NCBI GenBank assembly: GCA_054600435.1
Contig: BAAIJX010000005.1
Span: forward strand, 558,001 to 622,000
Origin: Neophaeotheca triangularis
Taxonomy: Eukaryota
Length of the DNA: 64,000 nucleotides
Direction of reading: 5' to 3'
Each line of letters starts with the position of its first letter. The stretch's first letter is position 1. Below, piece by piece: positions 1 through 64,000 of the stretch. The position numbers and the translations under genes were made by a program. The notes beneath the pieces are model-generated. The model was not told the DNA's origin. It did not search any database and saw only the letters and a list, made by a program, of their open reading frames with translations.

Positions 1-55
1 TTGCGCAGCGAGAGCTTACCTCGGAAGCTGTATCGCGCAAGGTGCATGCCGTATC

Positions 56-862
56 ATGTGTAAGGGACTGCTCATCTCTGCTTTCGCACGGCACTTGACT
101 CTCGAAGGGGGGACATGTAGTGCGCTCGAGGGCTTCCAACGACTCCAAAGTCTGACGTTGCAGTTCACCACACGAATTCTTCTGCCATTTCCAGGTTTCG
201 AGTTTGCAGGAGCTACTGCGAGGTTTCAGGCGTGCTTACGGTCACATGACGGGATTCGGAGTCAACAAGAGATGGAAGAAGGACATCATCATGGTGTGTC
301 GGGCGTTTTGAGGCTACGCGGCGTCCCAAAAGTCAAATTCGTCTGGGCCGATTGCCAATACTGCAGCCGTAAGGTCGGAGGTAACAAGGACAGTTGCATG
401 GCCAACCGAGCAACTTTCGAAGAGCTCGTTCGAAGCCGCATCACACAGCCCGCTAGCAACCATATGAGATACGGTGGCACCAAATTTCGGTTTGGTCTTG
501 CCGACAAACCCGAAGAGATCACGATTGCCGAAGAGGCAGAGGATCCGCTTTATGCAGGTTCTGCTGTCTCCTGGTGCACATCCAAAAGCAATTGCCTCGT
601 AACAGGACCGGGTCGCAAGCGCAAACTGGCGACGCACCTCGCGAAGCCGGTTTGTGAAGACCCTATCGACGAACTCGTCCTCGGCACGCTTGATCTGCAA
701 TTGGACGACGCTATGGATTGCGAGGTTTCAAAGCGTGAAGAGGGCAACTCGAAGAGGCAGAGAGTCGGATCGGGCGACTTTCGGGCAAGGGGCCGGAGAC
801 AATTCAGAGCTCGTACTGCATTCGTACAGCGCAAAGCTACGTTCGTCAAGAAACAATTGTAG
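56..862 (+). CDS. Possible hypothetical protein (true start and exon structure unclear)
   Basis: 268-codon ORF with no recognisable domain; may be partly spurious. Confidence 0.2.
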   Translation: MCKGLLISAFARHLTLEGGTCSALEGFQRLQSLTLQFTTRILLPFPGFEFAGATARFQACLRSHDGIRSQQEMEEGHHHGVSGVLRLRGVPKVKFVWADCQYCSRKVGGNKDSCMANRATFEELVRSRITQPASNHMRYGGTKFRFGLADKPEEITIAEEAEDPLYAGSAVSWCTSKSNCLVTGPGRKRKLATHLAKPVCEDPIDELVLGTLDLQLDDAMDCEVSKREEGNSKRQRVGSGDFRARGRRQFRARTAFVQRKATFVKKQL

Positions 863-2133
863 CGCTTGCCTTCTGCGTTGTGGGTGTAGGATGGATAGAC
901 TAGGATTCCTGGAGGCGCGTGGGGCGGTGGGGTGGATATCTATTCGACTTAGCTCAGCGGCGAGCGAATAGCGGATGGAAACTCGGGGTCATCACCTGTG
1001 GAGCTCACACATGGTTTTGCAGATGTACAGGAGCGGCGGACAGAGTATAAAAGGAGGAGAGATGCCTGCTCGTATGCGTTCGGGGTTTCGAAGATCTGTC
1101 GCTGGTTGATTGCACCGAGCAAGACTTTTCCGCTCGCAATGATGTGCTCTTGCAGTTATCAAATTATCCCAGTATTCGAATTGGTAATCCTTTCGTTGCA
1201 CAGCGCTCTGCATTCTCTACCACAATGCAGCCAAAAGCCATGCTGCAACTGTAACCCTTTGTGCCAGTGCAGCTCGCCATGTCGTTCGTTGTCTCAGGTG
1301 CGGCAAAGAAAACCTTGGGGTCTCCGGCCAAAGCCCTTTGTCCGAATCTCGTAGCATCAAACATGACTGCTGCCTCGATATGATGACGTCCACGTAAAAG
1401 CTCTTGCGCAGGTCTTTGGGTTCCCAGTGGTCGCTTCTAGGTGTTGAATCGTCCGTTGAAATCGATATGTACCCCCAGATGGCACCGAGTATATTCTTGT
1501 GTTGTTTGCAAAGCACCACCTTGAGCTCTTCTACCTTTTGTATAACCAGTGGACGATATTGATACGAATGCGTGCTCTGTACCATGTTTCCCTGCTGCAT
1601 CCCAGGCGCCGAGTCACTGAGGTCTGCGGACTGGTCGCCCCTCGCCCATCCTCAGCACACCTCACCACGCCTCAAACCCCTCATTATCGTACTTCACCCT
1701 CTCTCCATCGTGCCTCCTTGCCCCGCTCCCGGTACTCTGCGATAAGGGATCCTGGGCAACTATCGCGGGAGGGTGTATTCCGAGTCCCGCTTCCTCCCTA
1801 CCAGATTCACGCGCAACATGACAAGCCGACGCCTTCAACATCTTCAACTTGCATCTAACCATCCAACCTCCTGAACATAACCACAACCACACCCTGCTCT
1901 CCTTCACATCTCCACACCCACCATCGCGCGCTGCTATTCTTCACATAGCGTGAAAAACACGTTTAGTTCAGTCTTCAACATGTATGCATTTTGACACGTC
2001 CAATGCCCGCAGCGCGATCCAACGCCCACGGCGCGACACTGACAATCTGTAGCGCGGTTTGACCGCTCTCCCGGGACGCGAAGACTCGCACGCGACATCC
2101 ATCGGACCTCCGACAGCAAAGAAGCAACGCGCA

Positions 2134-3372
2134 ATGTCCTACGAACCCAAGCCGAGTGGCTGGTGCAAGTACAAACGTGAAGATGCCGAAGCCGCCTTCG
2201 AGTCGAGTGCAAAGGCCCCGAACATCTCCGACCGCCCAGCCGTTACCCGCACCCTCTCCTTGCCCGTCAGAACAAGAGAGGTCAAGCGGCCCAATCGCAA
2301 GAAGCGCAAAGCTTCCGAGGACCCCGAGATGGCCGCATACCAAAAGATTCAGGAGGAGCAGCGTGCGTTGAAAGCAGCGCGTCTCTACAAGAAGCGCATG
2401 CTTTCAGACAACCCGCCCAAAACCCTACTCGATCTTCCACAAGAACTCCTCGACATGATATTCAAAATGGCCTTCAAAGCCATGCCCGGCGTCAAGATAA
2501 TTCGACATCGGGAATATGCCGACCTCAAAACCGAAAAAGCCTGCGACTGGAGGGTTACGTATCCGGAGCTCGCTTGGTCGAATGAGTGGAAGGTGGAGGA
2601 GTGGATGGTCAGCAAGAGTTTCTTTGCAATGGCGACAAAGGGCTACTTCGATGCCAACTGGGTCCGCGGGCCTCACATCCACAGCCTGGTCGCCTCACGG
2701 TTCTCTATGGTTAGGGCTTTGGCGCGCCACATCGATAAGAAGTTCGAGGATGTGGCCAATCGCTACGCCCTGTCTTATGACAAGGTCAAGTCTCTGCGCA
2801 TTGAGATGGGACTCCGCGACTGTCTCAGCATCACGATCCATTCACCCACCTTCAGCAAGAGGACCGAGAGTGACTTCGACCGGTTGATCGAAGACGGAGG
2901 CCTGATGAGACTCCAAGATCTTCGGGCCGTCGAAGTCGTGTTACTCAAGGAGAAGCCCGAACACGTCTGGAGCGACTTCAACAATCCCGCCTTGGAAGTG
3001 TGCAAGGATCTCGAGGCTTATCTCCAAAGACGCATTCTCAGGATCAGAGGGCCTTTCCTCCCTGGGGAAGAGTCTGACCGTCTGTACCCTGGCTCCCAGG
3101 TGGCTCGCTTGCCGCTTCCCCAGGTCTCTGTCGCGACATCGCACCCATTTGTCGAAGGAAACGCTCTTGCACTGCATGGCATGAAGACGGGTAGACTGCC
3201 CACAAAGGCAGACCTCAGGTGGCGGGCCTACGAGCAAAGTAAGCAGAAGAAGGCGCAAGAGCTCGCTCGGGCAAAGGAAGATGTTCCCACAGCACAGAAT
3301 GGCGGTCTGGTGGCTAGCGTCACCGGCAGCTTCTACGACCTCTTGGTGCTAGTTGGGATGAAGCAGCAATGA
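2134..3372 (+). CDS. Hypothetical protein with F-box-like motif
   Basis: Long ORF containing TLLDLPQELLDMIFKMAF, a typical fungal F-box-like motif, and a basic NLS-like RPNRKKRK. First ATG is at 2134; a probable 5'UTR intron lies at 1982-2052 (GTATGC...CTGAC...TAG). Confidence 0.65.
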   Translation: MSYEPKPSGWCKYKREDAEAAFESSAKAPNISDRPAVTRTLSLPVRTREVKRPNRKKRKASEDPEMAAYQKIQEEQRALKAARLYKKRMLSDNPPKTLLDLPQELLDMIFKMAFKAMPGVKIIRHREYADLKTEKACDWRVTYPELAWSNEWKVEEWMVSKSFFAMATKGYFDANWVRGPHIHSLVASRFSMVRALARHIDKKFEDVANRYALSYDKVKSLRIEMGLRDCLSITIHSPTFSKRTESDFDRLIEDGGLMRLQDLRAVEVVLLKEKPEHVWSDFNNPALEVCKDLEAYLQRRILRIRGPFLPGEESDRLYPGSQVARLPLPQVSVATSHPFVEGNALALHGMKTGRLPTKADLRWRAYEQSKQKKAQELARAKEDVPTAQNGGLVASVTGSFYDLLVLVGMKQQ

Positions 3373-4196
3373 GCCCTCGACTGTGCCCAGAAAGGTACAC
3401 TGGGAAAGTAGCGGGGCTGAAGCCTTCGGTCAAACGGTCTCGCAGGTGAGATTCTGGAGTCATCTAGAGTTACGAGGTCTGATCGCGGGCAACAGAGCCC
3501 AGTCCATATGGCATTAGCGTTGGTTGCGAGGCCGAAGCGCGGGGTTCTTTTATCTTCTGGGGGCTTCCGGTATTATGGTTGCAGGGGGCTTCGACTAATC
3601 CCAGTCCGCCTGTTGTTTTCCGAGCGATCCAGTCGCATTGAACAGGGCGTTGGATGGCGCATCTACCTTTGTTTCCAAAGCCAGGAACAGATCGTCGGCG
3701 AGACGTCTCTTTGTTATTTCTCGTGGGGCGGATTGACGGTTTCGCAAAAGACTTGCGAGATTGGTTCTCATCTTCATATTGCGCTATGAGATCACTCCAT
3801 CGTACGCTATAAAACTGTAGCCGTATGAATCTTCGAGAGCACGGAAAAGCCGTCACATCGTGGCATTCTGTGAACTATGACCGCGAATCACAACATCTCT
3901 ACTCAAGGGCTCGCAGGCGAGTATGATCAATGGAGAACACAGTATCACAGTATAGAAGTAGGCCTGAGTGAAGGACGAGGTAAGACTGAGGTTGCCATGA
4001 GGTGAGGTCGGAGCAGCCGATGTGGCTTCCCCGTGCCCTGTCGTCACCCCCCGTGGCTGATGGCTTGGCGGTAGTAGCCACGCGAGACCGAGACGCCCGG
4101 AGCTGTCGACGACTGGCACCAACTTTCCCCCCCTTCCCTCCACCATATCAATTGTTTCGCCGCAAAACTGCATCGCGGCACTTCTCCAACTTCATC

Positions 4197-7100
4197 ATGT
4201 TCTCCGGGTCGTCGAGTTACCTAGGCGGCGGCAACACCGGACGCGCTGGACCGCAGCAGTACGGCCAGCAGCAGCAGCAGCAGCAGCAACCACAACAGAC
4301 CTTCCAAGGGAACCCTTCACCGTTCTCTGCCCAGCCTACAGGGTATCAGCAACAAGCTCCGCTTCAGTCGCAATACACCGGATACCCAGCGGGTGGCCTC
4401 CAGCCCCAAGCCACCGGGTTCCCCGGCCAGCAGCTCCAGCAGCAGCATGGCCAGCAACAATACGGGAGTGGCCTTCAAGCCCAGCAGACTGGATTCCAGC
4501 AACCGCAACCAACTGGCTTTCAACAGCAGCAGCCACAGCAGCCTCAACCGACGGGAATGGGAGGTATGGGGTTTCAGAGTCAAGGCCAGCAAAGCTCCCT
4601 GCAACCTCCAGCACAACCACAACGTCCCCAGCAAACTGGTATGACCAGCTCCGACGTCGCCAACAGCTTCCGCGCATCTCCAGGCCCCTCCGCAGCGCCA
4701 TCAGCTCCACAGCGTTCAGGAGGGGGGAAGATACCAAGCATCAGGCTAAGCTTCATAACTGCGCAAGACCAGGAAAAGTTCGAGCAGCTTTTCAAGAGCG
4801 CTGTGGGAAATGATCAATCATTGAGCGGTGACAAAGCGAAAGACTTGCTGCTAAGGAGCAAGTTGGACGGCAATAGCTTGGCGCAAATATGGACACTCTC
4901 AGATACGACCAAGTCCGGACAGTTACTCTTCCCGGAATTCGCGTTGTCCATGTACCTGTGCAATCTGCGGCTCACTGGTAAAGAATTGCCCTCGAGTCTA
5001 CCAGAGAGCATCCGCAATGAGGTTTCAAGCATGGTAGATATCATCTCATTCGGAGTGCCAGACGATGCTCCTCCTCAGGCTCCAAGCACGAATGCGCCCA
5101 GCTTCAACGAGCCGCCCAAATCCAGCACCCCGACGATTCAACAGCCGCAGGCTCAGAGTGCAAATAACCAGCAATTACTGTCGCAGCTGACGTCGCAGCC
5201 CACTGGCTACCAATTCCCACAACAGACAGGTTTCCAATCTCAACAGACTGGCTTCCAAGGTAACATGCCACAGGCGACAGGCTACAATGGGCCTCGCCCA
5301 CCAATGCCTCCGATGCCCACAGGCTTCGGTCAGGGCCCTTCTCCACAACAAGGACTATCTCCTCAGCAGACCGGCTACCCGATGGCTCAGCCGCTGAATG
5401 CGCAGCCAACTGGTGTCGCCGGCCAATGGGGTCTTGTTAATGCGCCTTCAACCGGTTTGCCCAATTTGCAAGCACTACAACAGCAGATGATGCCTCAACA
5501 AGGCCGCGAATCAGGTTTCACCACCCAAGGCCTTTCGGGCAATGCTCAGGTGCCATGGGCTGTCACTAAAGATGAGAAGAAGATTTATGACGATATGTTC
5601 AAGGCTTGGGATGGCTTTGGCAAAGGCTATATTTCAGGTGCTCAGGCCATTGAGATCTTTGGTCAATCTGGCTTGGAGAAGCCAGACTTGGAGAAAATTT
5701 GGACTTTGTCAGACCCGAACAACAAAGGACGGCTCAACCTGGACGAGTTTGCGGTCGCTATGCACTTGATATACCGCCGTTTGAACGGCTATCCAGTGCC
5801 CAACTCTCTTCCTGCCGAGCTTATCCCCCCTTCGACTCGTAACCTGGACCACAGCATCGGAACCATGAAGAACCTACTATCTCAAGACGCGCAGCAGCGC
5901 AAGTCAACTGGCGCTTTCCTTCAACCGCAGAAGACAGGCGTGTCGTACCTCAAGTCTCACTCTTTCCGCGCGAACGGTAGTTCTTCTCCCACCAGCGGTC
6001 GTAAAGACGCCACCGTTTTCAAAAACAATGACGACGATGTCGGTTACCGTTCGTCTGCTCGTCGCAGGATGGGAGATGGTGGCCGCAGCCCCAGCCCAGC
6101 TCTCAGTGATAACAGCAACAAAACAAGCCCGGATGAAATGAGCGTCGATCAGCTACGCAAGACCATCCGCGAGAAGCAGGTACTCCTCGACGCTATGGAT
6201 TTTGAGGACGAAGGTAAGATTGACGAAGAAGATGCTCTGGATTGCAAAGACCGCAAGGAGAGCGAAGAGTTGTTTAGGCGCATCAGAAGGATACAGGAGG
6301 ACGTTGATAGTCATCCCAACTCGATGTATAAAACAGGGGACAGCGACGCCGAGAGACGGTCCATGCAACGGCAGCTGCGTACATTGTCCGATCAACTGCC
6401 GGAGCTTGCAAGCCATGTCAGAAAGTGCGAGCGTGCGATTGCTGATGCTCAGCTTGAGCTTTTCCGAGCGAAGGATGCCAAGGCCAACCCGTCGTCTGCC
6501 GCCGCTATCGTAGGAACTGGACCCGGAGGCGCTGTCACCGAGTCTGATCGCCTGAAGGCCCGTGCAAAGGCCATGATGCAGCAACGCTCTGCGGCCTTGT
6601 CCGGGAAGAAGGTGGACACAGGCGACGATGGTACTGCCGCGGCTCAGAGGCTGGAAGAGGAGAACCGTAGGGTTGCACGCGAAAGAGAAGAGAACGAGCG
6701 GATGGTTCGAGACGTTGAAGAAAGCGTTGCCGAGTACACCAAGTCACTCGAGTCTGGCCTCAAGGAAGGTGGCGAAAGTGCCAGCGATGAGCATGAGAGG
6801 CGACGCTGGGACGAAGGCCTCGGCGTCGAAGATGAAGTAAAGGATTTCATCTTCGACCTGCAGCGCAGTTCGAGATCTGCTCGACTACGAAATGAAGAGA
6901 AGTCTCGTCCCCGTGCAGCCGAGCGTGCAGTGCAAGAAGACAGCCGGACTACCAGCGCTAGTCGAACGGAAAGTCCGGCAGCCTCTCGCCCCTCTGCTGC
7001 CTCACCGCCCCCTCAGGCAAGCGGCGGCTCTTACTCGACCTACAAGACTGCCGAGGAGCGAGCGGCCTTCATCAAGCAACAAGCTGAGCAACGAATGGCG

Positions 7101-8523
7101 GAGCGCCTTGCCGCTCTTGGGCTCAAAGCACCTGGAAAGTCAGGTGGCGAATCTGCCGCTCAGCGTTCTGAACGCGAGCGCAAAGAACGGGAAGACAAGG
7201 TCCGCCAGGCGGAGGAAGAAGACGCTCGCCGTGAACAGGAGAGGCAACAGAGACTGCAAGGCGAGTCGATCGCCCCTCCTTCGCCTAATGCCAGCAAAGC
7301 CAAACCGAAGCCTCCGGCGCCGGCACCAAGGAAAAACCGAAGCGAGAGCTTGCAGAGCGACCAGAGCCAACAGAAGGCGCAAATCAAAGAAGACGCACTG
7401 AAAGAGCAGCAGGAGGCTATGGCTAGCGAGACGAAGGACCTAGAGTATGCACTACACCTGTCAACGCGGATGATCCAAGTCTGCTAACACACTTTCAAGG
7501 GACGAAGAAGCACGTCAAGAGCAAGAGCTCAAGAGGCAACAAGAAGAAGCTCAGGCGTCCTTGAAGGCCTTGGAAGAGCAAGTCAAGGCTGGAAAGGTCA
7601 AGAAGGCTGAGGAGAAGAGACGTCGTGAGGCCACGAGAAAAGAAGCGTCCGAACGGGAATCACGACTGGCGGCGCAAAGGGCAGAGATCGAGGCTGCTAA
7701 AGAGCGTGAAAGGCAGCTCCGGGCGCAGCTAGAAAACGATGACTCTAGTGATGACGAGGACGAAGGCCAGCGCATCACCCCCGATGAGAGCACTCCCACT
7801 GCAAGCACCGAACTCAGCAAGGACTCTGCACCTGCCGAGACCTCACCGCCGCCTGCACCACCAATGCCTACCGTGACCAGCCCGCCAGCTTCCTCGGTCA
7901 CCAGCCCACCAGAGGAGAGCAAGAACCCCTTCTTTAAGAGCATGAATCAGCCTCCCTCTGCGGCCGGCACTCCTTCCATCACCTCACCAAACGCGGAAAA
8001 GAAGGACAACAACCCCTTCCACCGCCCGTCGCAATCGCAATCTCAGCCACAAGCACTCCCCGACCCAGCGCCAGCGCCGAGTCGATCCCGCAGCAAGCCA
8101 GCCGATGAAGACGACTGGTCCGTCGTCGAGTCCGACGACTCTTCCGACGACGAAGAAGCGGATAAGCCCCAAGGCGGTTCCGCCAAGCAACTCGCCTCCA
8201 TCCTCTTCGGCACCATGGGCCCACCACGCCCGCTCTCTGCGAACGAGAACAAGAGCTCTTCGCCCAGTGTGCCTGCCGCCCCACCCATGCCTAGTGATGG
8301 TGCCCCGCCGCCACCGCCAATGCCCGAAGGTGGTGCCCCGCCGCCTCCTCCCCCGATGCCTCCAGGTGACGGACCGCCTCCCCCACCGCCAATGCCTGTC
8401 GCGCCCTCTGGACCGCCTCCCGATCGTAGTGTGTTGCTGGGACAGATTCAGGCGGGTAAGGGTTTGAAGAAGACGCAGACGAAGGATAGAAGTCAGGCTC
8501 CTACTGCTGGGAGGGTTTTGTAG
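4197..8523 (+). CDS. PAN1: Actin cytoskeleton-regulatory complex protein Pan1
   Basis: QxTG repeats, two EH domains ([37 protein letters not shown]), coiled coil, Pro-rich tail and C-terminal WH2 ([14 protein letters not shown]). Intron 7445-7499 joins the two ORFs in frame. Confidence 0.95.
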
Positions 8524-9902
8524 AGTCTGGTAGAGAGAGAGGGATGGTGAGTCTGGATCTCGGTTTGAGGGTTTTGGGGACAAAGATGGGTACTTCCGAG
8601 ACGAGCACGGATTAGAAAGTTCGGTAGATGCTGTGTAAGTAGATAATATCAATACTGAGTACAGAAGGTCTTAAAAGAATGTCCGCTGCTTCACACAATC
8701 TCACATACCGACGAGTCTGGACGTCACGTCGGCGTCTGTACACGTAGTTATTGCTTGCCTAAACTTCTTTGCCTACGGCCCTACACTTCCTTCACCCGAT
8801 GCGAGTCACAACAAAGCTGAGTACTTCTGACTGGTTGAGTGGCGAGTAGGCGCAGGAAAAAGACTGTTAAAAAAAAGGCTGCAAAGAGTAAAAAGAAACT
8901 CCCAGAGAAGAAACCACTTAATCGGTAAATCCGATACCTTGATTTATTAAAGGCTGGTTTGTCTTTTTGGTTATCCATTTCCTAGCTCTTGCTATGTTGT
9001 GCATGATTCGAACACACACACTTTGGTAGACGCGGTAGGCGAGGTGGTTGTCTGTATTAAGTCAGTGCGAGATCTACTGAGAAAGGAGTGAGAGGGCGAA
9101 TGTACCGTTGCGACATTGTTGGCGGGGATTCCTGGTGAAGGTTGGCCGGGGTTTACATTTATAGGCTCATAGGCTTAAGAGGGGAAAAGTGAGGTTTGGT
9201 GCACCAGGATGCTAGAGTCCCCTTGGGAGGAGGGGCGGAAGCAGCGGATGGTGGGAACGGGGCGCTCTAACCGTTGTCATTTTACACCCAGGAGGTCATT
9301 GATTCCAAAGTTGATTTCTAATGAATTGTACAGATAGTTTACTATTCTCATGCATGCACGCCAACGTGCAGTGAGCGTGCTGTTGGAAGTGGGCATAGCT
9401 ACGCAAACTGCTGGACTCGGCAGCTTGGTGGTTTGGTGCATAGACATGGCTCTGTATAGGCTGCAGTGGTGCATGTTCCCTGTTTCATCCCCCAAGCCGC
9501 GCCCGCGCTAACTGATAGATGGATTTCAGATTCCGGGGCTCTGTCCGGAGATGGAGGCCACGATCGGCAGCGCTCCAAGATTGGACAACCTGACCGATGC
9601 GTCTCTGGGCGACGTAGGCCTTCTTTTGAGGGAATGATAGCCCGCCGAGAGATGGAAATTCAACCCTGAGCTAGCATCGAAGCATCAAAGCCAGCGCCAT
9701 CCGAGCGCCATTCGAGCGCCCTCTTGACTTCTGGGCTAGATTGAGGCTTCGCTACCGTTATGCTCCGGCTGTAGAGACGTTTACCCTCAGCTTTGCATGC
9801 TAGTAGTCCGTTTCGCCGAACTCCACTTTCGGCTTCGGCCTGGTGGTTCGTAGTACTGTCTTGTGAAGTCATGTTGCAAGTCTCGACGCTCTTTCACCGC
9901 TT

Positions 9903-10625
9903 TCATAAATCCGGGGGCAAATGCATCTTGAACTTTTTGTTCGCTCGGTCTGGTGCCCTGTTCTGGAAACTCTCGCCTAGTATCTCAAACACGAGCGGTT
10001 TCTTCTCCTCCGCCTTCCCATTAATCTCCCCCTCCTTCACCTCAGCCTCAGCCCAAGGAATCTCAACCCTGAACACTGTTCCCTCCTTCGGAATAGTCTT
10101 CACAATGTCTTTTGGCATCACAATCTCGAACGTGAACTTCGTATCCTTGACCACGATTCCCTTCAGGCCCACTCTGCTAACACAACCACTCCTCACTACC
10201 TCCACAAGCGCCCCGTGATAGTCCGCGCTAACCAAGATCTGCCCACTTCCAGCAGCATCCACATAGCATCTTCGACCGACCGACAACCCGAGGACGTCGC
10301 GCATGTACGAGCACCACATGCGATGCAAGGGCTCGTAAATCGCATACTTCTGCTGCGATTTCGGTATTTCGTATATGCAGAGTGCTCGTTTTTGCTTTGC
10401 GGAGAGGGGCTTGGGTTTCCGAAATTTGTTCCGGACCTTCTCCTTTTTCATGCGCTCATATTGGCGACGAGAGCGGTCGTTTTGGGATGGGTCAGGTGAG
10501 CTTGGGCGGAGGAGTAGCGGGCGTTGCTTCACTCGTTCGCGGTGGATGGACTCGGCAATTGGGGGCGAGTGTGCTCGGTTGAGCAGTGACTGCGCAATAT
10601 TCTCTTTCGCTGGCTCGGACGCCAT
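9903..10625 (-). CDS. POP4: RNase P/MRP subunit p29 (Pop4)
   Basis: Motifs YEPLHRMWCSYM, ADYHGALVEVVRSGCVSRVGLKGIVVKDTKFTF, IPKEGTVF and RAPDRANKKFK; likely ATG at 10625. Confidence 0.9.
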   Translation of the reverse strand: MASEPAKENIAQSLLNRAHSPPIAESIHRERVKQRPLLLRPSSPDPSQNDRSRRQYERMKKEKVRNKFRKPKPLSAKQKRALCIYEIPKSQQKYAIYEPLHRMWCSYMRDVLGLSVGRRCYVDAAGSGQILVSADYHGALVEVVRSGCVSRVGLKGIVVKDTKFTFEIVMPKDIVKTIPKEGTVFRVEIPWAEAEVKEGEINGKAEEKKPLVFEILGESFQNRAPDRANKKFKMHLPPDL

Positions 10626-10859
10626 GATTAGGTTGTCTTTGTTACATTGTGGACATGGGCCGCGAAAAGAGCTGCTTGCAAGCCAAAGTTGAGATGAAGT
10701 CGGCCGGTCATTTGCTGCGGATGCTGCCGACCGAGGTATCCACATTCCTTTAGAACGACCTCACTGCCTTAACAATACTGGATGCTACCTTACCGATCTC
10801 AGAGCTAATTAAGAATAAGAATAAGATTGACTGAAGAGCAGCTTCACTTTTCAATTCGA

Positions 10860-11642
10860 ATGCTGCCGCTTTTGCTCCGAACAAGACTCGCCACCTCCCT
10901 CGTTGCTGGGCGTGCCGTCCGATCATCCACACCGATAGTCAATATGTCAACTTCGCAGTCATCACGACACATACTGAATCCCAGCGGCACCAACAATACT
11001 GGTCAGGCTGAGCAGTACACCAAAGGCTCGCTCGACGCCGCTCAACTCGACGCTAACCCAGTAAAACAATTCGACATCTGGTTCAAACACGCCCAAGCCG
11101 AGAATGTCCATCAACCGGAGACTGTCACGCTTGCGACCGCCGAGCTGCCATCCGGAAGGGTGTCAGCACGTATGGTGTACCTGAAGGAAGTGGATGAGCA
11201 AGGCTTCGTCATCTACTCCAACTGGGGCACTTCCCGCAAATCGGCAGATGTGGCGAGCAATCCTCACGCGGCGCTGACGTTCTGGTGGCATGAGCTCGAG
11301 CGTCAGGTCCGTGTCGAGGGACCGTGTGAGCGCATGACCAGCGAAGAGTCGCAAGTCTACTACGACACTCGTATTCGGGGTAGCAGATTGGGTGCTTGGG
11401 CTAGCCAGCAGAGTCAAGTGCTCAGAGATCGGGGTGAGCTCGAGCAGAGGGTCGATGATGTCGAGAAGAAATTTGAAGGGCAGGAGAAGATTCCTGTGCC
11501 GGAGTTCTGGGGAGGTCTGAGGGTCAAGCCCGAGACTATTGAGTTTTGGCAGGGAAGACCAAGCAGGCTGCACGACCGCTTCCAATACGTAAGGGATGGG
11601 AAGGATGAGTCTGGGTGGAAGATGCAGAGGCTGAGCCCGTAA
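10860..11642 (+). CDS. PDX3: Pyridoxamine 5'-phosphate oxidase
   Basis: Motifs SARMVYLK, RQVRVEG, SRLGAWASQQS and EFWQGRPSRLHDR, ending RLSP. Confidence 0.95.
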   Translation: MLPLLLRTRLATSLVAGRAVRSSTPIVNMSTSQSSRHILNPSGTNNTGQAEQYTKGSLDAAQLDANPVKQFDIWFKHAQAENVHQPETVTLATAELPSGRVSARMVYLKEVDEQGFVIYSNWGTSRKSADVASNPHAALTFWWHELERQVRVEGPCERMTSEESQVYYDTRIRGSRLGAWASQQSQVLRDRGELEQRVDDVEKKFEGQEKIPVPEFWGGLRVKPETIEFWQGRPSRLHDRFQYVRDGKDESGWKMQRLSP

Positions 11643-12087
11643 GGAGAAGATGACTGTCGTTCGTTGCTGGGCCATGGAAGAACTCTGCTCCTCATTTATC
11701 ATCTTGGTGCATCGGAAGGTCCACCAAGTGAGCATCACCTGACAATCATTCAAATATTCGCTTCCACTTTCACCTTTCCAATCCTTCTCAGGCCGGTGGA
11801 TCATCGTTATTGGACCGGACATCCTTCTTGCAGACCCCCGCGCTCTTTACCTTATCGGTGAGCGCAGGCTTACGCACCAAGCCTATCGGAAACCGAGCCC
11901 TCGTGACAGAGTAAACGTCAGAAGTACCCTTGGACTCTTATATCACTACACACTTCACTGAATGGCACCTAGGGAGCTGGCAAATGAAACAAAGATCCGT
12001 AACAACGTATTGCATTTGGCTACTTCTACAATATCGAATCGCAAAACCCACCACCCAAACGCCTCCCGACACCCACCTCAGAGCAAT

Positions 12088-12891
12088 CTACTCGTAATTG
12101 ATCGTCTCCGCTGAGTCCACACAAGCAAGATGCACGACATACGCCATAAAGGTATTGGCATACGGCAGCAAGTCCCCGGCGTCGACACAGCCCCTCAGAG
12201 TCTCTCGCAAGCTATCAGTGTCGGTCTTCTCAGGCGACGCCGCAATAGCCCTGCAAATTTGCTTCACAATGTTCTGCCACCTACCCGCAAGGATCATCTC
12301 ATCGGTGGGTACCCAATGTTCCATGAAGATGGTTCCTTCATCGTCCGGACCGAAGTCCAGAGAGATAAAGGGCCAGAGCATGTTTCCCATGGCCATGAGA
12401 GGGAGACCGAGCTTGGGCACCGGGAGGGTGAGTTCCATGAAACGGCTTGCTTGTGAAGGGTCCATGGCGTATTCGGCAGCTTCCTTGCATTTGTCTTTCA
12501 GATTTTGGGCAAACCAGGTGCTCCGGCAGGTCTCGTCATCGACGGGGATGCCAAAGGTGTAGAACTTGGCGTCGGGAAAGAAGATCTTCGCGTCGTTCCA
12601 GACCCATTCGAAGTAGCCTTCGAACTCTAGTTCTGGGCATTCGAATTCGGGGGCGGGCTTGTTGAAGACGGCGGCGCGACAATTGGGGCACTTGTTGTTC
12701 GCGTCTGTTAGCAGCCAGTCGCAGATGCATGTGGAGCAGAAGGTGTGCTTACAGCCTGAGAGCTTGAGCGGGATGTCTGTAGTCAGTAGCTCGCGGCAGA
12801 TGGGGCATTCCGAGTCGTCTCGGGGGTCGGGGTACTCGAGGCTTCTCTCCAGGGAGAGCTGTTCGTGGATCCACTCGGCACGGGACTGCAT
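12088..12891 (-). CDS. RING-finger (C3HC4-type) protein, lineage-specific
   Basis: CPIC...CKHTFCSTCICDW...CPNCR near the N-terminus. Confidence 0.8.
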   Translation of the reverse strand: MQSRAEWIHEQLSLERSLEYPDPRDDSECPICRELLTTDIPLKLSGCKHTFCSTCICDWLLTDANNKCPNCRAAVFNKPAPEFECPELEFEGYFEWVWNDAKIFFPDAKFYTFGIPVDDETCRSTWFAQNLKDKCKEAAEYAMDPSQASRFMELTLPVPKLGLPLMAMGNMLWPFISLDFGPDDEGTIFMEHWVPTDEMILAGRWQNIVKQICRAIAASPEKTDTDSLRETLRGCVDAGDLLPYANTFMAYVVHLACVDSAETINYE

Positions 12892-13731
12892 GATTGCTGG
12901 AAGTGTAGGAGGTATGAAGAGGGTTGCTAGCTGTGTTGTTAGTGAAAGGGTGAGCACAAATAGTGTAGGACCAGCCAGTAGTCCAAAGAATTGAGCTGGC
13001 CTTCAGAACTCAACCTCGTACTCGCAGCGATGTTAAATATCCTCGGCCTGAAAGAAAGTAGAAGTGCTAAGCAGGATACAAGTGTTTCATTGTCTTCGTT
13101 GTTCACATGTGCATAATGGCATTGTGTATGCATGAGCCAGCGCAACAAGGGCTACCTAAGACCTTTGTTGGCTAGTAATTTTAGATTCAAGCTCGCTAAG
13201 AATGGCGGAAAATAAAGAACGGTGTTTTAGATAGTCTCCAAAGAACATAGCGAGCGTTTGGCCTCTCGAGCACGAGACGACCACCGACCTGTCACCTTCG
13301 CTATTGGCGTATGCCAAGTATTTCCATCTTCTGTGACCCGTTTCCCAAAAGAGTTCTGCTCCAACTCGGGGTTTTCGTACGGCCAGTATGCACTTCGTAG
13401 ACGAGAGAGAGAGGGAGGGTGTGTAGTACAGGGGCGCTAAGAATACCGCAAGAATCTGCGTTGTCTGGATGTTCGCAGGATATGACCTTGTTGCTGCCGG
13501 GCCAAAATGATGCTTCTTTTCGTTCTCTCGCCTTCGCAGTGCACGGTACCAGAATACAACTTCCCGTGTTCGCGCCAGAGTATAGCAGTGCTCAGTTGGC
13601 GTAGCATAGGGTATGGCTTAGTCGCAAAGCAGCTTCCAATGCTAGCCCCTTTCTCGCTGTTGGTGAACAAATCGCAGCCTTCAAGGACGTCGCTTGCCGT
13701 GCGACGAGGACTTGTTACCAAGCGCCACGCA

Positions 13732-14445
13732 CTAGCCATCAACGTCAAGAGACACAGACGAACCATGATAGAGCGGCACCAAGCCCGCCTCAGCCCTGCC
13801 ATTACCATCATCACCCCCAGCCCCCTTAGACCTCCGCCCCACAATCAAAGGCAGTAGCATCCCCTCCAAATGCACGAGATTGATCTGAGCCATATCGTAA
13901 CCCCCTTCATCATTCCACCGCACGGCAAGAACCATGCTAAAACTCCGTAACCCCATCGGCTTCGCCAAAGCCTTGTAGAGCTTGAGGTCCCGCAATTCCC
14001 TACGGTAGAGCATGAGACTTCTCGCCAGCCACGGTCTTTCAAAATGGTAGACAGAGACACGGACTTTGAGTTTCCGGAGCGCAGTGAAGCGATCGAGCAC
14101 GTCGACGTCGTCGCCGTAGATGTTGAGAAAAGTGACGAAGGAGATTAGAATACCGCCGTGGAGGCGTTTGGTTCCTGGCGTGTGGTTGCTGCCGTATTGG
14201 GCGCTCAGGATTACTTCGCGGGTGCCGTAGCGGAATTTGGCGGCGGTTTTGAAGTCGTGCTTGCTGATGAAAAGGCTTGTGGCGTCCGAGGGCTCTTGTG
14301 CGATCCAACGATTGCTGGGTTGGTGGTAGACTGTGAGGGGTTCGTTGGCGCCGTAGATGAAGGAGAAGATCATGTTTCGGAGTTCTACCGGGAAGTCGAA
14401 GGGTGCCTGGAGCTGTGGCGTAGCCGGTTCCAATGTCGTCGACAT
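13732..14445 (-). CDS. Hypothetical protein with F-box-like N-terminal motif
   Basis: 237-aa ORF with PFDFPVELRNMIFSFIY motif. Confidence 0.55.
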   Translation of the reverse strand: MSTTLEPATPQLQAPFDFPVELRNMIFSFIYGANEPLTVYHQPSNRWIAQEPSDATSLFISKHDFKTAAKFRYGTREVILSAQYGSNHTPGTKRLHGGILISFVTFLNIYGDDVDVLDRFTALRKLKVRVSVYHFERPWLARSLMLYRRELRDLKLYKALAKPMGLRSFSMVLAVRWNDEGGYDMAQINLVHLEGMLLPLIVGRRSKGAGGDDGNGRAEAGLVPLYHGSSVSLDVDG

Positions 14446-15327
14446 GTTTGAGTAATGCTTTGTGGCCGAAGCTGGTAACGAGGTATACTGTTGGGAAAGG
14501 CCTTATTTCGTTTGATGGGAGAGTGTATGTTTGAGGCCCAGAAGGTCATTTGGAATCAAGACTCCTGAGGGCTTGAGCGACTAGAACACCTTCTTGCAGA
14601 TTCTTCCAGGGGTGTCGTTTGTCTCGGACCAAAGCATTCACTTTCTCATATCGATCGGGAGAGACTGTGCTTGGCGGTGAAGTCCCATGTGAACCGTGTG
14701 TGTTGTATCCCGCATACAAACGGGCCTTTGACCCGGGTGAATGCGCCAGATAACCAACCTTAATTGTTAGATTATCTGAGGCTAAGGCAGACAGATGTGC
14801 GGTGGACTTCATAGATGTTGCTGTACCTGTCGACCTAGTCTTGTGACTTACACCGTGTCTGTTGCCCGCTTGAACCTTGAAGTACCTCCTATGAGTCAAC
14901 TCCTAGCCAGGGCCGGTCCCCGACTTGTGAGGGGCAAGCTACGTTATCACGAAGCATTTCACCTCTCATCTCCCGGAGGAGGGGGATTCTGGGCATTTTG
15001 AGGTGCTGTAGGCAAACACATTATGCTGAACTCTGAACTCTGAACTCTGGCCAATGCCAACATAACTCCTACGAAGTCGGCGATCAATGCTTGGCGATAC
15101 CGCTACCCCAGTAGCCGATTGATCGGTAGCGAAAAGGGGCTTTGAGCTGGCCGTCTGCGCCAGGAGGCATTGAGTAAGGTTCTCCCGAGTGAACAGAGAA
15201 AGCCGAAACAAAGGAATAGATATAGTGCTTGCACAGGAATACCCAGGATTGATGTATCTACAAACTTGAGAGGTATAAGCACAAGATTCCGCCACGCCCG
15301 ACACTCACCCACACGACCAACATCCCC

Positions 15328-16669
15328 TTATTGCTTCTCCATAGAGCCCAAGACGGCCCTAGTGAACTCTTGCGTGGTAGAGCTACCGCCCATGTCCCTT
15401 GTCCTGACTTGGCCTTCGGCAATAACATTGTACACAGCCTTGCTGATCCTGTTCGCGTGATCATCGAGACCCAAGTGCCTCAGCATCATGGCACTGGAGA
15501 GGATGAGCGCAGTTGGGTTGGCTTGGTCCTTGCCTTGAATGTCAAGACCGACGTGACGGCAGCCGGGTTCGAAAACGGCGACTTCACGGCCCATGTTGCA
15601 GCCAGGTACTATGCCCGGGCCACCGACGAGTCCCGCTCCGATGTTTGAGAGGATGCCACCATACAAGTTGGGCATGACCATGACGTCGAATTGCTGAGGC
15701 CTGCTAACACATTGCATGCTTGCGTTGTCCACGATCATGTCGTTGGTCTCGATGCTGGGGAACTCCTCGCCGACCTTCTTGACAGTGTTGCGGAAGAGAC
15801 CGTCGGCGAGCTTCATGATGTTGGCTTTGTGGATGCAAGTGACCTTGCGCCTGTTGTTGGCTAGAGCAAAGTTAAAGGCAAACTTGGCGATGCGCTCGCT
15901 CTTTGCGCGGGTGATGATTTTGAGAGATTCGACGACGCCGTTAACAGACTGGTGCTCTAGGCCAGAGTATTCACCCTCGGTGTTTTCACGAATGATGCAG
16001 AGGTCGACGTCCTTGTGTCGAGTCTCGTAGCCAGGGATGTTCTTGATGAGGACAATGCTGGCGTAAATGTCAAGCTCCTGTCGCAGGGCGACGTTGAACG
16101 ATTGGTGGCCGGAGCGCTCGACAGGAGTGTGGAGGATACCCTTCAACCCAAGCTTGTTGCGCTTGAGAGAGGCAATGGATTCGCGAAAGAGCTCTTCAGA
16201 GTGCTTGCTGCCAGTCTCAATACCGGACACGTCGACCTGCTCCCACTCAACGGGGACATTGTCGGCCTTGAAGATGGACTTGACGGACTCGGAAACCTCA
16301 GCACCAATACCATCACCTACGCGAGCATTTTCAGTTCCTGTTCCTCCTGCAGATACTACTTGTCCTTGCTTTTACTGAACGCGTACCTGGGATGAGAGTG
16401 ACTGTGTATTTGCCGCCATACTTGGTGGGCTTGAAGATGTCGGTGTTGACGGAGGCGTAGGCTGTGTCGACGGTTAGTTACAAATACGGGACTTGATGCG
16501 TGAAGGGCGCGACGCAGCGTACATCGTGATATCGAAGGAGTCGCAAAACGAGATTGGGTTCGGGCGGTTTGCAGGAGGGTCTGAGGCCCAGTGGTCAGTT
16601 GCTTGCCATGGATGCCAATGTACTGTATGTGATACTACATACCCTGGCGGCCCTTTGAGAAGACATCAT
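15328..16669 (-). CDS. IDH1: Mitochondrial NAD-dependent isocitrate dehydrogenase subunit 1 (regulatory)
   Basis: TLIPGDGIGAE split by an intron; IIRENTEGEYSGLEH, HKANIMKLADGLF, MIVDNASMQ, VMPNLYG and FEPGCRHVG. Three 5' introns; mitochondrial presequence starting MMSSQRAAR. Confidence 0.95.
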
Positions 16670-18116
16670 GGTTGCGACGGGAAGAAGATGGGTGTGGGTG
16701 AATGTTCGACACACAAGGTGAGGATAAGTTGCAGGCCAGAGTAAGAGACGAGATGCTGCAGGATTGAAGCTTGCCTTGCCTTGCCTGTTCTGTCGCCCGG
16801 TAGCTCTTCGCGTCGCTACCGACGACCCGCCCGTTGCTTTTGCACGTGCAAATCTTGGCCAAGCCGACTTCCCTCCGAGCCTTGCCCAAAGTGGAAAGTC
16901 TCCGCCCGTCCGAACAACCTCACCTCTTCCGCATCACCCAGATACGTCTGCAATGAGACTGCCATGTCTGGCACACAATAAGTTTTCGAACCATGTCCTA
17001 GGAGATAGTACCATCCGCCAACGCACATGAAGGGTCGCGAATAGGGCAGTAAGCCGGCTTGCTCTTCTGCCAGACCCAGCTGGGCTGGCCACAACAGAAA
17101 CTCGGCATGCAGGTTCCTCGACCTACCGATTTGACTGACCGCGGCTCGTTGACGTGAACGCTTGGGGGAGATAATCTGTACTAGCTCATGCCCATATGCC
17201 ATCAGACGTGCGGAGGTAGCAAAGAGTCCGAGAGTCACAATCACATCAACCAGCGAAGTTTGAACCTCGTCGACCATATCTCTGCTCATCTTAGCGAACA
17301 TTTTCCCACACAGCTCGACGGCCAACTCAATTGCATTCTGCTTAGCTCCAGGCGATCAGCAATTTCGACCGAGATCCTGCTGCACTGAATAGTCTTGGAC
17401 GGCATCAGTGTCGACCGGCCAACGAGAACTAGTAAAGGATTCCCCATGGTCGTCCAAATGCGTTACATCTACAGCTGTCATAAGCGCCACGAGACTATTT
17501 TCAGCTATCCTCTCACAACCGTGGTGTCGCACTTGTGGGCTCACTGCGTTTTCGCTGTGTTGTGAACAGGCACTCAGCGCGCCAAATCCAATGCGCTTTG
17601 ACCAAGTCTTATTGACACCAGAATGCGGATAAGCTCGACCTCACCCGCACCACACCTCAATGAAACCGTCTCGTATCCATTGTGAGTTTGCCACGAGGCA
17701 CGAGAAGAGGCACAATGCACGTTTTCGTGGCTTGCCGTTCGAAGGGAGGTGCCATTCCGCTGTCTAGGGTCTGGGCCGGGGCGTTTCTGCGAACGACTGC
17801 TGTGTCACTGCTGATTGCGTATTGTAAGTTCCCGCTGACAGACGCACTACAATGATCGTCTGGACAGCTTTACTGCTACTGGCCCCCTGCAGGCGAATCC
17901 GCTCGTTGCAGTCAAGCGTTTTGATACGCACCGCAACCGGTACTTCATCAAACAAAGTCCTCTCAAGAGATTGGCACTTTCCGAGCATCTTCTGTCTAAT
18001 CTCACATTCCTGTCGAGAGTTGAGTCGCATTCATCAATGTTCGCGTACGGATGAAAGGAGCGTGCTTATTGTCGCCCCTCCTCCATAACACCTTTCACCT
18101 ATTCTCTTTGCCGTTT

Positions 18117-18184
18117 CCCTATTGACACCCGAAAGCACTTCCAAGTGTTGCCCTTTTCTTTATTCTCATCCCCTATTGACACCC
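18117..18184 (+). promoter_or_regulatory. Duplicated CCCTATTGACACCC element, putative MAT1-1-1 (alpha-box) binding sites
   Basis: Exact 14-bp direct repeat at 18117-18130 and 18171-18184, followed by TATAA at 18223 and the precursor ATG at 18399. A related CTTATTGACACC lies at 17608-17619. Confidence 0.6.
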
Positions 18185-18398
18185 ACTTCGAGCTGTCGAG
18201 CCAACTGACGCTCTCGAGATACTATAAGACATGCCAAACATCACGCCGTTTTCGTCGTCTTCTCCACTCACCAACAAGTCATTCTTTCAAACCCGCATAC
18301 CGGATCAATAACTCGAGTCTAAGTCATAAGACTACTGAGCTTCCTCCTCAACTCAACATCATCCGAACAACATCACCAACCGATAAACAACAAACAAC

Positions 18399-19304
18399 AT
18401 GAAGTTCTCCGCATCTCTTCTGGCCCTTGTGGCCTTCACCGCCGTTCAGGCCGCCGCCGTCGCCGATGCCGAGCCTCGCCGTGGTGGCAGAATGGGCTTC
18501 TGTGGCGCCCCCGGTGCCTCTTGCGCCAAAGCGAAGCGCGCCGCTGAGGCTGTCGCCGAAGCCGTCGCCGAGCCCAGGAAGCACAAGAGCAAGATGGGCT
18601 TCTGCGGTGCCAAGGGCGCATCTTGCGCCCGTGCCCTCGAGAACATCTACGAAATCGAGGCCGCCGCTGAGCACTCCCACGACCTTGCCACCCGCAGCGC
18701 CGACCCCGAAGCGTGGTTCCGTGGCAAGAAGAACCGCCGCCTAAAGGGTGGTTTCTGTGGTGCCCGTGGCGCGTCTTGCGCCAAGCGCCGCGAGGCCGAG
18801 CCCAAGAAGCACAAGAGCAAGATGGGCTTCTGTGGCGCCAAGGGTGCCTCTTGCGCCAAAGCGAAGCGTGACGCAGTCGCTGAGGCCGAGGCCGACCCCA
18901 AGAAGCACAAGAGCAAGATGGGTTTCTGCGGTGCCAAGGGCGCATCTTGCGCTCGCGCCGTTGAGGCCATTAACGAAGTCGACCCCGAGATCCTCAGGGA
19001 AGAGTGCTTCGAGGAGGGCAACGAGTGCGACACCATCCTCAAGGCGCACGCCGCCTACCACGAGGCCGTCAAGCGTGAGGCCGACCCCACCGCCGACCCC
19101 GAGGCCTGGTTCCGCGGCAAGAAGAACCGCCGCCTAAAGGGTGGCTTCTGCGGCGCCAAGGGTGCCTCTTGCGCCCGTGACACCGACGAGGCCGAGGAAG
19201 CCGAGTGCTTCGCCGAAGACGGTGACTGCACCGTCGCCGAGGAGGGCCACGCTGACCTTGGTGCCGCTCTCGACCGCGCCCTCGAGACCCTCGAGACCGT
19301 GTAG
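18399..19304 (+). CDS. Kex2/Ste13-processed repeat precursor; probable alpha-type pheromone precursor (ppg1/ppgA/ccg-4 family) with atypical cationic peptides
   Basis: Signal peptide; six GFCGA(K/P/R)GASCA cores, each preceded by X-A/X-P dipeptide runs and followed by KAKR, KRR or R. Cys spacing C-x3-G-x2-C matches ascomycete alpha pheromones. Acidic Cys-containing spacers. Confidence 0.85.
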   Translation: MKFSASLLALVAFTAVQAAAVADAEPRRGGRMGFCGAPGASCAKAKRAAEAVAEAVAEPRKHKSKMGFCGAKGASCARALENIYEIEAAAEHSHDLATRSADPEAWFRGKKNRRLKGGFCGARGASCAKRREAEPKKHKSKMGFCGAKGASCAKAKRDAVAEAEADPKKHKSKMGFCGAKGASCARAVEAINEVDPEILREECFEEGNECDTILKAHAAYHEAVKREADPTADPEAWFRGKKNRRLKGGFCGAKGASCARDTDEAEEAECFAEDGDCTVAEEGHADLGAALDRALETLETV

Positions 19305-20210
19305 AGGATCGCTCCTCCTACGACCTAAAACCGTGACAGTCGTTACCATTTGACGGCTCTCGCCAAACAAACATTCGCAGTCGACCACCCTAGGCCGGCA
19401 TGATCTTCGACACCCACACCTCCGGCGCGACTCTGACTTTTTTCTTGGATACATCCAGCGGGAAGGTTCGGAGGGTAAAAGGGGGGAATGATGAATCGAG
19501 GGTTTTTTGCACTTTGTCGCGATCTTACAACATCATCAACAACATGCTCGAGTCCATGAAAAAGGACTCTCATATGAGCACAGTCGGCATCTTCTTGCGC
19601 GGCTAATACACCAATCATCAGCAAACAGAATTGGGAGAATGGGGGTTGGTTAGCAGCTTCCTTCCTTGACCTTTTGGCTGGAGTAGCATATTTAGCTTTG
19701 TATTATGGGTTTTTGTGCTGCTACTGATCTTCCATGTCTTGTTCCGCCGTCCCTTGTTTCTCGTGTCTTATGGGTTGGTCTGAGCATGTCTGTTCGTCTC
19801 GTGCTTGTCTTGACCCAGTCGCCCTCGATATGTTTGTTTTACTTTACCGTATGCGCAGAGCAGGCAGGCTTTGATCCACAACTGTCTCGTGTGCAATATG
19901 TAGCTGCGTTATGTCGTTGGTAGTGAGAGATACACACTGGGACTTGGTATGACATTTGGCCGTGCTGTTGATGTTGGATGTGCCTTGCGGACGACTGGAG
20001 AGCTTGGAGTGAGGAGTGAAGGCTGTGGGAGCCTTGTACGCTCAAAAGTACAATATACCTGTCTCTTCCGCTATCTCCTCACGTTCATGGCGATCATTCG
20101 TAGACTCAAAGCTTCTCCGACATCTCCAGCTCCATGGGTATCTCTCCACGCCCTCGCCAAAAATAAAAAACGCCTACACCATCCCCCGACCCCCGAAACC
20201 AACATGAGCC

Positions 20211-21024
20211 CTACAAAGGCCTCGTCCTCTCCCCCCGCCAGAATCCCATGACCTCCCCAGTCTCACCAATCCAATCCCTAACCCCATTAACCGCCGCCTT
20301 AGCCATACCCTGACTCTGCGTACCCGCTCTCTTCCTACCCCTAACCGGCGGCGCACCACCAATTCCCACATCCCCAAACCCACCACTCTCCCCAGCGCGG
20401 GTAAACGAACTCCCCACACCAGTCGCATACTCACTGCCCATACTCGGCAACACATTCTCACCCGCACTTAGGCTGACGAACAGCGCAAAAGGCACCAACC
20501 ACACTTGCAAGCCGAAAAAGGCCGCGATCTCGGTGAAAGTCGGCACATCTTGCTGTTGCTGGTAAGCGTAGTAATCGTACCTTCCCGTCGTCTGGGGCGG
20601 GGAGGAAAAGTGGCGGAACCAGAGCCAGTGGTTCACGACCACGGAAGCGCAGGAGAGGAGGAAGACCGGGTCGGTGAGCTTGACGACGGGGAAGTGGCGG
20701 AGGTTGCGGAGGTAGAGGAGGTGGGAGGCTATGCTTAGGGCTGAGAGAGTGAGGGGGAGGCGGTCGATGAGGAGGAGCAGGAGTTGTAGGAGAATGGTTG
20801 TGTAGATTAGCCGGGTTAGGATCTTTTTGGCGAGGACGCTGTGTTCTTCGACCAGTTCGGAAAGGTAGTAGAGGCCTGAGGCGATGGCGAGGGTGAGGAA
20901 GAGGAACGAGAGGAGTAGGCCTAGGTAGCCCTGCGATTGGGTACGGGGGTTAGTTGAGGGAGCTTGAGGGGGGTTTCTTTTTGGAGGTGGGGGGTTGGCG
21001 CACTACTAGGGGGAGGATCCACAT
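20211..21024 (-). CDS. SVP26: ER-Golgi transmembrane adaptor Svp26/Erv26 (TEX261 family)
   Basis: MWILPLV|GYLG...LAIASGLYYLSELVEEH with intron 20931-21003; also NHWLWF and VWLVPFALFVSLSAGENVLP. Confidence 0.9.
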
Positions 21025-21600
21025 GTTGGGCTTGCTTGAGCGGGGCGTGCTGTGGTCGGGTTGTGTTATATTTCACTCGAGCTCGGGCGAATTTGCGTGA
21101 GACATCGCTGTATATAGCTGCTCGGTCTGAAGGGTGTAAGGTTGTTCTCGTTCGCAATCGACAGACGGATGATGTAGCCAGTTGTTGCTAGGTACCCGAC
21201 CTTCACGTGCCTGTTCCGTCTGCTTGGGTCGAGTGGGGCGGGCCGCGAAGTCTTGTTTCAAGTTGCTATGCCGGATGGGGTACTGTGTATTTCGCGCGAC
21301 AGCATTAAACCTTCGACGGTAGATTTGATAGATTCGATAATCGGTGCCATTGCTAAGTTACAGCCATTGAAGCATAGCATACTCATTACGCAAATTTCAA
21401 GTCAATCTTCAATCTTAACACGCCCAAAGCGATCTCGATAAACCTCTCGCCCTGTTCGTCCATTATCGTCGAAACCAGCCTGACGAACAACTTCATTCAC
21501 GAAAAGAGAACCCACAAGCCACGGAAACTCCGCAAATTAAATCCAAAAGTAACCCGCAATCTCGACAACCCGAACCTTTCCTCAAACCCCTACAAAACCC

Positions 21601-23264
21601 CTAAAAGAAAAGGACAAACTCCCCCCTCTCATTGCGCCTCACCCTCAAACCCTTCCACAACTCTTTATCTTCCTCCTCCTTCTCGCCCTCACCCCTCAGC
21701 CCCTGCTCCCGATGATAACGTTTCAGCGCCTTATTGATAGAGCACCCACGCTCGCTCTCGGGGCCTTTGTTGATGAAACTGAGGAACATTTCCGCTTTGT
21801 TGCTGTAGTGGTCGTTGGTGACCACGGCGTTGCGCGACGAGGGTTGCACGCTTTGCGGGCGGTCTAAAGAGTACGAGGAAGTGGAAGTGGCGTGGGTGAG
21901 GGCTTTTGGCCGGGAGGAGCGTGGCGCGTAGTCGGCGCTGCTGGTGATGGAGGGGGAGGAGTCGCGGCGCCGGCCGCTGGTTTTACCGTGCGAGCGATGT
22001 TTGTCGTCGTAGTAGACGGTGTTGGCGCTGCGGTCGGAGGAGCGGTGGGAGGAATCGGGCCGGCGGTATTTGTCTTCTCTGCTGGCGCGGTCTTTTTCCC
22101 TGCCGGAGGAGGAGTGAGAGGGTTTGATGATCTGGGTCGTGTAGCTCGTGTAGCTGCTCTTGCGCTTGTCGTCTTTGCTGCTGTCCTTGTTGTCGCGTTT
22201 GGTGCGCTTGGTTGGGCTGATAGGGGTTGGGCCTGCGTCGATGCGGTCGTTGTAGTAGTCTTGCGAGTCGGTGACAAGTTTGTTCAGACCGCCCGTGAGA
22301 CCTGAGTGCAGAACTCGGCCCCCGCTGGGTTGGACGGAGCTAGGCGCATCCGTCATGTCATTGTCGCGCGAGCTTGGTCGCTTCACGGAGCTCAAGTCCA
22401 GCTCTTCGACCTGATGGCGCTTGCGCTTCTTGTCGGTATGCCTCTCCTTCTTGTCCTTGCGCTCGCTCCGCGGCCCAGGCGTTGTCATCGGTGGGGGCAT
22501 TGCCGCGTTTGACTGCTGCGAGTCCGTCATGTTCTGCCAGCTATCGTAGCGCTGGAAGGATGGCTCCACGGGCGCATTCCCATACGACCAGCCACGCTGA
22601 AGGTATTGCTGCGAGCCTGTGCCGTTAGAGAATTGCGAATACTGGCTGTCGTGGTTGTCGCCGTTCCCCACCATCTTCCTCTCATCAGGCGCACCAAGCT
22701 GCACCTTCGAAGCATTGGGCGTACTGTCCGCCACCAAAAAGTCAAAGACATTGACGTTCTCGGGGTTTTCCTCGAGCGCAGCAGCAGCGGGCGGCGGCGT
22801 GGGCGCTCGAGGCGGGACATCGACAACCGCGACCGCATTCCCCTCGTCGCCCTCGGGCGCATCCTCCACATAAGCGTTGAAAGACCCCGGCATGGCCACG
22901 GCTTGCGACAGACCCTGAGTCGCGACAACGCCGTTGGATCTGCGCTTCGCGTTTTTCTTATCCTGCTTCTCCCCCCGGTACAGATGGCCCATATACTTCT
23001 GCGCCTCGCTCATGCAAGTCGTGTGGGAGCGGTACTCGGTGCCGTTGAAGTGGACCATGCAATCGATGCAAGTGAAAGAGGCGCCGCGACACTGGTTGCG
23101 ATGGGGATCGAGCTTCTTCTTCGTTAGGACATCGCCGCAATTCTGTCGGAGGGGCTGGGGTTAGCATGGATGTATATAGGTGTGAGCGAGCCGCGCGCGC
23201 TGTGTTTCTGCCAATGGCGCGATGACGAGTGAGCGGTACGAACCTCGCAGCTAAACGAGACCAT
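21601..23264 (-). CDS. LYAR-type C2HC zinc-finger nucleolar protein
   Basis: MVSFSCE|NCGDVLTKKKLDPHRNQC...FTCIDC...YRSHTTCMSEAQKY, with intron 23143-23243. Confidence 0.88.
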
Positions 23265-24072
23265 CCTGAGGCGCGCAAGGAAGGGGGGAACAGGGCGCTG
23301 GGTATGTTTATAGGCGCGCGATCGTAGGTGCGGGGCGAGACGATGTGGCGCAAGGCGTCAGTGTCAGATGGCGTAGTGTTTGGAGGTCGCGCGCGGATGC
23401 TACCAATCAGGAGGTATTGGTCAGGTTGGCGAGTGTCGCAATAGTGGGGGGGGGGGTTGAGTAGAGGGAGGAGGAGGAGGTGGTGGTGGTGGTAGTGTCT
23501 CAGAGTATCCCGTCTAGACTTTGGGCAATCACGAAGGCCCACCAACAAGCGACGACAGCAGCGACTGCCCCGGCTTTTTTTTTATTTTGAGCAGGCATGC
23601 ACTGCTTTTACTTTTATGCATCACTAGCGCCCATGCAGGGGCCGGGGGGGCAACAAGCTATAGCGCCGACGTTGCTGACTCGAGCCCTGAGGTCGACATT
23701 TCCTCCACTCTTCCCCTCAGTCTCCAAGGGATCAGGGGTTCGTTAGTATCCGATCGCTGACAGGAGCAGACGGGTTCTACTTCATGAGACACGATCCTTA
23801 TTACAAGGCGACTCGCACGGGGTCGACAGGTGTAACCATCGCGTCGCTAGGCTCGCCAACTAGCAACACCGGCCGCTAGCCAATCAGGCGTGCGGGTCAT
23901 GCGCCAACTCAACATATACCTACTCAAGTCCTTGATCTTTACAACATGACAAAGCGTCTCGCAGGTTCCTACAGAGTAGCATTTGGATATCGTAAATTGC
24001 TATGAAAGATGACACCGCGACTGAAACCTCGCCGCCAAAACATCCGCCCCCATTAACCCACTGACCAAAGCC

Positions 24073-25637
24073 CTACTCCCTGCCTCCAACCCTCCTACCC
24101 CAATCATCGCCCACCTTCGCAGCATCAACCACCTCCAATCCCTTCCCCAAACCCACCAACCCACTCCGCTCATACCATCGATCCTCCTCCCTCCTCTCCC
24201 TCCTCACCCCCTCCTCATCCGTCTCGGTCTCCGTATCCGCTAAACCGCCATGTCCCTCATCACCCACGACCAAAACTGTCTGCCCGACCCATCCCTTCAA
24301 CTGCGCCACGCTCTCACCCTCGCGGCCGCTCAACTCGGCGGAATCCGTCAAATACACGAGCTGTGGTGCCAGATGGCGCAGGATGTGGATGTAGCCTGTC
24401 GCAGTTGTGAAGGGGAGGATTTGGCTCGGGTGGCTGACGAGACTGAGCGCGGCCGTGTAGAGGCTGTCGAAAGCTTTGGTCGCGCCGATTGAGGCTGAAC
24501 TCGAAGCGGGGTGCGGGGACATGGAGCGGAGTTCGCTGCGCGGGGTGGTGATGGTTCCGTAGGAGCTGCTTAGTGGGCTGGAGGAGGGTTTGTAGTCGAG
24601 GGGTGGGAGCGATGTTAGCGTCGGTGCGTGGATGAGGACGAAGAGGTCGGTGTTTGTTGGGTCGAAGGTCGAAGGGAGGTGGGAGAGGATAGACTGTGAA
24701 TGTCAGTAGGGATGCCGGGAGGGGGTAGTGGGAGCGTGCAGCTTACGGCATGCTCGGTTCTGTAGCCTCCATCGTCCTCGTCGAGTTGGCCATCAACGCC
24801 AGTGTCAGCGTTTACGACAACAGCAACAGTCATCTTTGCCCTGCCCTTCCCTTTGACGTCTCTTCCACTCCTAGCAACATCAGCCCGCCTTTCACTCTCA
24901 GCCTCGACATCACCCACCCTCCTCTTTTCCTCGGCCTCCTCACTCCATCTTTCGTGATCACTGAAACCCTCCCTCTCCCTCTCCTCCCTTCCAGCTCTCC
25001 CCCTCCTGTCTTCGCCCCTATCCCGGCTACCGTCTTCCTCCATGATACTTCCGAGCGCCGCCCCAGCGGCCGTCATGCCAGCACTTACCTGCCGCGAAGC
25101 TTGATCAAAGAACTGCTGCGGCGAAGGCGTCCGTCGAAGCGTCCCGCTCACACGACCCATCCATCCACCATCCTCGCCAGCTTGCTGCTGCTGCTGCACT
25201 GCGCGACTGCCATCGGCGTTGTAATAGCTCGCCGCCTCCCCAACACCCGAAGATCCCTGATACCCAGTACCCGGCGGACCACCCTGAGGCCCAGCAGTCT
25301 GGCTAGGCAGCGGACCGCTCAGACTCATACTACTAGTTCCCTGTCCAGGACCACCTGGATACGGCTGCGAGCTTTGTGGTGGATATGGACCTTGGGAGCT
25401 GTTTGTCCCAGTTGGGCCAGGACCTTGGCCTGGAGGTTTCCCATACGAGTAGTCTTGGTCATCGTCGTCGTCATCTTCGCTGCGTTCGCTCCAAATCCAT
25501 GCCGCAACACCACCGATTGCGAGAGTCGCGGTGACGACCAAGGGGACCCAGTAGGTCAGCGTCGAGTTGTTGCGTTGGCTCCCGGGACCGTACAAAGGGC
25601 GCCTGTTTCGCGCATTCTGGTAGCGGCGATCGGACAT
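24073..25637 (-). CDS. Peroxin 22-like protein of filamentous ascomycetes
   Basis: N-terminal TM segment YWVPLVVTATLAIGGVAAWIWSER; C-terminal ILPFTTATGYIHILRHLAPQLVY and VVGDEGHGGLAD. Intron 24694-24746. Confidence 0.75.
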
Positions 25638-25817
25638 GTTGCTCTACATTGACCGAAAAAGAGGGAAAGATTCCTTAGGACATGTTTCGATGTTTGTTTG
25701 CTGCAGGTTATCGACGCGACTCGAGTAGCAAGTTACTTGCTTCCAAGGTTGTGCTTGAATGAGTGGCTGGAGCTTACCCCAGCTTCGGTACTCGGATTTC
25801 GGGGACGGGAGATGGCT

Positions 25818-25829
25818 CTTATCGATAAG
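25818..25829. promoter_or_regulatory. Palindromic CTTATCGATAAG (double GATA) in a divergent promoter
   Basis: Perfect 12-bp palindrome between the head-to-head PEX22-like and eIF2B-gamma genes. Confidence 0.45.
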
Positions 25830-25916
25830 CGATGACTACCAAGGAAACCATCTTCTTTAAACCACGCGAACTTCCAAGGTTCGCAAGGTCGAAGAGCACT
25901 AATAAGGATTGCAAAA

Positions 25917-27695
25917 ATGCCTCACGCAACTCTACCCTCACCAGGGCTCCAGGCCTTCATCTTCTGCGGGCCTGGCGTGTCCCTCAACACCTTCACGTCG
26001 ACCCCGAAAGATTTCCCTAAAGCGCTCGTTCCAATCGCAAACCGGCCAATGGTCTGGTATCCGCTCGACTACTGCTACAGAATGGGCGTGACAGGTGCGA
26101 GCCGGTCATTTCAAGCAACGCGACTCCAGCGCTGACGCTGACAAAGGCTAGACATCACTTTGATCACACCACCCGAGTCCACTCAAGCGCTCGAATCCGC
26201 CCTTGCTACGCATCCTGCTTTGACTACCCTGCCCTCGCCCAAGCCTGAGATACTCAGCCCTAAGGAGCTGGAGCAGACGACCGGGACAGGAGAACTACTA
26301 CGCTTGCCAGAAGTGCAAAAGGCCATTACCACAGATTTCGTCGTCCTGCCATGCGACTTGATCTCCGAGCTGGACGGGAGCAGAGTAATCCAACAATGGC
26401 TTACCCTCAATGCGCCTACTGGCGAAAAGTCTCACAACCATAAAGGCGGTTTTGGTGTATTTTACCCGACTCAAGGCCTTGAAGGAATCAGCAACAAGAA
26501 GGACGAGACCGATTTCATCGCAACTGTACCGATACAGAATCCCACCGTTCCGCCTCCCCAGGGCTCGTTGCGGTCACACATCGAAGAACTCGTCACCAGC
26601 ATGCCGACCGACACCCTCAAGGACATATTGGAAGAGGACAAGGACAGCATGTTCAAGATCCGACATTCTCTCATCAACCAGCACGCTCGTGTGAAGATGA
26701 AAACCAAACACCGCGACGCACACTTCTACGTCTTTCCCTACTGGGTCAAAGACTTCGCCAAGCGCAACGAGAATTTCGACAGCATCTCCGAAGACATACT
26801 AGGCTGGTGGGCCAAAGCGGGCTGGCAAAACGGACTCTCGGAAAAGCTACATCTCGATGAAGTCCTCTCCGAAAAGAAAGCCCTCGACGGCTCGACCGAT
26901 GACCTCAGTGCCGACGACGACGAAGCAGACCTCTCAACCCTCTCCACCACAACCCGACGCCCACTCGGCCCAGCTCCCCAACCCACCCAAACCTTCGCGA
27001 CCCGCGTCACCTCCGCCCCAGCCCTCCCCCAAAAATCCCAAACCCCTCTCCACCCCCCACCTTTCCTAGCCTACATCCAACCCAGCCCAGCCAGCACTCT
27101 CATCCGCCGCGTCGACACAACCACAACCCTCCTAAACCTCTCTCTCCACCTAGCCAAATCTACCGCAACTTCGTCCCCCCTCGCCCACGACCACAAGATC
27201 CACCCCACTGCCCACTTGGGCCACCAATCCCGCATCTCGGCCGAAGACACGCTCATCGCCGAGAACGTGAACATCGGCAGCCGCGCCAACATCAAAGAGT
27301 GCGTCATCGGTGCCAACGCGACCGTCGCGCCCATGGCCCGGTTGACGCGGTGTCTACTCATGGAGGGCGCGTACGTGGGCGCAGGGGTGGTTTTGACCGG
27401 TTGCGTTGTCGGGAGAAGGGCGAGGGTTGAGGGCTTCAAGGTTGAGGAGGCCGGTGGTGCCGGAGCAGAAGGTGGCGAGAATACTGCGGGAAAGAAAAAG
27501 AAGAAGGGCGCCGATGAGGAGGAGGAGCGCACGAAGCTGACGGAGTGTGAGGTCGCGCCGAGTTTTGTTGTTGAGGCTGGGACTGTGGCGAAGGGGGAAA
27601 AGTTTATGGGATTTGGGGATGAAGAGCTTGAGGGGGAGTTTGATGATGAGATGGAGGAGGATGCCGGGAAGGGAAGTGGTGGGTTCGAGCTTTGA
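25917..27695 (+). CDS. GCD1: Translation initiation factor eIF2B gamma subunit
   Basis: QAFIFCGPG, PKALVPIANRPMVWYPL, DFVVLPCDL and C-terminal left-handed beta-helix (IKECVIGANA). Intron 26095-26151. Confidence 0.9.
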
Positions 27696-28042
27696 ATGAG
27701 GGTTTTAAACGCTGAGATGTCGTACCGATGGTTGTATAGGTTGGGAGTCGGCGTAGTTGCTCTACCGTAGGAGTTGTGTGGCGACTACGCTGATTACAAA
27801 AGTCTGTTGTGTCTCCTGTAACACATCTTGAAGACCAAGGGAAGCGGCGAGAAGCCACCAGCTGCATGTGAGGTGAAAACGTTCGAATGATTGTAGCACG
27901 TTTTTCCGTTGCTGGATGCTGACAGTGACGGCTTATTTTGGTGGCTATAGATACCTAGGTGTTTGCCCCTTTACGGCGACGATTTTCCTTTACATCATTT
28001 CTAGCACTTCCACATGCGATCCAGCTTTTTCGGCTAGCCCAC

Positions 28043-29152
28043 TCATAGAGACCACACAACCACCCTGCCGTCCACGCCACCAGTCGAGATCTTAGAAACA
28101 TTCTCGCCAGTCACGCCAAAACTGCGCACAGTGTTGATAGAGTTCTGGTGCACAGTCTTCAACTTGGTGTCATCACCAGTTCCACCGCTACGGCCCTTGA
28201 GATCCATCTGCCTGAACATGTTCCTCGCGCTCTCCTCTTGACCATCACCCGGTCCGTTCTTGGAAGCACCGCTTTCGAGCGACCCGGCGCTGGACCAGCC
28301 ATTGACGTCTCCCGTGAACTTCGTGACCGAGCAGTCGTATCCAGCAGCCACGAGCGAGCTCTCCGACGTCCACAACAAACTGGCAAAAGGCAGCAGCGAC
28401 GAGGAGACTGAAATGACAGCTTGCGGCGGTTGCTCGGGCGCAGAAGGGTAGACAACCGTGACTGTAGAATCGTGCGAGACAAACGCCAGAGCATTTCCAG
28501 ATGGCGAGAACGCCACGTCATGCACCCACCCGGCCGTGCCGTTCAAGTACTCCCCGCAGACCGTGTTGAAAGGCAGCCTCTCCCCCCAGGCACTAGGCTC
28601 AGGTCTCTCATCCGTGCCTTTGATAAACGAGCTCAACACTCTGGCATGCCCGTCCGTGGAACCAGCAGCCAGGAGCACGGAGTTGGGATGCCAAGCGACG
28701 GACGTAACAGTCGAGCGCAACGGCTTCTTCAAGTGCTTCGAAACCCACCAATCGTTCTCCTCTTCAAAGTAGCAAGTCGCGATAATCCTCGCGCCGCTGC
28801 CGACAGCAAACTTCGTCTCCGAGGGCGACCAGCGCACACACGTCGCGGCACGGTTAATGCGCAGCAGCACGAGCGTGGGCTTCCATTCTCCCGTTTGCGG
28901 CGACGGTTCCCAGACGTAGGCGTTGCGGTCTTGCGAGCAGGTTACGATGCGGCCGCTGTTGGGGGCGATGTCGACGCCCGTGACGGTCTTGTCGTGGCCG
29001 CGCAGTTCGTCGCGCAGTTTGTAAGCGCTGCCGCTCTTGGCGTAGATTTCGACATTGTTGTCGCGGGCGACGGCGAGGGTGCTGCGGTCCGGGGAGAAGC
29101 TGTGGTCGGCGATGGGCGCGTGGAAGAGGTGGTGGGCTTCTGGGGAGGCCAT
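28043..29152 (-). CDS. ARC40: Arp2/3 complex subunit ARPC1 (p41), WD40 protein
   Basis: IVTCSQDRNAYVW, PTLVLLRINRAA, ENDWWVSKHLKKP, WHPNSVLLA and FRQMD motifs. Confidence 0.95.
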   Translation of the reverse strand: MASPEAHHLFHAPIADHSFSPDRSTLAVARDNNVEIYAKSGSAYKLRDELRGHDKTVTGVDIAPNSGRIVTCSQDRNAYVWEPSPQTGEWKPTLVLLRINRAATCVRWSPSETKFAVGSGARIIATCYFEEENDWWVSKHLKKPLRSTVTSVAWHPNSVLLAAGSTDGHARVLSSFIKGTDERPEPSAWGERLPFNTVCGEYLNGTAGWVHDVAFSPSGNALAFVSHDSTVTVVYPSAPEQPPQAVISVSSSLLPFASLLWTSESSLVAAGYDCSVTKFTGDVNGWSSAGSLESGASKNGPGDGQEESARNMFRQMDLKGRSGGTGDDTKLKTVHQNSINTVRSFGVTGENVSKISTGGVDGRVVVWSL

Positions 29153-29424
29153 GGTGGGATTGAGGGATGACAGGAGGGGCGATCTCTCTACTGTCAATTG
29201 GCGTGTTTGGGTAGGAACTTGATAGATGCTCTCAGATGATAGCTGGACGATGGAGGTATACGTGAGGTGAAGTTGCTGCCTTGGCGGGGAGGGTGACGTG
29301 GGAAGCTGGGGTTATCCAGATTGGGAAGGTATGCCGCACAAAGCTCGAAACATTTGGTTAACACCGAGCGAGACACCTTTGTCGCGACGAACTAAAATAC
29401 AACCGCCTTACACGCGCAACAAAC

Positions 29425-30179
29425 ATGGCAGCAGTTCAAGCCGCTCCCGGCATGCCAGCGGCTTCTAACAAGGCAGTCGCTGCAGCTTCATCCATCAGCC
29501 CCAGCCAAACCCTCTACATCCAACAGCTGCCCGAAAAGATGCGAAAACCCGACCTCATTCGCGAACTGTACAACCTCTTCTCTACCCACGGCCACATCAT
29601 CGACATTGTCGCAGTCAAGAATGCCAAAATGCGCGGCCAAGCTCACGTCACCTTCCGCGACACCGCCGCAGCTCAGCAGGCCATGCGCGCTCACCAGGGT
29701 ATCGACTTCTACGGCAGAAATATTGTAGGCAGCACCCACGAACACAGCGAAAGATGAGAGGGTTCTCGCTCCTAGCTTTCGCGCATACCATCGCGTCAAA
29801 AGCATCGCAAAAGACTAATAAGCCCACTCCACAGAAAATCTCCTACAGCAAGAACCGCTCGCAAGCCTTCGGCAAACTAACCGGCGAGTACGTTCCCCCT
29901 GGGAAATCTCAGCAAGCCCCCACGACCATGCAACAAGCGCACGCGAACACAGGCATCGCGCCCATCCCAGGCATGCCATCGGCTCCCAGCACGCTGCCCC
30001 CTCCGCCAGGCATGCCAGCGCAAACCAACGGCACTGCTGCGCCGGCCAATGCGAAGAAGAGGCCCAGGAGCCAGAGTCCAGATCGTGATGTCGAGATGGG
30101 CGGGCAGGAGGCGAAGAAAAAGGCGGAGAGTGAGGAGGATTCGGATGCCGAGATGGATGTGAGCGATGATTCGGATTGA
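29425..30179 (+). CDS. U1A/U2B''-family snRNP RRM protein
   Basis: RRM with QTLYIQQLPEK, IIDIVAVK and KMRGQAHVTF. Intron 29725-29834 gives ...GRNI|KISYSK. Confidence 0.85.
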
Positions 30180-30989
30180 GGGGGGTCAGGCTTTGATGTG
30201 AGTGGGGATTGCGAGATACCCTGATGCTATGGCGTTTTGTGGATTGGAGGGGCAGTATCTCTTCCAGCGGCAATGGGAAGTATAGGCGTTAGTGGGCGTG
30301 TGCACTCGGTAGGTGCTTCTGTCTGATGCTTAGAATGGACACATGTTCTAATTTTATCAACGAAAGCAGAGTGCTGAGAGGCGCGTGAATAGGTATCCAG
30401 AATGCTTTCCGATTGGAAGCTGGCCAGGTCTCACTCTTCCAACGTCTTGATACCCACGGTAAAGCAACGACACTTGGATTTCAAGAATATCTAGGTAGCT
30501 GGGTGTCCAGCCTGTTGCCACGGCTTACCGCGCGATTAGATGAGAGCGTAGCAGTCTTTGATATGTCCCGGACTGTAATTAGCGGCATTGATCTTGATCG
30601 CTCGACCCGGCGATTTCGTGGGGTTTCGCCGGATTCTAGTCGCTACGATCTCGAGCAAACCCTCATCTTGGCCATGCCTTTTCGACTGACACCAAAGATA
30701 TGGCTTGGAGTGATCGAGAAGCCCAGCTAAATCTGGCAGTCGACGCAATAGCTGAGGGCTCGATGACGAACTGCCTTCGACCAGCCGCCCCAAGAGTCGT
30801 CCCGAGCTCCTAGCTTACGATTTGCAAGCAAGCGAGCAAAACAAAATCCCTTCATCTCCTGTTCCAAGAGCCCGGTCCTAGGAAAGTCAGCCAACTGCCT
30901 TCCACATATATCCACGAACCCAGGCCCATCAAACCAAATCCAGCGACCGACCTCCCCTAAGACCCTGCCATCACGCCCACGCCCTAGTC

Positions 30990-31685
30990 TCAACCATCAC
31001 TAACCCCCAGCCGAGCAACCTCAGTCGGTACACTCAACCCTACCGCCGCCCCAACAACTCCGAACCACAACCCCAAATACCCCTCGGGCCCGTGATCCCC
31101 CACCACTGGCGCCATAGCCTCCTGCGTCCGACACGGATGCACAAACCACATGGGCTTCCCGGTCAGCGGGTGATCCGTCAATGTTACTGCGCCCATGACT
31201 CCCGTTGCCATTAATTGAGAAGAGTAGAGGGTGCTCGAGACCAGGGGGAAAGGGGTTGGGGGGTTGATGGAGAGATAGAGGACGGGGACTTGGTAGGTGG
31301 GGTGGTGGTGGATCTCGTAGAGGAGGGTGTGGGTCGGGGTTTGTGAAGGTGGGGTTGGGGAGAGGGCTTCGGGGTCGTGTTCCGTGAGTTCGAGTTCGGG
31401 GTGTTCGGGTTCGCTGGGGCTGGAGAGGGATGGTGCCTGGTTGCTTGTTGTGAAGGCGTCGCTTTGGGCTGGGATGGCGATAGCTTTCTCGATGTAGAGG
31501 TATTTGTGGCTGCGTTCTCGGTGCTGCTGGACAGCGACTCCTGTGCCGAGATTGGAAAGGCTTGCCACTTCGTTCACGGCAGACTTGAGCTGTACTTTTT
31601 TCCAGCCACCCAAGGATGGGGCTCGCTTACACTTTGCGTCGAAGGCCTCGCAGGCTGCTGAGAAGTCCTCCTGGCTGATTGACAT
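30990..31685 (-). CDS. ATG10: Autophagy E2-like enzyme Atg10
   Basis: HPTYQVPVLY, DHP and catalytic WFVHPCRT motif; a short 5' intron is possible. Confidence 0.85.
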   Translation of the reverse strand: MSISQEDFSAACEAFDAKCKRAPSLGGWKKVQLKSAVNEVASLSNLGTGVAVQQHRERSHKYLYIEKAIAIPAQSDAFTTSNQAPSLSSPSEPEHPELELTEHDPEALSPTPPSQTPTHTLLYEIHHHPTYQVPVLYLSINPPTPFPLVSSTLYSSQLMATGVMGAVTLTDHPLTGKPMWFVHPCRTQEAMAPVVGDHGPEGYLGLWFGVVGAAVGLSVPTEVARLGVSDG

Positions 31686-31887
31686 GCTCACTGGGTTGGA
31701 TGATTTGCCGAGCCGTGTCGAGTTCCGATAACAAGGAAGGTTTGCTGTTATGCTTTATGAGACTTGTTGGGCAAGATGTCCTTCTGTTATAGCAACCAAA
31801 CACCCCGACAATTTTCCTTGAGGAGTTTCAATAAGTGATGAGGTATCTGTGTTCCGGTCTTATATGTGAGTGAACGGTAGTCCCCAA

Positions 31888-32071
31888 CGCTAGCAAGCGG
31901 ACGGTTTTTGCGAACGTCCATTCGTAATCTAATCAGATGAGCTGGAGATCTAGCGCTAGCTGCGGGCTTTTTTTTTAGGATGTCCACTCATAATCTAATC
32001 AGATGAGCTCGAGATCTAACGCTAGCTCCAGGCTGTTTTTATAAAACGTCCAGTCGCAATCTAATCAGATG
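31888..32071. repeat. Degenerate tandem repeat, 66-bp period, about 2.8 copies
   Basis: CGCTAGC at 31888/31954/32020 and AATCTAATCAGATG at 31926/31992/32058. Confidence 0.9.
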
Positions 32072-32456
32072 CTGTAAAGATCAGCAGCTGAAGCCTGATT
32101 GGCGTAGAAGCAATGCTCGCTAGCCATTGTCTGGCTTTGATTGCCAAGGTCCGCAAGGTCCGCTCGCCTTACGCTTTGACTTTCGGACTTCACTTCAATC
32201 CATGTCGATTTCATGTCTGGAATAGGCAACATTCGTTGTTTAATACAGGATGAACAGCAACTCAGAGCAAACGTGTAGACAATTGATAGAGGCCGCCACT
32301 ACGAGATTCTAGAGTTTCTGGGAACCGAATGATGCAAAAATTACACAGGAAGTACAAAGGGCAAAGACAAAGACAAGATATCGCTACGGTACGCTAAATC
32401 AAAAACACTATACATTGGAAACAGAGATGAAAGAACGGCCGCAAAATGTCAATCGC

Positions 32457-33149
32457 CTAGCACCCACCGGGATAAGGGTAGGGGCAGGATTCAGACTTCT
32501 CCTTCGTCTCCTCCGGCTCAGGGGCGTCAGAGGGCTTCGCCTTCGAAGGGTAGGGATAAGGGTTAACGTCCTCCTCATCAGCGCTCTCGGTCGGCTCCGG
32601 TACAGTCTCCGAAGTGCTGCTTGTAGGAGTCGGGTATGGAGAATTGTCTGTCTCGGAAGTGCTCGACGATTTTGGCTTGTCGGTCGAAAGAGCCTCAGCA
32701 GTCGCGCTGCTGGTGGGAGTGATAATGACCGTGGTGGTGCTGGAGATTGTGCTCGTAGTGAACTCGACGTTGTTCGGGCTTGGAGGCGCCGTGGGCAATT
32801 TGCCTACAGAGGTCAGGCCAAGACTTGCGCCGTTGGATGGCGAGAAAGTCGGGGCCTGTGGCCTGTGGGTGGGCTCGACTAGTGGTAGGCTGTTCCAGGG
32901 ATTTACGGCTGTGCCAGTGGTTTGGGATGGCCGGCAGTTGGAAGAGCAGGATGTCACTGTTTGCATGGCGAAGATTGTGGAAGTAGCGGTGGTGGTTGAA
33001 GTGATGGTGTTGTTGACTGTCACGGTCTTCGTTTGGGCGACCGGAAAGACGACATCGGTGACGGTGACTGTTACTTCCCGAGGAATGAGTGCTGCTGCTG
33101 CCGCTGGACCAGCCAAGAGTGCAGAGATGTAGATGTTGAGGTGGTGCAT
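32457..33149 (-). CDS. Secreted Ser/Thr/Pro-rich (mucin-like) protein
   Basis: Signal peptide MHHLNIYISALLAGPAAAA, TVTVT motifs, low complexity, C-terminal CPYPYPGGC. Confidence 0.75.
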   Translation of the reverse strand: MHHLNIYISALLAGPAAAAALIPREVTVTVTDVVFPVAQTKTVTVNNTITSTTTATSTIFAMQTVTSCSSNCRPSQTTGTAVNPWNSLPLVEPTHRPQAPTFSPSNGASLGLTSVGKLPTAPPSPNNVEFTTSTISSTTTVIITPTSSATAEALSTDKPKSSSTSETDNSPYPTPTSSTSETVPEPTESADEEDVNPYPYPSKAKPSDAPEPEETKEKSESCPYPYPGGC

Positions 33150-33826
33150 TTTTTCGGGAGTTGTTTTGGAAGGTAAGTCGGTTTGCGTGCTTGATACAGG
33201 CAAGGAAAGGTTTCTTTGAAGGACAAAGGAAATTGAAGTAGGAAATGTGGAGTAGGAAAGTGTTATGAGGATTGACTGTGCGCATGCGCGCGGTGTAGGC
33301 ATGTGGTCTCTTGTAGTCCCCGCTGAGGAAGAAGAGCCATCAAAGGCAGTGAAGTATAGCTTTGTCACCAGGTGTTTCTTTGTCCAGGATCGCAGCTTCA
33401 CAAAGAACAGGAGATTAACTATGAAGCCGATTCCTTTGTTCAAGCCAGTCAGCTGACAATTACTGCTCTTTTGCGGGACGTTCAGCTTCTACACTGGAGA
33501 GCGTGTCGCAGACCGTTGGTGGTCTACCTCCTAGTTTAGGGGGGCTTAAGGGGCTACTGGTATTGGGCTAGGCTTACAAACACAATAACATGAAGCAAGT
33601 ACACCCCCGATTAATGTGATTTGGTTTCAAAAAGCGACAAGGTGAGCTCCCGGTCTGCTTCGAATGAGAATTTACTATGTCAGTGTCTGGAGTAAGTTGT
33701 GCAAATGAGCACGTGAACAAGTACTCACGAGCTCCACTGTCAACCACCCTGCTCTCGCTCCCCAAATTTCAACTCACCCGGGAACCCGACAGAATACATC
33801 ACCTCATTGTCATTTTACCTCCGGAC

Positions 33827-34558
33827 ATGGCAATGAAGCGCAAAGACCAATTCCAGGAGAGCGGCCCAGCTTCGAAGCTAGTAAAATTCTCCCTTGAGCA
33901 CCGCCAGTAACTTGAAATCTGAACCTTCCGCCACGCGAACGACTCTAATGAAACAAGCTCCATCCAAGAGCAGTCCAACACCATCACCGAGGACGCCACC
34001 GTCCACGACAACGCAGATAAACGGCACCACATCACCGCCTGCCACGAAGTCTTCAGCATCGCCGAGCTCTTCGAAGGAATCCTCACGCACCTCCGGCTCA
34101 AAGACCTACAGCGCATGCAAGCCGTCAACAAAACCTCCCAAGACTTCATCAAGACCTCCAAACCCCTGCAGCCAGCCCTATGGCTCAACGCAACCCCCAG
34201 AGCTTTCCCTCACCCACTCCGCTACCTGAAAATCTACGACAACCTCGGCTTCAGACTCAACAACACAAACCACAAACACATAACCTGTCTCTGCCACGTC
34301 AAAGAAGCCAAGAAGCACACAAGTAATTCCTGGGTGTCCTTCATCGACGTCCGCGCCTGCCAAATCCCGAGCAACCTGAGCGAGACCGTCATGGACATGC
34401 TCGTAGTGCAGCCGCCTGTTTCCGAGATGGTGGCCTGCAACATGTTGGAGGAGGCGAGGATGCAAGTGGCCGTTCTTCGCACGCCGTCGCCCTTTGCTCT
34501 GGCTGGAGAGAGGATTGGAGGGTTGCGGGGAAGCGGGGCATTCGGGTTGGGCATTTGA
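33827..34558 (+). CDS. F-box domain protein
   Basis: EVFSIAELFEGILTHLRLKDLQRMQAVNKTSQDFIKTSKPLQPALWL lies upstream of and within the 34115 ORF; MLVVQPP motif. One intron within ~33881-33973 is needed to link to ATG 33827 (boundaries uncertain). Confidence 0.65.
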
Positions 34559-35102
34559 TTAGGGATGCGAGGGAGAGGGCGCGAATGGAGGGGGCGAGGT
34601 GCTTGTTGCCTCGGGCTCAGGGACCTCTGCACAAGGCCATGACGCATGACTGTTGCTTCACTGTGAGGTATAGAGTGCAGCTGTTTGGGGAGGGGGAAGT
34701 CGCTGTGGATAAGGGGAAGTGAAGTATATCTACCACAGACATTCTTACACGCAGCTTTGCATACAACCCGTATAAAGCGCAGTGGAACTTCTCAGGCAAC
34801 CCCCATCTCGCAGCCAGCAACACGACGAGATTCCAGAACGTAGACAACACACTCAGCGACAGTAGGAAGCTTTCATCCTCGCTACCACTATCAACACGTC
34901 CCACAACTTGCTAGCTATACACACTGTCCCCACCCTCCACACCCTGCAAAACCCCCTCTCCATCTCATCTTCAAATCCATTCCCAGCATTGCCTCCACCC
35001 GAGATAGCCATTCCCGCTTCCCTTCCATATCTCTCCTCAAAAGAAAGTTTACAAAAACAAAAAGAAAAAGAGAAAATCCCCGGGGTATCAGATCAAATCC
35101 TG

Positions 35103-35108
<6 letters not shown>

Positions 35109-35198
<90 letters not shown>
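35109..35198. repeat. (CT)45 microsatellite
   Basis: Uninterrupted CT dinucleotide run of 90 bp. Confidence 0.97.
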
Positions 35199-35200
<2 letters not shown>

Positions 35201-35505
35201 GACAGACAGCACAAATCGCACGTATGCATCTGCGTGTGCGTCTGCGTCTGCGTGTGTAATGGGTATGGTAACATGGTAGTGTAGTGTACAACTTGCGTCA
35301 AAATCGTTCAGGATTAGGTCGACGCTTTGGCAAGCGGGTAAGTAGATACAAGCTTGAAAGTGGCAGTAGTATAGGGAATATCCGTAGCTGGGGTAGGTAG
35401 GTGGGTGAGGTGCGTGCTGTAGAGCGAGCGAGCGAACAAGTATTCCGCTTGCCGAACGAAGGAGCCCGGGGAAGCGTCGTGATTTCCACCGCTGAGTATT
35501 GTTCA

Positions 35506-38500
35506 TCAACCCTCCTGACTCAAAATCACAAAGTGCTGCTCCCAGATCCAGCCGAGAGTGCCATTAGCATCGTCCTGGTTCCGCGCGAGCCATAATTCGC
35601 CCTTCTGCGCTATCACGTCGAAGACCTCGCCCTGTACGTAGGTGAGGTAGGGGTAACCGCCTTCTTTGCGGGCCTTGTCGATGTTGAACTCGAAGAGCGA
35701 GGCGCAGACGAAGAGGACGTTGGGCTCGGAAGATGATGCCTGAGGGATTTCGTTGCTGCCAGTGTTGCGCCGGGAAATTAAGTGTTTTTGATTGTTGCTG
35801 TGGTTAATTGTCGAGGAGGCACGGGAGAGGGGAGGTGTGGCTTGCGCAGGGGTTGAGGCGCCGGGCGGGGAGTTGGATTCCGAGGGTGGGAGAGCCGAAT
35901 TGAAGATGCCGGAGAAGCGTGTGTTGTTGTACGGGTCGGTGTTGGAGTGGGGCAGGTCCGGGCGCGCGGTGAAGTAGGAGTTGTTGCTTGCGCGAGTGTT
36001 GGTTTGGTCGAAACTTGTGCGGGGTGGGAGACCGTAGGAAGCGGGCGCTTGCGAGGAGTATGAGGTTGGAGGGTTAGCGGTGGATGGGCGGCTGTTGTTT
36101 CCTGCGAGGGCGGAGAAAGAGGAAGTCGGTGTCATGCCAGTGACAGAGTTCACCATCGTGTTAGAATTGGACCATGGCCTTTGTGTGGAGGATGTTGAGG
36201 CTGGTGTGAGAGATGGCATGCCACTTGCTCGTCCGGACATTGATGAATTTGACCGCATTCGCCCACCGTTGGGAAGAGGCGGCACATCGGAGCTGTAGGA
36301 GCCGGAGACGTAGCCTCCACTGTGCGGGCGGGAGTATTCGAACGATGGTGATGCATCACTGCTCAGTGACATGGTGCGCTTCTCGTTGAGCGTCGAGGGC
36401 CTCTTTAGCGAAGACTGCTCGGAGGAGTCGCCGGTAATGGTCGACGTTGGCGACAAGAAGTTGTACGAGTCGGCCAAAAGCGATCCGTTACAGATGCCGA
36501 GTTCCAGTAGTTTCGCCTTGACAGCCTCGTAGTCAGGCCTAAAAGCCGGCTCGATGTCTTCGGTGGTAGTTGGAAGTTCGGAGGGATCCAGCACGGGTTC
36601 AAGCTTGCGTCGCCAAGTATCGAGCCAGTCCGACTGGATGGTAATGAAGCACTCGAGACATTTCTGCACCAAAACACCCGTGAGTCTGTACAGCTTGGGC
36701 AGGCCGATCTTGAGCTCGTCATTCAAAGCTTCGTAACGGTCTGACGCTTCTTTGGTTTTCTTGTCAGGCTTCTCGCCGCGCTTCTCAATAGACTGGCACT
36801 TGGCGTAGTCGACGATCCGCTTCTTGCGCTGAGCGATGGCGTTTTGCGGTCCTTCGTGTAGCTTGATGCATTGGATCATCGGTTGGATGACTCGCTTCGC
36901 CACATACGCCTTGTGTTCACTGAGTGCAATGGTCGTAATCTCCCTCACAGTTTGCCCGTACCTGCGCCACTTGCTCGTGATCTCAGGCAAATTACTGCCC
37001 TGTACTTCCGCAAACAGCTCAAGCGCGGCGATGAAGTTGTTAACCTGAGTGAACGCCTTATCTGTTTGCGTAATGTAATCTTGAATGTCACGCATGCATA
37101 TCTGCAGTCGAATGAAGTGGCCACCAAATCTGTGCGCCAGCTCATCGAACTCGGGATCTTGGAAGGCTTCAGCAATGCCCACACGCTCCTTGAGCTTTTC
37201 TGTCCGTCTACCGAAAGCTTTGGCGATGCCACTGCGGACGTCGCTATCTTTGCGCTTACGATTGATGAGGTTATCAACAAGGTCGGCGCGCTTCTTGGCT
37301 TCGTTGATGCGAGTCAGCATGCTGATGCTATCTTTCGACGCGGTGGTCAAGGAAGAAAAGTCGGGGTGGCTGGCTGGTGTCGTCTCGCAAAGTTGCTGGA
37401 GCAACATTGGGTACTTGGCCACTCGCTGGGCGGGCTTGACGAGAAGAGAATCCAAATTCCAGGCAGAGGTTATGTCGCTGGCATTGTTGTGACACTCGTC
37501 CAACCAGCATTTGACGGTAGGCGTGTTTTGCAAAGCGCCCAACCGCGCGTTCGCAGCGTCGTGGTTTCTCAGATATGTTCCGTAGACCTCTTCCATGCTT
37601 TGCATATTGTTGAGGAAGCACTCGCCAAGGTTTGTTTGCCGGTCTTTGTCCTCGTCCACAAGTTCGCTGCTGTTGGTTGAAGTAGCACCGGTCCCATCGC
37701 TCTGAGTAGTCGACATGCTGGTTCGCTTCGAAGACCAATTCTTCTTCGGTGGCACGTAAACGGAAGATACACACTTGCGCATCTCGTCGAAGAAGTACAG
37801 ACTGAAGCGTTCAATCTCGTCACAATTGCCGAACAAAATCTTCTTGTCGTCGGCGGAGATGAGATCGCCAGCGGTCGCCTTGTAGATATCCTCAATGATC
37901 TTCAAGTCTTGATGGTAACTGGCTTCGGTATCCAACAACTCGCGAATGATGTAACGCCGCTTTTGGAGCCGTTTTTGCTCGGGACCAGGTGACTTTGTCT
38001 TGCCTCCAGAACTGCTTTCCGCATCTCCGAATGATGTTTGATGAGCAGAGTCTGCAAACGAAGACATGGAGACTGAGCTCGGGACAGGAGGGGCCTCGCG
38101 CGGGCGCTGGCTGTCGGTCGAGGGGCGAGAAGAAGTAGGAGTAGGACCCCATAGGTTCTTGCGGATGCGTGGTGACATCTCGTTGGACGGACGTTCCGAG
38201 CTCGGGCCCTCCATTTGCATCATCTCAGGGATGCCGTTTGTTAGACGAGAGCCCCCTGACGAAGGCGGAGGAGGCGGGGAGTGGGCTGGTGGAGGGGGCG
38301 CAATCTTCTCCGGCACTGGAGGCTTGTCGGAAGATGTGTTGGCCGCACCGTCACGAGCAGACTGACCCTCTGGCAAGTCAAGGTGGCCGGAAGTGGAGAT
38401 TCTTAGGCCTTGCGCTAGATCCGGAGCATTCAGCCCTGCACTCAAGGGTCCGGCGCTTGATCGAGGTGAGTAACCAAAGTCTTTGGGCGGAGGTGGCGGC

Positions 38501-41406
38501 CTGAACCCCTCATCCTCCGCTCCTGCGTTGGTATCCTGGCCGCTGTGTTTGCGGTCCCACTCTTGGTCTGCTTTTCTAACGATTGCATCAAAGTCTTCTT
38601 CTTGCTCTTGTGGGGCGCCATCGGAGCCGTTTTTATTGCTGTAGACTACGGCAGTGCCGGCGCCAAAGTCCGCGTCTGGTGGCGTATCAGGCGTAACGAT
38701 AGGAATGCCGTGCTGATCGTACTGAACCTTGCGATCTGGTTCGTCGTGCTGCGGCTGCTCCGTCTGCCCCTCTACACCGCCCTGCAAGATCCCATTCAGA
38801 AGGTTTTGCACCATCATCGCATTTGATCCCTCATTCGCCGATGCGTGGTGCATGTCGACCATTCTTCTTTGCATTTCGTGAACCATGTCTGAAGTAACGG
38901 TGCCGGTGGTTTGGTATTGCTCCAGAAAGCGCTGCGTCGATTCATCGGAGACATCGTCACCTCCGTTTTGCCTCTCGCCTGGATAAGAATCACCAGGCTT
39001 GAGTGTATCGTCTCTGTTGCTAGGCTTTCGCGGCGTCTCCTCAAAGCTCGAGTCGGGAAAATTCCCTGTAACAGGTGACTCTTGGAACTGGTTCGCAGCA
39101 TACGCCTCGGAATTCTGCGCTTGGGTATGCAAAAAACCCTGGTTGTCGTGATAGCCATGTTGTTCCTCGAAAGAATGTTGATCTTTTGTAGGCCGCTGAT
39201 CATGATGCGCGGAATCGCTAGGCTCGTTATCCAGCATAATCTTGATAGAGCCCGCATCGTTGTTCGCGGCGCTGCTTTCCTGACCCCACCTATCCCCCAT
39301 TTCGCTTGGCGAGTAATCAGCCGTGCTATCATCCGCAAACTCAGTGTCGGATCTACTTTGCGAAGAATTCCTACGCTCACGCATTCGCATTACGTTTTCT
39401 AGCACACTCGGACTTTGCACTTCCTCTTCCGGCGCCTCTTGAACGGGTTCGATGGGAGCAGGTGCGTTCGCTTTGGCTTGCGGGGTGTACGTAGCCGAAG
39501 ATAGCAGGGTGGGCAGCTCTGTAAGCCGATCTTCGCGCTCATCCATTGGCCCGGGCTCCATCTGCACTGGTGCTTCTTGCCCCAGAACCGGACTCTCGTC
39601 GGCTTCAAACTCAGTGTGGGCTGTCGCGGGCTCAGAATCCCGCATGGAATCCTCCGGTAGACCAGCAGTATCTAGGCTCAGTCCTCGCTGCCGGCTGCTT
39701 GGAGGAGACTGGTTGGTGTCGCCCCCCTGCGCTGGACGTGCAGTCTCGCTGTCCTCAAGCCTCTGCTGGGGTTCCGGTGCGGATTGTGTTGTGTCCAGAT
39801 GGTCGAGTCCAATACCCAGCGAGCCTCCAACTCCAGAGACTACTCTGCTCCTACTCTGGCTTAAACTTCTCGCTGAGCTTGCGTCCGACTTGCCATCATC
39901 CAGATTCTGTGAAATGGCCTGTTGTATTCGTGCCCTTCTTTCCGCAAAGTCTACTTTCCCAAGCTCCGGTATTCTCCGCCTGGTGCGCTCTTGTTGGGGG
40001 TCGTAAGGCTTCCCAAGCCATTGCTCGCTCGGTCTTCGCCCATCGCGTGATGTGGAACTTTCGAAACGTTCGGCAGCTCTTGCGCGGCTAGCAGAAGTAG
40101 TGGCAGAGCTGACCGGCTGGCGTGGTCTGGATGATCGCAATGGTGGTGATTTTTGCGGTGGAGGAGCGACAATCTTCGCTGAAAGCGATTGGCCATTTTT
40201 CGAGATAGGTAGTGAAGGAGGATTGTATCGACGACTGTGCAAGGAGCTCGGTACGGCGTTCTCTTTGGCTTGCGCCTGCTGTCTCCGAGTTGGTGACTTT
40301 GAGAGTTTTCTTCTCCCGGTGGGGTTGGACATTGCGGAAGCGGATCTTGAATGCGGCGCCGAAGGGGCGGAATCTGCAGATTGCCTGCGGATGCGTGTAG
40401 GTATTCTAGAATTGTTCGGTGAGTCTTTTGAAAGCACGTTGCGTGAACCGGAATGCGGTGGGGTTGGGTACGCCAGGTTTGGGGTCTCATGCATGTTGAG
40501 GTCCGGCATGCTAGGCGCAGGCTGAGGATTCCATGCGTCCATATCGCTTCTGCTTCGTTTATGAGCGAGTGTCTGCTTGGCAGGTGGTGAAATGACAGGC
40601 CTCTGGAAATCTTGATGCGACTGGCTCCTTCCGTGTCCAAGGGCCACGCTCCCATCGCTTGACCTTCTCGGTGACGGCGTGAACGCGTAGTTCCCTAGGT
40701 CAAAGTTGCCATTCCACTGTCCATCACCAGTGATTTCTCCAAAGAGCGGTTTGGGGTTAGTAAATACTCCGGCCGGCTGGTTCTGTTTCGGGCTAAAAGC
40801 TGCATGCGGCTTGCTTCGAGTACTGCTTATCGTTGTGTCGGAGGAGAAGGAGGAAGATGTCTGGAAAGATGTGTCTGGCGAACCCTTGACTGGTGATTTG
40901 GCCGGCGGAGGCCTTCTCTTCTGTAGCTTCGCCATTTCGCCTTTTCCACCTTTCGTTGGAGATCTCGGCGCGCTGCTCTTTGACCCTACCACCGGTCTTC
41001 GATTGCTTTCCTGGCCGCCCGTCCTTACACTAAGCTCAGGCTGTCCACTCCCGGTCTGGTTGAATCGGTTGGCGAGGTCCCGCACGGATCCGGAGGGTCT
41101 TGAGGGAAGTAGTACCGGGTTGGACTTGACGCCGTTAAGACTGCGACTAGGATTGCTAGTCGGCGGTCCGGAAGCAGATCTGAATTGGGACTTGGAGGCA
41201 GAATTCTCGAAGCTCCGCGTAGATGGCACGCCGTAGTCAGCACTCATGCCGGAGCCAGACAGGGGTGTTGAAAAGTCATCTTCGGGGACAGGCGCGGTGG
41301 ACAAGTGCTGGGTATGGGATGATCGGTAGAAATCGTGCGGATCATCGGCTGGAGGATTGGGTGACGTGACAGGCGGCGGGTTGGCCTGCTGCTGGCGCTG
41401 CTCCAT
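35506..41406 (-). CDS. Rho guanine nucleotide exchange factor, DH-BAR-SH3 architecture (dynamin-binding protein/Gef2-like)
   Basis: 1966-aa ORF. DH domain (RRYIIRELLDTEASYHQDL; SLLVKPAQRVAKYPMLL), helical BAR-like region, and C-terminal SH3-like segment (ASLFEF...YLTYVQGEVFDV...GWIWEQHF). Confidence 0.9.
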   Translation of the reverse strand: MEQRQQQANPPPVTSPNPPADDPHDFYRSSHTQHLSTAPVPEDDFSTPLSGSGMSADYGVPSTRSFENSASKSQFRSASGPPTSNPSRSLNGVKSNPVLLPSRPSGSVRDLANRFNQTGSGQPELSVRTGGQESNRRPVVGSKSSAPRSPTKGGKGEMAKLQKRRPPPAKSPVKGSPDTSFQTSSSFSSDTTISSTRSKPHAAFSPKQNQPAGVFTNPKPLFGEITGDGQWNGNFDLGNYAFTPSPRRSSDGSVALGHGRSQSHQDFQRPVISPPAKQTLAHKRSRSDMDAWNPQPAPSMPDLNMHETPNLAYPTPPHSGSRNVLSKDSPNNSRIPTRIRRQSADSAPSAPHSRSASAMSNPTGRRKLSKSPTRRQQAQAKENAVPSSLHSRRYNPPSLPISKNGQSLSAKIVAPPPQKSPPLRSSRPRQPVSSATTSASRARAAERFESSTSRDGRRPSEQWLGKPYDPQQERTRRRIPELGKVDFAERRARIQQAISQNLDDGKSDASSARSLSQSRSRVVSGVGGSLGIGLDHLDTTQSAPEPQQRLEDSETARPAQGGDTNQSPPSSRQRGLSLDTAGLPEDSMRDSEPATAHTEFEADESPVLGQEAPVQMEPGPMDEREDRLTELPTLLSSATYTPQAKANAPAPIEPVQEAPEEEVQSPSVLENVMRMRERRNSSQSRSDTEFADDSTADYSPSEMGDRWGQESSAANNDAGSIKIMLDNEPSDSAHHDQRPTKDQHSFEEQHGYHDNQGFLHTQAQNSEAYAANQFQESPVTGNFPDSSFEETPRKPSNRDDTLKPGDSYPGERQNGGDDVSDESTQRFLEQYQTTGTVTSDMVHEMQRRMVDMHHASANEGSNAMMVQNLLNGILQGGVEGQTEQPQHDEPDRKVQYDQHGIPIVTPDTPPDADFGAGTAVVYSNKNGSDGAPQEQEEDFDAIVRKADQEWDRKHSGQDTNAGAEDEGFRPPPPPKDFGYSPRSSAGPLSAGLNAPDLAQGLRISTSGHLDLPEGQSARDGAANTSSDKPPVPEKIAPPPPAHSPPPPPSSGGSRLTNGIPEMMQMEGPSSERPSNEMSPRIRKNLWGPTPTSSRPSTDSQRPREAPPVPSSVSMSSFADSAHQTSFGDAESSSGGKTKSPGPEQKRLQKRRYIIRELLDTEASYHQDLKIIEDIYKATAGDLISADDKKILFGNCDEIERFSLYFFDEMRKCVSSVYVPPKKNWSSKRTSMSTTQSDGTGATSTNSSELVDEDKDRQTNLGECFLNNMQSMEEVYGTYLRNHDAANARLGALQNTPTVKCWLDECHNNASDITSAWNLDSLLVKPAQRVAKYPMLLQQLCETTPASHPDFSSLTTASKDSISMLTRINEAKKRADLVDNLINRKRKDSDVRSGIAKAFGRRTEKLKERVGIAEAFQDPEFDELAHRFGGHFIRLQICMRDIQDYITQTDKAFTQVNNFIAALELFAEVQGSNLPEITSKWRRYGQTVREITTIALSEHKAYVAKRVIQPMIQCIKLHEGPQNAIAQRKKRIVDYAKCQSIEKRGEKPDKKTKEASDRYEALNDELKIGLPKLYRLTGVLVQKCLECFITIQSDWLDTWRRKLEPVLDPSELPTTTEDIEPAFRPDYEAVKAKLLELGICNGSLLADSYNFLSPTSTITGDSSEQSSLKRPSTLNEKRTMSLSSDASPSFEYSRPHSGGYVSGSYSSDVPPLPNGGRMRSNSSMSGRASGMPSLTPASTSSTQRPWSNSNTMVNSVTGMTPTSSFSALAGNNSRPSTANPPTSYSSQAPASYGLPPRTSFDQTNTRASNNSYFTARPDLPHSNTDPYNNTRFSGIFNSALPPSESNSPPGASTPAQATPPLSRASSTINHSNNQKHLISRRNTGSNEIPQASSSEPNVLFVCASLFEFNIDKARKEGGYPYLTYVQGEVFDVIAQKGELWLARNQDDANGTLGWIWEQHFVILSQEG

Positions 41407-44400
41407 GTCGGCAGCAACAATGGCTAACGGTGGAGGTGCAGACGGGTGGAGAGGCGGAGAGTAGTGAGGGTGCGATCAGAGATGCGCAGCATGGAAAGGC
41501 TCGGAGCGCTGGTGTTCGGCAGACATTTGTTTGATGAGACGCGAATCGATCACAGCATGCAGAAGAGGCGCGGTAGTGCGAGTAGATTGCGATGCGTTTA
41601 TGTCTGCGAGTACGTGTGTATCTGCGTGTGTGCGTGTGTGTGCGAGTGTGTGTGTTTGGAAGGGTTCGGCGGTAGATGTCAGGTAAGGTGAGTAAGACGG
41701 TAGCGCGGCTCCTGGTTGGCGGTACTCTACGGATGACAGTAGTAGTGTCCGGCCGTTGCTGGTCGCTGGCTACTACTGCTGCATGCGCCGCGCCGCGCCC
41801 TGCAGTGATGGAGGAAACGGGGGTATCCCAGGTAGGGTGACGGCGGGGAGGGGCGGCAAGGTGGAGGAGGGTGGTTGGCGGGGCGGGTAGGGTGTGGATT
41901 CGAATGGATGTAGGTTGTTGAGTAAGACTTGGGAGCTGGACGGTAGGAAGTCGGTAGTCAAGACGTAAGGTAGTCGAAGTGGTGAAGTGGACTTGCTCGC
42001 TGTGTTGCGCTGTGTCGGCTTGGTCGGGTCAGAGAGAGCGAAGGCCGACGGGCGGGCAAAGGCTCCGACTTCAGTAAAAGGTAGCCCAGGTAGTACTACT
42101 ACAATACCTTACCTACTTACTATGTACCTACTATAGGTACTTGTAGGTACTACTATGTATCCTATGTACTTTCAAGTTTAGTTTGGGCTGTAAGCATCGT
42201 GGCGCGTCACGAGCCACAGGCCCCAATACCGAGACGAAACGAAACACATTCACCTTCACCTTCACCTTCACCTGCCTGCCATTCATATGTGATACTCCAA
42301 AACCTTGTCAATAGTTAATGACTTTACTGATCTTCAACTAACTTCCATTTCCATAATTCCGATTTTCGGCCATTATTGGGGCCAAATCTTATCAATACCT
42401 AATCTATTATACCTTATCCACCCTCAGGCAGCAACTGCAAAAAGTCAAGAATACCCGCCAACCAGCGCTACCCCCGAGCAACGACGAAACAGCTCCCATA
42501 TCCGTACCAAACTCTAACAAACCCCTAAGAGTCAAGACTCCCTGCAAACCACTACTGCACCTCGCTCCATCAAACCAAACAACAACAGTGCAATACCGCG
42601 AGATGCCCAATAAATCAATTTCGCCATTATTCTCTCTTCCACAGACTTACCAAGGCAATTCACTATGAGAACGAGTACAGTGGAGCACGCCGGCAAAAAC
42701 GAGTTCCTTTCCCCAGCCTTCATCACTCTCGCAGTCTACAAAACGCAGTGCAACCACGGATTGCAGCGCAGCAGCACCCGGTTCGCCTTCCCCCGCTTAA
42801 AAAAAAATAGGAAAAAAATAGAAAAAGCCTACTCACCCCACTCCCGATGTTGCAAAGCAAGCTGCTCGAAACTGTTACAGCTAGGTACAAGTAGGTGGTA
42901 GTGTGGTGGCACCGAGTCGTCTGCCTGAAGCAGGAACAACCGCAAGGGGGCCCAATTCTGCAACAGGCCAGGCCCTGCACGCGTAGTCTGGCATAGATGA
43001 GGCAGTTCCGCTTTTTCGTCTCTGCGGCTGCGTGGAGCTGGTCTTGCTGGTCTGCCGTTGTCGTCGCGAAGAAAGAAGCTTTGCATGTGCGCCGCACGCT
43101 GGATCGCAACCGTTCTCGCGTGGTTGCTGTCGTTTAGTAACGTGACATGACTGGTGGATATTGATTGATTGATTGATTGATGACAGGTAAGAAACGCGAG
43201 AGAAAATTCCACTCTTCTGACTGACAGGTACCAAAACCGAAGGCAATGAGCAAGATCGGATCATGCCCTTTTTGTCCGGAGAACAAAGTGAGCAGGAAAT
43301 GAAAAGAAGAAAATAACGCCTCTCTCGAGGTAGGTAGCAGCACCTCACAGCCACAACCCCTCCAACAAGTCCGCGTCGCATCGCATCGCATCAACCACCA
43401 AAAAACAAACAACGCCAACCAATCCCACACCCACCCGGAAAATCGCTGCACATGCGTCCCCAACCCCGAGAGCCCGGAAAACCAACCCAACCCAACCACC
43501 CTGACCAAAACCAGCAGCAGCAGAAGAGCAAAAACGTACAGACAGCCGTTACACACGGATCTGCAGGAACGGACGGGGCTACTGTGTTGTGAAGACAAAG
43601 CAAAGGCGATCCCGATTCGGGCCGCGCTTTCTCGGGAACCCCCTTGCGGTGCGCTCCAACAACGACGGTAACGGTTGTTGGGTCGTTTCGTTAAAGAAAC
43701 CCGTTTCTCGTGGGGATTTGTTTTTGATGGCGTGTGGTGTAGCTAGTAATTAATTCATGTCAATGGGTGGCGCGTGGGTGGTATGTCCGATTCGATTTGT
43801 TTTTTCAAAGACTCGGGAAATCGGGTTGTGAGGTTGTGTGAAGAGTAAGAGTACAGCTACGTATGGGCTGTATACATTTATATATGTGTAAAGTCTGTAC
43901 CTCCTGAAACTTACCTACTTATCTACCTACCTACCTACCTTTCCCTCATCCAGGGCAGAAGCAGACCACCTGAAATCGTGGCTTTCGATTCGAGATGGAA
44001 GAAAAAAGAAGAGGAAAGCTGGGTCAAATCGAATTGAAATGTACCAACGGGACCTAGCCACGACCATTGCCGCACTCATGACTCCCTCTCTATACCCAAC
44101 ACCCCCACAGACCCCACGACTCGCATGGTCCCACGAGGTCCGGTGTCCCAGTCTCTGTCCTGTCCTACCGGTAGATAACCAGCCTCTCTACGTGGGAACT
44201 GTGAGGGGGAACAATGCGTTGCGAGAGCGGTGGGAGGGACGCTTCTCGAAGCAAGGGAGACCGATGTGCGCGCTTACAATGCGATTGGGAAAGCATTGGA
44301 CGATCCGTGGAGAGGGAGGGGAATTTGTTGTGAGCGTCTACAAAAGCAGAGAAAGACGCGCTCATGGCGTGTTAATCTGACCTTCACAGCCTTGTTGCTA

Positions 44401-44503
44401 CCGGGATGTTTAAGTCGGTAGAAGTGGCCGAAGCGTCAAGAACGGCGGTGTGCATACTACGCGCCCTCGGTGCGGCCAAAGGAGAATCTACCTCGCAGCC
44501 AGT

Positions 44504-46633
44504 CTACGCACTCCCCTTGTCCCCGCCAGCCTCCCCCTCCTCCATTTTCTTCAGCATATTCTCAATCTTCCGATGCTCAAACACAAACCTTGGATACAAA
44601 AACGGCCTTAGATCGTACCGATTGTCATCCGGCGTGTAACTCTCCAAATACAACCCGGGAGTCATCGTTGTCATCTTATGCCGATTGATGGCATAATAAT
44701 ACATGAAATCCCTGACCTTGGCGTAAACTTCTCTAGGCCGCAGGCGCTCGCTCCAGTCGACACACAACCGCTCGAAAATGCCGACGTAGCCGAGTTTGCA
44801 AGTTTTGCGCAGCCGGCCGAGCACGCTGAGTTCATCGTAGGTGAAGCCCATGTCGGCTTCGTCGGATTGCACGTAGGTAGAGGTTATGGGCTCGAGCTCG
44901 GCCGTAGGGGTGGCTTCGAGGAAGGCGTGGAGGATGGGGAGGCTGAAGGCGTGTTCGGCATGGTCGATGAAGCGCTTGAGGTCGGTTTTGGAGATACCAC
45001 CGATGGGGTTGATGTCGGCGGAGCTGCAGTCGTATTTGGTGAGGTAGCCGCGTAAGCATTCGTCAACGTTGGCGGAGCCGAGAACGAGGAGGCCGCCGCT
45101 GCCGCCGCGAGAAGTGGGGAGGAGTTGAGCTAGGGCGTAGGCTAGCACCATTCGGGAGCGAGATTGGAAATTTTGGAGCGCGAGGTTTTCGCTGGGGCTG
45201 CCGCCTTGGGTTTTGAAGTGGGGTTCGAAGGAGAGAGAGTTGGAGACAACGCTGTAGAGCGCGTTGTACATGGGGTCAATGTTGGTGTCGATGTGGTGAG
45301 AGCCGATGGCGGTTGCGAGTTGGGCAGCGCGGGAACGGGTCTCGTGGGATGATTGTGATGACATGCCCATGAATGTAGTGGTGAAGATGGAGTTGCAAAA
45401 TTGGTTGGCGGTCATTGTCGTGGGGTCCAGAGTAGGGGCGAGACGTTGAGCATCGGCGAGGACGGCTTTGTTGCCTTTTTGTGCTTCTGAGACTACAAGC
45501 CGACACATGCTGTAGACGATTGTTGCTGTAGCACAGCTGTCGATGCCGCCGCTAAGGGGAACGAGGTAGCCAGACGCGCGCGAACGGCGGAGGTAGTCCC
45601 AGAGCCAGCACGCTGGACCAAGAGCGATCTCTTCTTCAGGGGTATGATAGCGGGCCTCTATCGGCTGGGATAACTTTGTTCTCGGATCAGGCACGTCGCC
45701 GTGTTTGCACAGTCTGAAGTCAACCTGTACACGCTCGAGCTCTTGGACAGTCGGGTCCTGCGCTTGCATGCCGCGACTTCGTGAGGTTCTGAAGCCCCAA
45801 ATCTCGTCAAGGTCAACGGTGGCGGTCTGTACTTCAACATCGCGGAGTGAGAACTGAGAGCCTTGGGCTAGGACTTTGCCCGAATTGAGGATGAGCGAGC
45901 ACCCATCATAGTATAGCCTGTCACCGTCACACCCTCTCTGATTTGAGTACATATAGACACCGCCCGTTTTAGCCGTAGCTTCGGTGATGAGAGTGACACG
46001 GGTGTCGAGCTTGCGCAACTCATGATGACTTCCACTGGAGTTGAGCACAATTTCGATGCCCGCAAGACTGTACATGGAGTGCGGCGAGTTTGGCGTCCAC
46101 AGCTCTTCACACGTCTCAGTGGCGAAGGATGCATCGAGAGCTTCAAACGCCACTTCGCCGATCCGACACCGTTTTTGGCCCAGGGGAAGTTGTTGAATGA
46201 CCTTTGGGAGAGCATAATCATCTACCCTCCTTCGGGGCCAAGGAGTGAAATAGCGCATCTCTCGGAAGTTTCCATCATTGCAAAGATCGAGCTTACACCT
46301 GATAGCGAGCACTTCACCATTCAAGGCGATCAGACGGGCGTTGTAGCTGCACCCGCGATGTTGAATAGGCAGGCCCAGGTCAACGATGATGTCCTGACAG
46401 TCGGCATGGCTGATAATCTCTGCAGCTACGTCCCAAGAATTGCTGTAGACATCGTTCTCGAGCCAGTGGTCCAACAAGCCATAGCCTGGGATACAAAGCT
46501 CTGGAGTCAGAATGATGGAGGCTCCAGCCGCTTTGGCAGTTTGGATTGCTTCGACGATGCGGTCCTTGTTGCCATCATAGTCGAGCACCCACTGGTTCAG
46601 TTGGGAGGTAGCGAGGACACACTTCCGGGTCAT
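44504..46633 (-). CDS. QNS1: Glutamine-dependent NAD+ synthetase
   Basis: Nitrilase domain (PEL, CEELW, SGSHHELRKL) plus synthetase domain (PLSGGIDS, LVLGSANVDE, TKYDCSSAD, PTAELEP, NRHKMTT). Confidence 0.95.
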   Translation of the reverse strand: MTRKCVLATSQLNQWVLDYDGNKDRIVEAIQTAKAAGASIILTPELCIPGYGLLDHWLENDVYSNSWDVAAEIISHADCQDIIVDLGLPIQHRGCSYNARLIALNGEVLAIRCKLDLCNDGNFREMRYFTPWPRRRVDDYALPKVIQQLPLGQKRCRIGEVAFEALDASFATETCEELWTPNSPHSMYSLAGIEIVLNSSGSHHELRKLDTRVTLITEATAKTGGVYMYSNQRGCDGDRLYYDGCSLILNSGKVLAQGSQFSLRDVEVQTATVDLDEIWGFRTSRSRGMQAQDPTVQELERVQVDFRLCKHGDVPDPRTKLSQPIEARYHTPEEEIALGPACWLWDYLRRSRASGYLVPLSGGIDSCATATIVYSMCRLVVSEAQKGNKAVLADAQRLAPTLDPTTMTANQFCNSIFTTTFMGMSSQSSHETRSRAAQLATAIGSHHIDTNIDPMYNALYSVVSNSLSFEPHFKTQGGSPSENLALQNFQSRSRMVLAYALAQLLPTSRGGSGGLLVLGSANVDECLRGYLTKYDCSSADINPIGGISKTDLKRFIDHAEHAFSLPILHAFLEATPTAELEPITSTYVQSDEADMGFTYDELSVLGRLRKTCKLGYVGIFERLCVDWSERLRPREVYAKVRDFMYYYAINRHKMTTMTPGLYLESYTPDDNRYDLRPFLYPRFVFEHRKIENMLKKMEEGEAGGDKGSA

Positions 46634-48144
46634 GACTGATGTTCTTTAACCTCGGTGAGGAGTCAAGATACTGTGAACAATCGTGGAAGGGTTTAGCATT
46701 TGGTTTTCTTGGAGGTCATGTGGTGTATAAGGTACTGTAGGTACCTCGACTAAGGTATGGTAGGTAGGTACTAGTAGGTATTAGGTAGTGCTCGTATTGT
46801 TGAAGCAGGGCAGGCAGTCAAGACACTGCCAAGACCAGGACCAGCCTTTCACGGGCGACTTCCGGCTTCGCGAGCCTGGAGCTTTCTGCCGGATCAGCGA
46901 GATCGGCTCCCGAAGAGCCTCAGCAGATACAACCGACCTCTTCCCTTGACAGAGTAAATAAGGTTCACTAGGCTTTCAGCTAAAGGTGCTCGAGACTTGA
47001 CTTGAGAATATAATAATATTAATGTGAGTTGCTCGGATCACCGTGTAGAAACAGAGGCAGAAGATGGATAGCTGTCGGGCGAAAGGGACTACAGTAAAGG
47101 AACCATTTCACGGTGAGAGAGGTTTGGATCGTAGTACTAGCGGGTCTCTGCTCATTTCCATAGAGAGAGATCTTCGAAGCGATAGAAATCTAGTGTGATT
47201 GGCTCATTTCGCTTCTTGTGCACGCGGAGGAGGTGAGGAGATGTCGGCCATGTTATTATTATTATGCACATAAAAACGACAACGGCCGGGTCTTTTGCCG
47301 ACTACTACTTACCTAGTAAAAGGACAAGGTCTGGGCAGGTGTTGCGGCCAATTATTCTTGGAGAAAGTCAATAGTACCACCGTTGCTACAGTGGCAACAA
47401 GTGGCACCGCGGGGACTTGCAGTAATAATAATACCGGGCAGACGTCTGCAGAAGCTCCAAGATAGGCTTGGCTGGGCATTCCCTTGATAATGATTGTGTT
47501 CGTACGACGGGGCTTCTGCTGTCGGTCGTTCGGACGCCGTGCTTTTTGGGGAATCATGGCTATAATGACAGTCATGTAGATTGGTATGGCATTGTTGGCA
47601 TGAGAAAAGATGGTGATGAGGCCTGAGCAACCAAACCGAATCATGGAAAGGGCAGGCAGTAATGATCAATCACATGAGTACTAACCGTGAGTAATGTAGG
47701 TTATTAGTACCTAGGTAGGTAGGTACAGTAGGTAGACGTAGACATATACAGGAAAGCACAGACGCCGTCGGTTGCCAGGTGGTCGCTGTGGGGCCGAAGC
47801 TTGTCGCCAATACTGCGACTGCTTGCCTTGCCCTGCCCTGCCACTGCTACTGCTTGCTTGCTTGCTGAGCTGTCCGCCGTCTTTCTGCTGCTTCAAATAC
47901 ACCCTGCCTTCCCGCCGCTCCATCCCACTCGTTCTCACTCTCACCTCACACACTACTACTACTACTACTCTCACCCAACACTCGGTCCCACAGCTCGCAT
48001 TCCCATCTTCATCAGACTTCTCCCAAACCTTCCATTGCTACACCACCAAACTCGTGAGGTAAGATGTCTTCTACAAACGCCCTCATCGCCAGAGGCGCGA
48101 ACCCTCGCTAATACGCAGTGGCCCTACAGCTCCTCGCCACAAGC

Positions 48145-48886
48145 ATGTTCTACTCCACCGCCCTCACCGCCGCCCTTGTGGCCTTCTCCTCCTTCGCCAC
48201 TGCTCAGAACGAGACAGAGCCCACCGGAAGCGACACCTACTTCTACGGCGACGATGGCAGCCTGCAAATCGACCCCAACACCGTCGAACTAGTCCTCCGT
48301 CAATCGTGGTGCCGTGGACAAACCAACAACTGCCCGATCATCTGTGGTGGCGTTGCGTCCCAGAACACTTGCGATTCGGTAAGCTGTTGCGAACAAACCT
48401 CCAATCAGCACAGTTCTAACATGCATTTAGAACACCCTTGAATTCGAGTGCGAGTGCCAGAATGGCAACCAGCCCAACATTACCGACTTCGACGCGACCA
48501 TGCCATCGTACATCTGCCAGGAATGGAGGAGTCTTTGCGTTGAGGACCACCCCGACGACCTTGAAGGCCAGTCTGGATGCGAGTCTATCACTTGTGGTGA
48601 CCGCGCCGTCGCCGAATTGAGCGAGGGCGACAACTCTGCTGCAACGACCAGCAGCGCCGCCGAGACCACCACTTCCACCTCTACCGCCACCTCTGCCGGC
48701 ACCTCATCGACTGGCTCGACCAGCGGCTCCAGCTCTGACGACAGTGACGATGCCGATAGCGAGGCTACCACCGACGACAGCGACGACTCTGACAGTGCTG
48801 ACTCTGGCGCCATGGACCTTGCCATGAACTACGGTACCGGCGCTCTTGCGGCCGGCATCTTCGGTCTCTTCGCCTTTGCTTTGTAG
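48145..48886 (+). CDS. Secreted, probably GPI-anchored Cys-rich cell-surface protein
   Basis: Signal peptide, Cys-rich domain (WCRGQTNNCPIICGG...), Ser/Thr/Asp stalk and hydrophobic C-terminal GPI signal. Intron 48379-48430. Confidence 0.85.
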
Positions 48887-49579
48887 ATGGCCAGTGTGGG
48901 GGATAGGAAGATGCATGACGGACAAGGATATGCTTCTGGGTGTGCCAGTACCAAAAGCGTAGACAAGCGTGCTAGGTGGTACGGACAGTCGATACGGTTC
49001 AACATTACGGATTCATGGCGCATAACGAGAAGGTGTGGCTGGGCATAACGTTTATTAATGCAACTATTGAGAGTTGGGGCTGGGTTGCGGCATTGCATGG
49101 TGCTTTGATGTACAATGCACTTGTGCGCATTCCAGAGTAGATTCACTCGTACCAGTATTCTTTCCGTCGAAATCTTACCAATTGTTGTCATCCACCAAAG
49201 TATCAATTGTTGGTAATAGCTTTAGCCACTTAGATGGTTGCGTCGACTGACTTTTGTCACCGTCGTGAAAATATCAATGGTCCGACTGCCACGTTGTTGC
49301 CATCCAAACACAGTATATCTGCCACGATCTGATTCTGGTATCGAATGCGTCCAGTCCTTTTGACTTTGGACCAGACCGGACCCTTGCGCCTCGGCGATCA
49401 GCAAAATTGTCACTACTGCGGAAAGCCTGCGCACATCCCACTTCTCTATTGAAGAGTCACCTCCCAGAAGTCTCGCCTACCCTTCCTCTTCTTCTTCTGC
49501 TTCATATCCGACTGAATCTGCTACAGTTGACTTCGCATTCCCTCAATCCAGCGTCTGATTTACTACTACTCTATTCAAG

Positions 49580-50908
<1,329 letters not shown>

Positions 50909-51400
50909 ATGACTTGAAGCATACGAGCAGATATGAGATGATGTGTGAACGGGTACGCGGGCGTTGCGGTTGCGTTTGGCATTGCTAAAATATAAAAGTT
51001 GGGGGGTTAGGCAACTTGACATGATACCTAGATTTTTTTTCTTACGGGGACTATAAAAGCCACCTTGATTTCTGCCCACGAGCCTCCGGAGCCTGCCTTG
51101 CTCTCTCTCGCCTACATGCGACTCTGCCTTGCGAACCACCGGTCTAAAAAGTGTCTCAACCCGGTGTTGAAGATGTGAATGTCCAAGGAAGAGTAAGGTA
51201 GGTAGTGGACACTGTCAGCTCTTTAGCCTCAATCTCATTGGCTGCAAAAGAAGAAAGACGCTATGTAGTACCCGGTTTCGAGCATTATTCACGGCGCTCC
51301 CGACTTTCCCTCGGTCTTCTGGCCAAGACCGGTCGATGGCTCGTTGGTTGATAGTGTTACACGCCACCTACCTAGTGAGTGGCTGCGTTTTGTGTGAGCA

Positions 51401-51475
51401 TTCACGTCTTTGGGCATTCACGTCTTATCACCGTTCACGTCTATCACCGTTCACGTCTCATCACCATTCCCGTCT
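51401..51475. repeat. Five copies of TTC(A/C)CGTCT at 16-17 bp spacing
   Basis: Copies start at 51401, 51417, 51434, 51450 and 51467. Confidence 0.85.
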
Positions 51476-51760
51476 GTCCTCTGACGCCGAGATGTGTGAG
51501 ATTCAATCACAATAACCTACATTTGGTAGGTATCTCGTAGCTAGACAAAGGCTACCTAGAGCTGGACAAGGCATCGCTGGCATCGGGTGCACAAATTGAT
51601 GAGGTTTCTGACCGAGCTGGTGCTGCTGTTGGGCGCAAGACCCTGATGTCTTGGGGTTCTGATTGAGAGTCGCAAGTAGAAGAGGCCGAGCAGTTGTGGC
51701 TTCGTACTACCCAGACCCTTCCGCTTCTCTACTTGGAGAGGGAGGGGACTCGGCGTGCGG

Positions 51761-52497
51761 TCAACGCTGCTTGCTGGCTGTCCCGAGCCTGCTCTCCTCC
51801 TTAATCCGAACCCGAGCTCCATGCCCACTCTCGCTCGCAACATTGATAGTCCTTCGTTCGGTAGAAGTAAACGCTGGCGATCGGCGCATCGGACAGTGCG
51901 CCTGGGTCAAGACTGCCTTGCTCGCGACTTTTGGCTGTGCAGGAAGCGTGTCGACGAGCTCCGGGACGTCCCCGACGCTGGTCACCTCCCCCGGGCAGTC
52001 GCAGGAAAGCTGTTCACGATCCGAGAGCAACGCCAAAGTCACCCGTGCGCGGTGCAAGCAAGACTCTCGGCGGCTGAGTCAGGGCCATGGAGTGAAGAGA
52101 GTGGCGAGTTTGGACAGCGGCGAGAATTTTCTGAAGGGTAGATCTCGACGGGCAATTCGTTGGGATTTTGTCGGTTGAGCGTCTTGATCCAGCCGGGAGT
52201 TGGTGGCGAGGCTTGAATGGGTCCAGGCACCTCGAGGCGTATGATGGGAGGTCGATTCCCGGGCACAGGATGAAGAGATTGCCGCTTTTCATGCGACTGC
52301 CGCGGTAGCATGCCAGCTTTTGGTCGCATGCAAGCTTTCTGAGAGGTTTTGATGGCGTTGTTGAAGCGGTGATTGACCCTCTTGAAGCGGACGAGGGCGT
52401 GGAGTGGTAGGTGGTGGAAGACTCCCTCTACTAGCTCTGTGATGCTGAGAACCTCATAGCCGGCGGTCATCTCGGTGCCTGGGGAGATAGTGCCCAT
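51761..52497 (-). pseudogene. Probable frameshifted F-box gene
   Basis: F-box EVLSITELVEGVFHHLPLHALVRFKRVN in one frame, family motif MALTQPP in a second frame (52014-52292) and a plausible tail in a third. No clear GT donor links them. Confidence 0.5.
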
Positions 52498-52763
52498 GCA
52501 AGCTTGGAGAGAGCGTTAGCTGTTTGTAATGGTGGATGTGGAATTTGTCTACCGGCAGGGTACAACTTACGTTTGACCTGCGGAGACGCCGCAAGCGGAA
52601 TGAGGTCCCCCATGTCGATGGTTGACTTTTTTAGTTGAGTGAAGGTGAAGTATTGAAAAGTCGCAGTCGTGAGTATCTCAATCCCGAGTACGTGAAGAAA
52701 CGCGCAAAGGTCTGTGCACTTGGGAGGTGTTGCTTGGGGTAGCGTTGGGGGCCTCGTGAATTC

Positions 52764-54421
52764 CTATCGACCATCGCGTATGTACAAGTAATTCTTGTAC
52801 TTGTTGGCCGTCCAGCGGCGGCAACTCTTGCCCCAGTAAATCATGGGTACCGTGAGTAAGTGGAATGCTAATGACAGCACACCTATGGCGATGAAAGTAT
52901 TCGAGAGGCCCGATGCATCGATCCAAAGACCTGAGAAGTTGTAAGTTGAGGGCTCCAGCAATGAAGAACAACACTGGACTTACTCGTGACGAATGTGAAG
53001 ATGCACGCCAAGGAATTGTTGATCACAGCCACTCCAACCATACCCTCGAGCACCATTTCCGGGTAGGCGTCCATCAAGTAGGCCATGCTCAAATCGCCAG
53101 CACAACCCCAACCAAAGCCGATCAATCCTAGTCCGACGTATGGTGCTGGCCATGGCATACCCTCACCGGAAGCAATGCCAAACAGCATCAGGCCAGCCGG
53201 ATTAATTACCGCAGAAGGAAACAAGAGCCAAAGTCGGTCCTCAGCTTCGGAGATGCCATTTCGACGCCTAGCCATCCAACGTACAAACACATCGGAGAAC
53301 CAGCCTCCGTAGATGCAGCCAATTGTTGCTCCAATGAGTGTGGGAACGTTCATGATGGCGACTGCTTCATCGCCGTAGTTCCATGGCGGCCCGTACCATT
53401 TGTCTTCTTGGACGGTTAGATAAAAAGATAGCCAAGCATCCTGAGCTCCCCATTGCAGGCCAGAGTAGATGACAGCAGGGAAGTAAAACACCCGCAAAGT
53501 ATTGAAGAGGCGGCGAAAGTATTGCTTGAAACCCGTACCCCTCAAGTTGGGGGCTGGAGTGATCAAAGCGATGCGCTGTCGGAAAGGCTTTGGAGGGTCG
53601 CGAGAGTTGGTTACATCTTCCGCGGAATCGGAAGGCTGGACCTTCTCTGATGCATTTGTCGTCTTCGGTGCCAGAGGGGCCGCTGACTGGCCTTGCAAGA
53701 TCGAATAACGATCGAACGAGGTTTCTTCCAGGCCGAGGAGGAAGACAACCAAGGTTGTTCCACAGACGATGGCCGCAGTATAGCCCACCCAGCGCCATCC
53801 CACACCTGAAGCGATGTATCCGGCTACAAGGGGTCCCAAGAAAGTTCCAATAGACGTCGCAAGGATATAGAGACCCAGCACGCTACCCCGTTGATGCTGG
53901 AAGAAGAGATCGGATAACGAAAGCTGGACCAAAGCCTCCGCGCAAGATTCGGAAGCGCCGACGAACAGCTGATTCCAGATTGCTTCTTGCACAGTGAACA
54001 CTCTGGCGAAGAAGATGGAGCCGCCAATTGCCGAGAGCAAGCAGATCATGTACTGGATTCTGCGTCCGTATAGATATGGCATTGGGCTGGCCAGGAGCGT
54101 CCAGTACCCAATCCCGAGGAAGAGAACACCAGCAGCGGTGTTCTGAACGGCATAGTCGATGCCCAGATCCTGAAGCATGGATTCGCCGGCGGCTCCGGCA
54201 TCGTTGGAGATAGCCGCAGTGAGTGCAGTGATGAAGAGACACAGTGTGGCATGCCAATATTTGCGCCACTTGGGCCAATTCAGAGGGTCGTTTGGCGAAT
54301 CGGTAGGCTGGGGATCCAAGGTGATATGTTCGCTGTAGAGGGTTGAGGTCTGGTATTCGTTCTCAAAGGGTGCAAACATGCGCCGAGTCCCGGCGAGATG
54401 CTCGTCGTCCAACGAAGTCAT
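52764..54421 (-). CDS. MFS transporter, Hol1-like
   Basis: PQPTDSPNDPLNWPKWRK, YGRR, DLFFQHQRG, EAEDRL and multiple TM segments. Intron 52931-52983. Confidence 0.9.
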
Positions 54422-57400
54422 CGCTGCGTTTTGTTGTTCTCCAATTGTGATTCGGGCAGTACACCCTGCAAAGTCAGCACAAGCAGTACCGCCTTATCGG
54501 TCTTCGAAAGCGTCAAGTGCCAACTGCTGCTTGTAGACCACTGAGCACATGGTACGGATTGAAGGAGTAGTATGAAATCAACGGAAGGCTCACGGCAAGC
54601 CAGAGAGATGTTTCGACGCGGCGTGACGAAAGAAGACGGAAAGGCACTGGGAGCAAAAAAAGTCTACCTTACCTCGCTTGGAGCGATTTGATCCGAAGCT
54701 CGAGCGCACCAATTAGAAGCCGACAGGGGCATGCATTGATGCCGGCCGCGGTAAGCGTAACCCCAAAAGCTCCATCTCTTGATTGTTGGCAGTTCTTCAT
54801 CCCATTCATCACCTACAGGTTATTCTTCCGGTTCCGTCTGGTGGTGCTTGGAAGAAGGAAGTCCGCGATGAAGAGCCCAATGGTGCCAACAACGGAGCAT
54901 TGCCTGCGGCAGCTAAACAAGGGCGAAGCTTGCTCGAAATGGCTCCTTGCTGATACAAGCTCCTAATCCAGCATCGCACTGTGTTGCAAGAGCCTGACTA
55001 GGGCAATTGTTATTGCTCTACGGTAGAGGGAGAAGCACCGGATTGGAGACATGTCGTCGAAGTCAAGCAGCGTCAAGACTTCCACGTTCACACACAAGCC
55101 CGCTGCCAAGACATCCCACTCCTGGCAACAGCACGATATCGGAAAAGGCCATCGGCTAGCCCCCAAGACATACAACCCAGACTTGCCCTTCTCACTCACG
55201 ACTCAATAGCGCTCCGAAATCATAGTTGCGACGGCACCTGTGATGGTCTTCGTTCTTGTACTGGGAAACACCACAACGAGTACCACCGCACTCTTGAAGA
55301 TGCACAGGTCTTAGGCGACTCCTCCGTGTTATTCAAGGGGGCAGCCCTGGTCTGGTCTTGAGACTAAAGACTGTGCATGTCCAGTGTTTATGGACTTCTA
55401 TACGATCCATCGGTAGGATGGCGATCAGGAGTCGCAGCAGACCGGAGAGCAACGCTTCCTTTAAGAGCGAGAATCCGTTGCAACCCGTTGGTCGTCCAGG
55501 GGGCCACAGATCGCGAGCATAAGGTCTGGACGTACAGATATACCATGGCGCTATTCAACTCAGAAAGGCCATCATAGGATATCGAACGTAAATGAACAAT
55601 AGCATGCACTCATAGAAGGCTGACGAATACAAAGCGGGAGATAGGTGGTGCTAAATGAAGCAGATTCTACGGGATACACAGCGCAAGCCAAGGGCGGTCT
55701 AGAGAATGCCTAAGCACAAGCTCCAGATTCGCGTGACACAAGCGACTGCTCCGCAATTTTTTGAAAAAAGTGAAGGGAAGACCTGGAAAGCGAGCCTCGA
55801 GCACCGATAGCGAACGCCTTGTCCATTATTGCCATGTAATGCGCACAAAAACATCCGGAGTAACAGGACTTCAAAAAACGTCAATGATTAACCTGGCTTG
55901 CCAGCACCTTGGAGACAGAGCGTGAGGTGTGAGCGAGGTGTCGAAATGGGTTAGGAAGCAAGTGACCGCTACTCCTGCTTCGCGAGAGGCCTGACAGCAC
56001 GGGATGCCAATCATCTTAGCGCATTTAGAAGCCTGCTTGGGATCGTGCACGGTGCGGCAAGGTAGGTTTGCGGGTGGTTGACTGCTGGGACGATTGGAGT
56101 AGTTGCCGATGTCGATAGCGGCGCTGTTGAGCCGTGGTGGATGGTCTGAGTGTCCAGCGGCACAAACGGCTTTGACAGCGGCTTAGCAGGTGGCAGACAG
56201 TCGATGCTCCGAGCCATACTTGTTAAAGTGATCATGAGGGATAGGTAACGAAGGGGAAAGTCGAAGTTCGAATCGCGTTGTGGAAGGCATTAGGAAGCTG
56301 TCGCATTGTGCGAATGTCGGGGTCCCACGTCGAAGATTGCGTGACGCTGGCGACGGGGTGTTTGGGATGAGACACCTCACTCGCTGTCGGAATCCTCGTC
56401 TCCCGAGCTTTCTTCGTTCGTCTCTGCCTCCTCGCGCCGAGCACGAGCAGTGAAATACGTTGCTGCAGAGTGCCGGCGAGCTTCGCTGGGGCGGCTAGGC
56501 CCGGAACCGGAGCGCAAGTTGGTTGGGTGGAGGACTGATTGCGATGAGCTTTCAGGAGCTGCCAAAGTACACCTCTGTTGACTGCGTCCTTGCTCAGGGG
56601 CTCCGTGGAGACTTCCGGCATTAGGCCGTCCTTCGATACGCTGGCGGGTGTTGGATCGCCTCCTGCTATATGGCTGGCTATTGGTGATAGGATCCTCGTC
56701 CGGTATCTCGAGCTCGGTAGGGTACGGATAACCCTGAGGCGGACCTTGGAACTGTTAGCGATGACTGGAGTCGAGGACGATGAGGACTGGCTATCCTTAC
56801 GTTCTAGTTGACTGCCCAACGTCCTCAGAAACCGCCTAGCATCATCTTGGTTCCGAGCGGTACATAAGAAGTCAGGTGCCATGAAGGTCACCGCCGACGG
56901 GCCTGTGCACAGTCAATACAGGATCGTGACACGAAGCATCTTGGCCGCTTACCATGAAGGTTCCTTTGATCATGTGTAGAAGAGGGTGTGCCTGGGTTGT
57001 GATGTACTTGCGGAGACCTCGCCCATGCCCCGACATGTCGGAGCTCGTTTTTCTGGCAGTCCCAACACACTAACGGGTCGCCAAAGCCGCGACGGTAGTG
57101 GCGGCAGGTCCGTTGGCCGTCGGGTACCATGCTCACAAGGCGGGAAGGTGTAGGCGGTGGTGGTCTCGGTGCTGTTTGTCTTCGAGAGAGGAGTGTTGGC
57201 GAACGATTGTTTGCTGATGTTCTGTGTCGTAGCAGATGGGTTCGACCACTTTAGACAGGTCCTGCTATAAAAGACGGAAGGAACGATTGACGACTACGTT
57301 CGCCTATACGGAGCATTAAGAGGGCGACTCCCTGCTTTGGGCCCAGGGGAGAAGAAGACGGTGAGGCGCGCGGGCCATCAGTGCCTGAGGGTGACAACTT

Positions 57401-59593
57401 CTCGGAGACCGCCGGTCATGATGGCCGACTACCACTCGGACAAGGTATTGTCTGAGTGGTGACACGTTTGGGCTCCTAGACTGCCCGTTGCCTTCAAACT
57501 GTTGACCCCCAGTGTGTCGCTTGTCACTTTGAACGCTGTGCTAGAAGCACCATCACGGTACCATGCTGTTGTTTCGGGTCTAGCTTGACGACCGTACTGT
57601 AATAGCCGGCAGACCGCCCTGCCATTGGCCGAGCACGCTTTCTACCGCGATGGGATTGATGTGCTCCCAGTGTTGTCTCGCTGACGCTATCTGTCGACGA
57701 CGCTGGAGTGGACAAGCTCATGGCACTTGGACCAACCAACCATACTTGGACGGAAGCCGGTGAGCCTCGTCTTGGTGGCACGACGAAAGCGCTGGCGTTG
57801 GTTCGACGCAGTGGAGAAGGAGGGATGTTCCCCCCAGGTGGTACCTGGCCCATGGACCGAGACGACGATGAGTCGTCTGGCTTGGAAAGCATACGGCCTT
57901 AGCTACCGCCAGCAGAGTCGGAAAGATTGGGACAGCCATGAGAGAAACGACGTGGGGATTTCACCTCTTTCTACCTGGCTCGGCCACCTCCCTGCCTAAT
58001 GGTGGCTGATTGTTTTATTGATCCCTCGATAAGCGCCATTTATCTACTTCCATTAGCGACTAAGCTAGCCATGCGCATCGCTTCGAGGACAGGTTTACGA
58101 GCGAAAGAGGCAAAGAGCTTCCTTAGCTCTGCTATGTATCTTTTTTCCACACATACATCCTTCGCTTATCACCGGTAGGCAAACTGCAGAATTGATGTCT
58201 ACAGGGATCAGCTACAGGGATCGACTACACGAACTACCTGCAGAGATCATACACGGGCCGAAGATCACGGAAAGACCCTTAGTAGGAACCTCTTGTTCAA
58301 TGTCAAGATCGACAAACAGCTCCACGCGAGCTGATCCAGTCCACTAAGCATACATTTCCAGACTGTAAATCACAGGGCCATCAAAAAGCTAACGGCTGAC
58401 ACTCGTCTTTGAAAGTCGTAGCGCTCTAGAACCCTCTCGATGATCAAGGCTAAAGGAAAAAGGCACGGACCTCGACTAGTCTATGCGCCTCAGCGACACA
58501 AGAATGAAGTGATGCTGGCCAACCGGATCTTCTTTGAACCTGCGCCTAAGGCCGGTAGATAAATCCGGCTTGAGAATCCATGCAGGAGGCTTCTGGTCGT
58601 GACGCTTACCTACACCATTGATGAGACGGAATGTCCACCGACGGCCCTTTCACCGAGACCGACGACCTGTAGACTCGAAGCCAATCGCTCCAGGCTCCTG
58701 ATGGCATTGTTCTCCCCACTTCGGTCTCGACCTGGTTTGCTTCCACCTTCGAACAATCGTCGATTCCGCCGCCCTGCTTTTGCGTAGCAACCCAGCAATG
58801 GCGCTTCAACGCTGTCCTACGGTCAAAAAGTACTGCACAGAATGAGGCCATGCAGCCATTGTCCTGCACCGACCAGTGCGACGTCGAAATTGACTTTTAA
58901 CCTGTCATGCATGGCTGCTCCTAATGCCGGCATTGTTGCTGCGCAATGGCGACAGAATGAGCGCCTTGCCAGCAGGAGCATGCTGCAAGATTCCGAGAGC
59001 TCGAGTACCAGAGCATCCGGCAATAGAAGTGATTTTGGCCAATGGCCCGACGGTTTGAGGCAATGCCCGCTTTTGCAATCTACCACAGCGGACAGCCCCG
59101 ACTGCTCTGCCTGGTTGGGTCTGCCGTCTTAAGACTCTAGACGTCGTCTCGGGTTCGACGTGTCATGCCGGGAATACCTTGGTTGTCGCTTTGCGAGCCG
59201 TCTTCGGGCTGCCTTGTGTCGTATGGACATCGTGGGATCCAAGGTCGGTATTGGGCTGATTCGGTCAATGCGCAAAGCCAGGCAAGTCGGGTAGCCAGTG
59301 AGAAAACGGAGGGCAAGGAGTAAAAGCGGTTGGGAAGATGACAGGTTGAACAAGGGCGGTTGGGCAGAAACTGGATCATTTTGTTCTCCAAGCTTGCTTT
59401 GCTGCACACCTGCAGTTTAGCAGCTTGTCAAACTGCAAGCAGCTTATATATTATTACTGCAGATAACTATTGGCTGGGCAGCGTTGCATGGCTGCATAAA
59501 AGCGCCGTCTCGTTTAATGACCTGCATGTACTGTGTGATCGCTTCGCGTGTACTGTACATCTAACCGACGGGGGAACACTCGCTATTTCGACT

Positions 59594-60676
59594 CTAGTTG
59601 GCGGCGCACTCATCCATCAGTCTCTTCTGACACTGCATCGCCGCCTTCGCGAACTCTGGCATCTCGTAGTCCTTGCCTTTACCATCTGCACCACCATCGA
59701 AGATTTCATAGCTGAACCACGATCTAAAACCAGTCTGCAGCACAGCTCTAGCAAAGTCCACGGTCGGCAAGTAACCCTCAAACGGCAGTGGTCGACGGTC
59801 CGTGCTCCACCTCGCCCGTGGCCTCGTGCCGTCTATAGCTTTGTTCTCAAAAGGCTGTTCCATCTTGTAAGCGTCCGAGATCTGCAGGAAGAAGATCTTG
59901 TCCGCGGGAACAGTATTCGCGAGCTTGTCACACGACGCTTTCCAATCTTTCGTGATCTGCTCTGCCGAGCGCCCATCCTCGAGCATGCCAGACTTGGTTG
60001 TGGGATCACCCCACTCACCACCCGCAGACTGGAAGGTGTCGAGACACAGCCCAAAGTTAGGCCTGTTGACCTTCTGACAGATATCCCACACATCCTCCCA
60101 GTCCGGCGCATGCGTACTCCAGCACCAGTTCTCATACGCAATCCTGAAACCCTTCTTCGCCAGCATATCCGCCAGTTCGGTCAAGTCCTTGACGAACCTG
60201 CTCCTGTCCTTGCCAATCTTCTCCTCGGGTGAGTCGGTAGAGCCGACCTGTAACATATCGGTGCCCGCAGCTTCCATGATGCGCACCCAGCCCTCCGCTC
60301 TCCTCCACGCATCCTTCCTCTCGTCTGAGCCCTCCGGCCAGCCCTCAAAGTTCGCAAACGGCTGGAGGATCAGGACTTTCAAGCCTTTGGCATCGCACAT
60401 GGTCCTCACGAGCTTTGCGACGCTGCACAGATCATCGTAGTCGTATGGTCCGATCTCGTCTGGTCCATCGGCTTGTTGGCTGGGGCGAAGGTGCTGGTTT
60501 GCCAGAGAGAGTAGGTCGGGCATGGAGAGCTCAATGGCCGTGAAACCTGCGCTTGCGATCGCTTCCAGCTTTTTCGGTAGCGTGTGTTCCTTTTTGCACC
60601 CGATTGAGCATGATGCGTAGGCTAGAGGGATGTTGGTGAGGGAATCCCGAGCGAGTTTCTCGTTTGCTCCTGGCAT
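59594..60676 (-). CDS. 3-dehydroshikimate dehydratase-like TIM-barrel protein (QutC/Qa-4, AP endonuclease 2 fold)
   Basis: LQPFANFEGW, IAYENWCWSTH, NFGLCLDTFQ, FFLQISDA, RARWS and WFSYEIFD. Confidence 0.8.
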   Translation of the reverse strand: MPGANEKLARDSLTNIPLAYASCSIGCKKEHTLPKKLEAIASAGFTAIELSMPDLLSLANQHLRPSQQADGPDEIGPYDYDDLCSVAKLVRTMCDAKGLKVLILQPFANFEGWPEGSDERKDAWRRAEGWVRIMEAAGTDMLQVGSTDSPEEKIGKDRSRFVKDLTELADMLAKKGFRIAYENWCWSTHAPDWEDVWDICQKVNRPNFGLCLDTFQSAGGEWGDPTTKSGMLEDGRSAEQITKDWKASCDKLANTVPADKIFFLQISDAYKMEQPFENKAIDGTRPRARWSTDRRPLPFEGYLPTVDFARAVLQTGFRSWFSYEIFDGGADGKGKDYEMPEFAKAAMQCQKRLMDECAAN

Positions 60677-61642
60677 TGTTGCGTTTTCGTGGTTTCTCTT
60701 GCAAATGAGATTGATAAATGGATTTGTTGAGTATCAAGGACTGCGGTCTGCTACTTTTACAAGATTAAAGATTGATTGAAAATGTTATGGAAGCAACGTG
60801 GAGTGGAAAAGGGACCTACAGGTCGTGATGGTGATGCAAGAGGGGCATGACGTCGTTGTGGGAGCTCGATCAGCTCTTGGGGTCACTTCTTTGCTTGCCT
60901 ACCTCGACTCCTAACGCACAATTTCTGCACCCTACATGGAGTGGTGTATGTAACGATCACCTATGTTTTGACCGCGCTGAAGATGGAGAAGACAAAACCG
61001 CGAGAGAGAGGTCGGATGTCCATCGAAACGCTCTTGGCACCGGCCCGAACAGGCTCCCTTGCCGACTTCAGCTTCCAACCCCAAGGCTCACTTTGACACT
61101 TTTAGGTGTCGGACCAATGGAAACACGACGGTCTTCGTGAAAGCTGACATACTGTTCGTGAATCGTGTCTCGTCGCAACTTTGGGCCGCAATCTGCCGCT
61201 TTTGAGCACTTTGCGGAAAAACGCAGCAAGCATTCCCCGAGACACCCCCAAGTCGTCCCCAAGTGGTGCTCCGCATCCATATCAGACTCGGTACAACACG
61301 CACCGAGCAATATCGACTACCTTCTACCTCCCTTACGCCTATCCGGAGACCGGTCAAACTCATTACGTACTTGGTCCTATAGCATGACTTCGCGGATTCG
61401 AACCTCGCCTTCCATGCCTTTCTTGCCAGGGGGGAGCGAAAGAGGTCGATCTTTCATCTCCTCACTATGTCCTGATGCGCTTGACAACTCTGTCATTAAT
61501 TTTGCCTCCAATCAGTACTCTCTGTTGCCAGCCTTTGTATCGGCACAAAGGAAAATAAGAAAGCCAAGGTAGCCAAGGTAGGTCTTAGCAATTGCTTGTT
61601 GTTCGTTTCCTCTATTCTGTTGTGTCCCGGTGCTCAGTCAAT

Positions 61643-62974
61643 ATGCTGTCAAGATTTCTGATCGCTGCGAGCTTTGTCGCTTCCGTTTTGGCGAGTAGGC
61701 GCGCGCACGGCGGGCCACACAGGGTTGATGTTCATCATCTCCCTGAGCGCAAGCAGTGCACTGTCTACGCCAACGGCAACAATGCTTCTGATGTCTCGAA
61801 CATTCTGTACGCTTTCCATGTTTGTGGTAACGGGGGAAGGCTCGTCTTCCCAGAGGGCCAGAACTATTTCATCGATTCGAAGCTCAATCCGGTCGTGAAC
61901 GGCGTGGAGATTGATTGGAACGGCGTTTGGACTTTCAGTCCTGATATTGACTACTGGACGCAACCCGAGAACCACTACCCGATCGAATTTCAGAACCATG
62001 CCGCCTCCTTCATTCTAAGCGGAGACGGCATTCACATCAACGGCCATAACACAGGTGGCATCGAGGGCAACGGAGATGTTTGGTACACTGCAGACGCCGG
62101 CACGACACGTCCAGGTCGACCCATGCCCTTTGTGTTTTGGAACGTCAGCGACGTAACAGTCCGAAATTTCTTCATCAAAGACCCTCCCTTGTGGGCTTAC
62201 AACATGATGAACGCCACCAACGTCTGGATGGATAACGTTAGCAGCAACGCGACTTCCACCCAAGCCCCCTACGGCGAGAACTGGGTCCAAAACACGGACG
62301 GCTGGGACACAATGGACGCCTACAACATCAAGCTCACCAACCTACTCTTCCAAGGTGGCGACGACTGCATCGCCATCAAACCCCGCAGCTACAACGTCGA
62401 CGTCCAAAACGTCACCTGCGTCGGCGGCAACGGCGTCGCAATAGGAAGTCTAGGCCAATACCTCGAAGACTCGAGCGCCGAAAACGTCGTCATGGATAAT
62501 GTGACTGTCATACGCATCAACGAGGACTTACACAACAGCGCCTACATCAAGACCTGGACAGGCGTGCTCACAGATCAAGGAACAGGCCAAGGCGCTTACG
62601 AATCCGCCGGTAAACCTCGCGGCGGCGGCTGGGGCGTCGTGCGCAACATCCTCTTCTCCAATTTCCACGTCTACGGCGCCGATGGCGGTCCATCTATAAG
62701 TCAGGAAAGCGGCGGTAATGGCAGTTTTCCTGGCTCTTCGTTGATGGAGGTCTCGAATGTGGCTTTTGTGAATTTCACGGGTTTTTTGAGTGGTGATGAG
62801 AAAAATGGCCGGACGGCGACTGTCAGTTGTAGTGGGGTGTGGCCTTGCTATGGAATTACTTATAAGAATGTTGATCTTACGGTTGCGGAAAATAGCAGTG
62901 ATACTGGGGTTGCCAAGTGTAATTATGTTAGGGAGCATGGGGTTTGGGGTCTTGGGCAGGGTTGTGACTCGTGA
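61643..62974 (+). CDS. Secreted glycoside hydrolase family 28 (exo-polygalacturonase/exo-rhamnogalacturonase-like)
   Basis: Signal peptide; NTDGWD, GDDCIAIK, GNGVAIGSLGQY and YIKTW motifs. Confidence 0.9.
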   Translation: MLSRFLIAASFVASVLASRRAHGGPHRVDVHHLPERKQCTVYANGNNASDVSNILYAFHVCGNGGRLVFPEGQNYFIDSKLNPVVNGVEIDWNGVWTFSPDIDYWTQPENHYPIEFQNHAASFILSGDGIHINGHNTGGIEGNGDVWYTADAGTTRPGRPMPFVFWNVSDVTVRNFFIKDPPLWAYNMMNATNVWMDNVSSNATSTQAPYGENWVQNTDGWDTMDAYNIKLTNLLFQGGDDCIAIKPRSYNVDVQNVTCVGGNGVAIGSLGQYLEDSSAENVVMDNVTVIRINEDLHNSAYIKTWTGVLTDQGTGQGAYESAGKPRGGGWGVVRNILFSNFHVYGADGGPSISQESGGNGSFPGSSLMEVSNVAFVNFTGFLSGDEKNGRTATVSCSGVWPCYGITYKNVDLTVAENSSDTGVAKCNYVREHGVWGLGQGCDS

Positions 62975-63904
62975 GGGTGAAGATGAACATGAACATGGGT
63001 TTTTGAGAATTCACAACTTGTTTTCTTTATCATACTCTATTGGTGATGTTGCTACTGTGCTGGGATATGCCAGCTCCCAGAGCAGCAAGAAAACTGTAGG
63101 GTCGGAGTTTGAGTTTCCTCTTGGATGCTAATGACTTGTAGTAAAGGCTCGCTGAATAATCGCTCCACATTGGCCAGTGAATGTGGTATCTGTGCTGTTG
63201 TTAGTCCCCGTTGGCGTATCTCGAATTCTTGATTGTTTATTCGAGGCCGATGGTGATGGAAACGGTGCTTTTTTGCGAAGAGCGGGGGCTTGGCTAGCCG
63301 ACGTCGGACCTGCCTTCCTAATTGAGCATACACGAGAGGATTGTGCCTGCCTTGGAGAGCTACACAACCTCACATGGGGAGTACTGAGGTAGTATGCGTT
63401 TACGTTGGAGTTATGGCATCGTTTCCGGATCTCGCCATTGAGGTCGCCCGCAAACTCTCCGCACAAGAGGAGGTTGCACATACGGAGGTAGACTATTGTC
63501 ATTAGCCTTCCGATTCGAATTCGTCCCCCCCCCTCGGCCTTCGTTCCTGAATCACCGCATGCCTTATCTTATCTAAGTAGCTTTCTGCCCCGCCAGGCGA
63601 ACCGCGGCGCGAGCACGGCACCACCGCAAAAGCAGCTTACCTACCCTTGTCACCAGGCCAATCGCGGAAAAGAAAGAAGAAACACAACCTCTTTCACCTC
63701 CCCCTCGTCCTCTACATTCTTGCAACGGTCGGCGAGCTCTTCCCAGTCTACTTCACTTGACTCTGCCTGCACTCTGCTCGCTCTCCCGCTTTCGCCAGTC
63801 GCCTCGAACTTGTCGAGCTCGAGCCGCTCGCTCGAGCTGTTGAGAGAGCTTCGAGTCACCGCTTTGGAGAGGCATTGGTCCTGATCCCAACCTTCACCGG
63901 CACC

Positions 63905-64000
63905 ATGACCGACGTAGCAGGCACCCACAGGACCACGGAGAATGGAGGCGAATATGGCACTCCGCACGCCGACGGCGACACCCACTCCTTCGCCAACACG
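63905..64000 (+). CDS. Possible 5' end of a gene truncated by the window edge
   Basis: CACCATG start context, frame open to the window end (MTDVAGTHRTTENGG...), preceded by a pyrimidine-rich leader. Confidence 0.3.
   Translation, partial: MTDVAGTHRTTENGGEYGTPHADGDTHSFANT

Follow-up and report, generated by a model that had tools for sequence, protein, structure and literature searches.

The window, a stretch of DNA of 64 kb, carries a precursor gene consisting of one uninterrupted ORF of 301 amino acids plus stop in a single exon (Table 1). All six peptide copies of three types that had been proposed in the original prediction were recovered in this ORF, together with the six in-register X-A/X-P runs (AAVADAEP, AAEAVAEAVAEP, SADPEA, EAEP, DAVAEAEADP and EADPTADPEA). 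The consensus is (R/K)KHKSKMGFCGAKGASCA for type 2 and WFRGKKNRRLKGGFCGA(R/K)GASCA for type 3, and all six copies carry a core C-G-A-(P/K/R)-G-A-S-C, in which six residues with a Gly at the centre separate the two Cys. The peptides are followed by KAKR or KRR in three copies and by a single Arg in the other three; because several peptides precede a single Arg (RALEN, RAVEA, RDTDE) without a dibasic pair, classical Kex2 release is not assured.

Table 1. Features of the precursor gene and its upstream region (positions in the window)
Feature	Position	Strand	Basis
Distal element TATTGACACCAGAAT	17610..17624	+	Contains MAT1-1-1 alpha-box-type site TTATTGAC at 17609-17616
YYATTGAB match	17656-17663	-	Motif match
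Proximal alpha-box-type site CTATTGACACC, -280, within 33-nt direct repeat	18119..18129	+	Motif match
Second proximal alpha-box-type site CTATTGACACC, -226	18173..18183	+	Motif match
Putative TATA-like TATAAGA, ~175 nt before ATG	18223..18229	+	Read directly
Further YYATTGAB match TTATTGAT, -95	18304..18311	-	Motif match
CDS, probable alpha-pheromone precursor	18399..19304	+	ORF read, homolog alignment
Putative signal peptide MKFSASLLALVAFTAVQA	18399..18452	+	Hydrophobic; read from sequence; aligns with N-termini of all homologs
Peptide type 1 RRGGRMGFCGAPGASCA, net +3	18477..18527	+	Sequence read, charge count
Peptide type 2 copy 1 RKHKSKMGFCGAKGASCA, net +5	18576..18629	+	Sequence read, codon comparison
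Spacer RALENIYEIEAAAEHSHDLATR, conserved, helical	18630..18695	+	Homolog alignment; AF2 helix 75-101, pLDDT 80-92
Peptide type 3 copy 1 WFRGKKNRRLKGGFCGARGASCA, net +7	18714..18782	+	Sequence read, codon comparison
Peptide type 2 copy 2 KKHKSKMGFCGAKGASCA, net +5	18804..18857	+	Sequence read, codon comparison
Peptide type 2 copy 3 KKHKSKMGFCGAKGASCA, net +5	18900..18953	+	Sequence read, codon comparison
Acidic spacer, conserved, with degenerate Cys loop DPEILREECFEEGNECDTILKAHAAYHEAVKR	18954..19076	+	Homolog alignment, AF2 model
Peptide type 3 copy 2 WFRGKKNRRLKGGFCGAKGASCA, net +7	19107..19175	+	Sequence read, codon comparison
Acidic C-terminal tail, net -13, loop ECFAEDGDCT plus helix	19176..19301	+	Alignment, AF2 model

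The peptide copies exceed chance. At the DNA level the copies of types 2 and 3 show six synonymous codon differences plus one K/R exchange in each type, and in a second isolate (second sequencing run) the 906 nt CDS contained three differences, all synonymous, with five differences in the ∼400 nt flanks. The peptide copies and the second isolate differ almost only synonymously, which suggests selection. A sequencing run from another organism (X3, depth 2), which covered 18744-19026 only and contained 19 differences, was excluded from the evidence. Tandem Repeats Finder reported only short low-score arrays; the peptide copies are too diverged at synonymous sites.

A Pfam search with the precursor protein gave nothing above the curated cut-offs. 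The six peptides are disordered and of low confidence in the AF2 model, and no structure in the PDB matched this model at E<=1e-3 in Foldseek, which listed generic helical bundles only. Two more acidic Cys loops, CFEEGNEC (at 19005) and CFAEDGDC, lie in the conserved C-terminal region; they were not part of the original prediction.

Homology, gene order and promoter

A protein search with the precursor retrieved 29 proteins at E<=1e-3. Among these, the dothideomycete homologs aligned over their full length with E values of 3e-56 to 4e-22, and Leotiomycete precursors carrying 'Pheromone' or 'ccg-4' as source names were found at 5e-10 (P0016) and 1e-7 (P0024). A family profile search extended this to 346 cluster representatives with E<=1e-3, of which 168 reached <=1e-10 and 46 reached <=1e-30. 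It also matched P0104, a protein of 299 aa, at 1.7e-17, and BLASTP of the window protein against P0104 gave 2e-10. P0104 is termed ccg-4-like here because of its QWCRIHGQSCW repeats and its length, which is also that of Neurospora crassa ccg-4. Comparison of the family with ten Sordariomycete ccg-4-like proteins by hhalign gave a probability of 99.7% and an E value of 7.8e-27. The alignment is collinear and runs over the full length, with the signal peptide at one end and the C-terminal loop at the other, so that the homology to recognized precursors also covers regions outside the repeats.

Several features link the precursor to those of the N. crassa ccg-4/Sordaria ppg1 type: both have a signal peptide, a KR-AAEA-type helix behind the first repeat and a long helical spacer; their further repeats lie between X-A/X-P runs and basic sites; the C-x6-C core has a Gly at its centre; and the C-terminal region holds a C-x-A-P-x-G-x-C-T loop and a helix. 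The C-terminal tail of the window precursor aligns as homologous to the end of ccg-4-like precursors. The non-peptide parts of alpha-pheromone precursors appear from this as a conserved helical scaffold in common with Sordariomycetes. In Sordariomycete peptides one or two residues precede the first Cys (QW-C, W-C) and the last residue is W, whereas the window peptides have 8-14 mostly basic residues before the Cys, a core F-C-G-A-x-G-A-S-C-A and three types per precursor. The departure from WC-x3-GQ-xC (F for W, GA for GQ) counts against a pheromone reading, as does the replacement by K/R of the dothideomycete family's Pro in C-G-x-P-G in types 2 and 3 (five of six copies).

Processing grammar and core spacing are likewise those of Leotiomycete alpha-factor precursors (Wilson et al., 2023; PMC10569646). 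RCGYPGQPCG or RCGHPGQPCG, which are mature alpha-factor repeats (PMC10569646), occur in P0019, P0024 and P0028. Leotiomycete mature repeats are 9-14 aa long and have GQ or PG at the turn (PMC10569646), whereas the window peptides would comprise 17-23 aa if untrimmed, and their fit to the turn motif is partial because PG occurs in type 1 only and GQ is absent. The precursor is also like Kex2-processed repeat proteins (KEPs), secreted proteins with at least three near-identical peptides between dibasic sites; this is a structural class and not a function, and the precursor was placed in its pheromone subgroup because of homology.

Seven homologous loci (L001-L007) were retrieved with a single protein, P0006, as query; being related among themselves (61-79% to P0006), they are not independent witnesses. 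As in the window, L002, L004, L005 and L007 have a minus-strand gene of the isocitrate/isopropylmalate dehydrogenase family upstream of the precursor gene, and L003 has Erv26 downstream. The genes adjoining the precursor in the window are housekeeping genes.

The distal 15-mer upstream of the precursor gene recurs exactly at about -700 in four of the five homologous loci whose upstream sequence extends over 1 kb or more (L004-L007) and with one mismatch in L002; all five carry 4-5 alpha-box-type sites at similar positions. Exact TATTGACACC has only three copies in the 64 kb, all within 800 nt upstream of the ATG. The motif (T/C)(T/C)ATTGA(G/T/C) was defined for A. fumigatus MAT1-1-1 (PMC8022922), that is, in Eurotiales and not in Dothideomycetes, and five of its 26 matches in the window fall within 1 kb upstream of the gene (binomial 4.7e-5). 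Five Ste12-type TGAAACA motifs occur in the window and none of them upstream of the precursor gene, which counts against a pheromone reading.

The earlier call of a pheromone-type precursor is well supported: the protein is homologous to ccg-4/ppg1-type precursors over its full length, the gene order is conserved, the promoter has alpha-box-type sites and RiPP genes are absent from the neighbourhood. The precursor is very likely an alpha-factor-like mating-pheromone precursor, an ortholog of ccg-4/ppg1/ppgA, in a Capnodiales s.l./Mycosphaerellales-like dothideomycete. Sequence comparison places the organism in this group; its NAD synthase, a housekeeping enzyme, reaches at best 82% identity, to Zasmidium, Cladosporium and Saxophila. 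The locus provides a candidate mating pheromone for a fungus without a close sequenced relative in the Capnodiales s.l., a group in which few sexual cycles are known. In the candidate pheromone gene of this clade the basic N-terminal stretch is part of the gene, and the alpha-box-type promoter sites and the position are conserved.

The basic extension within the family

Named members of the dothideomycete family include Zymoseptoria tritici MYCGRDRAFT_110066 and proteins of Extremus antarcticus, Saxophila tyrrhenica, Oleoguttula mirabilis, Acidomyces richmondensis and Rachicladosporium sp. Each of them carries a basic segment ahead of the Cys and a C-terminal domain as in the window precursor, which is 26-39% identical to them and has the highest charge among the dothideomycete members seen. 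Family stretches include RIRGGQIGFC, RFRGGKMGFC, RKVYGRLRNWIGFC and KKKKSKVVGGLTNFC, with KKRRGNSFVGWC in Z. tritici, and the type 1 peptide has the form usual in the family, as seen in P0046 (RKGGRLGFCGPPGAPCG) and P0007 (RFRGGKMGFCGPAGVSCA). With Ste13 trimming alone assumed, a charge of +7 ranks second among 155 family proteins; the family median is +1 to +2, and the +5 to +7 of the type 2 and type 3 peptides lies far above it, which counts against a pheromone reading.

The description of the peptides as unusually extended holds in so far as they lie at the most cationic end of the family, but basic residues ahead of the first Cys are usual throughout the clade. The novelty that had been claimed is largely lost because relatives share the basic extension and because two-cysteine alpha pheromones of non-Pleosporales Dothideomycetes, the same clade and class as the window precursor, were reported in 2019 (Le Marquer et al., 2019; PMC6339444). 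The precursor is an extreme member of a known family. Literature searches on the Zymoseptoria peptide or its locus tag found nothing, those on pheromone precursors of Cercospora, Dothistroma, Teratosphaeria and Zymoseptoria found taxonomy papers only, and PMC12582325 mentions neither Zymoseptoria nor Dothideomycetes.

Proposed processing and alternative readings

The signal peptide would direct the pro-protein into the secretory path, where a Kex2-type convertase would cut after the KR/RR sites behind the peptides, a Ste13-type dipeptidyl aminopeptidase would remove the X-A/X-P pairs and a Kex1-type carboxypeptidase would trim the trailing K/R. Six peptides of three sequence types would be released, with the Ste2/PRE2-type receptor of the opposite mating type as their putative target. 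The alpha-box factor MAT1-1-1 probably drives transcription via the TATTGACACC sites. A disulfide loop in the peptides is an assumption, and the presumed active redox state has to be read beside the Fusarium oxysporum alpha-pheromone, the oxidized form of which is biologically inactive (PMC7289986).

The length of the mature products depends on the dibasic pairs inside the extension (RR, KK/RK, KK...RR). If the convertase also cut there, the products would be peptides of 14-16 aa (GGRMGFCGAPGASCA, HKSKMGFCGAKGASCA and LKGGFCGA(R/K)GASCA; charge +1 to +3) and the long cationic forms would never be extracellular, a course to which we assign appreciable weight while leaning against it. It is suggested by Z. 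tritici P0290, in which KRRR or KKRR links the X-P run directly to GNSF(V/T)GWCGAIGAPCA, and by several Sordariomycete representatives with KR directly before the W-C core; with dibasic cuts the window protein also becomes ordinary, 62 of the 155 family proteins equalling or exceeding it in extension length and 26 in charge. The basic residues of many family members are, however, non-adjacent (RIRGG, RFRGG, HIRGG, RIKSYK) and do not form dibasic sites, and between the two type 3 copies all differences in the whole 14-aa extension are synonymous, on the upstream side of RR as well. In type 2 the only dibasic pairs are KK/RK, with Lys at P1, which Kex2 would cut poorly. We think that the basic stretch before the Cys is at least partly retained in the mature type 2 peptides; a cut at RR may shorten it in types 1 and 3.

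Co-option of the pheromone scaffold, with polycationic peptides that serve mainly an antimicrobial, membrane-active or cell-wall-binding function in place of mating signalling, is improbable. The positive evidence for it appears to be charge alone: the +5 to +7 that ranks second in the family, the sum of +32 for the six peptides against -30 for the remainder of the pro-protein, as in many cationic-peptide precursors, and the contacts that the F. oxysporum alpha-pheromone makes with membranes via positive groups and Trp (PMC7289986). The orthologous position with conserved neighbours, the conserved alpha-box-type promoter sites and the retention of the full family architecture argue against it, as does the composition of the six peptides, which are rich in Gly/Ala with few hydrophobic residues. 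They also lack Tyr, and this weighs against a RiPP precursor of the dikaritin/ustiloxin type with core peptides cyclized by tailoring enzymes, a reading that we regard as scarcely credible. The Kex2-processed repeat architecture is common to RiPP precursors, but a Pfam scan of 28 long ORFs detected no DUF3328/UstYa, tyrosinase, P450 or methyltransferase genes in the 64 kb window, and 98.6% of pheromone-annotated KEPs are without such neighbours (both literature statements from PMC7329392).

The mating-pheromone reading can be taken further. In this lineage evolution might have made the alpha pheromone into long polycationic peptides (18-23 aa, +5 to +7), secreted without trimming, with the basic front end anchoring them to anionic walls or membranes in a double role as mating signal and membrane-active or antimicrobial agent, and with the acidic, helical and conserved pro-scaffold neutralizing them during export; we consider this extended scheme speculative and unlikely. 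The three peptide types form a natural series in which N-terminal charge can be set against Ste2 activation and membrane binding.

The precursor and its family

The predicted gene is real and had been correctly described; it is the alpha-pheromone precursor typical of its clade, not a peptide system of a new type. When the frame was translated and scanned with a regular expression, the six peptide copies fell at their predicted positions, and a segment table of the precursor confirmed the six in-register X-A/X-P runs, with a signal-like N-terminus. The net charge was +3 for type 1 (one copy), +5 for type 2 (three copies) and +7 for type 3 (two copies). Among the family proteins examined this is the most cationic dothideomycete member, and one of few with three clearly distinct peptide types. 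The last third of the protein also carries two extra acidic Cys loops, CFEEGNEC and CFAEDGDC, which are absent from the original prediction.

Searched against 5.8 billion clustered proteins, the window protein (the product of this gene) gave 29 matches at E<=1e-3, 12 of which were full-length homologs with 28-39% identity (those named were from Rachicladosporium, Saxophila and Acidomyces). Weaker Leotiomycete matches bore the source names 'Pheromone' (Pseudogymnoascus destructans, 5e-10) and 'Clock-controlled pheromone ccg-4' (Mollisia, 1e-7) and carried RCGYPGQPCG and RCGHPGQPCG, two sequences reported from Mollisiaceae, Drepanopezizaceae and Ploettnerulaceae as mature alpha-factor repeats (PMC10569646). 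Thirteen full-length proteins were aligned (A1) and were collinear from signal to C-terminus, in the order signal, first peptide, K-R-A-A-x-A-V-A helix, second peptide, long helical spacer, more peptides, D-P-x-x-x-K-x-E-C-F-x-E-G-x-E-C-H-T block, another loop and the C-terminal end E-C-x-A-P-x-G-x-C-T-x-A-x-R-x-L-D-E-L-E.

The A1 profile matched 346 of 1.84 billion cluster representatives at E<=1e-3 (168 at <=1e-10, 46 at <=1e-30). Among the 150 of these matches listed was P0104, a Sordariomycete-type protein of 299 aa with five repeats of QWCRIHGQSCW, the Neurospora peptide quoted in the original prediction; in BLASTP the window protein matched P0104 at 2e-10. Profile-profile comparison of A1 with an alignment of ten Sordariomycete ccg-4-like representatives (A2) gave 99.7% probability (E 7.8e-27), and since the match runs from residue 1 through the C-terminal loop and helix, the homology to ppg1/ppgA-type precursors extends to the parts outside the repeats, the comparison that the original prediction had proposed as a check. 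A word-indexed profile search gave 37 proteins at E<=1e-5 and added Zymoseptoria tritici IPO323 MYCGRDRAFT_110066, Extremus antarcticus (UniRef name 'ccg-4'), Oleoguttula mirabilis, one Teratosphaeriaceae species and two Chaetomiaceae 'pheromone' proteins. One giant family member (P0031, 957 aa) has 27 Cys loops, mostly KGVLTR-CTVPGLAC-GKR, far above the maximum of 18 repeats reported for Leotiomycete precursors (PMC10569646).

Processing and the basic extensions

Judging from the sequence grammar and the established alpha-factor pathway, the precursor most likely follows the classical route: signal cleavage would be followed by Kex2-type cuts at KAKR, KRR and VKR, removal of the X-A/X-P pairs by a Ste13-type activity and Kex1-type trimming, and the peptides would act through a receptor of the Ste2 type. 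After three of the peptides there is just one Arg, a feature also of many relatives (K-A-R-D, V-G-R-D), so processing in this pheromone family probably includes a monobasic cut. Possible dibasic sites inside the extensions are RR in types 1 and 3 and only KK/RK in type 2; the latter, with Lys at P1, are poor sites for Kex2.

The extensions were surveyed in 176 family proteins (P0001-P0167 and P0288-P0296, with the NAD-synthase matches P0168-P0287 excluded). Every Gly-containing C-x6-C loop was parsed and retained only if it recurred within the same protein, yielding 751 peptides from 155 proteins, after removal of the 21 proteins in which no loop recurred. As the extension we counted the stretch free of A and P that leads up to the first Cys, starting afresh after any KR, a rule that under-measures peptides containing A or P. 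With Ste13 trimming alone, the window's longest extension (14 residues) was at least equalled in eight of the 155 proteins, its highest charge (+7) was reached by two and exceeded only by P0138, and its median charge (+5) was reached by three. With a cut after the last dibasic pair, the values became 7 residues (62 of 155 at least equal) and +3 (26 of 155). With Ste13 trimming alone the gene lies at the cationic extreme of the family, and with a dibasic cut it is ordinary. Long basic extensions recur in the clade, as in RKVYGRLRNWIGF-C (P0038), KKKKSKVVGGLTNF-C (P0042), KKKKKIKGGQFNF-C (P0049), KKHHKHHGHGRLGF-C (P0032), KYHRKGKIGF-C (Saxophila) and KKRRGNSFVGW-C (Zymoseptoria). Type 1 (RRGGRMGF-C) is near the family norm (RKGGRLGF-C, RFRGGKMGF-C), and types 2 and 3 are lineage-specific elaborations. 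The ccg-4-like P0138 (334 aa) contains two WCTRPGQSCW peptides with a 24-residue Arg/Trp-rich extension (net +9) in front, which follows a P-R-R site and is more extreme than those of the window's peptides. The reported size range of ascomycete alpha pheromones is 9-24 aa, and an alpha pheromone in which two cysteines are conserved is reported for 13 non-Pleosporales dothideomycetes (PMC6339444).

The three type-2 copies differ synonymously at six codons and by K/R at one; the two type-3 copies show six synonymous differences (two of them within the 14-residue extension) and one R/K codon, and the spacers around the copies vary at the amino-acid level. The copies have had time to diverge as DNA, yet their peptide sequences have been kept. 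The purely synonymous divergence across the type-3 extension argues for constraint on all of it, though the numbers are small and gene conversion is an alternative explanation. In a second sequencing run of the same organism the three CDS differences were all synonymous, with five differences in ~400 nt of flanks. Low-depth contigs from run X3, of another organism and study, covered 18744-19026 and were 90-95% alike, but at a depth of 2 they were given no weight as evidence; the type-2 extension was changed at codons 136, 138 and 142, and the Cys-loop codons were unchanged or synonymous.

The 'disulfide loop' label is not established: the Fusarium oxysporum counterpart WCTWRGQPCW is reported to be active when reduced, with a Gly-Gln beta-turn, and inactive in its Cys2-Cys9 oxidised form (PMC7289986). 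Since membrane binding of that pheromone is ascribed to its positive groups and Trp residues (PMC7289986), there is a modest rationale by which a basic extension could enrich the pheromone near anionic surfaces. The antimicrobial role originally offered for the cationic peptides is possible but unsupported, and so is a double role that combines signalling with membrane activity.

Pro-domain and genomic neighbourhood

An AlphaFold model on A1 (mean pLDDT 61.5, pTM 0.55) placed confident helices at residues 41-57, 75-101, 184-225 and 264-300 (block means 80-92), corresponding to the spacers and the C-terminal part, with the peptides disordered; no solved structure in the PDB resembled it at E<=1e-3. 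These helical spacers, together with charge sums of +32 for the six peptides and -30 for the remainder of the pro-protein, suggest an acidic helical scaffold carrying and neutralising the peptides. Alpha-pheromone precursors of Dothideomycetes and Sordariomycetes (the window protein, P0104, P0294, P0295 and P0020) have in common a C-terminal element consisting of a pheromone-like loop, C-x-A-P-x-G-x-C-T-x-A-x-R, and then an amphipathic helix; conserved helical spacers are common too. We know of no description of such a pro-domain (helical spacers plus C-terminal element), which might serve in folding, charge neutralisation or ER export.

Features of the window
Feature	Position	Strand	Basis
Iso_dh dehydrogenase	15328-16371	minus	Pfam; neighbour of precursor gene
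Promoter unit of ~33 nt, three copies	17588-17620, 18098-18130, 18152-18184		
10-mer TATTGACACC	17610, 18120, 18174	+	exact match
Precursor gene	18399-19304	+	single open frame, 301 codons + stop
C-terminal element	within 18954-19301		
Erv26	20211-21002	minus	Pfam; downstream neighbour of precursor gene
NAD synthase	44504-46645		

The NAD synthase had a best identity to named proteins of 82% (Zasmidium cellare, Cladosporium halotolerans, Saxophila, Hortaea), ~69% to Elsinoe and ~58% outside Dothideomycetes; this pattern therefore places the host among Capnodiales s.l./Mycosphaerellales-like dothideomycetes, and the protein database searched has no named close relative of it. A Pfam scan of the 28 long ORFs in the 64-kb window found housekeeping families only, and no DUF3328/UstYa, tyrosinase, P450 or methyltransferase genes among them; 98.6% of KEPs annotated as pheromones are reported to be without such neighbours of the RiPP tailoring type (PMC7329392). 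Seven metagenome loci were fetched, each encoding a relative of the homolog P0006 with 33-40% identity to the window protein over full-length matches. Four of them (L002, L004, L005, L007) share with the window the dehydrogenase gene upstream, on the opposite strand, and Erv26 lies downstream in L003. Erv26 was not found within 4 kb of downstream DNA in L005, so this neighbour is not universal. Erv26 is an ER-vesicle cargo adaptor; its adjacency in the window and L003 is probably coincidental gene order with no functional link.

The upstream region

An upstream 33-nt direct repeat holds CTATTGACACC, and all three exact copies of the 10-mer in the 64-kb window lie <800 nt before the ATG. The motif conforms to (T/C)(T/C)ATTGA(G/T/C), the EMSA-derived MAT1-1-1 alpha-box consensus of the Aspergillus fumigatus ppgA, preA and tomA promoters, which is reported to extend a Penicillium chrysogenum ChIP-seq motif (PMC8022922); the consensus is from Eurotiales and the host is a dothideomycete. 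Five of the 26 consensus matches in the window fall within 1 kb upstream of the gene (binomial probability 4.7e-5); no Ste12-type TGAAACA was found upstream of it. Each of the five mutually related homologous loci that extend at least 1 kb upstream has four or five matches, spaced much as in the window. The 15-mer TATTGACACCAGAAT at -789 recurs exactly in four of these loci, near -700, followed by collinear conserved blocks in the likely 5' UTR. Because these loci are mutually related and the motif comes from Eurotiales, the conserved alpha-box-type sites are taken as supportive footprinting, not as proof of regulation. In two of the three promoter units the HMG-box-like core CTTTG, as a 5-mer too short to judge, precedes the ATTGACACC site by 12-15 nt and could form a composite element with it.
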